A stretch of 64,000 bases of DNA, taken from the NCBI RefSeq assembly GCF_008831285.2, contig NC_045138.2, forward strand, positions 38,130,001 to 38,194,000. Reading direction: 5' to 3'. A program made the translations under genes and the position numbers. Shown in pieces: positions 1 through 64,000 of this stretch. This DNA comes from Nymphaea colorata (taxonomy: Eukaryota). Under the pieces are notes generated by a model, which did no database searches, was not told where the DNA came from, and worked only from the letters and a program-made list of their open reading frames with translations. The stretch's first letter is position 1. Each line of letters starts with the position of its first letter.

Positions 1-166
1 GAGAGAGAGAGAGACGTTCCTTTCCACGACCGAAGATCTTGTTTTCCATTTTTTTCAGCACGAAAGTTCGCCTCAGCCAGCCGAAGTTCTTTAGTCAAAA
101 CTTCCTTTTGGTTCCTTTTTTTTCTCTCTCTTTTCTTTTCCTGATTTATCTTTTCTCGTGTTGCAG

Positions 167-3100
167 ATGTCAAAAAAATTCAATAAAGAGCAGCTCAAAT
201 TAACTGACAAAACCCCATCTGGTTTGTTTAATGCCATGTTTGGCTTTCATGGCCGTTGGCAAAATGATGCCTTTGCTACAAAGGGACTTGCCTTTGACGG
301 GATTCACTCAGTACTTTACAGTATGGAGTTGGAAGCGGCAGATCTTAAATTACTGGATCACGTAAAGAAAGAAGTTCCATCTACATGGGATCCTGCTGCT
401 TTGGCTAGGTAATCTCATTTCGTTCTTTCTACATATCAATTGAAAGTCCTCGTTGCTAGTTTTCTTAATTAGTATGCACTTTTTACATGATATTCTTATG
501 AAGATGTTCCTTACTGTAAGTATTACCGAGTACGTCTTGGGTGATCTTTCTTTTCTTATGAAGATGTTCCTTAATGTAAGTATTACCTAGTACGTCTTGG
601 ACGATGGTTTTTTATGAAAGGTTTTTCTTCATAAATAAATCAAATTGCTTTGTGTTCGGTTTTCATGGACTGCGTTAAACTTTTGCCAATTCTAATAGCC
701 AAAAGAATCCATAAATACTAGGAAGCATATCTGACATAAATTAGACCTTTTAATGAATATTAAGGTTGTGAATCTTATGATACTCCACTGGAAAGGCTTC
801 TCGGGAGATATAAAGACCAATCGATTCTTTTTCCCTCCATCTTTTCTTTTCCAAATCAGATTTTGTTTTGGGTGACGAGACTGTATATAGCACGTTATGG
901 TACCTTAAGTAGCAAATTGGAACTAAACTCCGCTTTCAAGTTCTATATGTTTTTCCAAAGATGGAGCGGGTATCTGGGTCTGATACTTAACTTGTACAAA
1001 GGAATAATTAAATTAAAATTTAAGCAGAATAAGAAATCAGCTAATAATAACAGGGCTTTGAGCCATGTAAGGAGGGATAACATGAACCTTATCTTGGTTA
1101 GATATAGAATCTTTGAACGGTTAAACCTACCTATTATTACTTTTTCTCACTTCATTTGTTTACCTGCCATCTTAGTTATTTAATTTGTTTTTAGTTGGTT
1201 TCTTGTTTTTTCTAAATTTAGTTTGTCTCTGGTGTTCCCATCTTTAAGATCGTAATTCCTGCCATGCTCATGAGTTTACATGTTAAAGATTGTTTAAAGA
1301 AATTTTAGCTTAAATATAGCCAGTTTTTAAATTCTCTATTTCACGTAAACAAGATGTGTCGGCAGAGAAGTTTTCTTCTTCTTCTTCTTCTTCTTCTTCT
1401 TCTTCTTTTTTTTTTTTTGATTAAAGGATGCTTATGGCTAATCTCTTTGATCGATGCGTATAAGGCAACTTGATTTATTTTAATTTCTTGCCTCATCAGG
1501 TTTATAGAGAAATATGGGACTCATATTATAGTAGGTGTAAAAATGGGAGGTAAAGATGTTATTCATGTCAAGCAACAGTCCTGTTCATCCCTTCAGCCAG
1601 GTCATGTGCAAGAGCTATTGAAGAGGCTAGCTGATGATAGATTCTCATATGCTGATACTATCTCATCTGTAAACCAACAGGACCTGTCTTCAAGGATAGA
1701 GGTAGGTCTGGTCTAAGATTTTATTGTGAACCTCATATTTCTGCATTAACTTGATACAGAAGGCACCGTTCACTTGTCGAATTTGCAATAATGAAATGAT
1801 CTACTAATCTCCAATCCTGAGTGCTTCATCCTTGTTTTCTAATGCGACAAGCTGTAATTAGTGTTGTCATCAGGCTTCATCTTGGAAGCTTAACAGGTTA
1901 TGATTTTCATGCTAGTTTCTCTGACTGGACGAGGATATCTATTGCTTTCTTGGATTATCTATCTTTGTTTTGGAGACGTCTTCTTTAAATTTATTACAAT
2001 TCAGTATTATTTCAAAGTTTTTTTTTGTAAAAAAGTAACATGTTTTAAAGGAAAAACAAGGGAAAAGTTTCACATAAAACAGTGGAATATGCCAAGGAAG
2101 TCCTTTCAAAAGAAAGCATTTATAAAGTAAAATACTATGCCCCATGAATTTATAAAAGCTTGGAAAATTTTAACCTTGACAAGGAAACTTCACATATTCA
2201 CGTTATTTTTATTTCTACATCCTTTTCTACATCCTTTTCATGTGCTTTTATATCTGTTTGATCATCAAAATCTCATCAACAGTTTGCAGAATTGAACAAA
2301 CTGATCAATTTTGTGATTCTATTTTTTATGCCAGGAACCGCAAGCCAGACCAGTCTGTAGACGCCGTGTATCATTTTCATTTGCACTTAAAACGATATCT
2401 CAGTCTGAGGTACTTAACTTTCTATCTGATCGACTATTTTGGCAGAAAACTTATTGATAATGACTACGGGTCTTGTGTCTAACAATGTCATGCAGCATGT
2501 TGTTAGCATATGTATTAGAAAAGGAGGTATAGATACTGGCCAAGGACACAACGAATGGTTGGCTACAATTCCACGCGCTCCAGATGTAATTTCAATGTCC
2601 TTTGTGCCTATAACTTCTCTTTTGAAAGGATTGCCTGGAAGTGAATTTTTAGGCGAGGCAATAAGGCTCTATTTAATACGTAAGTGATTAATCTTCTACT
2701 TGTTGAAGTTTCTTGCTGGTTTTACCACAATCTGTAATCACTTATATTCACTAATTACATGCGGAAACAAAATTTTTCTAGTGTCTAATTTCTTTAAAAA
2801 CCTGAGTTTTCTTTACTCCAAGAAATGCCTTGATTTCTGTTGATTGGTAGCCTATCTTTTTAATGAGACAGTAACCTTTACTTTATTGTTCCTAATATTT
2901 CCAAGATAAGCCACAGCTAAATTGGTCCTGACAGTTGAATAAGCCAAGAGAACCTGTGAATTCACTTCAATCTGGTCTTATGTAATTTCAGATAAGCCAG
3001 CAAAAGGGGAGCTCCACAACTTTTTTGAATATCAGCATCAGAGGCAATGGATTCCCGCACCAGATGACAGTAAACAGCCTTGTCCTATAAAGCTTCAATT

Positions 3101-4190
3101 CACAATGTTGGGCCCAAAGCTCAATGTGAACACAAGACCTGTAAGTACTTGTTCTAGCCTAGACATTCTGTCAGATGCTTTATAAGAAGCTTTCATAGTT
3201 TGCTGCACACGTGTGCTTCTTCATGTAGCCTATAGCTGCTTATGCAAGAAATTTGTGAAAGCAAGTATAGTCAATCTTACAGTTCTGGACTGCTTCGATC
3301 ATAGCCTTGTCCAGTTTATTGGAAAAGGAATTTGTTCTATTCTTCACTGAACTGTTCTATTCTTCACTGAACTCCTATCTGTACTTGACACTGGAACAGA
3401 TTATGGAAAAGTTGTTTTCCAAGCAAAACAATTAGTGTTGTTGATGTGTTTATGATTGTTGTTTGTTTGCAGCTAATCAATATGAAATCATTACTTACAG
3501 GTTGACTCTGGAAAGAAACCTGTAACAGGAATCCGTCTGTTCCTAGAAGGAGATGTTATTGAAGAGAAGCTCACCATCCATATCCAACACCTCTCCTCAC
3601 TACCTGCGTTCCTGATCCTCTCCAATGAGCTTGCCTATGGATCTGGTATTGTTAACGACAAGCGCCAGATTAAGCCTCTGAGCTGGAGACACTGTTCACA
3701 TGTATGTATTGCACCCGTTGAGTGCACTCTGGCTATGACTGACAAATCGGCCTGGATAGTAACACGCGCAAACTTGGAGGTGCAGAAAATTCAAAAGAAG
3801 AAGGTGCTCTTCCTTAAGCTTGGCTTTTCACTCGTGGAGAATGCTAAGGTTCAGCGGTCCGAATGGGGTAGAGCATCAACTCCAACTAATAAATCAGGTA
3901 CATTTTCCAGAGGGTTAAGCAAGCGCATTGGAATCAGTCAGGCACCAGTAGCAGCAGAAGAGTTGGACTTGATTTCAGAAGCCCTTCCTAGTAGTTTAGC
4001 ACCCCGTGCAGGAGGACCAAGGACACCAAAGACACTGAAGTATGTGGACACAAGAGAAGTAGCAAGAGGGCCAGATCATTTTCCGGGATATTGGGTGGTG
4101 ACAGGAGCGAAGTTATGTGCAGAAGATGGTAAGATGTCACTGCGGGTGAAGTACTCTCTGCTAACTACGTCTGATGATGAAGATGCATAA
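167..4190 (+). CDS. MACPF (membrane attack complex/perforin) domain protein, CAD1/NSL1-like family; 5'-partial, 6 exons in window
   Basis: Exons with GT-AG boundaries and consistent phase: 167-408, 1500-1701, 2335-2409, 2496-2679, 2992-3140, 3501-4190 (stop). The spliced protein has the MACPF signature FIEKYGTHIIVGVKMGGKD, plus PDVISMSFVPITSLL, KPVTGIRLFLEG and C-terminal PGYWVVTGAKL...LRVKYSLL typical of plant MACPF proteins. Confidence 0.92.
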
Positions 4191-4957
4191 CCAGAGATAG
4201 CGGATGGAAAAAATAAAAAAGGCCACCAAATGATTTTACAATGTTTTGAATGATGTGGATCGTGGACATTTGAATCTGTTAGTGTGAGGCCTTTTCCTGT
4301 AAATAATGCTTTGTTGTTTGAGGTGACTGCAGTGTATTCTGTAAAAATGGTTCCGCTTATGCGGGCATGACTTTTTGTGAGACGTTCATAGAACTCTGAA
4401 GAGGTTGTACATGTTTGGCAAATAGCCGGTTTTCCCATTGGTTTAGAGTGCATAATTAGTTTGTTTCCATCTGTTATATTCGAGTAATCGGAGACTGCTC
4501 AATCTGTCTAGAAACTCATTCAAGATTTAGGTACACAAACTGTAAAACCATCTGAAAATTTATACATGAGAATATCTTTCACAGTAAGAAAATCCTGCAA
4601 TAAACTTGACACAAACTAGAATGCAAAACCATCTACTTTTTCATATGTAATTACATTAAGATGTCTTTCAGGATCAAATATTCATCAAATTCAGTAAGAA
4701 AATCCTGCAGCGAAACCGATTTGAGTAGTTGAATTTGTAGACCGATGGGTATGGATCGTCTCCCAACTGTCTTTAACTCCTTACCGACTAGAGAAAATGG
4801 GGGAGAAGTTTGGAGCGCCAAACCGGGTCCCCTGAATTGGACTCAAATCCAACCCATTAACGCGGAAACGTCCTAAACCTCGCATAAATCACAGTGGAGA
4901 GAGAAAGCGAGGGGAGGAGAGGGGAAGAAGAAGAAAGCACAAGAAGAAGAAGAAGAA

Positions 4958-5737
4958 ATGGAAGATGTGATAACGGATTTCCCTCCGCCTTCCCGTCTCT
5001 TCTTCGATGACCTCAACAACTTCTCCTCGCTTCCTCAACCCCTCCCTTCCCCCTTCCTCCTCCTCTCCAACCCTAACCCTAATGCCGAGCCCTCCTCGCC
5101 GTTGGAACCCTCCTTGCTGATCGTCGCCGTCTCTCGCCCGTCCACCTTCCTCCTCCACCACCTCCGCGGAAGAGCCCTCGTCGGAACCCTGGTTCTCCCC
5201 GAATTTTCCGTTGCCGCGAACTCTCTCGACTCCTCCTCCCTGGACAACAACTCCGCCCACCTCTACGCCCTCGACACCGCTCCCGGCGTGCTTCTCGCGC
5301 TGATTCAGTATCAGATCCCTCCGGAGAGGTCTTCAGCGGTCGCGAAGGTCGTCTTCGAGAAGATTCGACCGAAGAGAGTATTGATTCTGTCGTCGATTCA
5401 GAGTATGAACTTCAGAGGTAAGATCTATAACGACGAGCGCTTCGCATTTAAGCTCGAAACCCTAGAGCAGAGACTCGACCCAGAGGGTCCTTTGGTGAGA
5501 GAATTGAGTTACTTTCCGTCTGGTAGTTTAATCGAAGGAATCGCGGCTTCGTTGTTGGCTGCCTGTCAGGTTCGGAAGATTAAGGGGACATTGGTAGTGT
5601 CTTGGCCGGAGTCGCAGGTTTCTGTGGTTCTGTTAAGGTCTGTCCTGAGGAACATAGTGGGTGGTCTGGATTTTAGTCCCAGTTTGGAGACATCTCCGTT
5701 TAAAGATGTTCTTGCTGAGTCTGAAATGTACATATGA
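4958..5737 (+). CDS. Intronless 259-aa protein, probable proteasome assembly chaperone (PAC1/PSMG1-like)
   Basis: Single ORF after a GA-rich 5'UTR. N-terminus MEDVITDFPPPSRLFFDDLNNF, motif YFPSGSLIEGIAASLL and a hydrophobic-Tyr-X C-terminus (EMYI, HbYX-type) as in proteasome chaperones. Family call from recognition only. Confidence 0.7.
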   Translation: MEDVITDFPPPSRLFFDDLNNFSSLPQPLPSPFLLLSNPNPNAEPSSPLEPSLLIVAVSRPSTFLLHHLRGRALVGTLVLPEFSVAANSLDSSSLDNNSAHLYALDTAPGVLLALIQYQIPPERSSAVAKVVFEKIRPKRVLILSSIQSMNFRGKIYNDERFAFKLETLEQRLDPEGPLVRELSYFPSGSLIEGIAASLLAACQVRKIKGTLVVSWPESQVSVVLLRSVLRNIVGGLDFSPSLETSPFKDVLAESEMYI

Positions 5738-8113
5738 TCTTACTTGTCTTCCAATTTATTGGTTATGTTGTGAGTTCATACATTTACATGAAGCAGATTT
5801 TCTACGAGTTCTAGGCTTTTTGCACAAATTGGTTTTGAGAGATGGGAAAAAGACTTAGCTGGTTGGTTTTGTTCTTTGTGGAGGACTGGTCTGGATTATG
5901 AAATACTTCTAAAACAACTGGAGTTCTAACGTTTTTTGTTTACACAGTTCATTCCTCATGGGTTTGTGTGGCACTTGGAGATTGAAAGAGAGAATTTCTG
6001 AAGTTTATGAATGTCTGAGCTGACAGGAATTTAGCAAGTAGATACATGCGCTTCCTGATTTCAACCCCAAATTTCTTGGATTCTGCTTACCTCCATCCCA
6101 GTATATAAGCTAACAATGATTCAGTAGTTAACTGCTCTTTCATCTGCGGGCAAGCAAATTTACCAATATCTTACATTCAAGGATGGTTGGGTTGGGCTAG
6201 GTTCCTAAATGTGGGAATGCACCCCCTTTGATTTACTGGACCGTAAGTTTCAATTTAGGGCCCTATTTACCTGTTAAACTGCATGCTTCATACTTGTTAT
6301 CGTACAGATCATACCTGCAACATTTCCATCTGTTTTTAGCTTCAGAGGTTTAGACATATCACGTACTTGGGAAGGATGCATTTTACTTCCTGCATTTGTT
6401 ATAAATGACTTAGCTAGTTTATGTTTGGGAAAAGCTCTCCCGGTCTGGTAGTAAACTTGGAGGAAGTTGAATTTAGGAGGAACTGATCGAGAGATAGAAA
6501 ACTTATTATAGGCAATCAGAAACGACAAAAGCAGGAACATAGGGCATCAACCTTGATGCGATTCTGCTATGTTAGAAAACTTATCCTATATTTCTGTCGT
6601 ATGTTCAAGTAAAATTGGGTCGCCACCACCTTCATTTTTGGAATGCATGTCCGTTGTCTTGTACAGTGGCAGTTTATAGCTAGATGTTTAACAAGCTAAA
6701 TAAAGTCATTTGAATATCTTCTTTTGGCTCCAGATCTTGTGTTATTGCTTAGGTGTTGAGGCTGGGGTTCAATGCTTAGGCGTGCTTTAACATATAGTAC
6801 ACCTTTTTTCATAAAATTAACAGTGCGTATTAGTCTTTGTGTTGAGAAAAAAGGAATTGATTGAGATCCTTTTTCCAAATGCACAACATTTTACAAGAGG
6901 CTAAGGCCTCTAGTCTATGACTTTTGGGTCGATTCTTGGGCTTGTACAAATAAATATCTCACAGGCACACATGTATCTATTGTGCATAATGCATGGTGCA
7001 TATTAGTCTCACAAAGGGGTTGGTGGAGTCTGTAGAATTGTAGTCTATGTAATATCTGTACGCCTATTCGGTGGGAAGCTTGGAAAGCACTACACAAATA
7101 ACACGGACACATTGGAGAACGAGATATTGGGGAATTACTATACACTATGAGACTTATTTCGACCCCAAACTAACAAAGTTGTTCAATGAAGGCCAATAAT
7201 TTGACGGTCTCAGCTGCGAAGGACTTGGAAAAGCTTCTAAATATTTTGATCTGGGTCTGAAAATGTTGAGGGGTATTGGAAAGAAACTCTGTTCATTCCC
7301 TCCTATCTCGGCAACGACCACAAACTTTAGACGATGTTTCCGAAGGAAATTGTCTTCATCTTATATGGTTCGTACTGCTCCGGTATGTCATTAGCCAAAT
7401 ACAAGTGTCATTGCCCGATTCTGTATTCAAACAGAAGACCTCATGTCCTGAACCTATTCTCCAGGTTCAACACTCAAGCTGTACCGCTTTTCTTGATTGT
7501 CGCTTGGGTTGGACTTGTTGGGTTTGAATGAAAACCTTGAATTTCTTTCTCAGGATTAACACGCCTGAAAAAAATCATCTGTCTAACAAACAGGCAGAGG
7601 GATATGAAGTCTATGAAAGCCTCCAGCCCGCCCATCACTTTCTTCCAATTGAATGTATGGTGCCAGATAGATTATTTCTGATGGTGTGTCTGGCGGAGCA
7701 GTCTCCGAACCATTTTGAAATGGTTTCTCACGCCTGTGACGGATTGTAATTAAATGCCGTATATTAGATTTCATCTACTGAATGATTTAGGTATGGCTTC
7801 TCGCGTGGCTTGGGACCTGTGATCGCATTTCTTGCGTTCGAGGAAACTTGGGCTTGCTGCTTTCTGTTTGCCCTTCGAACTTGCATCTCAAAGGGGCAAG
7901 GGCCATGGCATCCCAATCCTTTCTATAATTTATAAATTCTTTTAGTTTAGATGGTTACCAAATGGTTAATTTATCGTTAAAAATACTGTAAGCCGTTGCT
8001 AAAAAAAATACCATAAACTTTTGCTGCTGTACAGAATATCACATATATTCTTATAGCAATCATTTTAAGCAACATAGTTTAACTTTTTGCCACCCAGCAT
8101 ATCACACACACAC

Positions 8114-8166
<53 letters not shown>

Positions 8167-8269
8167 GGGACCAACACAGAAAGGTTCTCTCGCCCAACCA
8201 TATTTGGGCATCCCACTTAGCAAGTTAACACGTGTAAATATGATTTGATCAATTGAACAGTTTCAAAAA

Positions 8270-8580
8270 AATTAGATATGAATAAAAATTTAATATCCAA
8301 TTAAGAAATCGGATTGGATTTGGATTTAAGAAACGATGTTCGATTGAATTCGGATTCAGATTTAGACTAGATTGAATTTTAAATGAATGTACGGTATCCA
8401 ATGCTTTTGCATTTTAAAAATCGGTCAAATTCGGATTTAGATTCAAATTGTAAAATCATGTTTTGGAATCAGATATGATTTTTTTGGTTTCTATTTTGAA
8501 TCTGAATTTGAATCTAATGTAAATATATGACTGTACGAAAAAACAGATCCAGATTTAAGCCCGATCAGTTGACGTCCCTA
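8270..8580. mobile_element. Degenerate non-autonomous DNA transposon remnant
   Basis: Dense (C)GGATTT/TCGGAT subterminal-like motifs ending in GTTGACGTCCCTA. Similar motif-rich tracts at about 14100-14280 and 18810-19180. No matching left TIR or TSD found. Confidence 0.4.
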
Positions 8581-9496
8581 CACGGATGATGATGACTTGC
8601 GATTTTATGTACTACTTTGGTGTCCGTCATTCAATACTGATGGGCACGGCAAAAGAGAGGCATGTTTGATTGGACAACCGGTTCTGGAGAGAACGCCTGT
8701 TTCTAGAACACGGTGCTTCGTTCCAGGCGTTCCATGGTGGAACGTGTGCCACAGAAATACTTTCGTGTACTTTTTAGCATTCGATAGAACACGGACCCAC
8801 GATAACGCTGGCGTTACAGGAATGTCAGCCAGAACAGCGTCTGAGGGGTGTAAATCTTGGGTCAGATCCGGTCATTTTTGGGCAGAACAGTTCACATATA
8901 AAATATTTAGCTGTCTGTTCCCTTGTCTGCATTCCGTGGGCAGGCACCTAAATGCGAACTGCCCAAGCAGCCAAAACTACTAGCATTTATGATCAAAGTA
9001 AAAATTGCAAAAAGTGTCAGGGACACGCTTAATGAAAAATACAAACAATTCACACTAGAAGTAAAAAAAAAGAAAAGAAAAAAAAAATCTCTGGAAACTT
9101 GAGTTTTGAACGATGACGACCGATCATTGTTTAACATTTCTTTTCAGAAGAAAATGGCGCAGTTCGTCAGTGTGGTCGAACGATTGGGGCACAGAGATTG
9201 ATTCCACCACCAGCGATCAACCCCAGTGGAGATTTTGGTTTCCGATCACTAATCCATGAAAGGAGAGAATCTTTCTTCGCTCTGCAGAGGCAGTTCTTGC
9301 ACTTTGACCAAATATGGAGTCACTTATACAACAGGGATGAGGTAGCTGCTAGTTTCGGGCTGGACAACAGAATCTGCTAAGTTATGAAGAAAACCGTCAA
9401 AACCATTTTTGACAAAGAGATTCATAGCATATCTACCAATAAATAGCATTGGGTAGCAGTGATTAAATGGAGTTGAAGATCTTCACGTATGATTTG

Positions 9497-9564
<68 letters not shown>

Positions 9565-11646
9565 AAGAGTAAATACTGTTATGTGTCAGTTGCCACATTA
9601 ATTTTGTCATTAAAAGCACCTTAAGTCATGGTTAAAGACACTATGAATTGTTAGTTTGTTACCACTCATAAACGGTCATTAACGCTATGTAACAGTTGTT
9701 TTTGTTAGAATTTGGATCCCACGAAATCTGCACTAAGTCTGGTCTCTCCATGCCATGCCAACCAATAAAACTGAGGAGAAGAACAAAGACGGTGCATCAC
9801 AGGCAACTACAACAAATCTCCAGCAAGATTGTCGCATAGGTCAAGGACATAAAAAGGGAGATAAAGGTGCTAAAAAAAATTAAAGATGACGCCCACCTAA
9901 GCATGCGTAGATCTGATTATAGATATAAACGCACTTAAACATATGTATTAAATCCCTACCACACTAGCGGAGCCATAAATTTTGGCTGGAGGGGGCATTA
10001 ATTCAATAACTTTAATGCTTTTAAGAGCAGTTATATATGTAAACAATCAAATGTATCAAATTATTAATGTAAAAATAAAGTAAGACAACTGCCCACACCA
10101 GCCACCATGTGGTCGGATCTTGGATGCAGTAGAACTACTTATCCGAACCATGTTAGTTCATGGTGTGTTTCCTTTCAGTTTTTTAGTAGCAGGATTTTTA
10201 TTTTCAGCCATTCTGCATACAATAGCATATATATATATATATATATGTATGTAAAAGATGTTGGGATGAGAGAGAAAGGGAGAGATACTATTCAATTTAT
10301 GTCAGCTCTTGCTTAGTTGTTCAGTTGGCCAGCCTTGTCGGCAGCTGAGTGCATGTTAGACGTTAAGGCTGTCAGTGAGATTGCAGACAAAGCTGTGTTT
10401 TGTGAGAGAAACCCTGAACGGAAGTAGGTGGACCAAGAAAGTCTCATCAGTCGTCTTCTACTACAGTACAGTCCAAGCCAAGCGTGTTTGTATCCAAATC
10501 TGCAAACTGGTCTGTTTCCATTTGAAACATGCGCTGCAACTTAGGAGTTTCTGCAAGAATATATGCCTGGCTGTCCAAGTTGTTCTGTTGTGGGTTGGGA
10601 TCAGCTTGGCTGTATTATTTAGTTGAATGAGTGAAGTGAACTTCAAGTTCAGTTCAAGCTGTATCACAAAGGAAACGATGTTTGGATTGGATGGCAATCT
10701 TCTGGGAATTGAACAGGAGCAGTTTGCAAACAATTATATAGATACGAGACTATTTCTGGATTTAATCCTTATCGTTCTGTATCTTATGTACCACTTAATG
10801 TGTACTCTTAGCATTCTTTTTCGTCAAGTTAATGTACTTAGCTTATACACCTTTCTGTTTGTATTGTTTTAGTAGAACATGTGTACAAGGAAAAAATCTC
10901 AACCAATCATGTAACCCATCTATTTGAGATTAATAATGGGCCTCATTGAATAGAGAAGAATATATACTTCCAGTATATGCTTTCACCTGCCAATAGACTT
11001 CCAAACTCTAGATTGGCGATGGTTGATAAGCTTCATACTGGAAGTGGGGACTCAGATGATCCCCTCATGCCCCATCCTTGCCTCTTATCGTCACGCTCTT
11101 TGTTGAATGAAATTTGTTCGTAAGGATGGAGCTATAACAGTTCATTCCACATTCAACAATGAATCTTCACATTCAAAAAATTAGGGCAGATTCATATAAT
11201 ACCTTTAAAAGTATTATGTGAATCTCACTCAATTTTAGGATAGATTCATGAAATAGCTACAAACTGTTACATTTGCCGCCGAACGGGCCATAAGGGTTCA
11301 AATGGCCCCAATTGGTCCACCTTTAGGTCCAGACCTAACTGCTTTTGGGTCCTATGGAGAAGGCAGCTTCTAGCAATCTAAAGGCCCCATTAAGCAGACA
11401 AGTTTTGCTTGGTCCACTAACTGACCCGGATCCAAATCACCTTCATCTTTACTATGAAGGGTGATCAATGCAAACAATTAATATGTCCCCTCACAGAAGT
11501 TGGCCAGCTACCTCTCCTTCCTTCATTCCATTCATTCATTCATTCATTTGTTCTACGGTTCTTCTTTTGTGTGGATCATTTGTCTGTCAAGATGTAAAGA
11601 CAGGCCCAGACGAAGCATCACCGGTTCTGATGAAGCAGAATCCATG

Positions 11647-11851
11647 CAGGGGCGGAGCCAGAAATTTTTCATAAGGCAAGCCAAATTAAAGTTTCTAAAT
11701 TTTGAATAGAGCCGAAATATCATTTTTTCAAAATTTTTATATAGAACAAGTGAATTTTTTTCCAAATTTCACTTTTTTAAAATTTACATATAATTTTTTT
11801 TTTTGAGGTGGGGCTAGAGCCCAAGCTGGTCCTACCGTGGCTCCACCCCTG
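11647..11851. mobile_element. 205-bp hAT-type MITE
   Basis: TIRs CAGGGGCGGAGCCA / TGGCTCCACCCCTG, perfect 8-bp TSD AATCCATG at 11639-11646 and 11852-11859, AT-rich interior. Confidence 0.9.
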
Positions 11852-14800
11852 AATCCATGTCCAAACATGTCAAGCCATTTTGCCAGCCACAAAGATTCAG
11901 TTCAAGTGAGAGGCAGGCTGTTGACAACTGAAGATCTGTGATGGATGATGGTCTCAACAAATAAAAGCAGAACGTTACAATATTAGCCACAGTAAAGATG
12001 TGCCCAAATTTACTCCATCTGCACGCTGCATTTAATACTGTTCATGGCGGTGTCTGCGCATCGGTCGCGTTCATTGCCTTATTAATAAGATTCAACATCT
12101 GAAAGTTAGGTGAAGACGGGAAAAGCCAGAAGCTATATATGAGCTTTGAGTTTATCTTAAGAAATCACAGTCAGTAGTCACATGGTCTTGGTGAGCTCAA
12201 TTCGCCTAGTGGGTCAGTCCCAGGCTTGATATAGAAGTGAACCATGGTCATGAGCATGGGCTGCACAGATCGACCGTGTGGGTTCCGTCGTAAGAGACGA
12301 CGCCGGATTCACACAGTTCACCTATGGTTGGGTCATATATGCCGGATTCCGGCACTTTTCGAGCTCCAAATTAAGGCAGAGATTAAGTTAATTAATTAAC
12401 ATCATGATCTTATAAGAGGGAACTTTTTAAACATTTGTCACACATGGGCAGGCACAGATGGAATAGTGGGACAAGAAAATTCATGTACAGACATCATTTC
12501 AGAGGATCGAGATGACCATTTTTTTTTCCATTAAAAACACCAACATGTCTTCTTAGCTTGTAAAGCAAAGTCTAAACAAAGACTCGATCAGAAAGATCTT
12601 AGTTTGCCTTGTTGACCTAAAAATAGCTGTAGATAAATGTGGAAGTGAGCAGTTCCGAGCGAGGATGAAGGAATTATTCCAACTAGAATAGTAAGCTAGG
12701 GATATTTGGGTAGGGAACCAAATGGGGAGGGTTGGTTCGGAGCATTATGATAGGCGATCAACTTGTTCCAGGACACAATAAAGGATGCCAATAAATGTTG
12801 AACATTTGGGAAGCAGTCTTGTTCTTTTGCTTGGTGAATGAATCCATCTGTGCCAGGTTTGCACACCAACCACATTTAAACGAGTCACCTTCCCATGTTG
12901 GCATGTTCATCTCATTCATACAATATAAAATGAAAAGCTCTAATCGCTGGCCCTTCACATCCAGTGTACTTAATTAATCAAGCGTTTGATTAATCAAGAG
13001 TTGCGGATTTTGGACGGGAAGGGAAATATTTTCCAGGGTCGCACCAAGTACCATCTTGTCATATCAGAAGGAAAAGTAATTGCATCGCCTTCAATGTGCC
13101 CCCCAAGTGCAGTACGGTTCCAGTTTGCCTTCAAAAGCAGCAAACTAGAAGAAACTCTGGGTTGAAGGAGAGGGGAACTCATGACTATTTATTACTCACT
13201 TATTTTCAGGTCTGTTGCTTGCATTGGTGGAAAAATGTTGGACTCTCCTCCGAATTAAAAAAGATTCATAGAAAGCTGTCTTTGGAAAATTGAATGGCTA
13301 ACAAAAAAAACATTAGATTGAAGTAGGACAAACATTTTTATCATCTAATATTACTTAACACTTTTTTCAAGTTGTTCTTCTCTTAACTTTCATTTCATTC
13401 AGACCAGTGACTTTGGAAAGACAGAGTCATCATTCACCGACTCTCGAGCCTATTATAAACTGGAATTGATTATGTTATTAACGTCATGTTAGATATATTA
13501 TATTTTGTTAAGATCGTTAAATTTAAATGAATAATCAAACGTTATTGTAGCGGGGAAGAGAATATTTTTTAAAAGAAAATTGATGAAACCGAAGCCTTTT
13601 TTTTTTTTTTTTCAGTCAGAAGGGAATTACTTGTTGCCGGAGGGGTTTTGGTGGCAATTTTTTTTTCTTGTCAAAAAATATCTTTAAGAAGCATCCTTCT
13701 TATAACCAAACGAAAAGGCAAATTTGAAAATGTCGAAAAGTTTACAATTTATAGGAACCTTATCTACATATCCAAACTAATCGAAATATGATTTTCTAAT
13801 TTATGGAGCACCAGTTAGAAAATAGAGAAAAAAAATAAAGAAATTAAATTTTGGAATGCAATAACACACAAAATTTGTGCAATTAAGCAACCCATCTTGG
13901 TCCCGCTACCTCGTGGGCATGTTTTTTAAGCATTGCCGGCCAACATTTGAGCTTATTCATCAATACATCACAAGATTCAATAACGAGGCAGAAAAATCAG
14001 GCACAACTAATGAATAAACTAATACCTTGAAAATGACCCAAAGAATCATACTCGAATCAATTTAAGATACGAAGTAGAGAGTGGTTCACTTTCTATGAGC
14101 TATGGTCATAGAAATATCGAATATTATTCTATCTTTGAATTTGAATAAGATGTGGACTTGGAACTCCCCCAATTCCTTACCAACTGAATCAGATACAGAC
14201 TCCAATGGATTTTCAAATCCAATTACATAATAAAGCTCCAAATTCGTGTTTCTTTCACCATATCCAAATCTAATCTTGACCGTCTCCAATTACCTAGTAA
14301 ACGATCAACCGGATTGTGGTAATTGCTAAACTGGATCCAATCGAAATCCCCTGTCTGCGTGTTCCAAACACTCATGTGAAGGACCTAGGTGGTAGTATCT
14401 ATGGCTTTTGGACATTAGATCACCACGTTCTTAGTTCTATTCGTTGACTTCTAGCTTATATATATATATATATATGCACCACTCTAAAGCAGCTTTGAAA
14501 AGTAAATACTGGTACGAGGCGATGAAGGCGCCTTAATTCAAGGGGGAGGACAGAAGACACATGACATGATTCCTCAACTGCCCCCACGACTGCCCCTCCC
14601 CCTGCCTTATTTGATTAAGAGGCAGGGATTTGTACAGGCGACGCAAACCTAACCCCCGCAGGCCTTGTATCACAGGATGCATCCCTTCTTTTCTTTCACG
14701 CGTTTGCATGTTGAGGTCAACGAAGGTAGGAATGGTTAACTTCCACTTCTCTTCCTCATGCTTAGTTGGGATCCATGTCTTGAGTGCAGTCAATCATCCT

Positions 14801-15024
14801 TGAGTTGATCTACAGTATGTTCTTGCACCAACTCCTGGAATCCACAGCTAAAAGTTTTATCATAAAAGGCGTGGGAGTGGAGTAATCTTCTGCTATCTTT
14901 GATTTCTGATGCTTTTCGGCTCAATCACATGGCAACCTTCCATTCCATGTGGACCCGTAACAGGCGCTCGATTCTTTCTCCCAATCTGCTTAAAATCTGG
15001 CAGAAGAAATGGATAGAGATAAGC

Positions 15025-15092
<68 letters not shown>

Positions 15093-16447
15093 GAGAGAGA
15101 GAGAGACTGACAATGGGGTCAGTGGTGGGGCCCCAGACATCCCGGATCCAAGAAGTGAATGGAAAGTTGAATCTCTCACATAAATCACTCCATTCGTCTT
15201 CCTAAAGAGAAGTCTAGTCTAGTTTTTCAAACCCAAGTTCATGGCTGCATGTTATGTTGTGAGGGGAGAGTCCCCACAGATTGAGAGAGAGAAATAATTG
15301 ATTTTGCACAAACTTTTGAGTAGTTCAATTACTATGCCGGTTGAGCACATATGTAGACTCGCCCCCCTATAACACAGGATTGTGTTTCGGTCACGATGGA
15401 GCCCACTTACCTTGGAAACGCTCTGTTACTCGACCACCGGAGGTGATGACCAGGTGGTAGGAGGGAGATGAAGGGTTTCAGGTTGAACTTTGAAGATCTT
15501 GAATCAAGTTTCAGTTCTGCTATTCATTTGCCTCGTCCTGACCCCTAAGCTTGGTGGTTCTGGCGCCAAACTTCAATTGAAATTGAGAAGTAAGCAACTT
15601 TTCGGCAGCTTCTCTTTTGATACTCCACCTGAATAGTAAGCTCGATCGTCGTATTACCACTACCTTTAAGCTTTTCGTTTTCTGTTTTTGGACTCTAATC
15701 CATATGCGACACAGGTAGCCTGCAATTTGGTAACTCACCTAAAATGGAAGCCACCAAAAGCCAAAAGAAAGTGGCGCATGAAAGCCAGCACCAGCAGCAT
15801 CATTGGGAATGCGTGCAAGCAAGGGGAGTAGATTCAGTAGAACGAACAAAGGGACAGAGGTTTAGATCAAGATTCAAGTGGTTTAAGCAACCCAAGTATG
15901 CCAGCATTCATGCCGAAGCGGATAGGATTGGCCATACGTAGCCCGTGCTGTACATGAGCGGCCATGCCCGACCACGTGGCTCCTCATCAAGGAATTTTTA
16001 TTAGGTGGGGCCAAAAATTTCAGGGTGGTCCATCAGATCTTAAGATTAATTTAAAACAAAGAAAAATCTAGAGAGCGTGATGAACATTTAAGAGGGAGAG
16101 CTCGAGACAAATCTCAACAAATAAATCATCAATGACATGGGATACAAGGCGGATAAAATGGAATTAAACAAGCAAAGAGACAAACTCTCGTTATCACAAA
16201 GAACAGGGCTTACCAACTTTCTCCTTATAGACTGCCACTATATATGTATTTAAACACGTATATGAAAAAAATCAAAGTAAAATATCCGAATAAAATATTC
16301 AACCTTCCCCCTCAAGCCCCCTTGGCCTCTATGATGATTGAGACCCTTCATCTCTTTGATGAATAATCACAAGATCTGACGGAGAGAGAGGTGGAGGTCA
16401 GGTGGGGGAGAGAGAAGGGCGAAAAAGAAAGAAATGAGGGGAGTTAA

Positions 16448-17917
16448 CTAATTCCTGCAATGGGAAGGAGCGAAACCCAACTTGGCATTCAAGAGATCGT
16501 ACTCCCACACGTAGTGTTGCTGAAGGATGTTGCCGATCACGGACAGCCCCGGGAACGACCCCGGGACGATCCCCACGCACCGGACGTTCCTCGCCACCGC
16601 GACGATGTAGCCTCCGGTATGGGGAATGAAGCGGGCCCCACCGCCCAGATGTATCACCATTCTGGGCCCCATCATGTTGGTCTCCCTCGCCGTTAGCCCG
16701 GTCGTGTTGAAGCACAGCTGGAACGGCGCGAGCTGGAACGTCTCCGAATTACGAAAGTACCACTGAAATGCGGCCATCACTACGTCGTATGCCGGCCTGA
16801 CCAGCGTCGTCAGGGTCATGCCCGAGTCGATTATGACTCCATTGCTGGCCGAGCCGCCGGAGAACTGGAACTTCCAGACGAGCTCGGGTATCGGCAGCCA
16901 CGAGCCGTCCACCGAGATGCCCCTGACGACGAGGCCGTAGAACGGCTGGATGGACGCGTCGAGGACCAGCGGCGTGAACCGGACGTCGTCCCTCTGGTTC
17001 GAGAACCGAGGGTTTTGGCCGAACACGAGGTAGTTGTGGACGTCCCTGCGGCTGAGATGGTCCACCAGGCAGTAGGAGAATTTTCCGCCGTAGATCTTCG
17101 CGGCCGTGACCGCGAAGGATACTGCGCTCTGCCCCAGCCCGAGGACGCCGTCGCTGCGGTTGAAGCTCTTGCCCTGGAACTCCGAGCTGCAACCGATCAG
17201 GACGTCTCGGATTTCCGACACGATCCCGTCGGGAGTCGGGGCGCTCACCGTCTCATTAGCGTAGATCCCGCGCGTGAACGATCCGTCGACGTACTGGAAG
17301 TCGTAGTGGCAGGGGCTCTCCGTAGTCGGGCAAGAGGCGAGCGTGAACGGCAGCACGCTCTTGCACATGTCGGAGGAGCAGGGGATAGGGACGAACGACC
17401 CCGAACCGACGGCCGGGAAGGAGAGAAATCCCCCCGGGCGAAGCTGTTCGTCGGACGCGCACTTCGTCCACGTCAGGTCGCTCCCTGTATCGGCGACCAG
17501 AAGGTACTCCCTCGCCGGAGTTCCAACCCGAAGTTTGACGAAGTACTCGCCAACCCCGACATAAGCGCCGGACGAAATCGGCGCCTCGAAGGATCTCTCT
17601 GCCGCGAGACCGGATTCGATCTCAGCGGCTTTCCGTCGACTAGGAGATATCATATTATACATCCTCCTCTGCCGGAGCAGGTCCCGCTCGGTAAGCTCCC
17701 TTAGGTACTGCAGCATCGCTTCCTCATCGTCGTGGTGTCCGGCCGGCTGCCGGAATTCCAGCTCATTGCGGTGGAATAGGCGCAAGTGCATTGTCTGTCC
17801 ATCCTCCCAGGAAGCCGCAAATGACAGCGCCGGAACGCCAAGAAAAAAGGCGGTTATCCACAGAAAGCGTCCAACAGCAAGAACAAATCGAAGAACTTCC
17901 CCATTTCTCGACTCCAT
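16448..17917 (-). CDS. Intronless A1-family (nepenthesin/NANA-like) aspartic protease
   Basis: GC-rich ORF, first ATG at 17917, hydrophobic signal-like N-terminus, GEYFVKLRVGTP, catalytic VADTGSDLTW, Cys-rich insert, DGVLGLG, KFSYCLVDHLS, second motif IIDSGMT, and SVIGNILQQ...EYDL...LGFAPSHC C-terminus. Confidence 0.93.
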   Translation of the reverse strand: MESRNGEVLRFVLAVGRFLWITAFFLGVPALSFAASWEDGQTMHLRLFHRNELEFRQPAGHHDDEEAMLQYLRELTERDLLRQRRMYNMISPSRRKAAEIESGLAAERSFEAPISSGAYVGVGEYFVKLRVGTPAREYLLVADTGSDLTWTKCASDEQLRPGGFLSFPAVGSGSFVPIPCSSDMCKSVLPFTLASCPTTESPCHYDFQYVDGSFTRGIYANETVSAPTPDGIVSEIRDVLIGCSSEFQGKSFNRSDGVLGLGQSAVSFAVTAAKIYGGKFSYCLVDHLSRRDVHNYLVFGQNPRFSNQRDDVRFTPLVLDASIQPFYGLVVRGISVDGSWLPIPELVWKFQFSGGSASNGVIIDSGMTLTTLVRPAYDVVMAAFQWYFRNSETFQLAPFQLCFNTTGLTARETNMMGPRMVIHLGGGARFIPHTGGYIVAVARNVRCVGIVPGSFPGLSVIGNILQQHYVWEYDLLNAKLGFAPSHCRN

Positions 17918-19916
17918 GGCAAGCAACGATGGGAGAGACAGAGAGGACGCGCGGTTGTAGAGATTACGGAGACGGAGAGAATAAGGAATGAAGCCGAGGC
18001 ATCATACGGAGGGATGGGTTTCTGCGGTCGACGTCCTCCTCTTTTTTTGGGTCGAGAAATGGGAAAAACGCGGTGGCGGGAAATGAACGGAAGCGAAGAA
18101 AGGTTTTCCGAGCGAATTTGTAGTCGGAGAAAGGGAGACCCCCGCTCGCTTCCGTCCATCATATTTATTACCGCATTTATTTATTAATGGACTTTACGGC
18201 GAATTTATTATTTCCGGACGGGTCGGGTTGTGCTCAGGTTTGTTTTCTTCCCTCTTTACAATTCTCTCCCCTTTCTAAATCTGAAAGGAACCGATTATCT
18301 GACACTGCCTAAATTACCTAAACACCCTCGCGCAGATTTTGGATTTTGGCGGCACTGCCCTTTGACTTTGTTGACTTCGCGGATGTTGCATGGCTCGAGC
18401 TAGGGTTGGTCCGGTCAACGTGCTAGAGGCTGGGTGGGCTGATCCATAGCGAAGGAGCCGTCTCCGCTTGTGGGTTAATTCCTCTTTTCATGGTAAGAAC
18501 ATGAAGTGAATTTTCATTAATTTCTTGTTTGGTTATATTTTATGTGTGTGCATTTCAAATGTGCAAGCAAACAGGTTTTTGACTTGCAAGCTTCGTTCCC
18601 AAACGCGTTGTGTTGTCCAGCCAGAACGCCAGTTAATGAGACGAAAACGCTCGGAAATCAAATCAGAAGCTTTTCTTTTTGTCTAAGCAAGACCCAACTG
18701 GAGTCCTTTCAATAAGGAGCGAACCGCGTCCACTGCATTATGCAACCATTAGGTTTTAAAAAAGAGTCTCAAATAAATAAAGGTGTTTGATTGGGAGTAT
18801 GTCAGCATGCTGTTGACAACGGATCAATATTCGAATTAGGTATATTCTTTACTATATCTAATTTATCCGATGTTCACATTCTTGGATTCAAATTCGGGTT
18901 CAAACATCAACAAGTAAAAGTCTGTATCGTATAATCGGGATAAGGTTCTTAAATTCCGACTTCGAATCCAACCTGAACTCGATTTTTTGTTTTCAAATCC
19001 TAATCCAAATTCATCCGCTTGTGAAGAATAAGCTTTCAAAAAATATATGGATACTAAATATAAGGTAGTTACTTGAAACGGTATTCGGATTCAATCTCGT
19101 GTCTAACTCAAAACCAAATCTGTGTCCAATGGGATGTGATTTCTTAAATGTGAATCCAGTTTCAATTTCTTAATTATCAGTTTTTTTTTTTTTAAAACCA
19201 TGTTTCGGCTTGTTATCAATCCACAGATACCAATACAAAAATAAACAAGCACTCAAAACAAGTACATGTTTTAGCATCATTGACAAACTCTTCATCAATT
19301 CTCGATTCATTTCAATATAGACGACAATTCAACTAACTCCATTAACTAAAGTAGAAGATTCTACTGAATAGAATTCAATTATATATATACATACACACAC
19401 GCACTACAAAAAAAAAAAAAAAAGGGACTCTGAAATGAAATGAGTGGTTGCAATAACAAAATTTTGATTTAATTGAAATCGGCATAGGTTCAGACTTCTT
19501 TCATTTAAACATACTTTCCATTATGTCATTAAAATATTAGCTGATGTTGAGCCATTGGAAAGATATTATGATTTTTAAACTAAGGTTTGGTACGACCCCC
19601 AAGGGGTTTGCTCCGTAAGGCAGAGCCGATTAACTTTTGAGACCTCAATGGGATGTCGCGACCTCGAAACTCCTGGAGCAAGTCGTAGTGCTAAATGCGT
19701 GAACGCATAAAAGGCAAAAACTTGGTTGGCCCATTTATACGGCGTCAGAACAGTTCTGGACAAACATGTTAGTGTTCCGTTTTGATCTAAGAACTGTTGA
19801 CGTCATAATTGGCCAGAAGTGAATCAAATCGTTTTTGATTCACCTGCCAGGCAGAGGCGCCTCGTCTTGTAATTTATCCATTTTTTATTATCCTAATTGG
19901 TAAAAACGAGATACTA

Positions 19917-20524
19917 GGTCAGAGATAAAAACCAGACCCATTGATTTTTTTTTTTCAAAAACTGTTTTAAATACAATATAAACATCTGATTATTTTGATA
20001 TAAAACATATTTTGATTCAAGTTGTTTCAATGGAAAATGTTGATTTTTGTATTATCATGCATGCCATGAGGGTCGTTCATTTTTTCTTATTATAAAAACA
20101 TAATTCAACTCTAGCAAATGATCAACTTAATATATATTTTGCATCAACCCATTCTTAAATTCACATCAATAAGGTTGGATCGTAAGAAAAACAAAAAACA
20201 AAAAATATTAAAAAATTAAAATGAAAAGGCTCTAACTTATGTGTCGGTTTTTACCAACTTATATATATATATAAGATGCTTAGGTCAAGAATAAAAACCT
20301 GATCCTTTATTTTTTTTTGTTAAAAAGATTATTTTAATAAAATGTGAACATCCTAATATATTGTGAACACTTTAAAAAACAAGCTTTAAATCATTTTTTT
20401 AATGAAAAATGTTGAATTTTCTATTATCAAAATGCTAATGCTATGGGAGCCATTGATTTTTGCTTATTATAAAAACACTGTTAAAACCCAAAAAATAATC
20501 AACTTAATATATATTTTGCATCAA
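19917..20524. repeat. Degenerate direct repeat pair, about 230-240 bp, period about 370 bp
   Basis: 19917-20146 and 20283-20524 share GGTCA.GA.TAAAAACC...CTTATTATAAAAACA...ATCAACTTAATATATATTTTGCATCAA. A related fragment lies near 56545-56610. Confidence 0.55.
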
Positions 20525-21447
20525 AATCATATTGGTAAGGTTAACTGTACATTTTAAAGTTTTCCTATGTTTAAGCAATGCTTTATCATTAGTTTTTAGA
20601 TGTATATGTGACCAGCTATCAGATGATAGAGATAAAGGTCCATAGGATCAGCAAAGAAATCGTTTGAGACCATCAGTGTGATTTTTTCCTTCTTATCCTA
20701 GAGATACAATCTGCATTTTTTCCGATTAGACTGGAATATTTGAGCTCATACATATATTGTGGAAACTAAAAATTCTCCTTCGTGTAACTGTGCTTTACTT
20801 GAGGTTGTTTCTCGAGTGATGATAGGGAGAATTTCTGGTTTCTATATTGAAAACTTGATGGTGTGATGTAGCTGTTGGGCTGACGCTGTCAGTTGAATTC
20901 CCTTTAGGGGTGCGGTACACTCTTCAACCAACATGACGCCAATTGCTTCTGGATTTTACTTCAGAAGTACAAAACTGATAAAATGTCGTTAGTCCCAATG
21001 ATAATTTCAAAAAAGGTTGTTTAATTTTCATCGTTGATGGAAGTTGAAGATTGTTTTTAGCTTTTGCATTTATTTTTTCTTGTCGAAAAAGCCATGTGTA
21101 TGGATTGGTACCACCACATCCTAATTTTTTTGGGCAGAAGTTCCCCGGCACATTCTAACTTTTGGATTTGTTTGTCCCAACCAAAATTAGAAGCTTGTTA
21201 TGCGTAATTGTATTATTAATTACATATGAATCTTCATGAAGAGTCCCAAGAATCGAAATCAAACCCCATGTCATTGTCATATTGTGGCGATGATAAAGAG
21301 GGAGAGATGGTCGGAAATGGGTGTCCCTTTCCTATAGTCTCTCTCTGGTTGGATCGTTCATCGTTTTGTAGATCACCTTTGGGACGGGCGTCTCTCTCTC
21401 TTGCCCCCTTCTTTTCCAACCAAGCCGCGAGAGAGAGACAGAGAGCG

Positions 21448-23972
21448 ATGCTGGAGTTCTTCCTTCTGGGGTGCACCGGGGTGGTGGTGTTCCTCCACGG
21501 TGCCAATTTCCTCTTCCACTACATCTCCAACCACGTCGCTGTCCGTTCGCTCAGGTGATTCGTATATTGCTTTTCTTCGAATTTTCTTTCGATTCCATGT
21601 TTTCTTTTTGGAGTTCTTATTTGTGCTGGTGGAAGAATTGGGATTACTTCCATTATAAACACGTATTAATAGCATTTGAAATCTATCTTTTATGAGAATA
21701 GCTTGAAGGGGATTAACAAAGTTGGTTTCTGCTTTCCGGTGTATTTCCTTCGTTCACTCGTTTTCTTAGTCTTGGTACTATGGGTTTTTTTGCTGATCAT
21801 GAGTTTTGCTTGCTTTTGTGATGGATCTATGTGGAGTTTTGAGATTTTCCCTGAACTGTTCGGGAATTTCTGTTTTTTGCAGTTTGTGGGTTTTATTATA
21901 CCTACATTTTGAAGACTTTGTGGTTGTTGATTCATTGATATTGTTCTCGTGGTATTGATAATTTCCTTTTTATTTTTGTTGTTGAAGTTCTTTTCCCCTG
22001 TTTTTCTGGTAGAATTGAGGGGATTGCACTAAGAAATGTTTGGGCCTACAACTATTTGCTCATTTGAGGTTTACGGCTAACATAGAACTGCTTTTTTGTT
22101 GTATCATGCATTTTTATTCACTTTACTGTTGTTAAATATCAGCTTCAAGGGAATTTGTATTGGATGGACTCTATATCAATTGGGTGGACTTTCTTTAGGG
22201 CACCAAGCATCCGAAGAAAGAAAATTTGAGAAATTACTTTCTTTATTCTTTTATATTAAATTTTTAGATGAGGCTAGGCTGGCCTCCAGTCGTAAATGGT
22301 GGTGTTGGTTAAGTTCATGTCTGCTGGAGTTCACTTAGTCTGCAATATTTAATGACAATTATCGCCTTTCTTGCATATTGTTGTTAATTTTGAGTAACTA
22401 CAACGTATTCATTCATTGTTCTTTGTCTCTGGCTTGTTTGATTCATGCCAAGTTAGATTTCACTAGAGCAACTTTTAGTTGAAATTCTGGATCGAATTGC
22501 TGAACCAGTGACAACCGTTTGGAGAAGTTGGGCACTGTATTTCGTGGTAGTTAGCTTGGTACTTGAACTTCATTCCTGTCTATCGTTCTATTCTATAATA
22601 AAACTCAACTTGCTATCCTGGTTTAGTCTGTGAAAGACTGCAGCTATTGTAACATTTCTGGCGGAAAGCACACATAACAGCTCCATTGAAGACGATGGAT
22701 TTGTGGTGACCTGTTGTCCGGCTAGGAGTTAGAATTTCTTTTTATCATGGTCCCTGTGGTTGCCACGGCTATGTCTGAGGCTGTTGATTCTGGTATCAAT
22801 CAAATTCCATCCTTCAAGGCTACCGAAGCTAGATGTTCAACTCTTTTGATTTTTGTTTTGAACGAGTTCAACGGAAGACCAGATTTGAAACTTCTTGAGA
22901 CTAGGGGGAAAGCAGGTTGCACTTTTACCTCTCGACTCTCTGACCCCAAGGTGTATACCTGTAGCTTCATCTTGTGCAAGATAGGAATTGAGTCATGAGT
23001 TTCTGCATGACTGCCAAAGCTTGCCTCACTATACCATTATTTAGTCTAGCAGATCTGTTACAGGATCAATTCGGATTGGCTTTGGTCTGCTTGGAAAATG
23101 TGGCTTGGGGAACTATATGTGGAGCAATTCAGCATGAATTTATACTTGTTTCAAAATGTAATGTTGGTTTTCATTGAACCCATATAAACCCATACCTAGA
23201 ACTCCCATCAAGATAAAAATGGAACCTCCTGCAGTGTATAAAATGAACTTTGTAGCTGATTACAGACTTTTCTTTCCTCCTCACATGGTTTCAATGCCAA
23301 TGAAGACTTCATGTACTAATTTTTCTCTTAAGCAGACAAACTGTATCTAGTGAATCACTGTCGGAAAATTCATCTATGATCTCTGTAATTGTTGGTGTTT
23401 TCATTGTGGACAACATCAATTCATTTGGTCGGTTTATCTGAAATTGTGCATTTTAAAACTTAGAAGCACTTCCGATTTGATTGTTTACCTCCTCCTTTTA
23501 GAGGGCAGGGGCAGCAAGCAAGAGTTGTTTTAGCTACATCACCAATAATGAGAACAGATAAGTTGTGCAAAAACAGTCAGTGAACTGCTGTCCTTTCTGT
23601 TGCTACTGGTTTTGGGTAGCATTTTCTTCTCTAATACAAAGTAGCTCTACAATTTCAGGTGAACTAAATTTCCTTCCCCTGTTTTTGTATCCATCATGAC
23701 GGTGGCCTTACTGATGGTTGGTCTGTTGTATTGGGTGGTATGTTAAAAACTTAAATAAAGTCACTGATAATCCAAGTCTGTTACCAAGTTACAGTAGGCG
23801 TTGTCAAGGCTGTGCTAAAAGTGTTTACTGAGTACAAGGTCCAGCTCTATCACCCTGTTTGTAGTATGACGGCTCCCATGTGCATCACCCCTGTTAGTGG
23901 AGTTCCTTCTCTTGGTCACATGTTTGTGTTGTTTCATCTTGTTGCAGTTTCCTCGGTTTTGTTGGATGGTAG
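21448..23972 (+). CDS. Two-exon 43-aa hydrophobic microprotein [43 protein letters not shown]
   Basis: Exon 1 21448-21554: ATG in good context (GCGATG), GC3-rich codons, donor AG|GTGATT. Exon 2 23948-23972 follows a T-rich tract and TTGCAG acceptor. The phase-2 join gives AGT(S)-FLGFVGW-TAG. The intron is about 2.4 kb and T-rich. Confidence 0.72.
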
Positions 23973-24945
23973 CTGATGCCGTTTGGATGGTAGCTGATGC
24001 CGTTCGGCACTTTGGAAGAGGCTGCTTGCCTGATGTGGACTGTACAGTGCTTTAGAATAAAAAGAAGGGAATTAGTGGAATAAGTCGATGCTGATGCCGA
24101 TGCCGATGCCAATTTTAGGTTTTGGCATAACTTTGTACATCTTTTAACTGATATTTACTATAATAAGTCTCTCTCTCTCTTTCTCTCTGTGGTAGATTCA
24201 GAAGAGCTGGTTATTTACTTCAACTGTCTTTGCGGGCAAAAAAGAAGGGTGGGTAGGCTCATCGGCGGTGTTCCATTCCATATGGATATTTTCTGTCTAC
24301 TGCTGCAACATTTTGTGGAGGCCGAAGAGAAATGTGTTGAAGGACGACCGCTTTTCTTTTGGGGCAAACGTATGTTAAAGACATTTTTTGTGAAAAAGAA
24401 TTTTCCAGGTCTTGAAGCAGGTTCAAGGGAAAAAAGGGGTTGAAGGACGCCTGGCTTCCCTTTCTCCCTCTCTCTTGCTCTCTGTCCTCAAGAGAAATGT
24501 AAACATATGCTTTCTATGTATATGATAACATAAAAGACATACGCTTTGGCATACTGTAGCAAAAGCGGCTGCATGTTTTATGCTAGCCTGATTAAACAGG
24601 TTGAGACTCACAGATAGGCTCTTGCACGACTGCAGAAGTGCGATTACAGAACAGGGCGGATACTCAGGCCCCATTAATGAAGGAGAATGAAGATTCAATT
24701 GCTATATCTTTTACTAAATCACGTTTATTATTCAAATGTTTATCACAATCACGTTTATTATTCAAATGTTTATCACTATATCATACGTATTGTACAAAAT
24801 ATGAATAAGCCTCAGCGTCTTTTTCTACGGCCAAACATATCAAACACGTTAGTAAATAGACAAACTGGAACCACATCAATGGACGTGTACGACATTCAAA
24901 CAGCTATTATAAAAATATCAGCCGGTTGTTGATAATTTACTGAGT

Positions 24946-24947
<2 letters not shown>

Positions 24948-25012
<65 letters not shown>

Positions 25013-25185
25013 CGTATGTATCTCAAAATATATCGTCCATCCTTATCTAATTGGATAATTGATCTCAAAATATCTCCAATATTCTATCCCCATATTATTC
25101 CTCTCTCTCTCTCTATATATATATATATATTGAGATCAATTATCCAATTAGATAAGGATGGACGATATATTTTGAGATACATACG

Positions 25186-25269
<84 letters not shown>

Positions 25270-25310
25270 CAGGAAAAGGCCATGCATCGGTAGAAAACAA
25301 GCTAATACTT

Positions 25311-25377
<67 letters not shown>

Positions 25378-25572
25378 TGAAAACAAAAGAAAGGTCTGCC
25401 TTGATCAAATTTCGTATCCTCATCATGACCAGTAAACTTTGAAATGATATGTCTATAGTACGTAAACTAATTAAAAGTTATTTCTGTGTGACGACGCAGG
25501 CTTTCGGGGTCTCCATTAACGAAAAATTTCCTTGTTTAATGAGTAACGTTCGGTCATAATTTAGTGGAAACA

Positions 25573-25608
<36 letters not shown>
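24948..25608. repeat. Cluster of long (TA)n microsatellites
   Basis: TA tracts at about 24948-25005, 25114-25130, 25197-25266, 25313-25375 and 25576-25609. Other SSRs: (CTT)n about 1372-1408, (TA)n 8117-8163, 15028-15090 and 36991-37051, (CT)n 26603-26646 and 55691-55766. Confidence 0.95.
25003..25195. repeat. Perfect ~66-bp inverted repeat with ~61-nt loop between (TA)n tracts
   Basis: 25003-25068 (TATGTATGTACGTATGTATCTCAAAATATATCGTCC...GATCTCAA) is the reverse complement of 25130-25195. Confidence 0.9.
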
Positions 25609-25613
<5 letters not shown>

Positions 25614-26020
25614 AAAGGACCTAACTTAGAGCTACTGCTTTTGCTCTCCGTGTACAAAGTTGGTCGCTTATAAATCATGTCCAGATTTTTATACTAGTCT
25701 TTCTTTTTCTATATTATTGCCTTTTGAAAAGGATAATAAATGGTTGTCTTCACATGCAGAAAAATGGATTGCTTTCGTTAATAGGTGCAGTTTGTTATTT
25801 AAATTTTCGGAAAATGACAAAAGTTGACGTTGTGGGGCTCATTATTTTCTTAGCAGAAACGAAATTTGCTCGAATTTATATTTTCAGCCCATGACGATTG
25901 GATCTGCTTTTCTGGACCTGCACCTGCCAGTTCTGGATGGTTAATTGGATATTGTTTCCTTAAATTCTCTGCGCCTATCCTAATTGGTGGATAGTTTATC
26001 CCTATCCTAACTCCTCTCCT

Positions 26021-26120
26021 TATATAAGATAGAAGGATCTCAGAGAGAGCGAGAAAGTTGTATAAAGCCTACGGTAGTCTCTATTTCTCAACGTCTGAGG
26101 AAGCGGCAACCGGTCAAGGT
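26021..26120 (+). promoter_or_regulatory. Putative TATA box, 5'UTR exon and intron donor of F-box copy 1
   Basis: TATATAA at 26021-26027, then a ~90-nt block ending AAG|GTGA (26119). The block is conserved upstream of the other copies (TATA at 40764-40770 and 47289-47295 on minus, 31173-31179 on plus). Confidence 0.55.
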
Positions 26121-26600
26121 GACGCCTTTTCTTATTTCTAATTGCTTGCATTGGTGCTTTCCTTTTCTATTACTCTACATTGCTTTGGAACCGAATGGTT
26201 ACTCATGAACAAACCTTTTCTTTTGATCCTTTTGCTGTCAAAATCATCCCCATACACACACAGACACAAAATCTAGATTCGATATTGTGTGTGTGTATAC
26301 ACACACATAAAGATTGTTTTGTTATTTCGAGGTGCGTTGAACTTGGCATAAAGAGATGTGGTTTTGGATATTCGAATCTTGAGATCTTAACAATAAAGGC
26401 CTCAAGACCAAACCCTTGGCCATTCAAGAAGGAACCGTATTTACTTCTAGAGACAGAATAAACTCATCCAAGAGTATCCGATGCAGTAGTTCAACACAGC
26501 AGATACAAGTAGATTCTTTCTATCCTTTTCTAGAAATCATTCATCCCCAAACATAATTTATATGTATGCATAAGTGTATACATGAGAATGAATTGATGCA

Positions 26601-26661
<61 letters not shown>

Positions 26662-26823
26662 GTCGTATTTTTTGTAACTCTCTCTAGTTACAAAAAATAC
26701 GACTAACAGATTATTTGTTTAATCAGACTCTGTACAAGATCATGAACTTGCAATTTTAAGTTAGTTCCTCAAGAGCAGGTCATCGCGACGAAGAAGGCCA
26801 AAGGGGAGGAAGCTGTAAAAGAA

Positions 26824-28320
26824 ATGACAAGTTCCCTGGACGTCGTCGCGACCAAGAAGGCCGGAAGGGAAGAAGTAGAAGAAATTACAATTCCTTTTGA
26901 TGTGGTGGCCGAGTTCATATTACCGAGAGTGGCCGCTAGGGACTTGTTGAGGTTCAGGTCGGTGTGCAAGTCTTGGCGGCAGCTCATCGATGACCCGAAT
27001 TTCATTCACAACTACCTCAGGCGGCACGACTTAACCCTCCATCAAGAACGCCCTCCTTCCTTTACGAGCATCAGAAATCAACACCATGTCCATCAAGTTA
27101 TCGCCCACAGTTCAGGTTACCGCAAAATGGGACGGACAGAACGCGAAGGCTTATATTGCATCGACATGAACTGTTACCGCAAAATGGGACGGACAGAACG
27201 CGAAGGCTTATATTGCATGGACATAAAATGTGAGGGCACCAATGGCCGCATCAAAGACAACGATAAGCCTATCAAGATATTGGGATTGGAAGATTGCCCC
27301 AAAGACGCAGGGTTCAACATGCTACCCCCGTGTAAGGGTTTGGTCTTGTTTTTGAATAACAGTGCTCCTCTGTACCTGTGCAACCCTGCCACAGGTGAGT
27401 CTACCAGCCTGCCTCAGTCCAGTACTGCAGCACTGAGATGGCATGGCTTTTGCTATGGCTTTGGTTTTGATGATCGCAGCAAGGAGTTCAAGGTACTTCA
27501 TGTATGGGATGTTCATGATGATGAAGATGAGGTTGACTACCATGATTTACGAAGCTTAGGCAAAGATTGTTGCCATGAGATACTAAGCTTAGGCAAAGAT
27601 TGTTCTTGGAGGCAGCTGGGCCCATTGCCGTTTCGCTGGTATAATTGCAATAGCCTTCATCCCGGCATCCCTTTCAACAGCAGCCTGCACTGGATCGTAT
27701 GCGCTTGTGAGAAGACATGGGGAGACAACTCTCTCATGGCGTTTGATCTTAGAAAGGAGGAATTCAAGCGGAAGGCGTTGCCGCCCAGGCTTGACAAGGC
27801 AGTTTACTTATCGTTGAGCCTAATAACCCTTGCTGAGGGTTGTCTGGGTCTCACGAGATATAAAGTTGGTGGGGAGGCAGGGAACATTGGATTGGATGTT
27901 TGGGTGCTGGCCGATTATGAGAGCGAGATATGGACTAAACGACACCGCATTTCCTTCGCAAGCATTGGTTACGGGCTTGGGGATGTAGACGAAGAAGAAG
28001 AATACGTGAGCGATAGTGATTCCGATAGTGAATGCTTTCCAGATCATTATCCAAGGATACTGATTATGGGAGAGCATGAAATCTTGCTCCGCTTCATCGG
28101 GGAAGCTCTGATGCTTCTCTATGATTTGGAGCAGAAAACGTCTCGAAAGTTTGTTGTTGATGGGTATGAGGAAATTTTTTTCTCAGAACTGCCTTCCACC
28201 TACGTCTATGAACAACACCTTGGGTCAGCCTATTTCGTTTCTGCGCTCCGTAGTTGGTCTAGAATGATCTCCCTGAGAGAAGGGCAAGACAGAATTAATG
28301 CAGAAGCTTCCCCCGTTTGA
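26824..28320 (+). CDS. F-box/FBA-domain protein, copy 1 (498 aa from the second ATG; ancestral ATG at 26742 is out of frame)
   Basis: F-box motif IPFDVVAEFILPRVAARDLLRFRSVCKSWRQLIDDPNF. FBA-type motifs CKGLV, LCNPATGE, YGFGFD...FKV, SWR, LHW, AFDL..EEF, LDVWVL.DY...W. Coding region intronless. Confidence 0.9.
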   Translation: MTSSLDVVATKKAGREEVEEITIPFDVVAEFILPRVAARDLLRFRSVCKSWRQLIDDPNFIHNYLRRHDLTLHQERPPSFTSIRNQHHVHQVIAHSSGYRKMGRTEREGLYCIDMNCYRKMGRTEREGLYCMDIKCEGTNGRIKDNDKPIKILGLEDCPKDAGFNMLPPCKGLVLFLNNSAPLYLCNPATGESTSLPQSSTAALRWHGFCYGFGFDDRSKEFKVLHVWDVHDDEDEVDYHDLRSLGKDCCHEILSLGKDCSWRQLGPLPFRWYNCNSLHPGIPFNSSLHWIVCACEKTWGDNSLMAFDLRKEEFKRKALPPRLDKAVYLSLSLITLAEGCLGLTRYKVGGEAGNIGLDVWVLADYESEIWTKRHRISFASIGYGLGDVDEEEEYVSDSDSDSECFPDHYPRILIMGEHEILLRFIGEALMLLYDLEQKTSRKFVVDGYEEIFFSELPSTYVYEQHLGSAYFVSALRSWSRMISLREGQDRINAEASPV

Positions 28321-28991
28321 AGACTCACCGCGTTGAATTGGGTGCATGCATGGCTACTCTAAACTGTAAAAGTGCTCATGTTAACCGAACAGAAAGAACC
28401 CTGCGGCTTGTTATGCACCATCCGATGGTCTACAAGATTCATTTCTAGACTTGTTGGAATTAATAATTTCGTCTATATATCATTGATTTTTGCATTCAAT
28501 TTTTCCACTTTGCTTGCTGACCTTAGGCCTATCTTCGGTCTACAATTTAAAAAAGGAGACCACTTTTTATGACCCCCGCAAAAAGAAGGACGCTTTTCAT
28601 AAAATTGTTTATATAGCTCATAAGTAAACTTGGGTTACCTTTAAGGGAAATGATAAATCTCATTTACTCCATCTAGCTTGATAGATAGATAGCTTCTTTT
28701 CTACTCTCTTGAGGTTCCTTGTTTTTAGGACCATAATCATCTGGCAAGCAAAATCCCAGATCTTTCATGCTTCCCACACTAACAGTTGCATGTGTTATCT
28801 TGCTCTAGGCGTTTGCATGTCTGCCAAAGTAAGCATTGAACATTAATGTATTGGGATCAGATCTGGATCTATTCAGAACTGAAAGAGAGCTCCGAGTGAC
28901 CCCAGTATTGATCCAATGCCGATCCGCCGTATTCCATTCTAATCAGAGTCGCAACATAATGTTGCTCCACTTCCACCAGTCGCAACATAAT

Positions 28992-29590
28992 GTTGCTGTC
29001 CGTGCCCCAGGTGATTCGTATATTGCTTTCTTCGAATTTTCTTTCGATTCCATGTTTCTTTTTGAAGTTCTTATTTGGGCTGGTGCAAGAATTGGGACTA
29101 CTTCCATTATAAACAAGTATTAATAGCATTTGGAATCTATCTTTTATGAGAATAGCTTGAGGGGGATTAACAAAGTTGATTTTTGGTTTCAGGTGTATTT
29201 CCTTCGTTCACTCGTTTTCTTCGTCTTGGTACTATGGGTTTTTTGCTGATCATGAGTTTTGCTTGATTTTGTGATGGATCTATGTGGAGTATTGATATTT
29301 TCCCTGAACTGTTCTTTGTGGGTTTTATTATATCTACATTTTGAAGACTTTGTGGTTGTTGATTCATTGATATTGTTCTCGTGGTATTGGCACAGCTAAT
29401 TTCCTTTTTATTTTTCTGGCAGAATTGAGGGTATTGCACCAAGAAATGTTTGGGCTTACAACTATTTTCTCATTTGAGGATTACGGCTAACATAGAACTG
29501 CCATTTTGTTGTATTATGTACTTTTATTCACTTTCCTGTTGTTAAATATCAGCTTCAAGGGAACCTGTATTGGATGGACTCTATATCAAG
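28992..29590 (+). pseudogene. Duplicated fragment of the microprotein gene (end of exon 1 and first ~600 nt of the intron)
   Basis: Aligns to about 21535-22180 (GCTGTCCGT..CAGGTGATTCGTATATTGCTTT through GGATGGACTCTATATCAA). ATG and most of exon 1 are missing. Confidence 0.88.
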
Positions 29591-30044
29591 GGGTTGATAT
29601 AAGTATTTGGTGTATTCCTAGATGCCTAATAACATCCCGTTGCTACTAAGTGAAATAATTCTAATTAAAATAATTCTAATTAATGTAGAAGACTGATGTC
29701 GCATGTTTGTCTAACCCATGGCCCATGAATAGAAAGCAGCTTAGGAAGAATGGTTAATTCATGCGAAAGTCTCCAAAAAGAAAAGTCAATGCATGCGAAA
29801 ACTTCAGTGTGGAAGGATGACCAAAATTGCAATGTAATTCAAAAATGATATTGTGTACATTTTCATTTAAAAAAAGTCAATTACAGATTTTTCCTTCTTA
29901 AATTTAGCAATGCCATAACCTTACGCTTCAAACTTATAAATCCAGTTTTGAATCATGTGGATAACATCCTGTTATTTCATTTTCTCGTAGTCTTATTAAT
30001 CCATGCAAGAATTAATTAGTTTATGGGCTGGTGGGTAAGTACGC

Positions 30045-30847
30045 ACTCACAGATAGGCTCTCGCACGACTGCAGAAGTGCGATTACAGAACAGGGCGGAT
30101 ACTCAGGCCCTATTAATGAAGGAGAATGAAGATTCAATTGGGCAATCTTTTGCCAAATCACTTTCATTATTCATTTTTTAAATCACTATATAATAAACAA
30201 ACGTCAAACCTTGGGGCATTATTTGACCATGGTTTAAAAAGGGTAAGAATATTGTTCAAAATATGAACAAGGCTCAACGTCTTTTTCTACGGCCAATCAC
30301 ATCAAACACGTTTATGAATGGACAAACTGGAAATGGCTTCTACGCAGACCTGGGCAACTGGCCGGGCTGGCCCATCCGGCCTGAAACTCGGCCCGATAGC
30401 CCGGGTTCGGTCTGGCCAGTTGGGTAATAAAAAATAAATTTTAATTATAAAATAAAATTTTAGTAATATAAAATATATTTTTACTAATAAAATACATATT
30501 ATTAAATTTTAAAAAATTTTAAAAATTATTTTTTAATTTATAAACGGGTCGGGCCGGGCCATACATCAGGCCTGGGCCCGGCCCGTACCTGGACCCGACC
30601 GGGCCAGGTACCGGGTATCCGATGGGTACCCGGCCCGTTGCCCAGGTCTACTTGTACAACATCCAAATGGCTTTTATAAAAATATCAACCAGTTGTTGAG
30701 AATTTATTGAGTTGATTTGAGATATATACATATAAATATATATTTCTAAATATCCAAATAATATGATTCATAGTCAATCCTTATCTAATTGGATAATTGA
30801 TTCCAAAATATCTCCAATGTTCTATCCTCATATTATTCGTCTCTCTA

Positions 30848-30878
<31 letters not shown>

Positions 30879-31306
30879 ATTTGAGCACATTAACTATTTA
30901 GTTTGGCCATGATATTAAAAAGAAAGAAAGTTATACGTACACTTCACATAGTAGACTAGACAATATAGTGTATCAACGCTGCGTGTTTGACTGTCTTTAT
31001 GCAAAAATTCATGGCAATAAAATAGGTTAGTGATTTGTAAGATATCCAGTCATCTTCCTCGACAATCTCAACTAAATAAATCCAAATGGATATTGATCCC
31101 TAAATTCTTCTGCAGTATCCCAAATGGTGGACAGTTTATCCCGATCCTACTCCTCTCTCTTCTCTTGCTCGTTATATAAGAGAGAACAGATCTCGGAGAG
31201 AGCGAAAAAGTTGTATAAAACCTACGTTAGTCTCTATTTCTCAACGTGTGGGGAAGTGGCCACCGGTTGAAGGCCTCAAGGTGAATGTGCACTGCCTTTT
31301 CTTATT
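30045..31306 (+). promoter_or_regulatory. Orphan copy of the F-box upstream region, TATA, 5'UTR exon and donor, with no F-box CDS behind it
   Basis: Homologous to about 24605-25110 plus 25945-26135 and, inverted, to 40620-41570. TATATAA at 31173-31179, donor AAG|GTGAAT at 31281. Homology stops at about 31306. Confidence 0.75.
30345..30650. mobile_element. 306-bp hAT-type MITE
   Basis: TIRs CAGACCTGGGCAAC / GTTGCCCAGGTCTA, GGCCC-rich subtermini, AT-rich core, imperfect 8-bp TSD CTTCTACG / CTTGTACA. Absent from the paralogous sites near 24885 and 41260. Confidence 0.88.
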
Positions 31307-31571
31307 ACCCATCATCCAAATTATTTGGATTTTTGTGTCGTGTCAAGAAGCTTTAATGAGCCGAGTGAAGAATAATTCGTTACACAACCCACACAACAGC
31401 CGGGAGTTGAAAAAGAAAATTCAAAAAAAATTCTTAAATTGGTGAGAGACAAAAAAAAAAAAACACAAAAACAACAAAAATGGAAAAACCTATCTAGGTG
31501 TACTGGTTACTACATCGGTGAAAAATGAAAAAAAAGAAAGATAAACTCCAAAACAATAAAAAAGCAAAAAC

Positions 31572-34500
31572 TTAGCTACGTGTAGCAGAAGTTGATGTTT
31601 CTACGTGTAGCAGAAGTTGATGTTTCATCTTCTGTTGTTGAACCTTTCTTGATAAGAAAGCAAGGCTCGCCACTTTAGTATCTATAAAACCACCACCATG
31701 TAATTTGATTTTACTTTAACGCTGTAGCATAAAGCTTTCAGGTGGTGTGTGAAATAGTAAAAATATATCTCGAGACCTTTTAGTCACCACAAGAACATTA
31801 CTTTTTTTGTCGTCCATCATCAATGCAATTTCAACTTTAAACATTTCTTGATAAGAAAACAAGACTTGCCACTCCAGTTTCAATAAAACCACCACCATGT
31901 AACTTGGTTTTCCTTTAACGCTACAACACAAAACTTCCAAGTAGTGCATGAAATAGTAAAAGTATCTCGAGACCTTTTTGTCACCACAAAAACCATATTT
32001 TTTTTGTCATTCATCCTCAATGCAATTTAAACTATATACCTTTCTTGATAAGAAGTCAAGATTTGCCACTTTAAGTTCTATAAAATCACCATCATGTAAC
32101 TTGATTTTTCTTTAACGCTGCAACATAAAACTTTCAAGTGGTGAGTGAAATAGTAAAAGTATCTTGATAACTTTTTGTTACCACAAAAACCTTATTTTTT
32201 TTTGTCGTTCATCCTTAATGCAGTTTCTACTCTGGACCTTTCTTGATAAGAAGGTAAGACTCGCCACTTTAGTTTATATAAAACCACCACCATGCAACTT
32301 GATTTTCTTTTAACGCTGCAACATAAAGCTTTCAGGTGGTATGTGAAATAGTAAAAGTATATTGATACATTTTTTGCCACCACAAGAACCTTACTTTTTT
32401 TTATCGTTCATCCTCAATATAATTTCAACTCAAGACTTTTCTTCATAAAAAGGTAAGACTTGCCACTTTGGTTTATATAAAACTATTACCGTGCAACTTG
32501 ATTTTCAACGCTGCAACATAAAGCTTCCATGTGGTGCATGAAATAGTAAAAGTATCTCGAGACTTTTTTGTCACCACAAGAACCTTACTTTTTTTGTCGT
32601 CCATCTTCAATGCAATTTTAACTCTGCACCTTTCTTGATAAAAAGGCAAGACTCGCCACTTTGGTTTCTATAAAACCAACACCATATAACTTTATTTTTC
32701 TTTAATGCTGCTGCGTAAAGCTTCCACGTGGTACGTGAAATAGTAAAACTATCTCGAGACCATTTTGTCATCACAAAAACTTTACTTTTTTGTCGTCCAT
32801 CTTTAATGCAATTTCAACTTTCGACCTTTTTTGATAAAAAGACAAAACTCGCCACTTTAGTTTCTACAAAACCACCATGTGTAACTTGATTTTCCTTTAA
32901 CGCTACAATATAAAACTTTCAGTTGGTGCATTAAATAATAAAAGTATTTCGAGATCTTTTTGTCACTACAAGGACCTTACTTTTTTTGTCGTCCATCTTC
33001 AATGCAATTTCAGTTCTAGACCTTTTTTGATAAGAAAGAAAGACTTGCCACTTTGGTTTCTATAAAACCACCACCATGTAACATGATTTTCTTTTAACGC
33101 TGCTTTCAGGTGGTGCGTGAAATGGTAAAAGTATCTCGATACCTTTTTGTCACCATAAGAACCTTACTTTTTTTGTCGTTCATTCTCAGTGGAATTTCTA
33201 CTCTTAACGTTTCTTAATAAAAAGACAAAACTTGCCACTTTGGTTTCTATAAAACTACCACCATGTAACTTGATTTTCCTTTAACGTTGCAACATAAAAC
33301 TTTCAGGTGGTGCGTTAAATAATAAAAGTATTTCGAGACCTTTTTGTCACTACAAGAACCTTACTTTTTTTGTCGTCCATCGTCAATGCAATTTCAACTC
33401 TAAAACTTTTTTGATAAGAAGGCAAGACTCGCCACTTTGGTTTCTATAAAATTACCACCATGTAACTTGATTTTTCTTTAACGTTGCAGTATAAAGCTTT
33501 CTGGTGCGTGAAATAGTAAAAGTATCTTGAGACTTTTTTGTCACCACAAAAACCTTATTTTTTTTCTCGGTCATTTTTAATACAATTTCAACTATAAGAA
33601 AGTAAGACTCACCACTTTGGTTTATATAAAATCGCCACCATGCAACTTGATTTTCCTTTAACGCTGCAACATAAAGCTTCTACGTGGTGCGTGAAATAGT
33701 AAAAATATCTCGAGATCTTTTTGTCACTAGATGAACCTGACTTTTTTTGTCGTCCATTTTTCAATGCAATTTCAACTTTAGACCTTTCGTGACAAGAAGA
33801 CAAGACTCGTCACTTTAGTTTTTATAAAATCACAACATGGAACTTGACTTTTCTTTAACGCTACAACATAAAGCTTCCAGGTGGTGCGTGAAATAGTAAA
33901 AGTATTTTCAAACCTTTTTGTCACCACAAAAACCTTATTTTTTTTGTTCGTCCATTTTCAATGCAATTTCAACTCTGGAACTTTCTTGATAAGAAGACAA
34001 GACTCGTCGTTTCTATAAAATCACCATATATAGCTTGATTTTTTCTTACAGTGCAACATAAAGCTTCTAGGTAGTGCGTTAAATAGCAAAAGTATTTCGA
34101 GACCTTTTTGTCACCACAAGGTCCATACATTTTTTGTCGTCCATCCTCAATGCAATTTCAACTCTAGACCTTTCTTGATAAGAAAACAAAACTGTCACTT
34201 TCGTTTTTATAAAACCACCATCATATAACATGATTTTCCTTTAACGATGAAGTATAAAGTTTACATGTGGTGCGTGAAATAGTAAAAGTATTTTGAGACC
34301 TTTTTGATATCAACATTACTTTTTTTGCTGTTTATCCTCAATGCAATTTCAAGTCTACACCTTTCTTGATAAGAAGACATGATTTGCCACTTTGGTTTCT
34401 ATAAAACCACCACATGTAACTTGATTTTCGCTTAACGTTGCAACATAAAGCTTCAAGGTAGTGCGTGAAATAGTAAAAGTATTTCGAGACTTTTTTGTCA

Positions 34501-34954
34501 CTACAAAAACCTTACTTTTTTTGTCGTCCATTCTCAATGCAATTTCAACTGTAGACCTTTCTTGATAAGAAAGTAAGACTCGCTACTTTGGTTTATATTA
34601 AACCACCGTCATGTAACTTAATTTTCTTTTAATGTTGCAACATGAAAATTACAAGTAATGTGTAAAATAGTAAAATATCTCAAGACCTTTTTATCACCAT
34701 AAGAACTTTACTTCTTTTGTCGTTCATCTCAATGCAATTTCAACTCCATTACTTTGAACTTGTTCTTGTTGTTGGGGAGTCAAATGCACAACCAATCTTT
34801 CGTTTGCTGCTTGCACAAAAGCAAAATGAGAAACGACATCTGATTTAGTCAGCGTCTTCGTAAATAAAAATTGTATGTTTTCTACATTCAAATATGGATA
34901 ATCATTCAGATTAAGCGGAATGAGATGAAGAAAATCAGTCTACTTATTTTTCAT
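31572..34954 (-). pseudogene. B3-domain (DUF313-type) gene whose 3' half is amplified as a tandem array
   Basis: Minus strand from ATG 34954 reads MKNK*TDFLHLIPLNLNDYPYLNVENIQFLFTKTLTKSDVVSHFAFVQAANERLVVHLTPQQQEQVQSNG. This runs in frame into the repeat consensus VEIALRMDDKKSKVLVVTKRSRDTFTISRTTWKLYVAALKENQVTWWWFYRNQSGESCLLIKK, and after the last unit GSTTEDETSTSATRS* (TAA 31572-31574 once a 25-bp duplication is removed). Premature TAG at 34940-34942. Confidence 0.8.
31641..34746. repeat. Tandem array of 16 units of ~197 bp
   Basis: Marker TTTCTTGATAAGAA or a variant recurs near 31646, 31845, 32042, 32240, 32439, 32632, 32829, 33025, 33211, 33408, 33594, 33786, 33983, 34171, 34362 and 34558. 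Units differ by many transitions and small indels. Confidence 0.97.
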
Positions 34955-34970
34955 TTCTCTTTTAGTGTTC

Positions 34971-35135
34971 CTGAAAGTCATAATAAACAAGCAAGAAGAT
35001 GAACAAAATGAAACGCGAAAATCACAGACAAATGACACACAAAGCAAGAAGAGGCAAAGAAAACGAAAGGCTCACGTAGAAAGACAAAACAACACAAAAA
35101 GACAAAAAAATTGAAAGCGAACTTATTATTTATAA
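34971..35135 (-). promoter_or_regulatory. Putative TATA box and 105-nt 5'UTR intron of the B3 pseudogene
   Basis: Minus strand: TATAAATA at about 35126-35133, donor GTGAG at 35075-35071, T-rich intron, acceptor TTTCAG ending 34971, ATG 16 nt later. Confidence 0.55.
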
Positions 35136-36988
35136 TGAAACCACCACCATATTCATGTGAAATGCATTTGCCCTTAATTGAAACGATTACAAAGATATTT
35201 ACTATTCACACAAAAAAATTTGTTTGATTTTGATAGAGAAAGTACTAACTACTGAGCACAAAAAACCTATTGGTTTGAACAGATAAGACCGGGAACACGA
35301 TGGTCGCCATCTGCCGTGGCACAAGCTAAGGTTTTATGGAAAATGCCAGCACCCATGTGAGTAGGACTCGACTCGTACAACTCACACCACTCGTGCCCTG
35401 ATGACAAATATTATGGCGTAGGCCCAAATTTCAACTTTCTTTTTCATAATACGATTGTTCTTTCTCGAACTTTCAGCTTAGCCCTTTTACTATTTACATT
35501 TTTATCAACGTAGAAAAAATTTCTGCATTGACCATGCTGAATGAGAACTGTTGGTTGTTTCACCACACAGCTTAGTAGTTAGTATGAGGCAATCTTGAGG
35601 AAAAAAACCTTCTGTATTTACAAAAGAAAAAAAAAAAAACTCTTTGCAAGCAGAAAAGAGGCTGTCCCCACCTTCAGCCAAATTGCTTACTGCTACAAAA
35701 AAAAAAGTTCTTTTGAGGGTGGGGGCTCAGTTTTCATTTTTTTGGGGTGAAAGGAAGTTGGGGCTCAGTTCTACCAAACTATAAGACACCTCCACAAAAC
35801 CCAGATCATTACCATGACTAATCCAAAGTTGTTGACTATATGTTTAGTGTTTTGTTAAAAACAAACAAAAATTAGTATGTAACAACAAAAGGAGAACGAT
35901 ATATTAGGCTGATGGCAGATTAGACTCATAGTAACTAACAGCGTAGTCTTGGACACTGAAAGATTGTTTGACATCAACAACGTTTTGCAAGTCTTTCACT
36001 TGCAGAAAAGCCGTACTTTTTTTTTTCCTGCAACCCTAAGGTCGAAAGCTACGATGACCTCCAATGTGAAGTAATATATTTCAATAAGGACAAACCAGCT
36101 TCCACTCCAGTGAGCCTCTGAAAATGAAACTGACCAAATTTCAAAAGGTAAAACACAAATAAAAAATGTTGAAATAGTAGACGGATTGTCCCCATATGTA
36201 ATAAAAAAAATGCTTTTTTCACTGGAAAATACACATAAGTAGTTGTTCTATAACTTTTTACTGAATGCATTTAACTAATGGATCATCTTGGTTTAACTTG
36301 CAATTCGAAAAGAGGGATCTAAGTTGCATATGAGAACCGATGGATCTAAAGGTGAAAGTTGAATTTTGAAATGGAGTATTTACGGGGGGGGGGGGGGGGG
36401 GGGGGGGGTAGGGTTTATTAAAGCGTCTTAAAAAAATAATGAAAAGTTTGGGCGGCAAAAATGAATTAAAGAATCCATATGAGGCATGAACTTAACTGTG
36501 AACTCTTTCTTAGGAGGAAGGGAGGGTTTCGGTTCTTGCCTGCATAGTCGTCCTGCTTACCCTACTTCTAACGTTAGAAGTTTTCTGTTTTGAGTGCAAA
36601 TGTTCTTATTACATTTTAAAATAAAAACAAGCTATGAACTATGTCATTAATTCCTTTTGACTGCCTTCAATCTGTGAACTATGTTATTAATTCATTTTGG
36701 CTGCCTTCAAGAAATGATGTGATGTTAAATTTTTTATCTTTTTAAGTGAATCAAATATAAAAGAAATTTGAACACCTGCACTTGAAGAAAGCAGTACTTT
36801 TTTAATGTTTTCTTGTGGGAGGGACCATATACCTAAGGTTTTAGTTTGTAGACCAATGACACACCTAGCTCATAAAGAAACAATAATAATACTTTAAAAA
36901 ATACTTATTAAACCAAAAGATTAGAATTTTCCACCAAGTCATTTCTGTCAAAAATTCAATATTTTCGCTTTAACAACCAGGTTAAAGT

Positions 36989-37054
<66 letters not shown>

Positions 37055-38425
37055 CTTACTGGTTCTTAATGGAAAACAAATCCTATTTTGAAAGTGAGGA
37101 GGATAGATGTAAAGGGAAAAAATAAATTCATTTATTGAATATTTTGTATTAAAGTAAGAGCCCTCTACTTTTTATAAAAATACTTTTCTTAAAGTTTTAA
37201 TATATCAAATATTAAAACGAACAATAATTTATGTATAGGATGAAATGATTGCAACAACATTGTTTGGTGATATTATTTTTAAAATTATAGATTTCTTATT
37301 TTAAAACAACTCGTGTCAGTAATCATTTTCATTTATTTGAAATTATGCAAACAACGGGAGGCGTCCTACGTGACCATTTTGAAAGAGGGAAAGGAGAAAG
37401 GAGAAAGGAGATTGAGAAAAAGCTAGTGGGCAGAAGAATCACTTTTTTGAAATTATTTCTTAAAAAGTTTAATAAGAAGCAAAAAAAAAAACCAACTTGG
37501 CCGGTGAGTTTCTGAAACAGGGTGAAGAAAGCATTTGATGGTGCAGCCTAGGCCCAAACAAGAAGAAGATGGTGGCGGCTGAGAAGAGACTTCGGAAGCT
37601 TGAAAAGAAATTACAAATAAAAAAATTGCAAAGAGTTAAGGCGAGTATTTCTTTTAGTATTGTATTCTTGACCCTAAGCATGCCTCGTTCCATGAGCTTT
37701 TCAAAACCCATCGTCTTCACCGTCGTTTTTTCTTTGTGCTTCGTTTCACGAGCTACTGTATCTCCGAGAATATCTTTTGTTTTCTCTCGAATAATGGACG
37801 AAAAAATCCTACACCTGGACCCAAGTGGAGCAACGTTATGTTGCGACTCCCATTAGAATGGAATACGGCGGATCGGCATTAGATCAGGTCACTCGGAGCT
37901 CTCTTTCAGTTTTGAATAGATGATCATAATGCACTGAAACAGCGGGAGGCATGGAAGATCTAGGATTTTGCTTGCCCGATTGTTATGGTTGTGAAAACAA
38001 GGAACTTCAAGAAAGTAGGAAAGAAGCTATCTATCTAACTAGATGCAGTAAAATTGGAGATCTGAAGCAATACCTTATTGCACCAAATTATATGTTTATC
38101 ATTTGACTTTTGGGCTATATTAACAATTTTATGAAAAGTGTCATTCCCTTTGAGGGGGGTTATAACAAGTAGTTTATTCTAAATTATAGACGAAAGGTAG
38201 GCCTAGGGTCAGCAAGCAAAGTTTTGAGAGAGCAAAGTGAGAAAATTGAATGCAAGAATCAACGATATATAGATGAAATTATCCATTCCAACAAGTCGAG
38301 AATTGAATCTTGTAGTCTATCGAATGGTGCATAACAAGCCAAAGGGTTTTTTTTGTTCATGTTAACATGAGAACTCTTGCAATTTAGAGAAGCCATGCGT
38401 GCACCTAACACAACGCGGTGAGTCT

Positions 38426-39920
38426 TTAAACGGGAGAAGCGTCTGCATTAATGCCGTTTTGCCCTGCTCCCAGGGAGATCATTCTGGACCAACTGCGGAG
38501 CGCAGAAACGAAATAGGCAGACCCAGGATGTTGTTCATATACGTAGGTGGAAGGCGGTTCTGACAAAAAAAGTTTCTCATTCCCATCAACAACAAACTTT
38601 GGAAACGTTTTCAGCTCCAAATCATAGAGAAGCATCGGAGCTTCCGCGGAGCAAGATTTCATGCTCTCCCATAATCAGCATCCTTGGATAATGATCTGGA
38701 AAGCATTCGCTATCGCAATCACTATGGCTTACATATTCTTCTTCGTATACATCCCCAAGCGCGTGACCAATGCTTGCGAAGGAAATGTGGTGTCTTTTAG
38801 TCCATATCTCGCCCTCATAATAGCCCAGCACCCAAACATCCAACCCAATGTTCCCTGCCTCCCCACCAACTTTATAGCTCGTCAGACCCAAACAGCCCTC
38901 TGCTAGGGTTATTAGGCTCAACGACAAGTCAACTGCCTTGTCAAGCCCTGGCGGCAACGCCTTCCGCCTGAATTCCTCCTTTCCAAGATCAAACGCCATG
39001 AGAGAGTTGTCTCGCCATGTCTTCCCACAAGCGCATACGATCCAGTGCAGGCTGCTGTAGAAAGGGGTGCCAGGATGTCGGCTAGTACAATTATACCAGC
39101 GAAACGGCAATTCGCCCAGCTGCCTCCAAGAACAATCTTTGCCTAAGCTTAGTATCTCATGGTAGTAAACCTCATCTAACTCACGGTAGTAAACCTCATC
39201 TTCAACATCATGTACTACATGAAGTACCTTGAACTTCTTGCTGTGATCATCAAAACCAAAGCCATAGCAAAAGCCAAGCAATCTCAGTGCTGCATTACTG
39301 GACTGAGGCAGTCTGGTAGACTCACCTGTCACAGGGTTGCACAGGTACAAGGGAGCCCTCCGATTCGTAAACAAGACCAAATCCTTACAGGGTGGTAACA
39401 TGTTGAACACTATGTCTTTGGGGCAATATTCCAATCCCAATATCTTGATAGGCTTGCCGTTGTCTTTCATGCGGCCATTGGTATCCTCACATTTTATGTC
39501 CATGCAATATAAGCCTTCGCATTCTGTCCGTCCCATTTTGCGGTAACCTGAACTGTAGGCGATAACTTGATGAACATGGTGTTGATTTCTGATGCTCGTA
39601 AAGAAAGGAGGACGTTCTTGATGGAGGGTTAAGTCGTGCTGCCGGAGGTAGCTGTCAATGAAATTCGGGTCATCGATGAGCTGCCGCCAAGACTTGCACA
39701 CCGACCTGAACCTCACCAAGTCCCTAGCAGCCACGCTCGGTAATATGAACTCGGCCACCACATCAAAAGGAATTGTAATTTCTTCTGCTTCTTCCCTTCC
39801 GGCCTTCTTGGTCGCAACGACGTCAGAGGAACTTGTCATTTCTTTTACAGCTTCCTCCCCTTTGGCCTTCTTGGTCGCGATGACCTGCTCTTGAGGAACT
39901 AACTTAAATTGCAAGTTCAT
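38426..39920 (-). pseudogene. F-box/FBA copy 2, frameshifted near the C-terminus
   Basis: ATG 39920 (MNLQFKLVPQEQ). An 8-nt deletion near 38645 relative to copy 3 (CTTCC[CCGATGAA]GCGGAG) gives a stop at 38622. The original C-terminus continues in another frame to 38426. Confidence 0.85.
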
Positions 39921-39976
39921 GATCCTGTACGGAGTCTGATTATGGTAAACAAACAATCTGTTAGTCGTATTTTTTG

Positions 39977-40039
<63 letters not shown>

Positions 40040-43018
40040 TGAGTGCCTGCATCAGTTCATTCTCATGTATACACTTATGCATACCTATACATTATGTTTG
40101 GGGATGAATGATTTCTAGAAAAGAATAGAAAGAATCCGCTTGTATCTTCTGTGTTGAACTACTGCATTGGGTACTCTTGGATGGGTTTATTCTGTCTCGA
40201 GAAGTAAATATGGTTCCTTCTTGAATGGCTAAGGGTTTGGACTGAGGTCTTTATTATTAAGATCTCACTATTCGAATATCCAAGACCACATCTCTTTATG
40301 CCGAGTTCAACGCACCTAGACCTAACAAAACTTATTTTCTTCTATTCCGAAGAAAAACTCTGACGAGATCATTGATCAACAATCATCCACCATATATAAA
40401 AGACAACCCCATCTTGCGTAGTATCAAATATAGATTGTCTGTGTGTGTATATGTATATATTATAATCAAAAGAAAGTGTAAACAGAGTAGGTGCCGTTTC
40501 TCACGCGGCGAATGAAGTCCATTACGTAAGGTTTCTTCATGAGTAACTTAGTGTTCTTTGGCGGTTCCAAAGCAATGTAGGGGAAAGAGAAAAGGAAAGC
40601 ACCAAGCAAGCAATTAGAAATAAGAAAAGGCAGTGCACATTCACCTTGTGGCCTTCAGCCTGTTGCTGCTTCCTCACACGTTGAGAAAAAGAGACGATCG
40701 AAGGCTTTATACAAATTTCTCAATCTCTTTGAGATCCGTCAATCTCTTTGAGATCCGTTTATCTTATATAACGAGGGAGAGAAGAGAGAGAAGTTAGGAT
40801 CGGGATAAACCATCCACCATTTGGGATACGGCAGAGATCAAATATCTGTTTGGATTTGTTCGGTTGAGAATTTTGTGGCAGATGATTGGATATCTTACAA
40901 ATCACTAACCTATTTTATTGCCACTAATTCCTGTGCAAAGATTCAAACGTCCCAACGCTGATCCATATGTTGTCTATTCTACAATACGAAGCATACGTAT
41001 AACTTTCTTTCTTTTCAATATCATGGCCAAACTAAAAAGTTAATGTGGGGATAATATGGGGATAGAATATTGAGTGGAAAGAGAGGAATAATATGGGGAT
41101 AGAATATTGGAGATATTTTGGGATCAATTATCAAATTAGATAAGGATTGACAAATCAGATTATTTTTGGATATATATATATCTCAATCTCAAATCAACTC
41201 AGTAAATTAAATTCTCAACAACCGGCTGATATTTTTATAACAGCCGTTTGAATGTCGTACACGTCTATTAATGTGGTTCCAGGTTGTCTATTTACTAACG
41301 TGTTTGATATGGTTGGCCGTAGAAAAATACGCTGAGGCTTGTTCATATTTTGAACAATATTGATACCCTTTTTAAACCATGATCAGATAATGCCCCAAGG
41401 TTTGACGTTTGCATATTACATAGTGATAAAACATTGAATAATATAAGTGATGATTTGGCAAAAGACTGCGCAATTGAATCTTTCATTATCCTACATTAAT
41501 ACGGCCTAAGTATCCATCCTCTTCAGTAATCGCACTTCTACAGTCATGAAAGAGCCTATCTGTGAGTGATTTAACTAGTCAAGTATTAAAGATGCAGCCG
41601 CTTTTGTTACCGTATGCCAAAGAGTATGTCTTTTTTGTTACCATCTACAGAGAAAAGCATATGCTTACATTCCTCTTGAAGACAGAGAGCAAGAGAGAGG
41701 GAGAAATGGAAAGCAAGTGTCCTTCAACCCCTTGAACCTGTTTCTAAGACCTGGAAAATCATTTTTAACAAAAAATGTCTTTTAACATAACTTTACCCCA
41801 AAGAAAAGCGCGCGTCCTTCAACCCATCTCTTTTGGGCCTCCACAGAATGTTGCAGCAGCAGACAGAAAAGATCCATATGGAATGGAACATCATACTACA
41901 AACAGGGTGATAGTGTTGCACCTTGCACTCAGTATAATGTCTACTGCATATTAAGGAGAAAATGTCTACTGCATATTAAGGAGAAGTGAAAGCCTATCTG
42001 TGATTGTAAGCCGAGTTAAGTGGGCATATATAAAATATGCAGATGCTTTTGTTATCTGCTATGACACGGGTTTGTTAGGCTTTATGGAAAATGCCAGCAA
42101 CCATGTGAGTAGGGCTGGAGCCTAGAGACCCGCATACCTCACACCACTCGCGCCCTGATGGCAAATTTTAAGGCAGGACCAAATTTTAACTTTCTTTTTC
42201 ATACTACGACTCTTCTTTCCCCAACATTCAGTTTAACCCTTTTACATTTTTATCAGCCTAGGAAAAAACGTAGAAATTTTTGATTGTTGCACCACATAGC
42301 TTAGTAGTTAGTATGTGACAATCTTGAGGAAAAAAACTTCTGTATTTACAAAATAAAAAAAAAAACTCTTTGCCGACGAAAAAGCGGTTTTCCCCACCTT
42401 AAGCGAAATTGCTTACTGCTGCAAAAAAAAAAAGGTTCTTTTGAGTGTGGGGGCTCAGTTTTCATTTTTAAAAAGTATTTAATTTTCAGGGGTGAAAGCA
42501 TGTGGGGGCTCAGTTCTACCAAACTCATTCTTTAAAAGTTTAATTTAGTAGTTGAATTTAAATGGACCTTGATCCAGTTATATAAGACACCTCCACAAAA
42601 CTGACTATATGTTTAGTGTTTTGCTAAAAAAAGAAAAACAAAAATTAGTATGTAACAACAAAAGGAGAGCGATATATTAGGCTGATGGCACATTAGACTC
42701 ATAGTAACTAACAGCCTAGACTTGGACACTAAAAGATTGTTTGGCATCAACAACTTTTTTGTAGGTATTTTATGAATCTGTTTCAATTTAAAGATTAAAA
42801 CAAATTCATGAAATATTACAACTATTATTCCAAAAATCTTCTTTATCTTTGTGGCAGTTTCATATCTTTATTACAAACAACTCCTTAAAGGGCAAGCACG
42901 ATGAGAAACATTTCTGTCATTTGCAGAAAAGCTATACTTTTTTTTCCTTCGACCCTAAGGTCGAAAGCTACGATGAGCTTTAATGTGAAGTAATATATCT
43001 CAATGAGGACAAAGCAGT

Positions 43019-43493
43019 TAGGGCTGCACACGAGCCGAGCCGAGCCTGAGCTTGCCCAGCTCGAACTCGACTCGGCTAAAATTACTCGAGCTCGAGTCGA
43101 GCTTCTTATAGTCAACTCGAGCTCAACTCGACTACACAAAGTTGAGCTCGAACTAAACTCGATTAACTCGTTAACTTGTTTAGGGTTTACTCGTTTAACT
43201 TATTTAACTCGTTTAGCTCGTTTAGTTGACTCGTTTAGACGTTATTGAGGAAGGAACAAGCTATTTACCAAAAAATAAGCACAATAACTTGGTGTATCGG
43301 TTTTCTACATTTAATTGGTTTTATAATAGCGAGTCGAGTCGAGTTCTTACAACTCGAACTCGGCTCGTTTACTTATTCGAGTATCGTTGTAGGCTCGAAC
43401 ATGACTCATTTATAAATGAGTCGAGCTCCAGCCAAGTTTAATTGAGCGAGTTCGAGTAGAGTCTGAATTAGCTCGATTTGTTGTGCAGCCCTA
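43019..43493. mobile_element. 475-bp hAT-type MITE
   Basis: TIRs TAGGGCTGCACA / TGTGCAGCCCTA, many CGAGC/CTCGA subterminal motifs, imperfect 8-bp TSD AAAGCAGT / CAAGCAGC. The empty site is present in the duplicate at about 36090-36100. Confidence 0.92.
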
Positions 43494-44793
43494 CAAGCAG
43501 CTTCCACTCCAGTGAGCCCATGAAAATGAAACTGACCAAATTTCAAAAGGTAAAACATAAATAAAAAATGTTGAAATAGCATACGGATTGTCCCCATATG
43601 TAATAAAAATGAAATGCTTTTTTCACTGGAAAATGCACATAAGTGGTTGTTCTATAACTTTTTTACTGAATACATCTAACTAATGGATCAACTTGGTTTA
43701 ACTTGCAATCCGAAAGAGGCATCTAAGTTGCATATGAGAACCGATAGATCTAGAGGTGAAAGTTGGATTTTGAAATGGAGTATTTAGTATTTACGGGGTA
43801 GGGTTTATTAAAGCGTCTTAAAAAAAAATAATGAAAAGTTTGGGTGGCAAAAATGAACTAAGGACTCCATATGAGGCATGAACATAACTGTGGACTCTTT
43901 CTTAAGATAAGAGGAAGAAAGGAGGGTTTTAGCTCTTGCTATCTCTGCTACAAGTTATGTTTTGAGTGCAATGGTTCTCATACATTTAAAATAAAGAACA
44001 AGCTATGAACTATGTCATCAATTCCTTTTGACTGCCTTTAAACTGTTAACTATCTTATTAATTCCTTTTGGCTGCCTTCAAGAAATGATGTGATATTAAA
44101 TTTTTTATCTTTTTGGTTGAATAAAATATAAAAGTATTATTTTAATGTTTACTTGTGGGAAACCGGAAACTTGGATGCCATATATGTTTTAATATATCGA
44201 AACAATAATAATACTTAAAAAATACATATTAAACCAAAATATTTGAATTTGCCACCGAGTCATTTCTATCTAAAATTCAATGTTTCCACTTTAACAACCA
44301 TTGTTAAAGTCCTACATATATATATCCGCTTACTGGTTCTTAATGGGAAACAAATCCTATTTTGAAGGTGAGGAGGATAGATGTAAAGGGAAAAAACAAA
44401 TTCATTATTGAATATTTTGTATTAAAGTAAGAGCCCTCCACTTTTTATAAAAGTACTGTTCTTAAAGTTTAAATATAGTTTTCAAATATTAAAACGAACA
44501 ATAGATTATATACAGGATGAAATGATTGCAACAATATTTTTTGGTGATATTATTTAAACAATTATAGATTTCTTATGTTAAAACAATTCATGTCGTTTAG
44601 CTGACATTTGTTACTAAGTCCCTAAGCATTCGCACAATACCTAATCCTTTATTTGAAATGATGCAAACAACGAAGGGAGGGCGTCGTATTTTGTATTCCT
44701 ACATGTGTGTCCATTTGAAGGAGGGAAAAGAGAACGGAGAATGAGAAAAAACTAATTTGCACAAGAATCACTTTTTTGAAATTTTTTCTGTTT

Positions 44794-44827
<34 letters not shown>

Positions 44828-45058
44828 GGTAGGCATAAGGTCAGCAATCAAAGTTTTGAGAGAGCAAAGTGGGAAAATTGAATGGAAGAATCAACGATAT
44901 ATAGATCAAATTATCCTTTCCAACAAGTCGAGAATATTGAATCTTGTAGTCCATCGGATGGTGCATAACAAGCTAAAGGGTTCTTTCTGTTCTGTTAACA
45001 TGAGAACTCTTGCAATTTAGAGTCGCCATGCATGCACCCAACACAACGCGGTGAGTCT

Positions 45059-46539
45059 TCAAACGGGAGAAGCGTCTGCATTAATGCCGTCTTGCCCCGC
45101 TCCCAGGGAGATCATTCTAGACCAACTTCGGAGCGCAGAAACGAAATAGGCAGACCCAGGATGTTGTTCATATACGTAGGTGGAAGGCCGTTCTGACAAA
45201 AAAAGTTTCTCATTCCCATCAACAACAAACTTCCGAAACGTTTTCAGCTCCAAATCATAGAGAAGCATCGGAGCTTCCCCGATGAAGCGGAGCAAGATTT
45301 CATGCTCTCCCATAATCAGCATCCTTGGATAATGATCTGGAAAGCATTCGCTATCGCAATCACTATGGCTCACATATTCTTCTTCGTATACATCCCCAAG
45401 CGCGTGACCAATGCTTGCGAAGGAAATGTGGTGTCCTTTAGTCCATGTCTCGCTCTCATAATCGCCCAGCACCCAAACATCCAACCCAATATTCGCTGCC
45501 TCCCCACCAACTTTATAGCTCGTCAGACCCAGACAACCCTCAGCTAGGGTTATTAGGCTCAGCGACAAGTCAACTGCCTTGTCAAGCCCTGGCGGCAACG
45601 CCTTCCGCCTGAATTCCTCCTTTCTAAGATCAAACGCCATGAGAGAATTGTCTCGCCATGTCTTATCACAAGCGCATACGATCCAGTGCAGGCTGCTGTT
45701 GAAAGGGGTGCCGGGATACCGGCAATTATACCAGCGAAACGGCAATCGGCCTAGCTGCCTCCAAGAACAATCTTTGCCTAAGCTTAGTATCTGATGGTAG
45801 TAAACCTCATCTTCATCATCGTGAACATCCCATACATGAAGTACCTTGAACTCGTTGCTGCGATCATCAAAACCAAAGCCATAGCAAAAATCATACCATC
45901 TCGGTGCTGCAGTACTGGGCTGCGGCAGTTTGGTAGACTCACCTGTGGCAGGGTTGCACAGGTACAGGGGAGCACTCTTATTCAAAAACAAGACCAAACC
46001 CTTACACGGGGGTAGCATGTTGAACCCTTCGTCTTTGCTGAAATCTTCCAATCCCAATATCTTGATAGGCTTATCGTTGTCTTTCATGCGGCCATTAGTA
46101 TCCTCACATTTTATCTCCATGCAATATAAGCCTTCGCGTTTTGTCCGTCCCATTTTGCGGTAACCTGAACTGTAGGCGATAACTTGATGGACATGGTGTT
46201 GATTTCTGATGCTCGTAAAGAAAGGAGGACGTTCTTGATGGAGGGTTAAGTCGTGCCGCCGGAGGTAGCTGTCAATGAAATTCGGGTCATCGATGAGCTG
46301 CCACCAAGACTTGCACACCGACCTGAACCTCACCAAGTCCCAGCGGCCACGCTCGGTAATATGAACTCGGCCACCACATCAAAAGGAATTGTAATTTCTT
46401 CTGCTTCTTCTTCCCTTCTGGCCTTCTTGGTTGCGACGACGTCAAAGGGAGTTGTCATTTCTTTTACAGCTTTCTTCCCTTTGGCCTTCTTGGTCGCGAC
46501 GCCCTGCTCCTGAGGAAGTAACTTAAATTGCAAGTTCAT
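45059..46539 (-). pseudogene. F-box/FBA copy 3, 1-nt frameshift inside the F-box motif
   Basis: ATG 46539 (MNLQFKLLPQEQ). GCTGGGAC versus GCTAGGGAC in copies 1 and 2 at about 46341 gives a stop at 46330. The remaining 425 codons (46336-45059) are open. Confidence 0.82.
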
Positions 46540-46568
46540 GATCCTGTACAGAGTGGTATTTTTTGTAA

Positions 46569-46634
<66 letters not shown>

Positions 46635-48315
46635 TGTTTGGGGATAAATGATTTCTAGGAAAGGATAGAAAGAATCTACATGTATCTGCTTTGTTGAACT
46701 ACTGCATTGGGTACTCTTGGATGGGTTTATTCTGTCTCGAGAAGTAAATATGGTTCCTTCTTGAATGGCTAAGGGTTTGGACTGAGGCCTTTATTATTAA
46801 GATCTCACTATTCGAATATCCAAGACCACATCTCTTTATGCCGAGTTCAACGCACCGACCCAACAAAACTTATTTTCTTCTATTCCGAAGAAAAACTCTG
46901 ACGAGATCATTGATCAACAATCATCCACCATATATAAAAGACAACCCCATCTTGCATAGTATCAAATATAGATTGTCTGTGTGTGTATGTATATATATTA
47001 TAATCAAAAGAAAGTGTAAACAGAGTAGGTGCCGTTTCTCACGCGGGGAATGAAGTCCATTACGTAAGGTTTCTTCATGAGTAACATAGTGTTCTTTCGC
47101 GGTTCCAAAGCAATGTAGGGGAAAGAGAAAAGGAAAGCACCAAGCAAGCAGCTAAAAATCACCATAAGAAAAGGCAGTGCACATTCACCTTGTGGCCTTC
47201 AGTCTGTTGCTGCTTCCTCATACGTTGAGAAAAAGAGACGATCGAAGGCTTTATACAAATTTCTCAATCTCTCTGAGATCCGTTTATCTTATATAACGAG
47301 GGAGAGAAGAGAGAGGAGTTAGGATCGGGAGAGAGAGAGAGAGGAGTTGGGATACGGCAGAGATCAAATATCTGTTTGGATTTGTTCGGTTGAGATTTTT
47401 GTGGCAGATGATTGGATATCTTACAAATCTGCCACAAATTCCTGCGCAAAGAGCCAAACCTCGCAACGCTGATACACATAAGAATTCGAATAATAAAAGT
47501 GATTTGGCAAAAGATTGCGCAATTGAATCTTCATTCTCCATTATTAATGGGGCCTGATTATCCGCCCTCTTCTGCAATCGCACTTCTGCGGTCGTGCAAG
47601 AGCCCATTGTGTGAGTTTTCGACTGATTTAACGAGGCTAGTACAAAAGATGCAGCCGCTTTTGTTACAGTATGCCAAAGAGTAAGTCTTTTGTGTTGCCA
47701 TATACATAGAAAGCATATGTTTACATTTCTCTTGAGGACAGAGTGCAAGAGAGAGGAAGAAAGGGAAAGCAGGCGTCCTTCAACCCGTTTTTTCCCTTAA
47801 ACCTGCTTCCCGTTTTTTCCCTTAAACCTGCTTCAAGTCCTGGAAAATCCTTTTTAACAAAAAAATATCTTTAACATAACTTTACCCCCAAAGAAAAGCG
47901 GGCGTCCTTCAACCCCGGGGAGAACCAGCTAGCTCTGGGTTCTAGTAGATCACCCAGGTTCCGGTCCATGTGACAATTGCCCTATGAAGACTCTCTCTTT
48001 TGGGCTCCACAGAATGTTGCAGCAGTAGGCAGAAAAGATTCATATGGAATGGAACACTGCCCATGAGCCTACCCACCCTCTTTTTCGACCGCGAAGACAG
48101 TTGAAGTAATAACTAGTTCTTCTGAATCTACCAGAGAGAGAGAGAGATTTATTATAGTAAATATCAGTTAAAAGATGTACAAATTTATGCCAAAACCTAA
48201 AAGAGGTTCCGGCATCTTCATCGACTTATTCCACTGATTCCCTTCTTTGTATTCTAAATCACTGTACAGTCCACATCAGGCAAGCGGCCTCTTCAAAAGC
48301 GCCGGACGGCATCAG

Positions 48316-48440
48316 CTACCATCCAACAAAACCGAGGAAACTGCAACAAGATGAAACAACACAAACATGTGACCAAGAGAAGGAACTCCACTAACAGGGG
48401 TGATGCACATCGGAGCCGTCATACTACAAACAGGGTGATA
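48316..48440 (-). pseudogene. Orphan copy of microprotein exon 2 with its acceptor
   Basis: Reverse complement of about 23848-23972 with intact TTGCAG|T TTC CTC GGT TTT GTT GGA TGG TAG. No exon 1 copy seen upstream on the minus strand. Confidence 0.8.
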
Positions 48441-49439
48441 GTGCTGCTCAGTATATTGTCAACTGCATATTAAGGAGAAGTGAAAGCCTATCTGTGATTG
48501 TAAGCCGAGTTAAGTGGGCATATATAAAATATGCAGATGCTTTTGTTACAGTATTTGAAAAAGTAATGCCTTGATGTTGTCATATGCATAGAAAACATGC
48601 CTTTCCATCTCTCTTGGCGAAAGTTAAACAAAAAGTTAAGCCTTTTGTCCAAATTAATTGTTCTTCCCAATTTATTGACAAGCTTAGAGCAGAACTTATC
48701 CCTTCGAAATGGCGATTTGCCAGGGAGGGAAAAAGTTGAAAAACATTCTTTGACGCAGGTTTATGCATCCTCTGCCCAATGGCAAATAATAAATGTGACA
48801 CAATAGAAAGAGATTATGTAAATGAAGCTCGAACCACCTTATTTGATGCAAAATCTCATTCAAGTTAAAATTTTTCTCTCCTATCCACCCTGTTTTGGAA
48901 ACACTTTTGCGATACAGCAAACTGCTTAATGTTAATGTTATTTGTAGTAAAGATAATTTCATACTTTTCTCACTTTATGCGAAAGAACAAAAACATTACG
49001 TAAATAAAGCTCCAATGTTTTTCTTTGATGCAAAATTTCATTAGAATTTAGCTCTCATATCCACCCTGTACTGTAAATGCTTTTGCGATGGTGCAAATTG
49101 ATTAATGTAAATGTTATTAGTAGTTAAGATCACTTGGATTCGATTTCCGAAAACTATACTGAAGTCCATCCTGCTCTAATTATCTCAGGATGGAAAATAG
49201 AGTGAATCGAAACCAGATACATATATATTGGTATATCTATCGCCTACCAAAAGTTCATTTTTGGGGTTTTCTTCAACGTAGTTACCTTCTATCACCAAAA
49301 TACATTCTTATCATTTTAACTAATAAAATTATGTTTTACTCAAGCAAATGGACGCGTAGCCCTTAAGGCCTGCATTTTACAATCTCTATGAAAAGTGTAT
49401 GCATCTCTCATTAAGAATATTCGCAAAAAGCATATACAA

Positions 49440-49925
49440 GACCAAACTTACATGGTGGTTATCAAAATCAGGAAAACTTTATATCAGCTGCGGTGGATTG
49501 AGGCAGGGTGGTGGACTCGCCTGTGGCAGGGTTGCACAGATACAAGGGAAGTATCGGATTCACAAGACCAAACCCTTTCATGGTGGTAAGATGGCGAACT
49601 CTCGGCCATTCGGGCAATATTCCAAGCTCAGGATCTTGGCAGGCTTATCGTGGCCTTCGATGCGGCCATTAATATCATCCAATACAAGTCTCTGGGTTCA
49701 TATCATATGTCTGTTCCGTGTTGTCATAATCTAGAATGTAGGTGATAACTTAGGTGATCGATGAGCTGAGGCCATGACTTGCATACTGACCTGGTCCTTG
49801 GTGGACACTCACGGCAAAATGAACTTAGCCACCACATCCAAGGAATCGTTTCTTTGTTTACTTTCTCCCTTGTTCCCATCTTCGTTGCCAGCAGATCTTG
49901 AGGAACTAAATCAAACTACTGATAC
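49440..49925 (-). pseudogene. F-box copy 4, degenerate 5' remnant most similar to copy 5
   Basis: Fragments match 52540-53130 (GCCACCACATCCAAGG, GACTTGCA.ACTGACCTG, TTCGGGCAATATTCCAA, GGGTTGCACAGA) with deletions and frameshifts. Upstream 49930-50220 matches 53210-53470. Confidence 0.85.
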
Positions 49926-50739
49926 AAAATAAAGATGACAGAAAAAACGAAAGCGAGGAACAACAGCCAACCTTAACTAAACAACGCATCGAAGTCATTT
50001 AACCAATGCGCCAAAAGAAAGATGAAAAGAACCCATGAGAAGAAGAAGTTGCAGAAGGCTACAGTGCTACTTATCATGAAGGATCGACGTGCTGTAATGA
50101 GTTATTGAAGTTTATTCATCTTATGAGAAGAACTATGAAATCGGAAGTTCTACATCTTGTTTGTTCAAAATATGTGCAACTAGCAGAAAATTTCCTTCGA
50201 GTACGTCGCACCTTCCAACATGATTAACTAATTGCTCTTCCCATGTCATTTTCTTTCTTATTTCTTGAATGATAGCTGTGGAATGTTAATGAAAGGAAAT
50301 TAAATAGCTTCAATTGACAAAATTTAGGCTCGGGTAACCCATTGAACAACTTTGAGGAAAGATAAGGAGGGAGCTTTCCGTGTATGGAAGTAAGGAACAA
50401 AGGAATTTTGCCTACTTAATCCAATTAACGCAAAAAATTCTCCATTCTAAATATACGGAGATTTACCAGCGTTTCACATTTTAGGGTACAAGGAAAATGC
50501 TGCTTTAATTTAGCCAACGAATCTGACCGAAATCTGCGCACCTGTGCTGTTCATTCAGCTGATCAAAATGCGTACCATTTGTTCCCTGAGTACTTATCTC
50601 CCTTCATCTTTCCGGCGATTGATTTAAAGTATCCTAAGAAGGTGGAGCGATTATACGCTCGAGGGTGCACCAAGTTCCATCACCTCTGTCCCTCACGAAA
50701 ACCTATCTGTATGGGGTCATTTGATTATAATCCCTAACT

Positions 50740-51045
50740 ATGCAAGGTAATCACAATTTATATGTCGTTGGCACATACAACATATATGATATAACATCAG
50801 TGATGTCACTGCTTAATTACTACCAAGTTTTCAACAAAAGAACTTTTCTTGTGACGGAAGAACTTCCACAATTGATTACCATCAGTCGAATAATTAGTTC
50901 TTTCAATTGTGCACAAGCACAGAACCAGGAAACACAAAATGATCAGGAACAAGGGAAATCGCAACCAACTTCAATGGCATCCTTGGGTATGGTTGGTGAT
51001 CTGAACCCACTGAATGTTAGTTGCAGTTTGAACCGCAACACTGTT
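50740..51045 (-). pseudogene. Internally deleted remnant of the B3-like gene at 55-57 kb
   Basis: 50740-50974 matches the 3' flank at about 54860-55087, fused to 50971-51035, which matches CDS 55479-55543. TCAA microhomology at the junction. Confidence 0.8.
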
Positions 51046-51856
51046 ATTACCTCTCCAAGGAGGCAAGGGATCCCTATCGTGCTTCCCATGCATGATATAG
51101 AGTAGTCCGTGTATTAAAAGTTCATGGTAAAAAGTTTTCTAGCTATACCTTGTTTTTCTATCCAGGCATAGGCATAAGCACAGAAAGTTTCATTTCAGGC
51201 ATACCTATTGCCTACAGTTCCAGGAAAATGACATTTCTTGGTCATTTTTCTAATAAAGGTCACACTTTTTAATGCAAATTCTGAAATAAAATGCTTTGAA
51301 ACAAATTTTGGTTAACCTGAAAAAGTTAGCGGAAATTTTTTCATTTAACTTTCGACATCAGTAAATTACGTTCTGAACATTTTAGCTGATGACTTTTGTT
51401 TAAATTAAGTTAATCGAAGCCTATCTGATGAGGCATATATTGGACAACTTTTTCTGCAAGGGGCAGCTCCTACTAACACAGAAGGCCTTAAAAAAGATAT
51501 TTTCTGGTATACACAAATTATCTTGGGTATATATAGATTTAGTTTTTCAGAGAGAAAGACAAGAAAGAGAAACATATAGTGCTGGTACACATGAGCACAG
51601 TGGTCAGCAAAGAAAAGGATACTAAGAGAGCAAAGCGGGATAAATGAATACCAAAGTCGGCTTTATAAATAAAAAACAAGAGGAAAAAGAAAAAACTTCC
51701 ATTGCAGGAAGCAGAGAAATTATTGTGGATGAAGAACTAAAACAGACGACACAGAGACCCGTAATATCACCATTCTACTCTTCTAAGTCAGCCTCAAAGA
51801 AGCAAGAAAAAGAGGAAACCAAAAAAAAAAAAAGAACAATTTGCCTGACTCTCTAC

Positions 51857-53131
51857 CTACCTGCTGCACAGTGCAGAAATTAATAAGGCAGACTCAGGAT
51901 CTTGCTCATATATGTACCACAGATGCCGTCCACTAAGTTTCCGATCACCAACCACAACCCTCTGGAACGTTTTCTGTTTGGAATCGTAGAGAATCATATG
52001 AGACACCAGGACGAACTGGAGCAAGATTTTATCCTCCCAAATAATCAACGGCCAAGGACGGATATGCTTCATCCCAGATAATCCACTAGGGAAGCTTTCT
52101 AAGGAAATCTGGTGCCTTTTAGTCCAAATATTGCTTTCGTAATCTTCAAGTACCCAAACATTCAATCCAACCTCTGCCTCATGGTTCATGAGAACCAGAT
52201 TACCCTCGACTTCAGCTAGCTTCAAGTGGAAAACCTCTTCAAGTCCCGCAGGCAACGCCTTCCGCCTAAATTCCTCCTTTGTGAGATCAAAAGCATAAAG
52301 TACTGAGTAGTTCTTCTTGCACAGATAACCGATGCGTATGATCCAATGCAGGCTGCCGTGGCAAGGAGTGCTCCGAGAACTGCACACGAAATGGTGACCA
52401 AATGGCAAGCGACCGACCTGCCTCCAGGATATATCTTTGCCTAGACTCAGTACCTCACATTCGCACACAGGATACGAACTACCTGAAGCTTTGATGCCGT
52501 CCCAAATATAAACTGCTTTGAACTGCTTTCTGTGCGCATCAAAACCAAAGCCATAGCTGTAGGCAAACTTATACCGTGCTGCTGTAGTTTGAGGCAGAAT
52601 GGCGAACTCACCTGTGACAGGGTTGCACAGACACAGGGGATCTGACTTACTCGCAAACAAAACCAAACCCTTACATGGTGGTAACATGTTGAACCCTCGA
52701 CCTTTCGGGCAATATTCCAAACTCAATATCTTGGCAGGCTCATTGTCGTCATTGATGCGGCCATTAACAATATCTTCACATTTTATGTCCATGCCATATA
52801 TGGATGGAGGCATATTCATCCATCCGAAGGAGATAACTTGGAGGCCATGGCGACGAGAGGCATCTCTGATGCTCGTAAAGAAAGGAGGACGTCGGTCATG
52901 GAGGGTTAAGTCGTGCAGGCTGAGGTGCTTGTGAATGAAATATGAGTCATCGATGAGCTGACGCCATGACTTGCACACTGACCTGAACCTCAACAGGTCC
53001 TTGGTGGATACGCTCGGCAAAATGCACTCGGCCACCACATCCAAGGGAATCGTTTCTTCATTTGCTTCCTCCCTTGTTCCCATCTTCGTTGCGAGGAGAT
53101 GTTGAGGAACTAATTTAAATTGCTGATCCAT
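51857..53131 (-). CDS. F-box/FBA-domain protein, copy 5 (divergent, intact, 424 aa)
   Basis: ATG 53131 (MDQQFKLVPQ, homologous to the paralog starts). F-box IPLDVVAECILPSVSTKDLLRFRSVCKSW and the same FBA motifs. No disabling lesion seen. Confidence 0.9.
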   Translation of the reverse strand: MDQQFKLVPQHLLATKMGTREEANEETIPLDVVAECILPSVSTKDLLRFRSVCKSWRQLIDDSYFIHKHLSLHDLTLHDRRPPFFTSIRDASRRHGLQVISFGWMNMPPSIYGMDIKCEDIVNGRINDDNEPAKILSLEYCPKGRGFNMLPPCKGLVLFASKSDPLCLCNPVTGEFAILPQTTAARYKFAYSYGFGFDAHRKQFKAVYIWDGIKASGSSYPVCECEVLSLGKDISWRQVGRLPFGHHFVCSSRSTPCHGSLHWIIRIGYLCKKNYSVLYAFDLTKEEFRRKALPAGLEEVFHLKLAEVEGNLVLMNHEAEVGLNVWVLEDYESNIWTKRHQISLESFPSGLSGMKHIRPWPLIIWEDKILLQFVLVSHMILYDSKQKTFQRVVVGDRKLSGRHLWYIYEQDPESALLISALCSR

Positions 53132-55150
53132 GATGCAGAATAACAACCAACAATGAATTTTCTCATTCAAGTAGCAACCAGAATAAACAGTTCACGAAGT
53201 AACTCCTATATATAAATAAAGACGACGAAAAAACAAACGCGAGAAACAACAACCAACCTAACAAGCAGCACATTAAGTGATTGTAACCAATGCTGAAAAG
53301 AACCCATGAGAAGAGCAAGTAGGAGAAAGGAGATAGTGTTGCTTATCACGAAGAGTCGACGTGCTGTAACGAATTAATCAAGTTTAAGTATCATATGAAT
53401 TTCTATATCTTTTTGCCTCAAAATGTATGCAACTAGTAGAAAATCTCCCTCGAGTACGTACCACCTAACCACACGGCTTCTACAGTGGAACACTCTCGCA
53501 AAAACAAAGGAAATAAAAAAAAACTCAGCACCACATTAAAGAAGAACAAATGTCGAAGGCAGAACCTGGTTATGGAGAAAGCTGATAATTATCAATATCA
53601 TGTTATGGGCTGTTCACGTTTTGGGTCAATAACAGTGTCATAGCATAATCGAACACGAAGAGAAAATTGAAAACCGCTTAAGGGGGGAGATCAATACCTT
53701 TACAAAAGGAATCCCAAGAGCCGACACAGAGGCGAGACGAGCGAGAAAAGAAGAAGTTGGGCGAACGTGGTTTTGGGCACCCAAATACCCAAAATCAAGT
53801 TTATGCCCTAAATGGCATCCGCTAAATAAAATTCTGAAAAGAAATTAAAACGGGCCCAATTAAGTTTTCCAGAACTTTTTTAGAAGCTCTATAAACCAAA
53901 CTATCAAGCCGAAAAAATTTGCAAAGTTGTTCATAACGCCCGTTTGCTTTCCAAAATTTTTGTTGGGACGACTCTAAAATTTTTAAAAATGAATGGGGCA
54001 CATTATGCTTTCCAAAATTTCTGCTGGATAACGGGTAAAATTTTTAGTTTTCATAATTTCAGGGGACACCATGGCCCCTGCTAGTCCGTCCGTGAGAGGA
54101 GGGGGTGAAGGTCGCCACCACGGCGAAGGTGCTGACAAGTTTGTGCATAGAATTAGATTCAGAAAGGAGAAAGAGAAAGAAGAAACATAGGTGGTAGATC
54201 TGGTAGGAGAAAATTAATAATGTTCAACGAAGAAAAGTTATGAAAGAATGAACTGGGAAAAATGAAGGCAAGCAATCTGATATGATAGTTCAACCTGTAG
54301 TCCAAAAATTTCGGAGCCTTTTTGGGTTCACATCCAACGATTAAGGTTCCAATGAAGAGGGTGCTCGGACACTGAACTTGGCACTTTTTTTTTTATTACA
54401 GTTAACTAGAAATACTGCCTTCAATCAAAATACGCAAGTATTCAATAAATGGAAATCCACAATGTTTTATTTTTGTCTCCTAAATTGTTCAGACGCATGA
54501 TTGGAGTTATCTTGAATGGAGAAGCAAGGTACCTTTGCTAATGATATGTTATTTTCATGGCATCTAGGTGGATGCTTTCAAAAATTAAACATCATGTGTT
54601 CAGTGGCTTCCATAAGACACTTATTTTTATGTCATTTTCCATGGAGAATGTAGTCTTATGCTAAGAGCTGGAACGGCATCTTTGGGGAAGAACTGGGAGG
54701 ATTTTATTGAAATGGGTATCTAGGATTTTTTTAAAAAATTTCGTTGACAATATTTTCGCTTCTTTTGGTACCTGCTGGTGTTTGGTTCGGTAGAGATTGC
54801 AGATGATGAGAGAGGCCCTCTATTTTCTGCAAAAATATGATTGTAGTCCCTATCATGCATGGTAATAGCATTGTTGACAGTATATGTCATTCCGACATAG
54901 AACATATAACATCGCCATTGTCTTTGCTCAATACAAAGCTTTCAACAAAATAACTTTCCTTTTAATGGAAGAACTTTCACAATTGATGACCAACATCGGT
55001 CGAAGAATCAGTTCTTCCCATTGCCCACAAGAACAGAACAACAAACAGAAAATGATCGGGAACAAGGAAAATCGCAACCAACTTCAAGAAATAGCTGGAA
55101 TCTGATGAAACCGATGATCATTTCAATCAAGAACAGACATGGTATTGCAA

Positions 55151-55687
55151 CTATGCACCAATCATAGGCCCTGCGCTCTTCGGTAGTTCAGGTGATTGTA
55201 CTCCTCTCAAAGTGATAATGATGAAGGGAACAGGGACCTGGTTGGGAAGCCACAGATCCAGAATGCTTGTACCATTGGCTTTCACGCTGTTCTCATCCCT
55301 AACCTCCGACCAACCTCTTGATATCTTGAAGCTCCCTTTACCTGCGTAAGTCCTGTGAATGGTGATCAACGCCTCCCCTTTAGGGTGAAATGCCAGTAAT
55401 TGCAGGTTGATCGAACCGGAGTCGTCAACTTGGGTTATCCTTTTCCTCTGTTCCTCCGTCAACAGCGGCTTGATCATGTCAATGGCATCCTTGGGTATGG
55501 TTGGTGATCTGAACCCGTTGAATGTTACATGAAGTTTGAACCAGTGCACTACATGTCCTAAGTCTCTGTGGATTTGGAAGTGGGGGAACTCTGGGACTTG
55601 ATCTCCATGGATTCTACCTTGAGGATGTGGTACCCTGCAAAAAACGGGGGAAAATTCCGCAGCTTGAAATAGGTTGTATCTAGAATA

Positions 55688-55772
<85 letters not shown>

Positions 55773-57497
55773 ATATATATATATATATATACCTCCGAAA
55801 TTTTCTCAAATAGGAAATGCCAACCCTGTGATTTTTTAGCAAATCGTGCGTCCATCTTTTGTGGAACTAGTTTACAAACAATACAATTTTTTCTCGAACA
55901 AAATAAGTTGTTTTATCTTTTCTTCATCTAAATGATATTTCAAACTTAACCAACAAAGAAAGAGTACCTGACATGATTGGTAGGCTAATGCTAGTTTTCC
56001 TGTATTATTAACTATATGGACATGAGGCTTGTGGTTTCTTTAGAAAAACTTTGCCGTCTGACCTATCCAATTCTACCACATAAATAAACAGTTGACGGAG
56101 TACTTTCAAGGATCATGAAGTGCACGATCGGTTATATCTGATCCTGCGGACACATTGTTTTAGACATTTTATGAACAAAAAGCATCACGAATCCTGAAAA
56201 TTTTCTTGCCACATACCACATATATAATTTTGCCACGTACCATCCGAAATATGCATGATAAGTGCATGGATATGTTGAACTTAAGATCTTTAGTTGCCTT
56301 CCTATGTCCCAAAGTTTGCCCATTTTTAAGCATTAAGCGAAGACTACTTGCTCCCTAACATCACGTACACCCAGCGTGCAAATGAAAATACAAACTAATA
56401 GAAAATAAAAAGAAAAAGACGATCTCATTATATACATAATACATATATATATAATAATAATAATATATAAAATATATATTGATCACTGGTCCACCCACTC
56501 ACATACGTGTACACTTTTTATGTATATATATTTTTGCATTTTTCAAATGATTAACTTAATATATATTCCCCATCAACTTATTCTTGAGATCATATATATC
56601 TGTAAGGTTAGATTGATAAAATACACCTTAATCGTTGAAGTAATCGGGCTTTTGTCGTTGTCCACTCACTGATTTCTACACTTTTCGAAGTTAACTAATT
56701 TATCACGTTGATGTGTTTTTCGCGTCCAAGCCTTCGAAAATCACCACAAAATTCATATCTTCTAAACATGTAAGTTTTATAAGCTAAAACAAATTCCGAC
56801 TATGATCAACCATTACATTTTCATAAAATACTAGTCGCACCGCCTAAAATATGCCGTTCTTATATGGACGTACATTCGATATTCCGGTTACGCAGATCAC
56901 ACACATACGGCAGATCTACAAACAAATGCAAGTAAAAAATGTAAAAAAATATATAAAAAAAAAATTATTGCGAATGGTCCTCCAATCAAAAACACCTACT
57001 GGAGTGAGTAGGAGTGTGTGTGTTTGTATAACGTAAGAGTGAGAGGCAGAGAGAAGTGGTCTTCAACAGTATCAACTGTCTTCACAAGTAGTGAAAACCT
57101 GCATACAGAAGATTGATCAAGAGATGACTTACGTCACTCTCTCTCTCTCTCTCATACAGAAGATTGATGAAGAGAAGAGTTACTGTCACTCTCTCTCTTT
57201 CTCTCTCTCTCTCTCTCTGTCTGTGTGTGTGTGAAGGACATGAAGCGTACGTGATTAGCACCTCTTGAACCATGGCATATATACTTACTCAGCAACCGCC
57301 ATCGTGTTCGGCCTCTTTCTGGGATTTCCTGCCATAGTAGTGTTCATCTGATCCGCTAGCCTTGCCCTCGGAGGACGAGGAGGAAGATGATGAGCAGGAT
57401 GGCAAAGGACGTTCTCCCCGTACTGCATATTGTATGAGCGTGCAATGCCCACAGTTTTCTGGGATCCCCTGCACCCAGAAACCGAGACCGTGTGCAT
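55151..57497 (-). CDS. Two-exon B3-like (DUF313-type) protein
   Basis: Exon 57497-57289 (start ATG uncertain; ends MAGNPRKRPNTMAVAE, donor GA|GTAAGT) joins in phase to exon 55634-55151 (acceptor TTTTTTGCAG). Exon 2 has TIPKDAIDMIKPLLTEEQRKRI...SFKISRGWSEVRDENSVKANGTSILDLW, resembling the LTEEE and GW..V..N.LK....LW pattern of single-B3 DUF313 proteins. Confidence 0.6.
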
Positions 57498-58519
57498 CTC
57501 TGCATATAATCTTTCCGTTTATTCTCCCTTCGCCTCTTAATGAGAATTCAATGAGCATATGATTCTCCTCTTGCGAATTGGAAATGTGTTTGTTAAATTG
57601 GCCAAAAGGGTGATGGTGAATGACGACAAACTCTTTTGGAGTTTCCTTAATCTTCTCCTTCCTTCCAACTGTGTTCCTTTTGTCTCATTATCCGTGCTTA
57701 TTAACAAGAGATCATCAATCAATTAAAATTTTAAAAATAAAGATGCCAATAAGATAAATATCAATAATAATATATTTTAGTTCTTTTTCGAACAGCTGTA
57801 TTTTTCACCGTGAGCTCGTTTAGTAGAAAAGAGATACCCATCTAAAGATTCTTAAGGCCAACGGGGAAAAGGAAAAGATATTTTCAAGCATATTAACAGA
57901 TGCATGTGTTCTGATGTCATTTTATTAGAAAAGACAACTGTAACTGGATAAATTAGCTCAACGGGTGTTTGAGTGGTGGAGAAGAATATCCGTGATAGTA
58001 TATTCTATATGAACCATAGACTCCATTCAAACATGGAAAACCAAGTCGAAAACGGGCTTATAGCACAATTTTTTGTCACACCCAGCAATAAAAGAGATAG
58101 AGAAGTGCAGATCATATATATGTCAATAGTCTACAAGGTAGGTAGGAATGGTTATGAAGAAGAGAAAACTATTATTTGTTTGTATGGTTTTGTGGTATAA
58201 GAATAATGTCAAGCCTCTACTTTTCGTGTTCAGTTAAAGCTTTTGGAACAGCAAAGCAACTCTGAGGTTGTGTATTGATCTTAATGGGTGTTAGATTCAG
58301 GCCCAGATATTTCTTGAATCTAGATTTTACGCTTGGATGTTTTGTTGGTTTAAGTTTGCAAATTGCAATTGGTTAAATCTCGGCCGGCTAATGCCTTTGT
58401 TTACATTTCGAATCCCTTGCATTTTCTCCTTGTTTGGCCTATGTATTACCACCAGAAACAGGCCACATTTAGGGAAAGTGTCGCCTCCTAAACTAAGAAT
58501 GATTTGTCTTTTCTCATAA

Positions 58520-58680
58520 CAGAGAGAGAATTTGTCTTTTCTGATAAAAGGGAAAGCGCTAATCTAAGACTGATTTGCCTTTTTATCACAAATGAGGGAG
58601 AGAGAGAGAGATTTGTCTCTTCTCATAAAAAAGAGTGAGAGAGAGAGACATTTGTCCTTTTCTCATTAAGAGAGTGGGGG
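58520..58680. repeat. Short degenerate tandem repeat, about 4 copies of AGAGAGA..TTTGTCTTTTCTCATAA
   Basis: Copies near 58521, 58601 and 58640, with partial copies near 58500 and 58572. Confidence 0.5.
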
Positions 58681-59045
58681 AGAGGGCCACCTCTACAAGG
58701 AAAGAGGGCTGACGTTTAAAGAGAATCGTTTTTGGTGGAAAAAATAAATGGAATCGAAGATTTTGTTGAGATGTTACAGACATAACACAAACTAATGACA
58801 CTTGAAGACATCCGCATAAATGAGAATGGGAGTATATACTCTCAAATATATGGACATAAATGGGAGGTCATATTCGACTGTTGCTTTTTACAAGGCAAAA
58901 GTAAAATGATGTTGAAAAATTACTGACTAGAAACGTTAGAAAAATAATGTTCAACGACCAACATATGAACAATCTGTCATGCATAACAAGATGCCTCGCA
59001 CAATAAATGCTCTGAACAAAATTGGAATTACATCCTAAGAATACT

Positions 59046-62000
59046 TCATTTCTTTCTGCACTTATTTATATAAGTAAGGAAAGCAGGCACTGAGTTATTC
59101 TTTAGTGGTGCACATAAACGAGCCGATCGCCTTAAAACAAATGCATCTGCCTTAACCATCTGAACCATCTCTTTGGACCTCTTCTGCATTGCAAAACTGC
59201 GACACAACAGAATCAGGGTGATTGTGATAGTTATAAACATATATGTTTGTGAATTGTGGCAATGACATCCTTGCAAGACAAGGAATGGGGGTTAACAGTG
59301 CTTGGTGTTCTGGATCCTCAGACATCCGTGTATGAATTATGGAGACAAATGAGAGTAAGTTTTTTCTCTTTTCCAGCTCTTATGAATCACCTCTCATTGA
59401 GACGAACAAAGATTAAAACAATCGGAAAGCTGAGGATGGACACAGCTCAAGAGGGATCTAGCAATTGGGTGTACAAAATGCACAGAAGAAATGACAAATG
59501 ACAAAATTGGGAGTCACAATTTGCATATCTGACATCCACGTGGAAGTTTGCCAATGACAACCATTAACAGAATACTGCATGGAAACCAACACATAAGCAG
59601 CTGCTTGAACTAAATTCATAATTTAAAGGATTCTAGATTCAAGTCAAAACATAGCCAATAATCAATAGAAATGTCCGTTTCTTAGCTAAAATCATACCAT
59701 ATTTTTGTATATTGCTGCTCCAGCTGTTCTTTTAGAGCCAGTTCTCTCTCGCCTTTTGGGTTTAACGATGCCATTAGGCCATCAAGCTGAAGAAACAAGG
59801 CAGGAATTAAAACAGCTGTATAGAAAGTAGCATGGGGAAAAAAAGGAGAGAGAGAGAGGACTTAGCCTAAAAACAGTTTGCCAATAGCATACTTCTTCCT
59901 GGGATGAATAGAAGCCCCACTGTACATGATCATCACTTTCAACAAATACTTTTCCTTCTCTCTTGAAAAACCAGTATATGTTGTGGTTTCGGTCCTTCCC
60001 TAGAGAATTTGTCCTTATAACCCGCTTTTCTATCTCTTTGTTAAAGTGCTCTTGCTGTAACATCATAAAAATCAAGTCACTCAACAGCAACGAAAAGACC
60101 AACATACCCTCTTTTCATGCAACCCTACCTTCTCTTCTTTAAGCATTTTTTCTCTTGCTTCCTTCGCTTTTGTAGTCCTTTGTGCACGCAGTCTTTGACT
60201 TTCCTCAGACCTCTTTAACTCTCTCTCTTTCTCCACCATTATCTTTGCTTCCTGCTTCTGCCTCATATTAGCCCTTCTTGCTGCAAGAACAGCATGCCTG
60301 TTATTCCTGAAAAAACCCATAATTTGAATGGTAGCAAACCCTCTAAATTGGAAAATAACATTTAACAGATAAAACCATCAAATTGCTGTGCAAACTAGAC
60401 CAATGATTATAATTAAGGATATAATGTGAAGAGTCAGGAGACATACTTATTTTCTTGTTGCGAAGCTTCAAACTTCAGAGGCTCATTGCCTTGAACCCTT
60501 AATAATGCTTCAATGGGTTTACAGCAAATCTTGGTCTTACTAGTAGTTGATCTGCCATCCAACGCAAAAGGATTTCCACGCAAGTTATCCTTCCCTTCAG
60601 GTTTTATCTGTTTTAGTTTCTTCTCCTCTCTTCTTTTTTGTAATTCTTCTAAGTCTTCCTCACGTTTTGTGGCCACAAGAGCCTGTGTTTGCTCAATGTA
60701 CTCATGCAACTGCCCCCTGACCATATCCGTTATAAGAGCATAGGATACTAATTCACCCAAAACAATTAATTTGATCCGAACATCAAGCTTATAGTAGCTT
60801 GCATCCTTTAGTTTCAATAAATGCTTTAGAATCTTAATCTGATTTTCCTTCTCAAAGAAATGACACAAATGGTCCACCCAATTTGCCGATGTAATCTGAT
60901 CGCAGAAAAGATTAATCAGAATAAAAATGCAAAATGACCCAGTAACAGTGGTTTTCAAAAATATGGTTGCGCTAATAATTCAGATCCATAGCAATCTGAA
61001 GTGGAGAATTTGAATTCACATTTTTTTTCTAGAGTTACAGTAGACAGGATAAACTAACTGCAATTAAACCAGTAGTTATAAATGATACCTTTGGCATTTT
61101 CTGTTCATTAATCAATCCAGACCGCTTGCCATTATCTGTAAGGATTACATTTAGAATTGCTAAATGTACCTCAAAGATAAGGTCTAGGTCGCCAGTACTG
61201 TATACAATAGCATTTTCAAAGTCTTCGAGGGAAAAAGGAGATAAGTGTAAAAGCTTGTAGAAGGTAGAGCAGAAATCCCAAACCATTATAAGGTTCCCCA
61301 CACATTCCATGGGCACAGAGAACTTGGTGCAGGGAATGGGACGCTCAGTGTAAGTTGGATCCCCAGCAACAGGCATAACTAACAGATCATCGATGGGGTA
61401 TTTTATCTTTTCCAAGTTCATTTCCCTATCCTTTAAGCAGTAGCATGATCCATCAACCAAGGGCACATTATTCAACTGTAAGTCTGGACCTGAAAGAGAA
61501 TGAGAATTTTGTAAAGTCATGGCAAAGGATTGATTACAATATATATGAATATTATGAATTTAGAGAGATGATGCATCAAATTTATTAATAGCAAAGACTG
61601 ACAATCATATCATGGCTTCTCTTCGAAGAGCATCTCCAATAGTAGTAAACAATATAAAAAAGCCTTGCAATACCGTGAGCAGTTCGGCTCTTAACTAAGC
61701 TGCAATGTTTTGAAGTCATGCACCAATGTGCAACAGAAAGTGGCACCCTGGTGACTAATCCATATAAGCTATTCATGATAACATCCAGTGGAATTGTTAA
61801 ACCGTAAATGCCTTAACAGTCGAGCAAAATTTTCAAAAGTGAGCCATCTATCTGCCAGCAGTCTGCAACATCTCTTATGAAATTAAGGAAAGCATTTATA
61901 ACAAATTTAAAACTAAGAAGGCATAGAAGGCTGTAAGCAATAACCTGTCTCTTTTCTCTGCAGAGGATTGAATCCATCAGCACTCCCATGCAGCCTTTTA

Positions 62001-63705
62001 ATTTCATCGATAAATTCCCTCCCAAGCTCCTAAGACAAAATTATACTCAAGTGCTCACCAACAAAAATGGAACCCCAATCCACACATGATTTACTCAAAC
62101 TTACCAGCACCCCTGTACTGTGTGCTTCCTGGCTATTAAGCTGTGAACTTTTACTTGATACCTGACTCTTCATCACCTCAGGTGGTTCAGTAGGAATTCC
62201 ATGCTCCTGAGCTAAACTGTCATGTAGAACCCATGGAGAACTCTGTGTAGTAGAAGCTAAGATCAATGACTTGAGAAGTTTTTTAGAAAAAGGTTGCTTC
62301 TTCCGGCTCAAGTTCTCAGCCTTCTCAATGGATGTGCTGGTTACATTTTTTTTTCCATCTAGCCATGCAACTCCATAAGCTATATCATTAGCATCAGAAA
62401 TTTTAATAACCTTCAAAATTCTGCAACGAACAACCGATTCATCTTTTTGTCCATGCACCTCCTCGCCTTCTGAAAAGTGCCTTCTTAGTCTCTCGTATAT
62501 CATCGTAGCTAAATTATCCAAATTCATAGGACCTGCAGACATCAAATTCCATGAGACCTTTTTCTCTATCTGTTACACCTTGATAATCTTTTCACCTTCC
62601 TCAAAATGGTGGGAAGGAATCACATACATAAGTGAGGCTTCTTTTTTGCTTATATATACTTTTAGTTGACAAGAGAGCATGGTTATTATGTTTTACATGT
62701 TGATGATTATACATACAGCTTCAAGTTTTCTAGGACATAGAAATTTATTAGCTATGGCAACCCAGCCAAAATTTGGTGGATCCCTACCCATCCTGTGACT
62801 TAGCTCGTTTTGCACCAAAAATGCTATGAACCAAGACAACTGGTAGTGCTTGTGACCCCTTAAGTTTAGGGTACAGGTATCCAAACAAGTGAAGATTTCT
62901 GAAAATCTTTGATATAGGATTATTCAAGTCCTTCACATACTTGGGGTATGTTACATTACTGTCATCAATCTTATATATACTGTCGTTTTGCAAGTCTTTC
63001 CTCGTTCCTCAAACTACCATCATGTGTTATCTTCTAGCTGCCTTCCTCCAGGTCTTTAGTGGTCTTCATTTTCTATATCATTTTTGTCTGTCAATGATAA
63101 TCTGAGTGTTTTGAAAAGTTGTTGATATAATAATACACAAAATTGCACATTCCTGTCATCTGCAGTGTGGACATCTTTGCTGTAAAAAAAAAGTAACTGA
63201 GAATTCTTAGCGTGTCAGACATTGCAACCCAAGAGTTTCATGGTTACCATGCATAATTCTGGCTGTTTGTTGATGTAAAACAAAAATCCCCCAGTACGAC
63301 TCCCTTCTAGCAATAAAAAAGGGTCTTTTCTTACATCTTGTGGCAAAAGGTGCAGGACATGGAATTTATTGACTTGGATGTTTTAAGTTAACCCATCAGA
63401 AAGGTGCACAAAGCCCTTTCCACAGTTTACAGTTTATATGAACAGCCAATTGAAACAGCATATAAAGAAAGTGACAATAAAGCACCATTTAGATACAGAA
63501 CTACAAACATATAGGAGGGACTGAAATCTTACTAAACTGAACCAATTGCAATGCAGGGGCAATCAACTCCTTTGGTAATTGAAAAGTACCCTCTTTGCCC
63601 TTATCCTCGGACAGCAAAGCCTCCTCATAAGTGAAGCCAGACTTCCCTGTCATCTTACATGTCCATATTCGCTTACGATACAAATTTATCCGCTTCAAAT
63701 AGTCT
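59046..63705 (-). CDS. WAC + DDT + WHIM/WSD domain protein (ACF1/DDW1-like ISWI partner); 5'-partial, 9 exons in window
   Basis: Phase-consistent GT-AG exons: 63705-63533, 62532-62105, 62029-61945, 61489-61089, 60895-60447, 60306-60129, 60054-59893, 59786-59698, 59196-59046 (stop). Motifs: WAC (YRKRIWTCKMTGKSGFTYEEALLSE), DDT (GNLIMVWDFCSTFYKLLHLSPFSLEDFENAI), WSD (LGKDRNHNIYW; WGFYSSQEELDGLMASLNPKGERELAL). Confidence 0.92.
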
Positions 63706-64000
63706 CTGTTGAAAGCTAAGGAACATCTGTCATGGTCGAGAACCATTGGCTGAGCCGCTGAAGATAGTGTCCCTCTGTAACTTGTTGGCACCTTGCAGGA
63801 ATATGCTAATGCCGATAAACACTTTCCTTTTGACAGACGAATTGAACATGAATATGCATAAATGAATGCTATAAACATGTTATGGGCGAGCCAGTACTTA
63901 AGGCTCACAAACTAGTAAAAAGGCATCTTAAATTGGTCAAGTTAGCTTAGAGTAGCACTATAGCAATTTTAGCATCAGCTTTCCTTCACCATTTTGATGC

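Follow-up and report, generated by a model that had tools for sequence, protein, structure and literature searches.

A tandem array probably born from a coding exon within its own, likely B3-type, pseudogene in the water lily Nymphaea colorata

How tandem arrays arise in unique DNA is known mostly from models, since the sequence that seeded them has usually disappeared. In the window analysed here, the whole stretch of 64,000 nt, a head-to-tail array lies between the 5' half and the 3' tail of what appears to be a single open reading frame. The question is whether a coding exon gave rise to a tandem array inside its own gene, and what became of that gene. The reading preferred here, with a probability of about 0.78, is that the locus represents a single-exon gene, now dead, which belonged to a small family, likely one of B3/DUF313 DNA-binding pseudobarrel proteins, and that the last 64 codons of this gene, probably multiplied to 16 copies in one short burst, then decayed without selection.

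Structure of the locus

The following features were recognized (positions within the window).
31307..35328, no strand assigned, whole B3-like block of 4 kb (self-BLAST)
31572..31641, minus strand, unique 3' tail, continuing the frame in which unit 16 ends (sequence)
31642..34746, minus strand, array of 197-nt units, 16.0 copies, head-to-tail (TRF, sequence, contig tiling)
34745..34954, minus strand, 5' half of the parent ORF, 70 codons (sequence; covered by paralogous contigs)
34971..35075, minus strand, candidate 5'UTR intron of 105 nt, GT..AG, T-rich (about 54% T) (sequence)
35128..35134, minus strand, putative TATA-box-like element TATAAAT, 180 nt upstream of the ATG (sequence, with function assumed from it)

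The array is located at one locus and has a total length of 3.1 kb; a period of 197 nt and 16.0 copies were reported by TRF, with 80% matches. The units are 184–199 nt long, are 85–92% identical to the unit consensus and consist of about 194 nt of former coding sequence and a 3-nt junction filler. On the minus strand, unit 1 starts at 34744 and unit 16 at 31835. The 5' half of the parent ORF begins with ATG at 34954, and its codon 5 is TAG (34940–34942); the 3' tail contains a 25-nt tandem duplication at 31576–31626. The preliminary description had claimed an array of 16 units of about 197 nt, preceded by a TATA box, a candidate intron, an ATG and the TAG at codon 5, and all of these, the regulatory ones as predicted elements, are present. 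The unit consensus includes a 13-nt word that is also present, unchanged, at 35138–35150, just upstream of the TATA box. Rfam matches are absent from positions 30000–37000 of the window.

Seven contigs of sequencing run X1 overlap over the entire array with 0 differences at a depth of 13–22, and five contigs of run X2, which originates from a separate study, also show 0 differences within the array. The contig depth of the array in X1 is that of single-copy sequence. Run X1, the best one, is possibly the source of the window itself, a circumstance in favour of an assembly artefact, but the units differ pairwise by 11–23%, and the agreement of the contigs from both runs already refutes such an artefact; a multi-domain protein masked by sequencing errors is opposed by a period which is not a multiple of 3. 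The probability of this whole class of explanations is close to nil. In a third run, X3, contigs up to two units long, with 86% and 95% identity to the array and a depth of 22–24, were found for positions 32899–33559 of the window, together with identical contigs of lower depth; the diverged two-unit contigs may belong to another genotype or to a second array.

The B3-like block is flanked on both sides by blocks of a locally duplicated gene cluster, and no second copy of it was found within the window by self-BLAST. Genes of the cluster, which from a reading of the sequence we take to be of the F-box type, are located at 26746–28320 on the plus strand and at 38625–40091, 45062–46698, 49470–49926 and 51860–53191 on the minus strand. 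The duplicates are both direct and inverted and 67–92% alike; one of them is an annotated 498-aa protein, and the others seem shifted or fragmentary. Two neighbouring genes fall into 90% clusters with proteins of Nymphaea thermarum. At 30650–31306, the upstream region of the F-box genes is present as a copy, but in place of such a gene the B3-like block follows, tail first, which suggests a rearrangement junction. The adjacent element of about 300 nt at 30346–30649, which is bounded by 13-nt terminal inverted repeats and is GC-rich at its ends and AT-rich in between, appears to be a MITE-like insertion; it has very high contig depth, and many contigs have loose ends at 30650.

A second small single-exon ORF without an annotated match is located at 55154–55687 on the minus strand. 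Its one relative, P0001 (87%), has a weak Pfam match to B3 (E 0.087), and the ORF is possibly another diverged B3-like gene. Its structural model is poor (pLDDT 39) and has no Foldseek match, and no significant similarity to the array pieces was detected (BLASTP E 2.7; hhalign probability 0.7 and 0.2).

Coding origin and affinity of the parent gene

The minus-strand unit consensus contains one open frame of 65 codons with 0 stops, which continues the 70-codon 5' half, as had been described for the unique sequence to the right of the array; the other five frames contain 3–5 stops each. Any of the six frames was open in 1837 of 20,000 base shuffles of the unit (about 9%), and the open consensus frame taken alone is modest evidence of coding origin. 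Support beyond this chance level is added by the fact that the open frame is the same one that is entered from the ATG. Two consensus codons were tied at 7:7, namely codon 6, Lys vs Arg, and the column vote at codon 32, where TGA is present in 6 of the 16 units, TGG in 4, TGT in 2, TAG in 2, TTG in 1 and a gap in 1. Trp was chosen at codon 32 by parsimony and is likely ancestral, since every variant codon is a single change away from TGG, and G-to-A changes predominate.

With a single unit, the ORF as the DNA stands is read to a stop at codon 156. The rebuilt ORF is thus 155 codons long and not about 148, as initially proposed, because the 25-nt tail duplication shifts the frame; 148 codons are obtained only if this duplication is also collapsed. 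Read-through at a junction encounters a stop six codons into the following unit, as had been stated. Indels were found in 14 of the 16 units and stops in the ancestral frame also in 14, and every unit has at least one of these two defects. With 86% identity, 2 frameshifts and 3 stops, unit 1, on which completion of the protein would have depended, is one of the most decayed units. The TAG at codon 5 and the broken unit 1 make the locus a pseudogene, with no intact ORF for a DNA-binding protein. The period of 197 nt, the half domain and the stop past each junction bear out the earlier statement that this is not a multi-B3 protein. The statement that a coding segment, with units in decay, became a tandem repeat between its own 5' half and tail is also supported.

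Run X1 includes paralogous sequences from other positions of the genome. With the likeness set at 80%, 25 contigs align to the locus, nine of them at 99% or more, one at 90–95% and 15 under 90%, and in the divergent contigs positions of the 5' half and of the unit are joined in register. Of the 15 joints shown, seven, each of depth 15, form the chain unit end, unit start and 5' half two times; they can be read as tandem one-unit genes, the shared depth and end points pointing to a single contig. Four contig stretches, translated by hand, add up to 43 stop-free codons of the ancestral frame, with 4–6 identical residues per 10–13, this count leaving out a loose end at 33243, which is not placeable in register, and a 31-letter stretch with a stop. 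Two of the four open stretches span the border between the 5' half and the unit. The 31-letter stretch, also translated by hand, contains the stop and a net loss of 1 nt.

In frame in these contigs from other loci, the 5' half is joined to a single unit, which identifies the parent as a gene with one unit, belonging to a small family. The unit occurs in the other X1 contigs once per gene and behind the same 5' half; a free repeat without these flanks, which would have contradicted the preliminary description, was not observed. Among the aligned X1 contigs no paralogous one covers the 3' tail, so the ancestry of the tail is drawn solely from its reading frame. Protein sequence searches with the 5' half or the unit alignment as the query returned no homologous protein, and a metagenome scan gave 451 pattern matches, 0 of them confirmed.

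A gene fragment carried by a transposon of the Helitron or Pack-MULE type, with the array as an internal repeat of the element, would agree with a 4-kb block that breaks the F-box duplication pattern and with several related copies in the genome; tandem repeats within elements are documented in the accessible text of PMC7004042. However, the 25 longest of the 113 pairs from the block ends include no convincing terminal inverted repeat, the other copies have one unit each and are in part arranged in tandem like a gene cluster, and promoter, candidate intron, ATG and stop, as predicted from the sequence, are all present. A transposon origin is regarded as quite improbable.

The affinity of the parent gene is indicated mainly by its 5' half. 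The families of the B3 superfamily compared were PF02362, At2g31720-like PF03754 (DUF313) and EcoRII-N PF09217, and a DNA-binding pseudobarrel is the fold common to B3 and EcoRII-N (PMC3973309). In the Atlas, the 5' half matched EcoRII-N at 0.95 (first match, 181 shared features), B3 at 0.92 and PF03754 at 0.86. All ten best family matches belong to one clan, so the 5' half resembles the pseudobarrel clan, at a recognition of 2208, below the tool's mark of 2300. The 5' half is likely to correspond to the N-terminal half of a pseudobarrel of the B3/EcoRII-N type, a fold that has seven strands in the whole domain.

For the unit, no usable match was found in the Atlas. In the Pfam scan, PF02362 or PF03754 was matched by none of nine array or 5'-half pieces, which are halves or interrupted readings; the only family listed, Pox_A8 (E about 0.01, 15–16 bits vs a cut-off of 25), was taken as chance. 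PDB sequence and profile searches found no B3, the sequence rows being at chance level only. The AlphaFold2 model of unit 11 has a helix at residues 19–31 and strands at 34–41 and 47–53, with pLDDT of 72–78 in that part, and no Foldseek match. B3 domains end in helix–strand–strand, to which the model of unit 11 presumably corresponds, and the pattern W..(F/Y)V...LK in the unit is assumed to be the B3 closing motif.

The blanks for the unit in Pfam, PDB, Atlas and Foldseek, together with Atlas recognition of the 5' half below the mark, would also be expected of a coding ORF unrelated to B3. This possibility is unlikely in view of the first Atlas match of the 5' half, with its 181 shared features, and of three named families among the matches, all of one fold (PMC3973309 for B3 and EcoRII-N). 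The B3/DUF313 identity proposed earlier is partly supported, by the 5' half, and finds no counterpart in searches with the unit; B3/PF03754 ancestry of the parent gene is considered highly probable.

Burst, decay and loss of the gene

All 15 internal joints have one junction sequence, while native sequence is present at both outer ends, which indicates that the junction was made once and then copied. The mean pairwise difference between units is 17.2% and is flat at lags 1–8 (16.3–17.6%), and variants shared between units show no excess over shuffles (p = 0.23 and 0.19). The unit phylogeny, suggested in the preliminary description along with a C-to-T spectrum, is a star, in which one of 13 inner branches is supported, uniting units 8 and 10 (95/92); this pair indicates at least one later local exchange. 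Apart from that exchange, the unit data fit a single burst after which the copies decayed independently. The decay is neutral, with synonymous, nonsynonymous and stop changes numbering 72/210/36 vs a neutral expectation of 80/209/31.5 (p = 0.49). The inter-unit transversion distance, 4.8%, lies inside the range of five neighbouring duplicated flanks (2.2–10.3%), and the burst is therefore similar in age to the local F-box duplications.

Transitions in the array affect 203 of 1209 C/G positions vs 45 of 1890 A/T positions. The ratio, 7.05, compares with 1.74 in the control, F-box duplicates polarised by a third copy and consisting partly of coding DNA. The ts/tv ratio is 2.49 in the array vs 0.61–1.23 in all five duplicated flanks; since the neighbouring values are near 1, the transition excess is specific to the array. 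Transition rates by context are 0.151 for CG, 0.190 for CHG and 0.169 for CHH, with no excess in CG (24/159) vs CHH (167/987; p = 0.65), and by 5' neighbour they are highest after T (0.216) and C (0.181) and lowest after A (0.114). Methylation-type decay usually ranks CG above CHH. The transition excess appears to fit dense all-context methylation, in a pattern which is not the usual CG-led one and is tilted towards a 5' pyrimidine. The earlier view that the array decays like methylated DNA thus agrees with the sevenfold C/G excess but not with the rank of CG.

The history of the array is reconstructed as follows. The initial event would be a 194-nt duplication with a 3-nt filler, of the end-joining type, and it would be followed by fast copying at the home locus via a rolling circle or quick unequal exchanges, two routes which the data do not separate. 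Lying past the last strand of the domain, the first junction would have left the domain complete and swapped a 14-residue acidic tail for six other residues, while the remaining 15 units would have become a 3-kb repetitive 3' region of the gene. The gene would have been lost at about the time the array formed, likely silenced with dense all-context cytosine methylation, which would account for the transition excess. As unit 1 is among the most decayed units, the time since the death of the gene is about equal to the age of the array. Repeat-caused silencing or transcript decay likely killed the gene, with prior redundancy as the rival cause.

Alternatively, the array was born from coding sequence of a parent that was already dead, so that array and loss are unrelated, and the C-to-T excess reflects local mutation bias or dipyrimidine damage rather than methylation directed by the repeat. 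One paralog is also broken; most of the family may therefore consist of dead copies, and the death of the parent may predate the burst. The TAG at codon 5 is undatable. A CG rate not above that of CHH would suit a local bias, and the highest rates after 5' T or C would suit a bias or dipyrimidine damage. On the other hand, the ancestor of the units had an open 65-codon frame and was hence intact or only recently dead, and the restriction of the excess to the array, against ts/tv near 1 in neighbouring duplicated DNA, does not favour local bias. Death of the parent before the burst is possible, though somewhat unlikely, and loss of the gene together with array formation remains the preferred reading.

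Comparison with known systems

Satellites consist of non-coding head-to-tail monomers in long or numerous arrays with concerted evolution or higher-order repeats. The monomers of this locus have the first property. Its extent is limited to 16 copies with single-copy contig depth in X1, beside the diverged two-unit contigs of X3, and the star tree and the absence of a lag effect indicate neither concerted evolution nor higher-order structure. No spread or homogenisation of the unit was seen in run X1. The term satellite-like used initially is therefore apt for the shape, but an array of 3.1 kb at one locus without homogenisation is not yet a satellite. A bolder version of events, in which a satellite monomer is at birth from a coding exon of a gene of the transcription factor type, a single rolling-circle-type burst at the home locus made a repeat that silenced its own complete gene via all-context methylation, and the unit was re-amplified in a related water-lily genotype (the X3 contigs), is doubtful.

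A close parallel is the model of Ruiz-Ruano, in which satellite birth is local de novo tandem duplication of any sequence at a unique locus, with rDNA spacers and transposons among the named seeds (accessible text of PMC5615363). The water-lily array is alike in being short and in a single place before spread, formed by slippage or circle reinsertion, and it differs in the protein-coding seed and in the survival of the parent flanks and one-unit paralogs. The CapA satellite of New World monkeys arose from an intron of NOS1AP (Valeri et al. 2018, cited in PMC8210747); in both cases, a genic sequence that is single-copy in relatives is in tandem in one lineage. However, CapA is intronic and a major satellite, whereas the water-lily unit is exonic, breaks the frame and has 16 copies.

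In plants, satellites derived from 3'UTR repeats of the retrotransposon Ogre are known (PMC7004042). Such satellites, and those from rDNA spacers, share with this array tandem monomers of traceable origin, but their seeds were already repetitive and non-coding (PMC7004042, PMC5615363). Clusters of REM genes consist of whole genes in tandem under relaxed constraint (PMC13717154). The 5' half described here resembles the same clan, and the small family, tandem clusters and relaxed constraint are common to both, but REM clusters repeat whole domains or genes in frame, in contrast to the out-of-frame, non-coding repetition of a half domain in the present array. In the literature consulted, mainly open papers and abstracts, neither a plant array from a coding exon nor this locus was found, although repeat annotations in supplements could include the array; the accessible text of PMC6947457 contains nothing on exon origins of tandem repeats.

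The reach of the case is limited, as it is a single 3-kb locus in a pseudogene. Since the 5' half, the tail, the frame and one-unit paralogs of the parent survive, breakpoints, ancestor, burst shape and mutation spectrum can be read from it. The 16 copies of one ancestor form a polarised mutation record within a young plant repeat, in which the C-to-T excess is equally high in the CHH and CG contexts. Relative to the known systems, it is well supported that the locus represents a known process, local birth of a tandem array, with a coding exon as the seed inside its own pseudogene.
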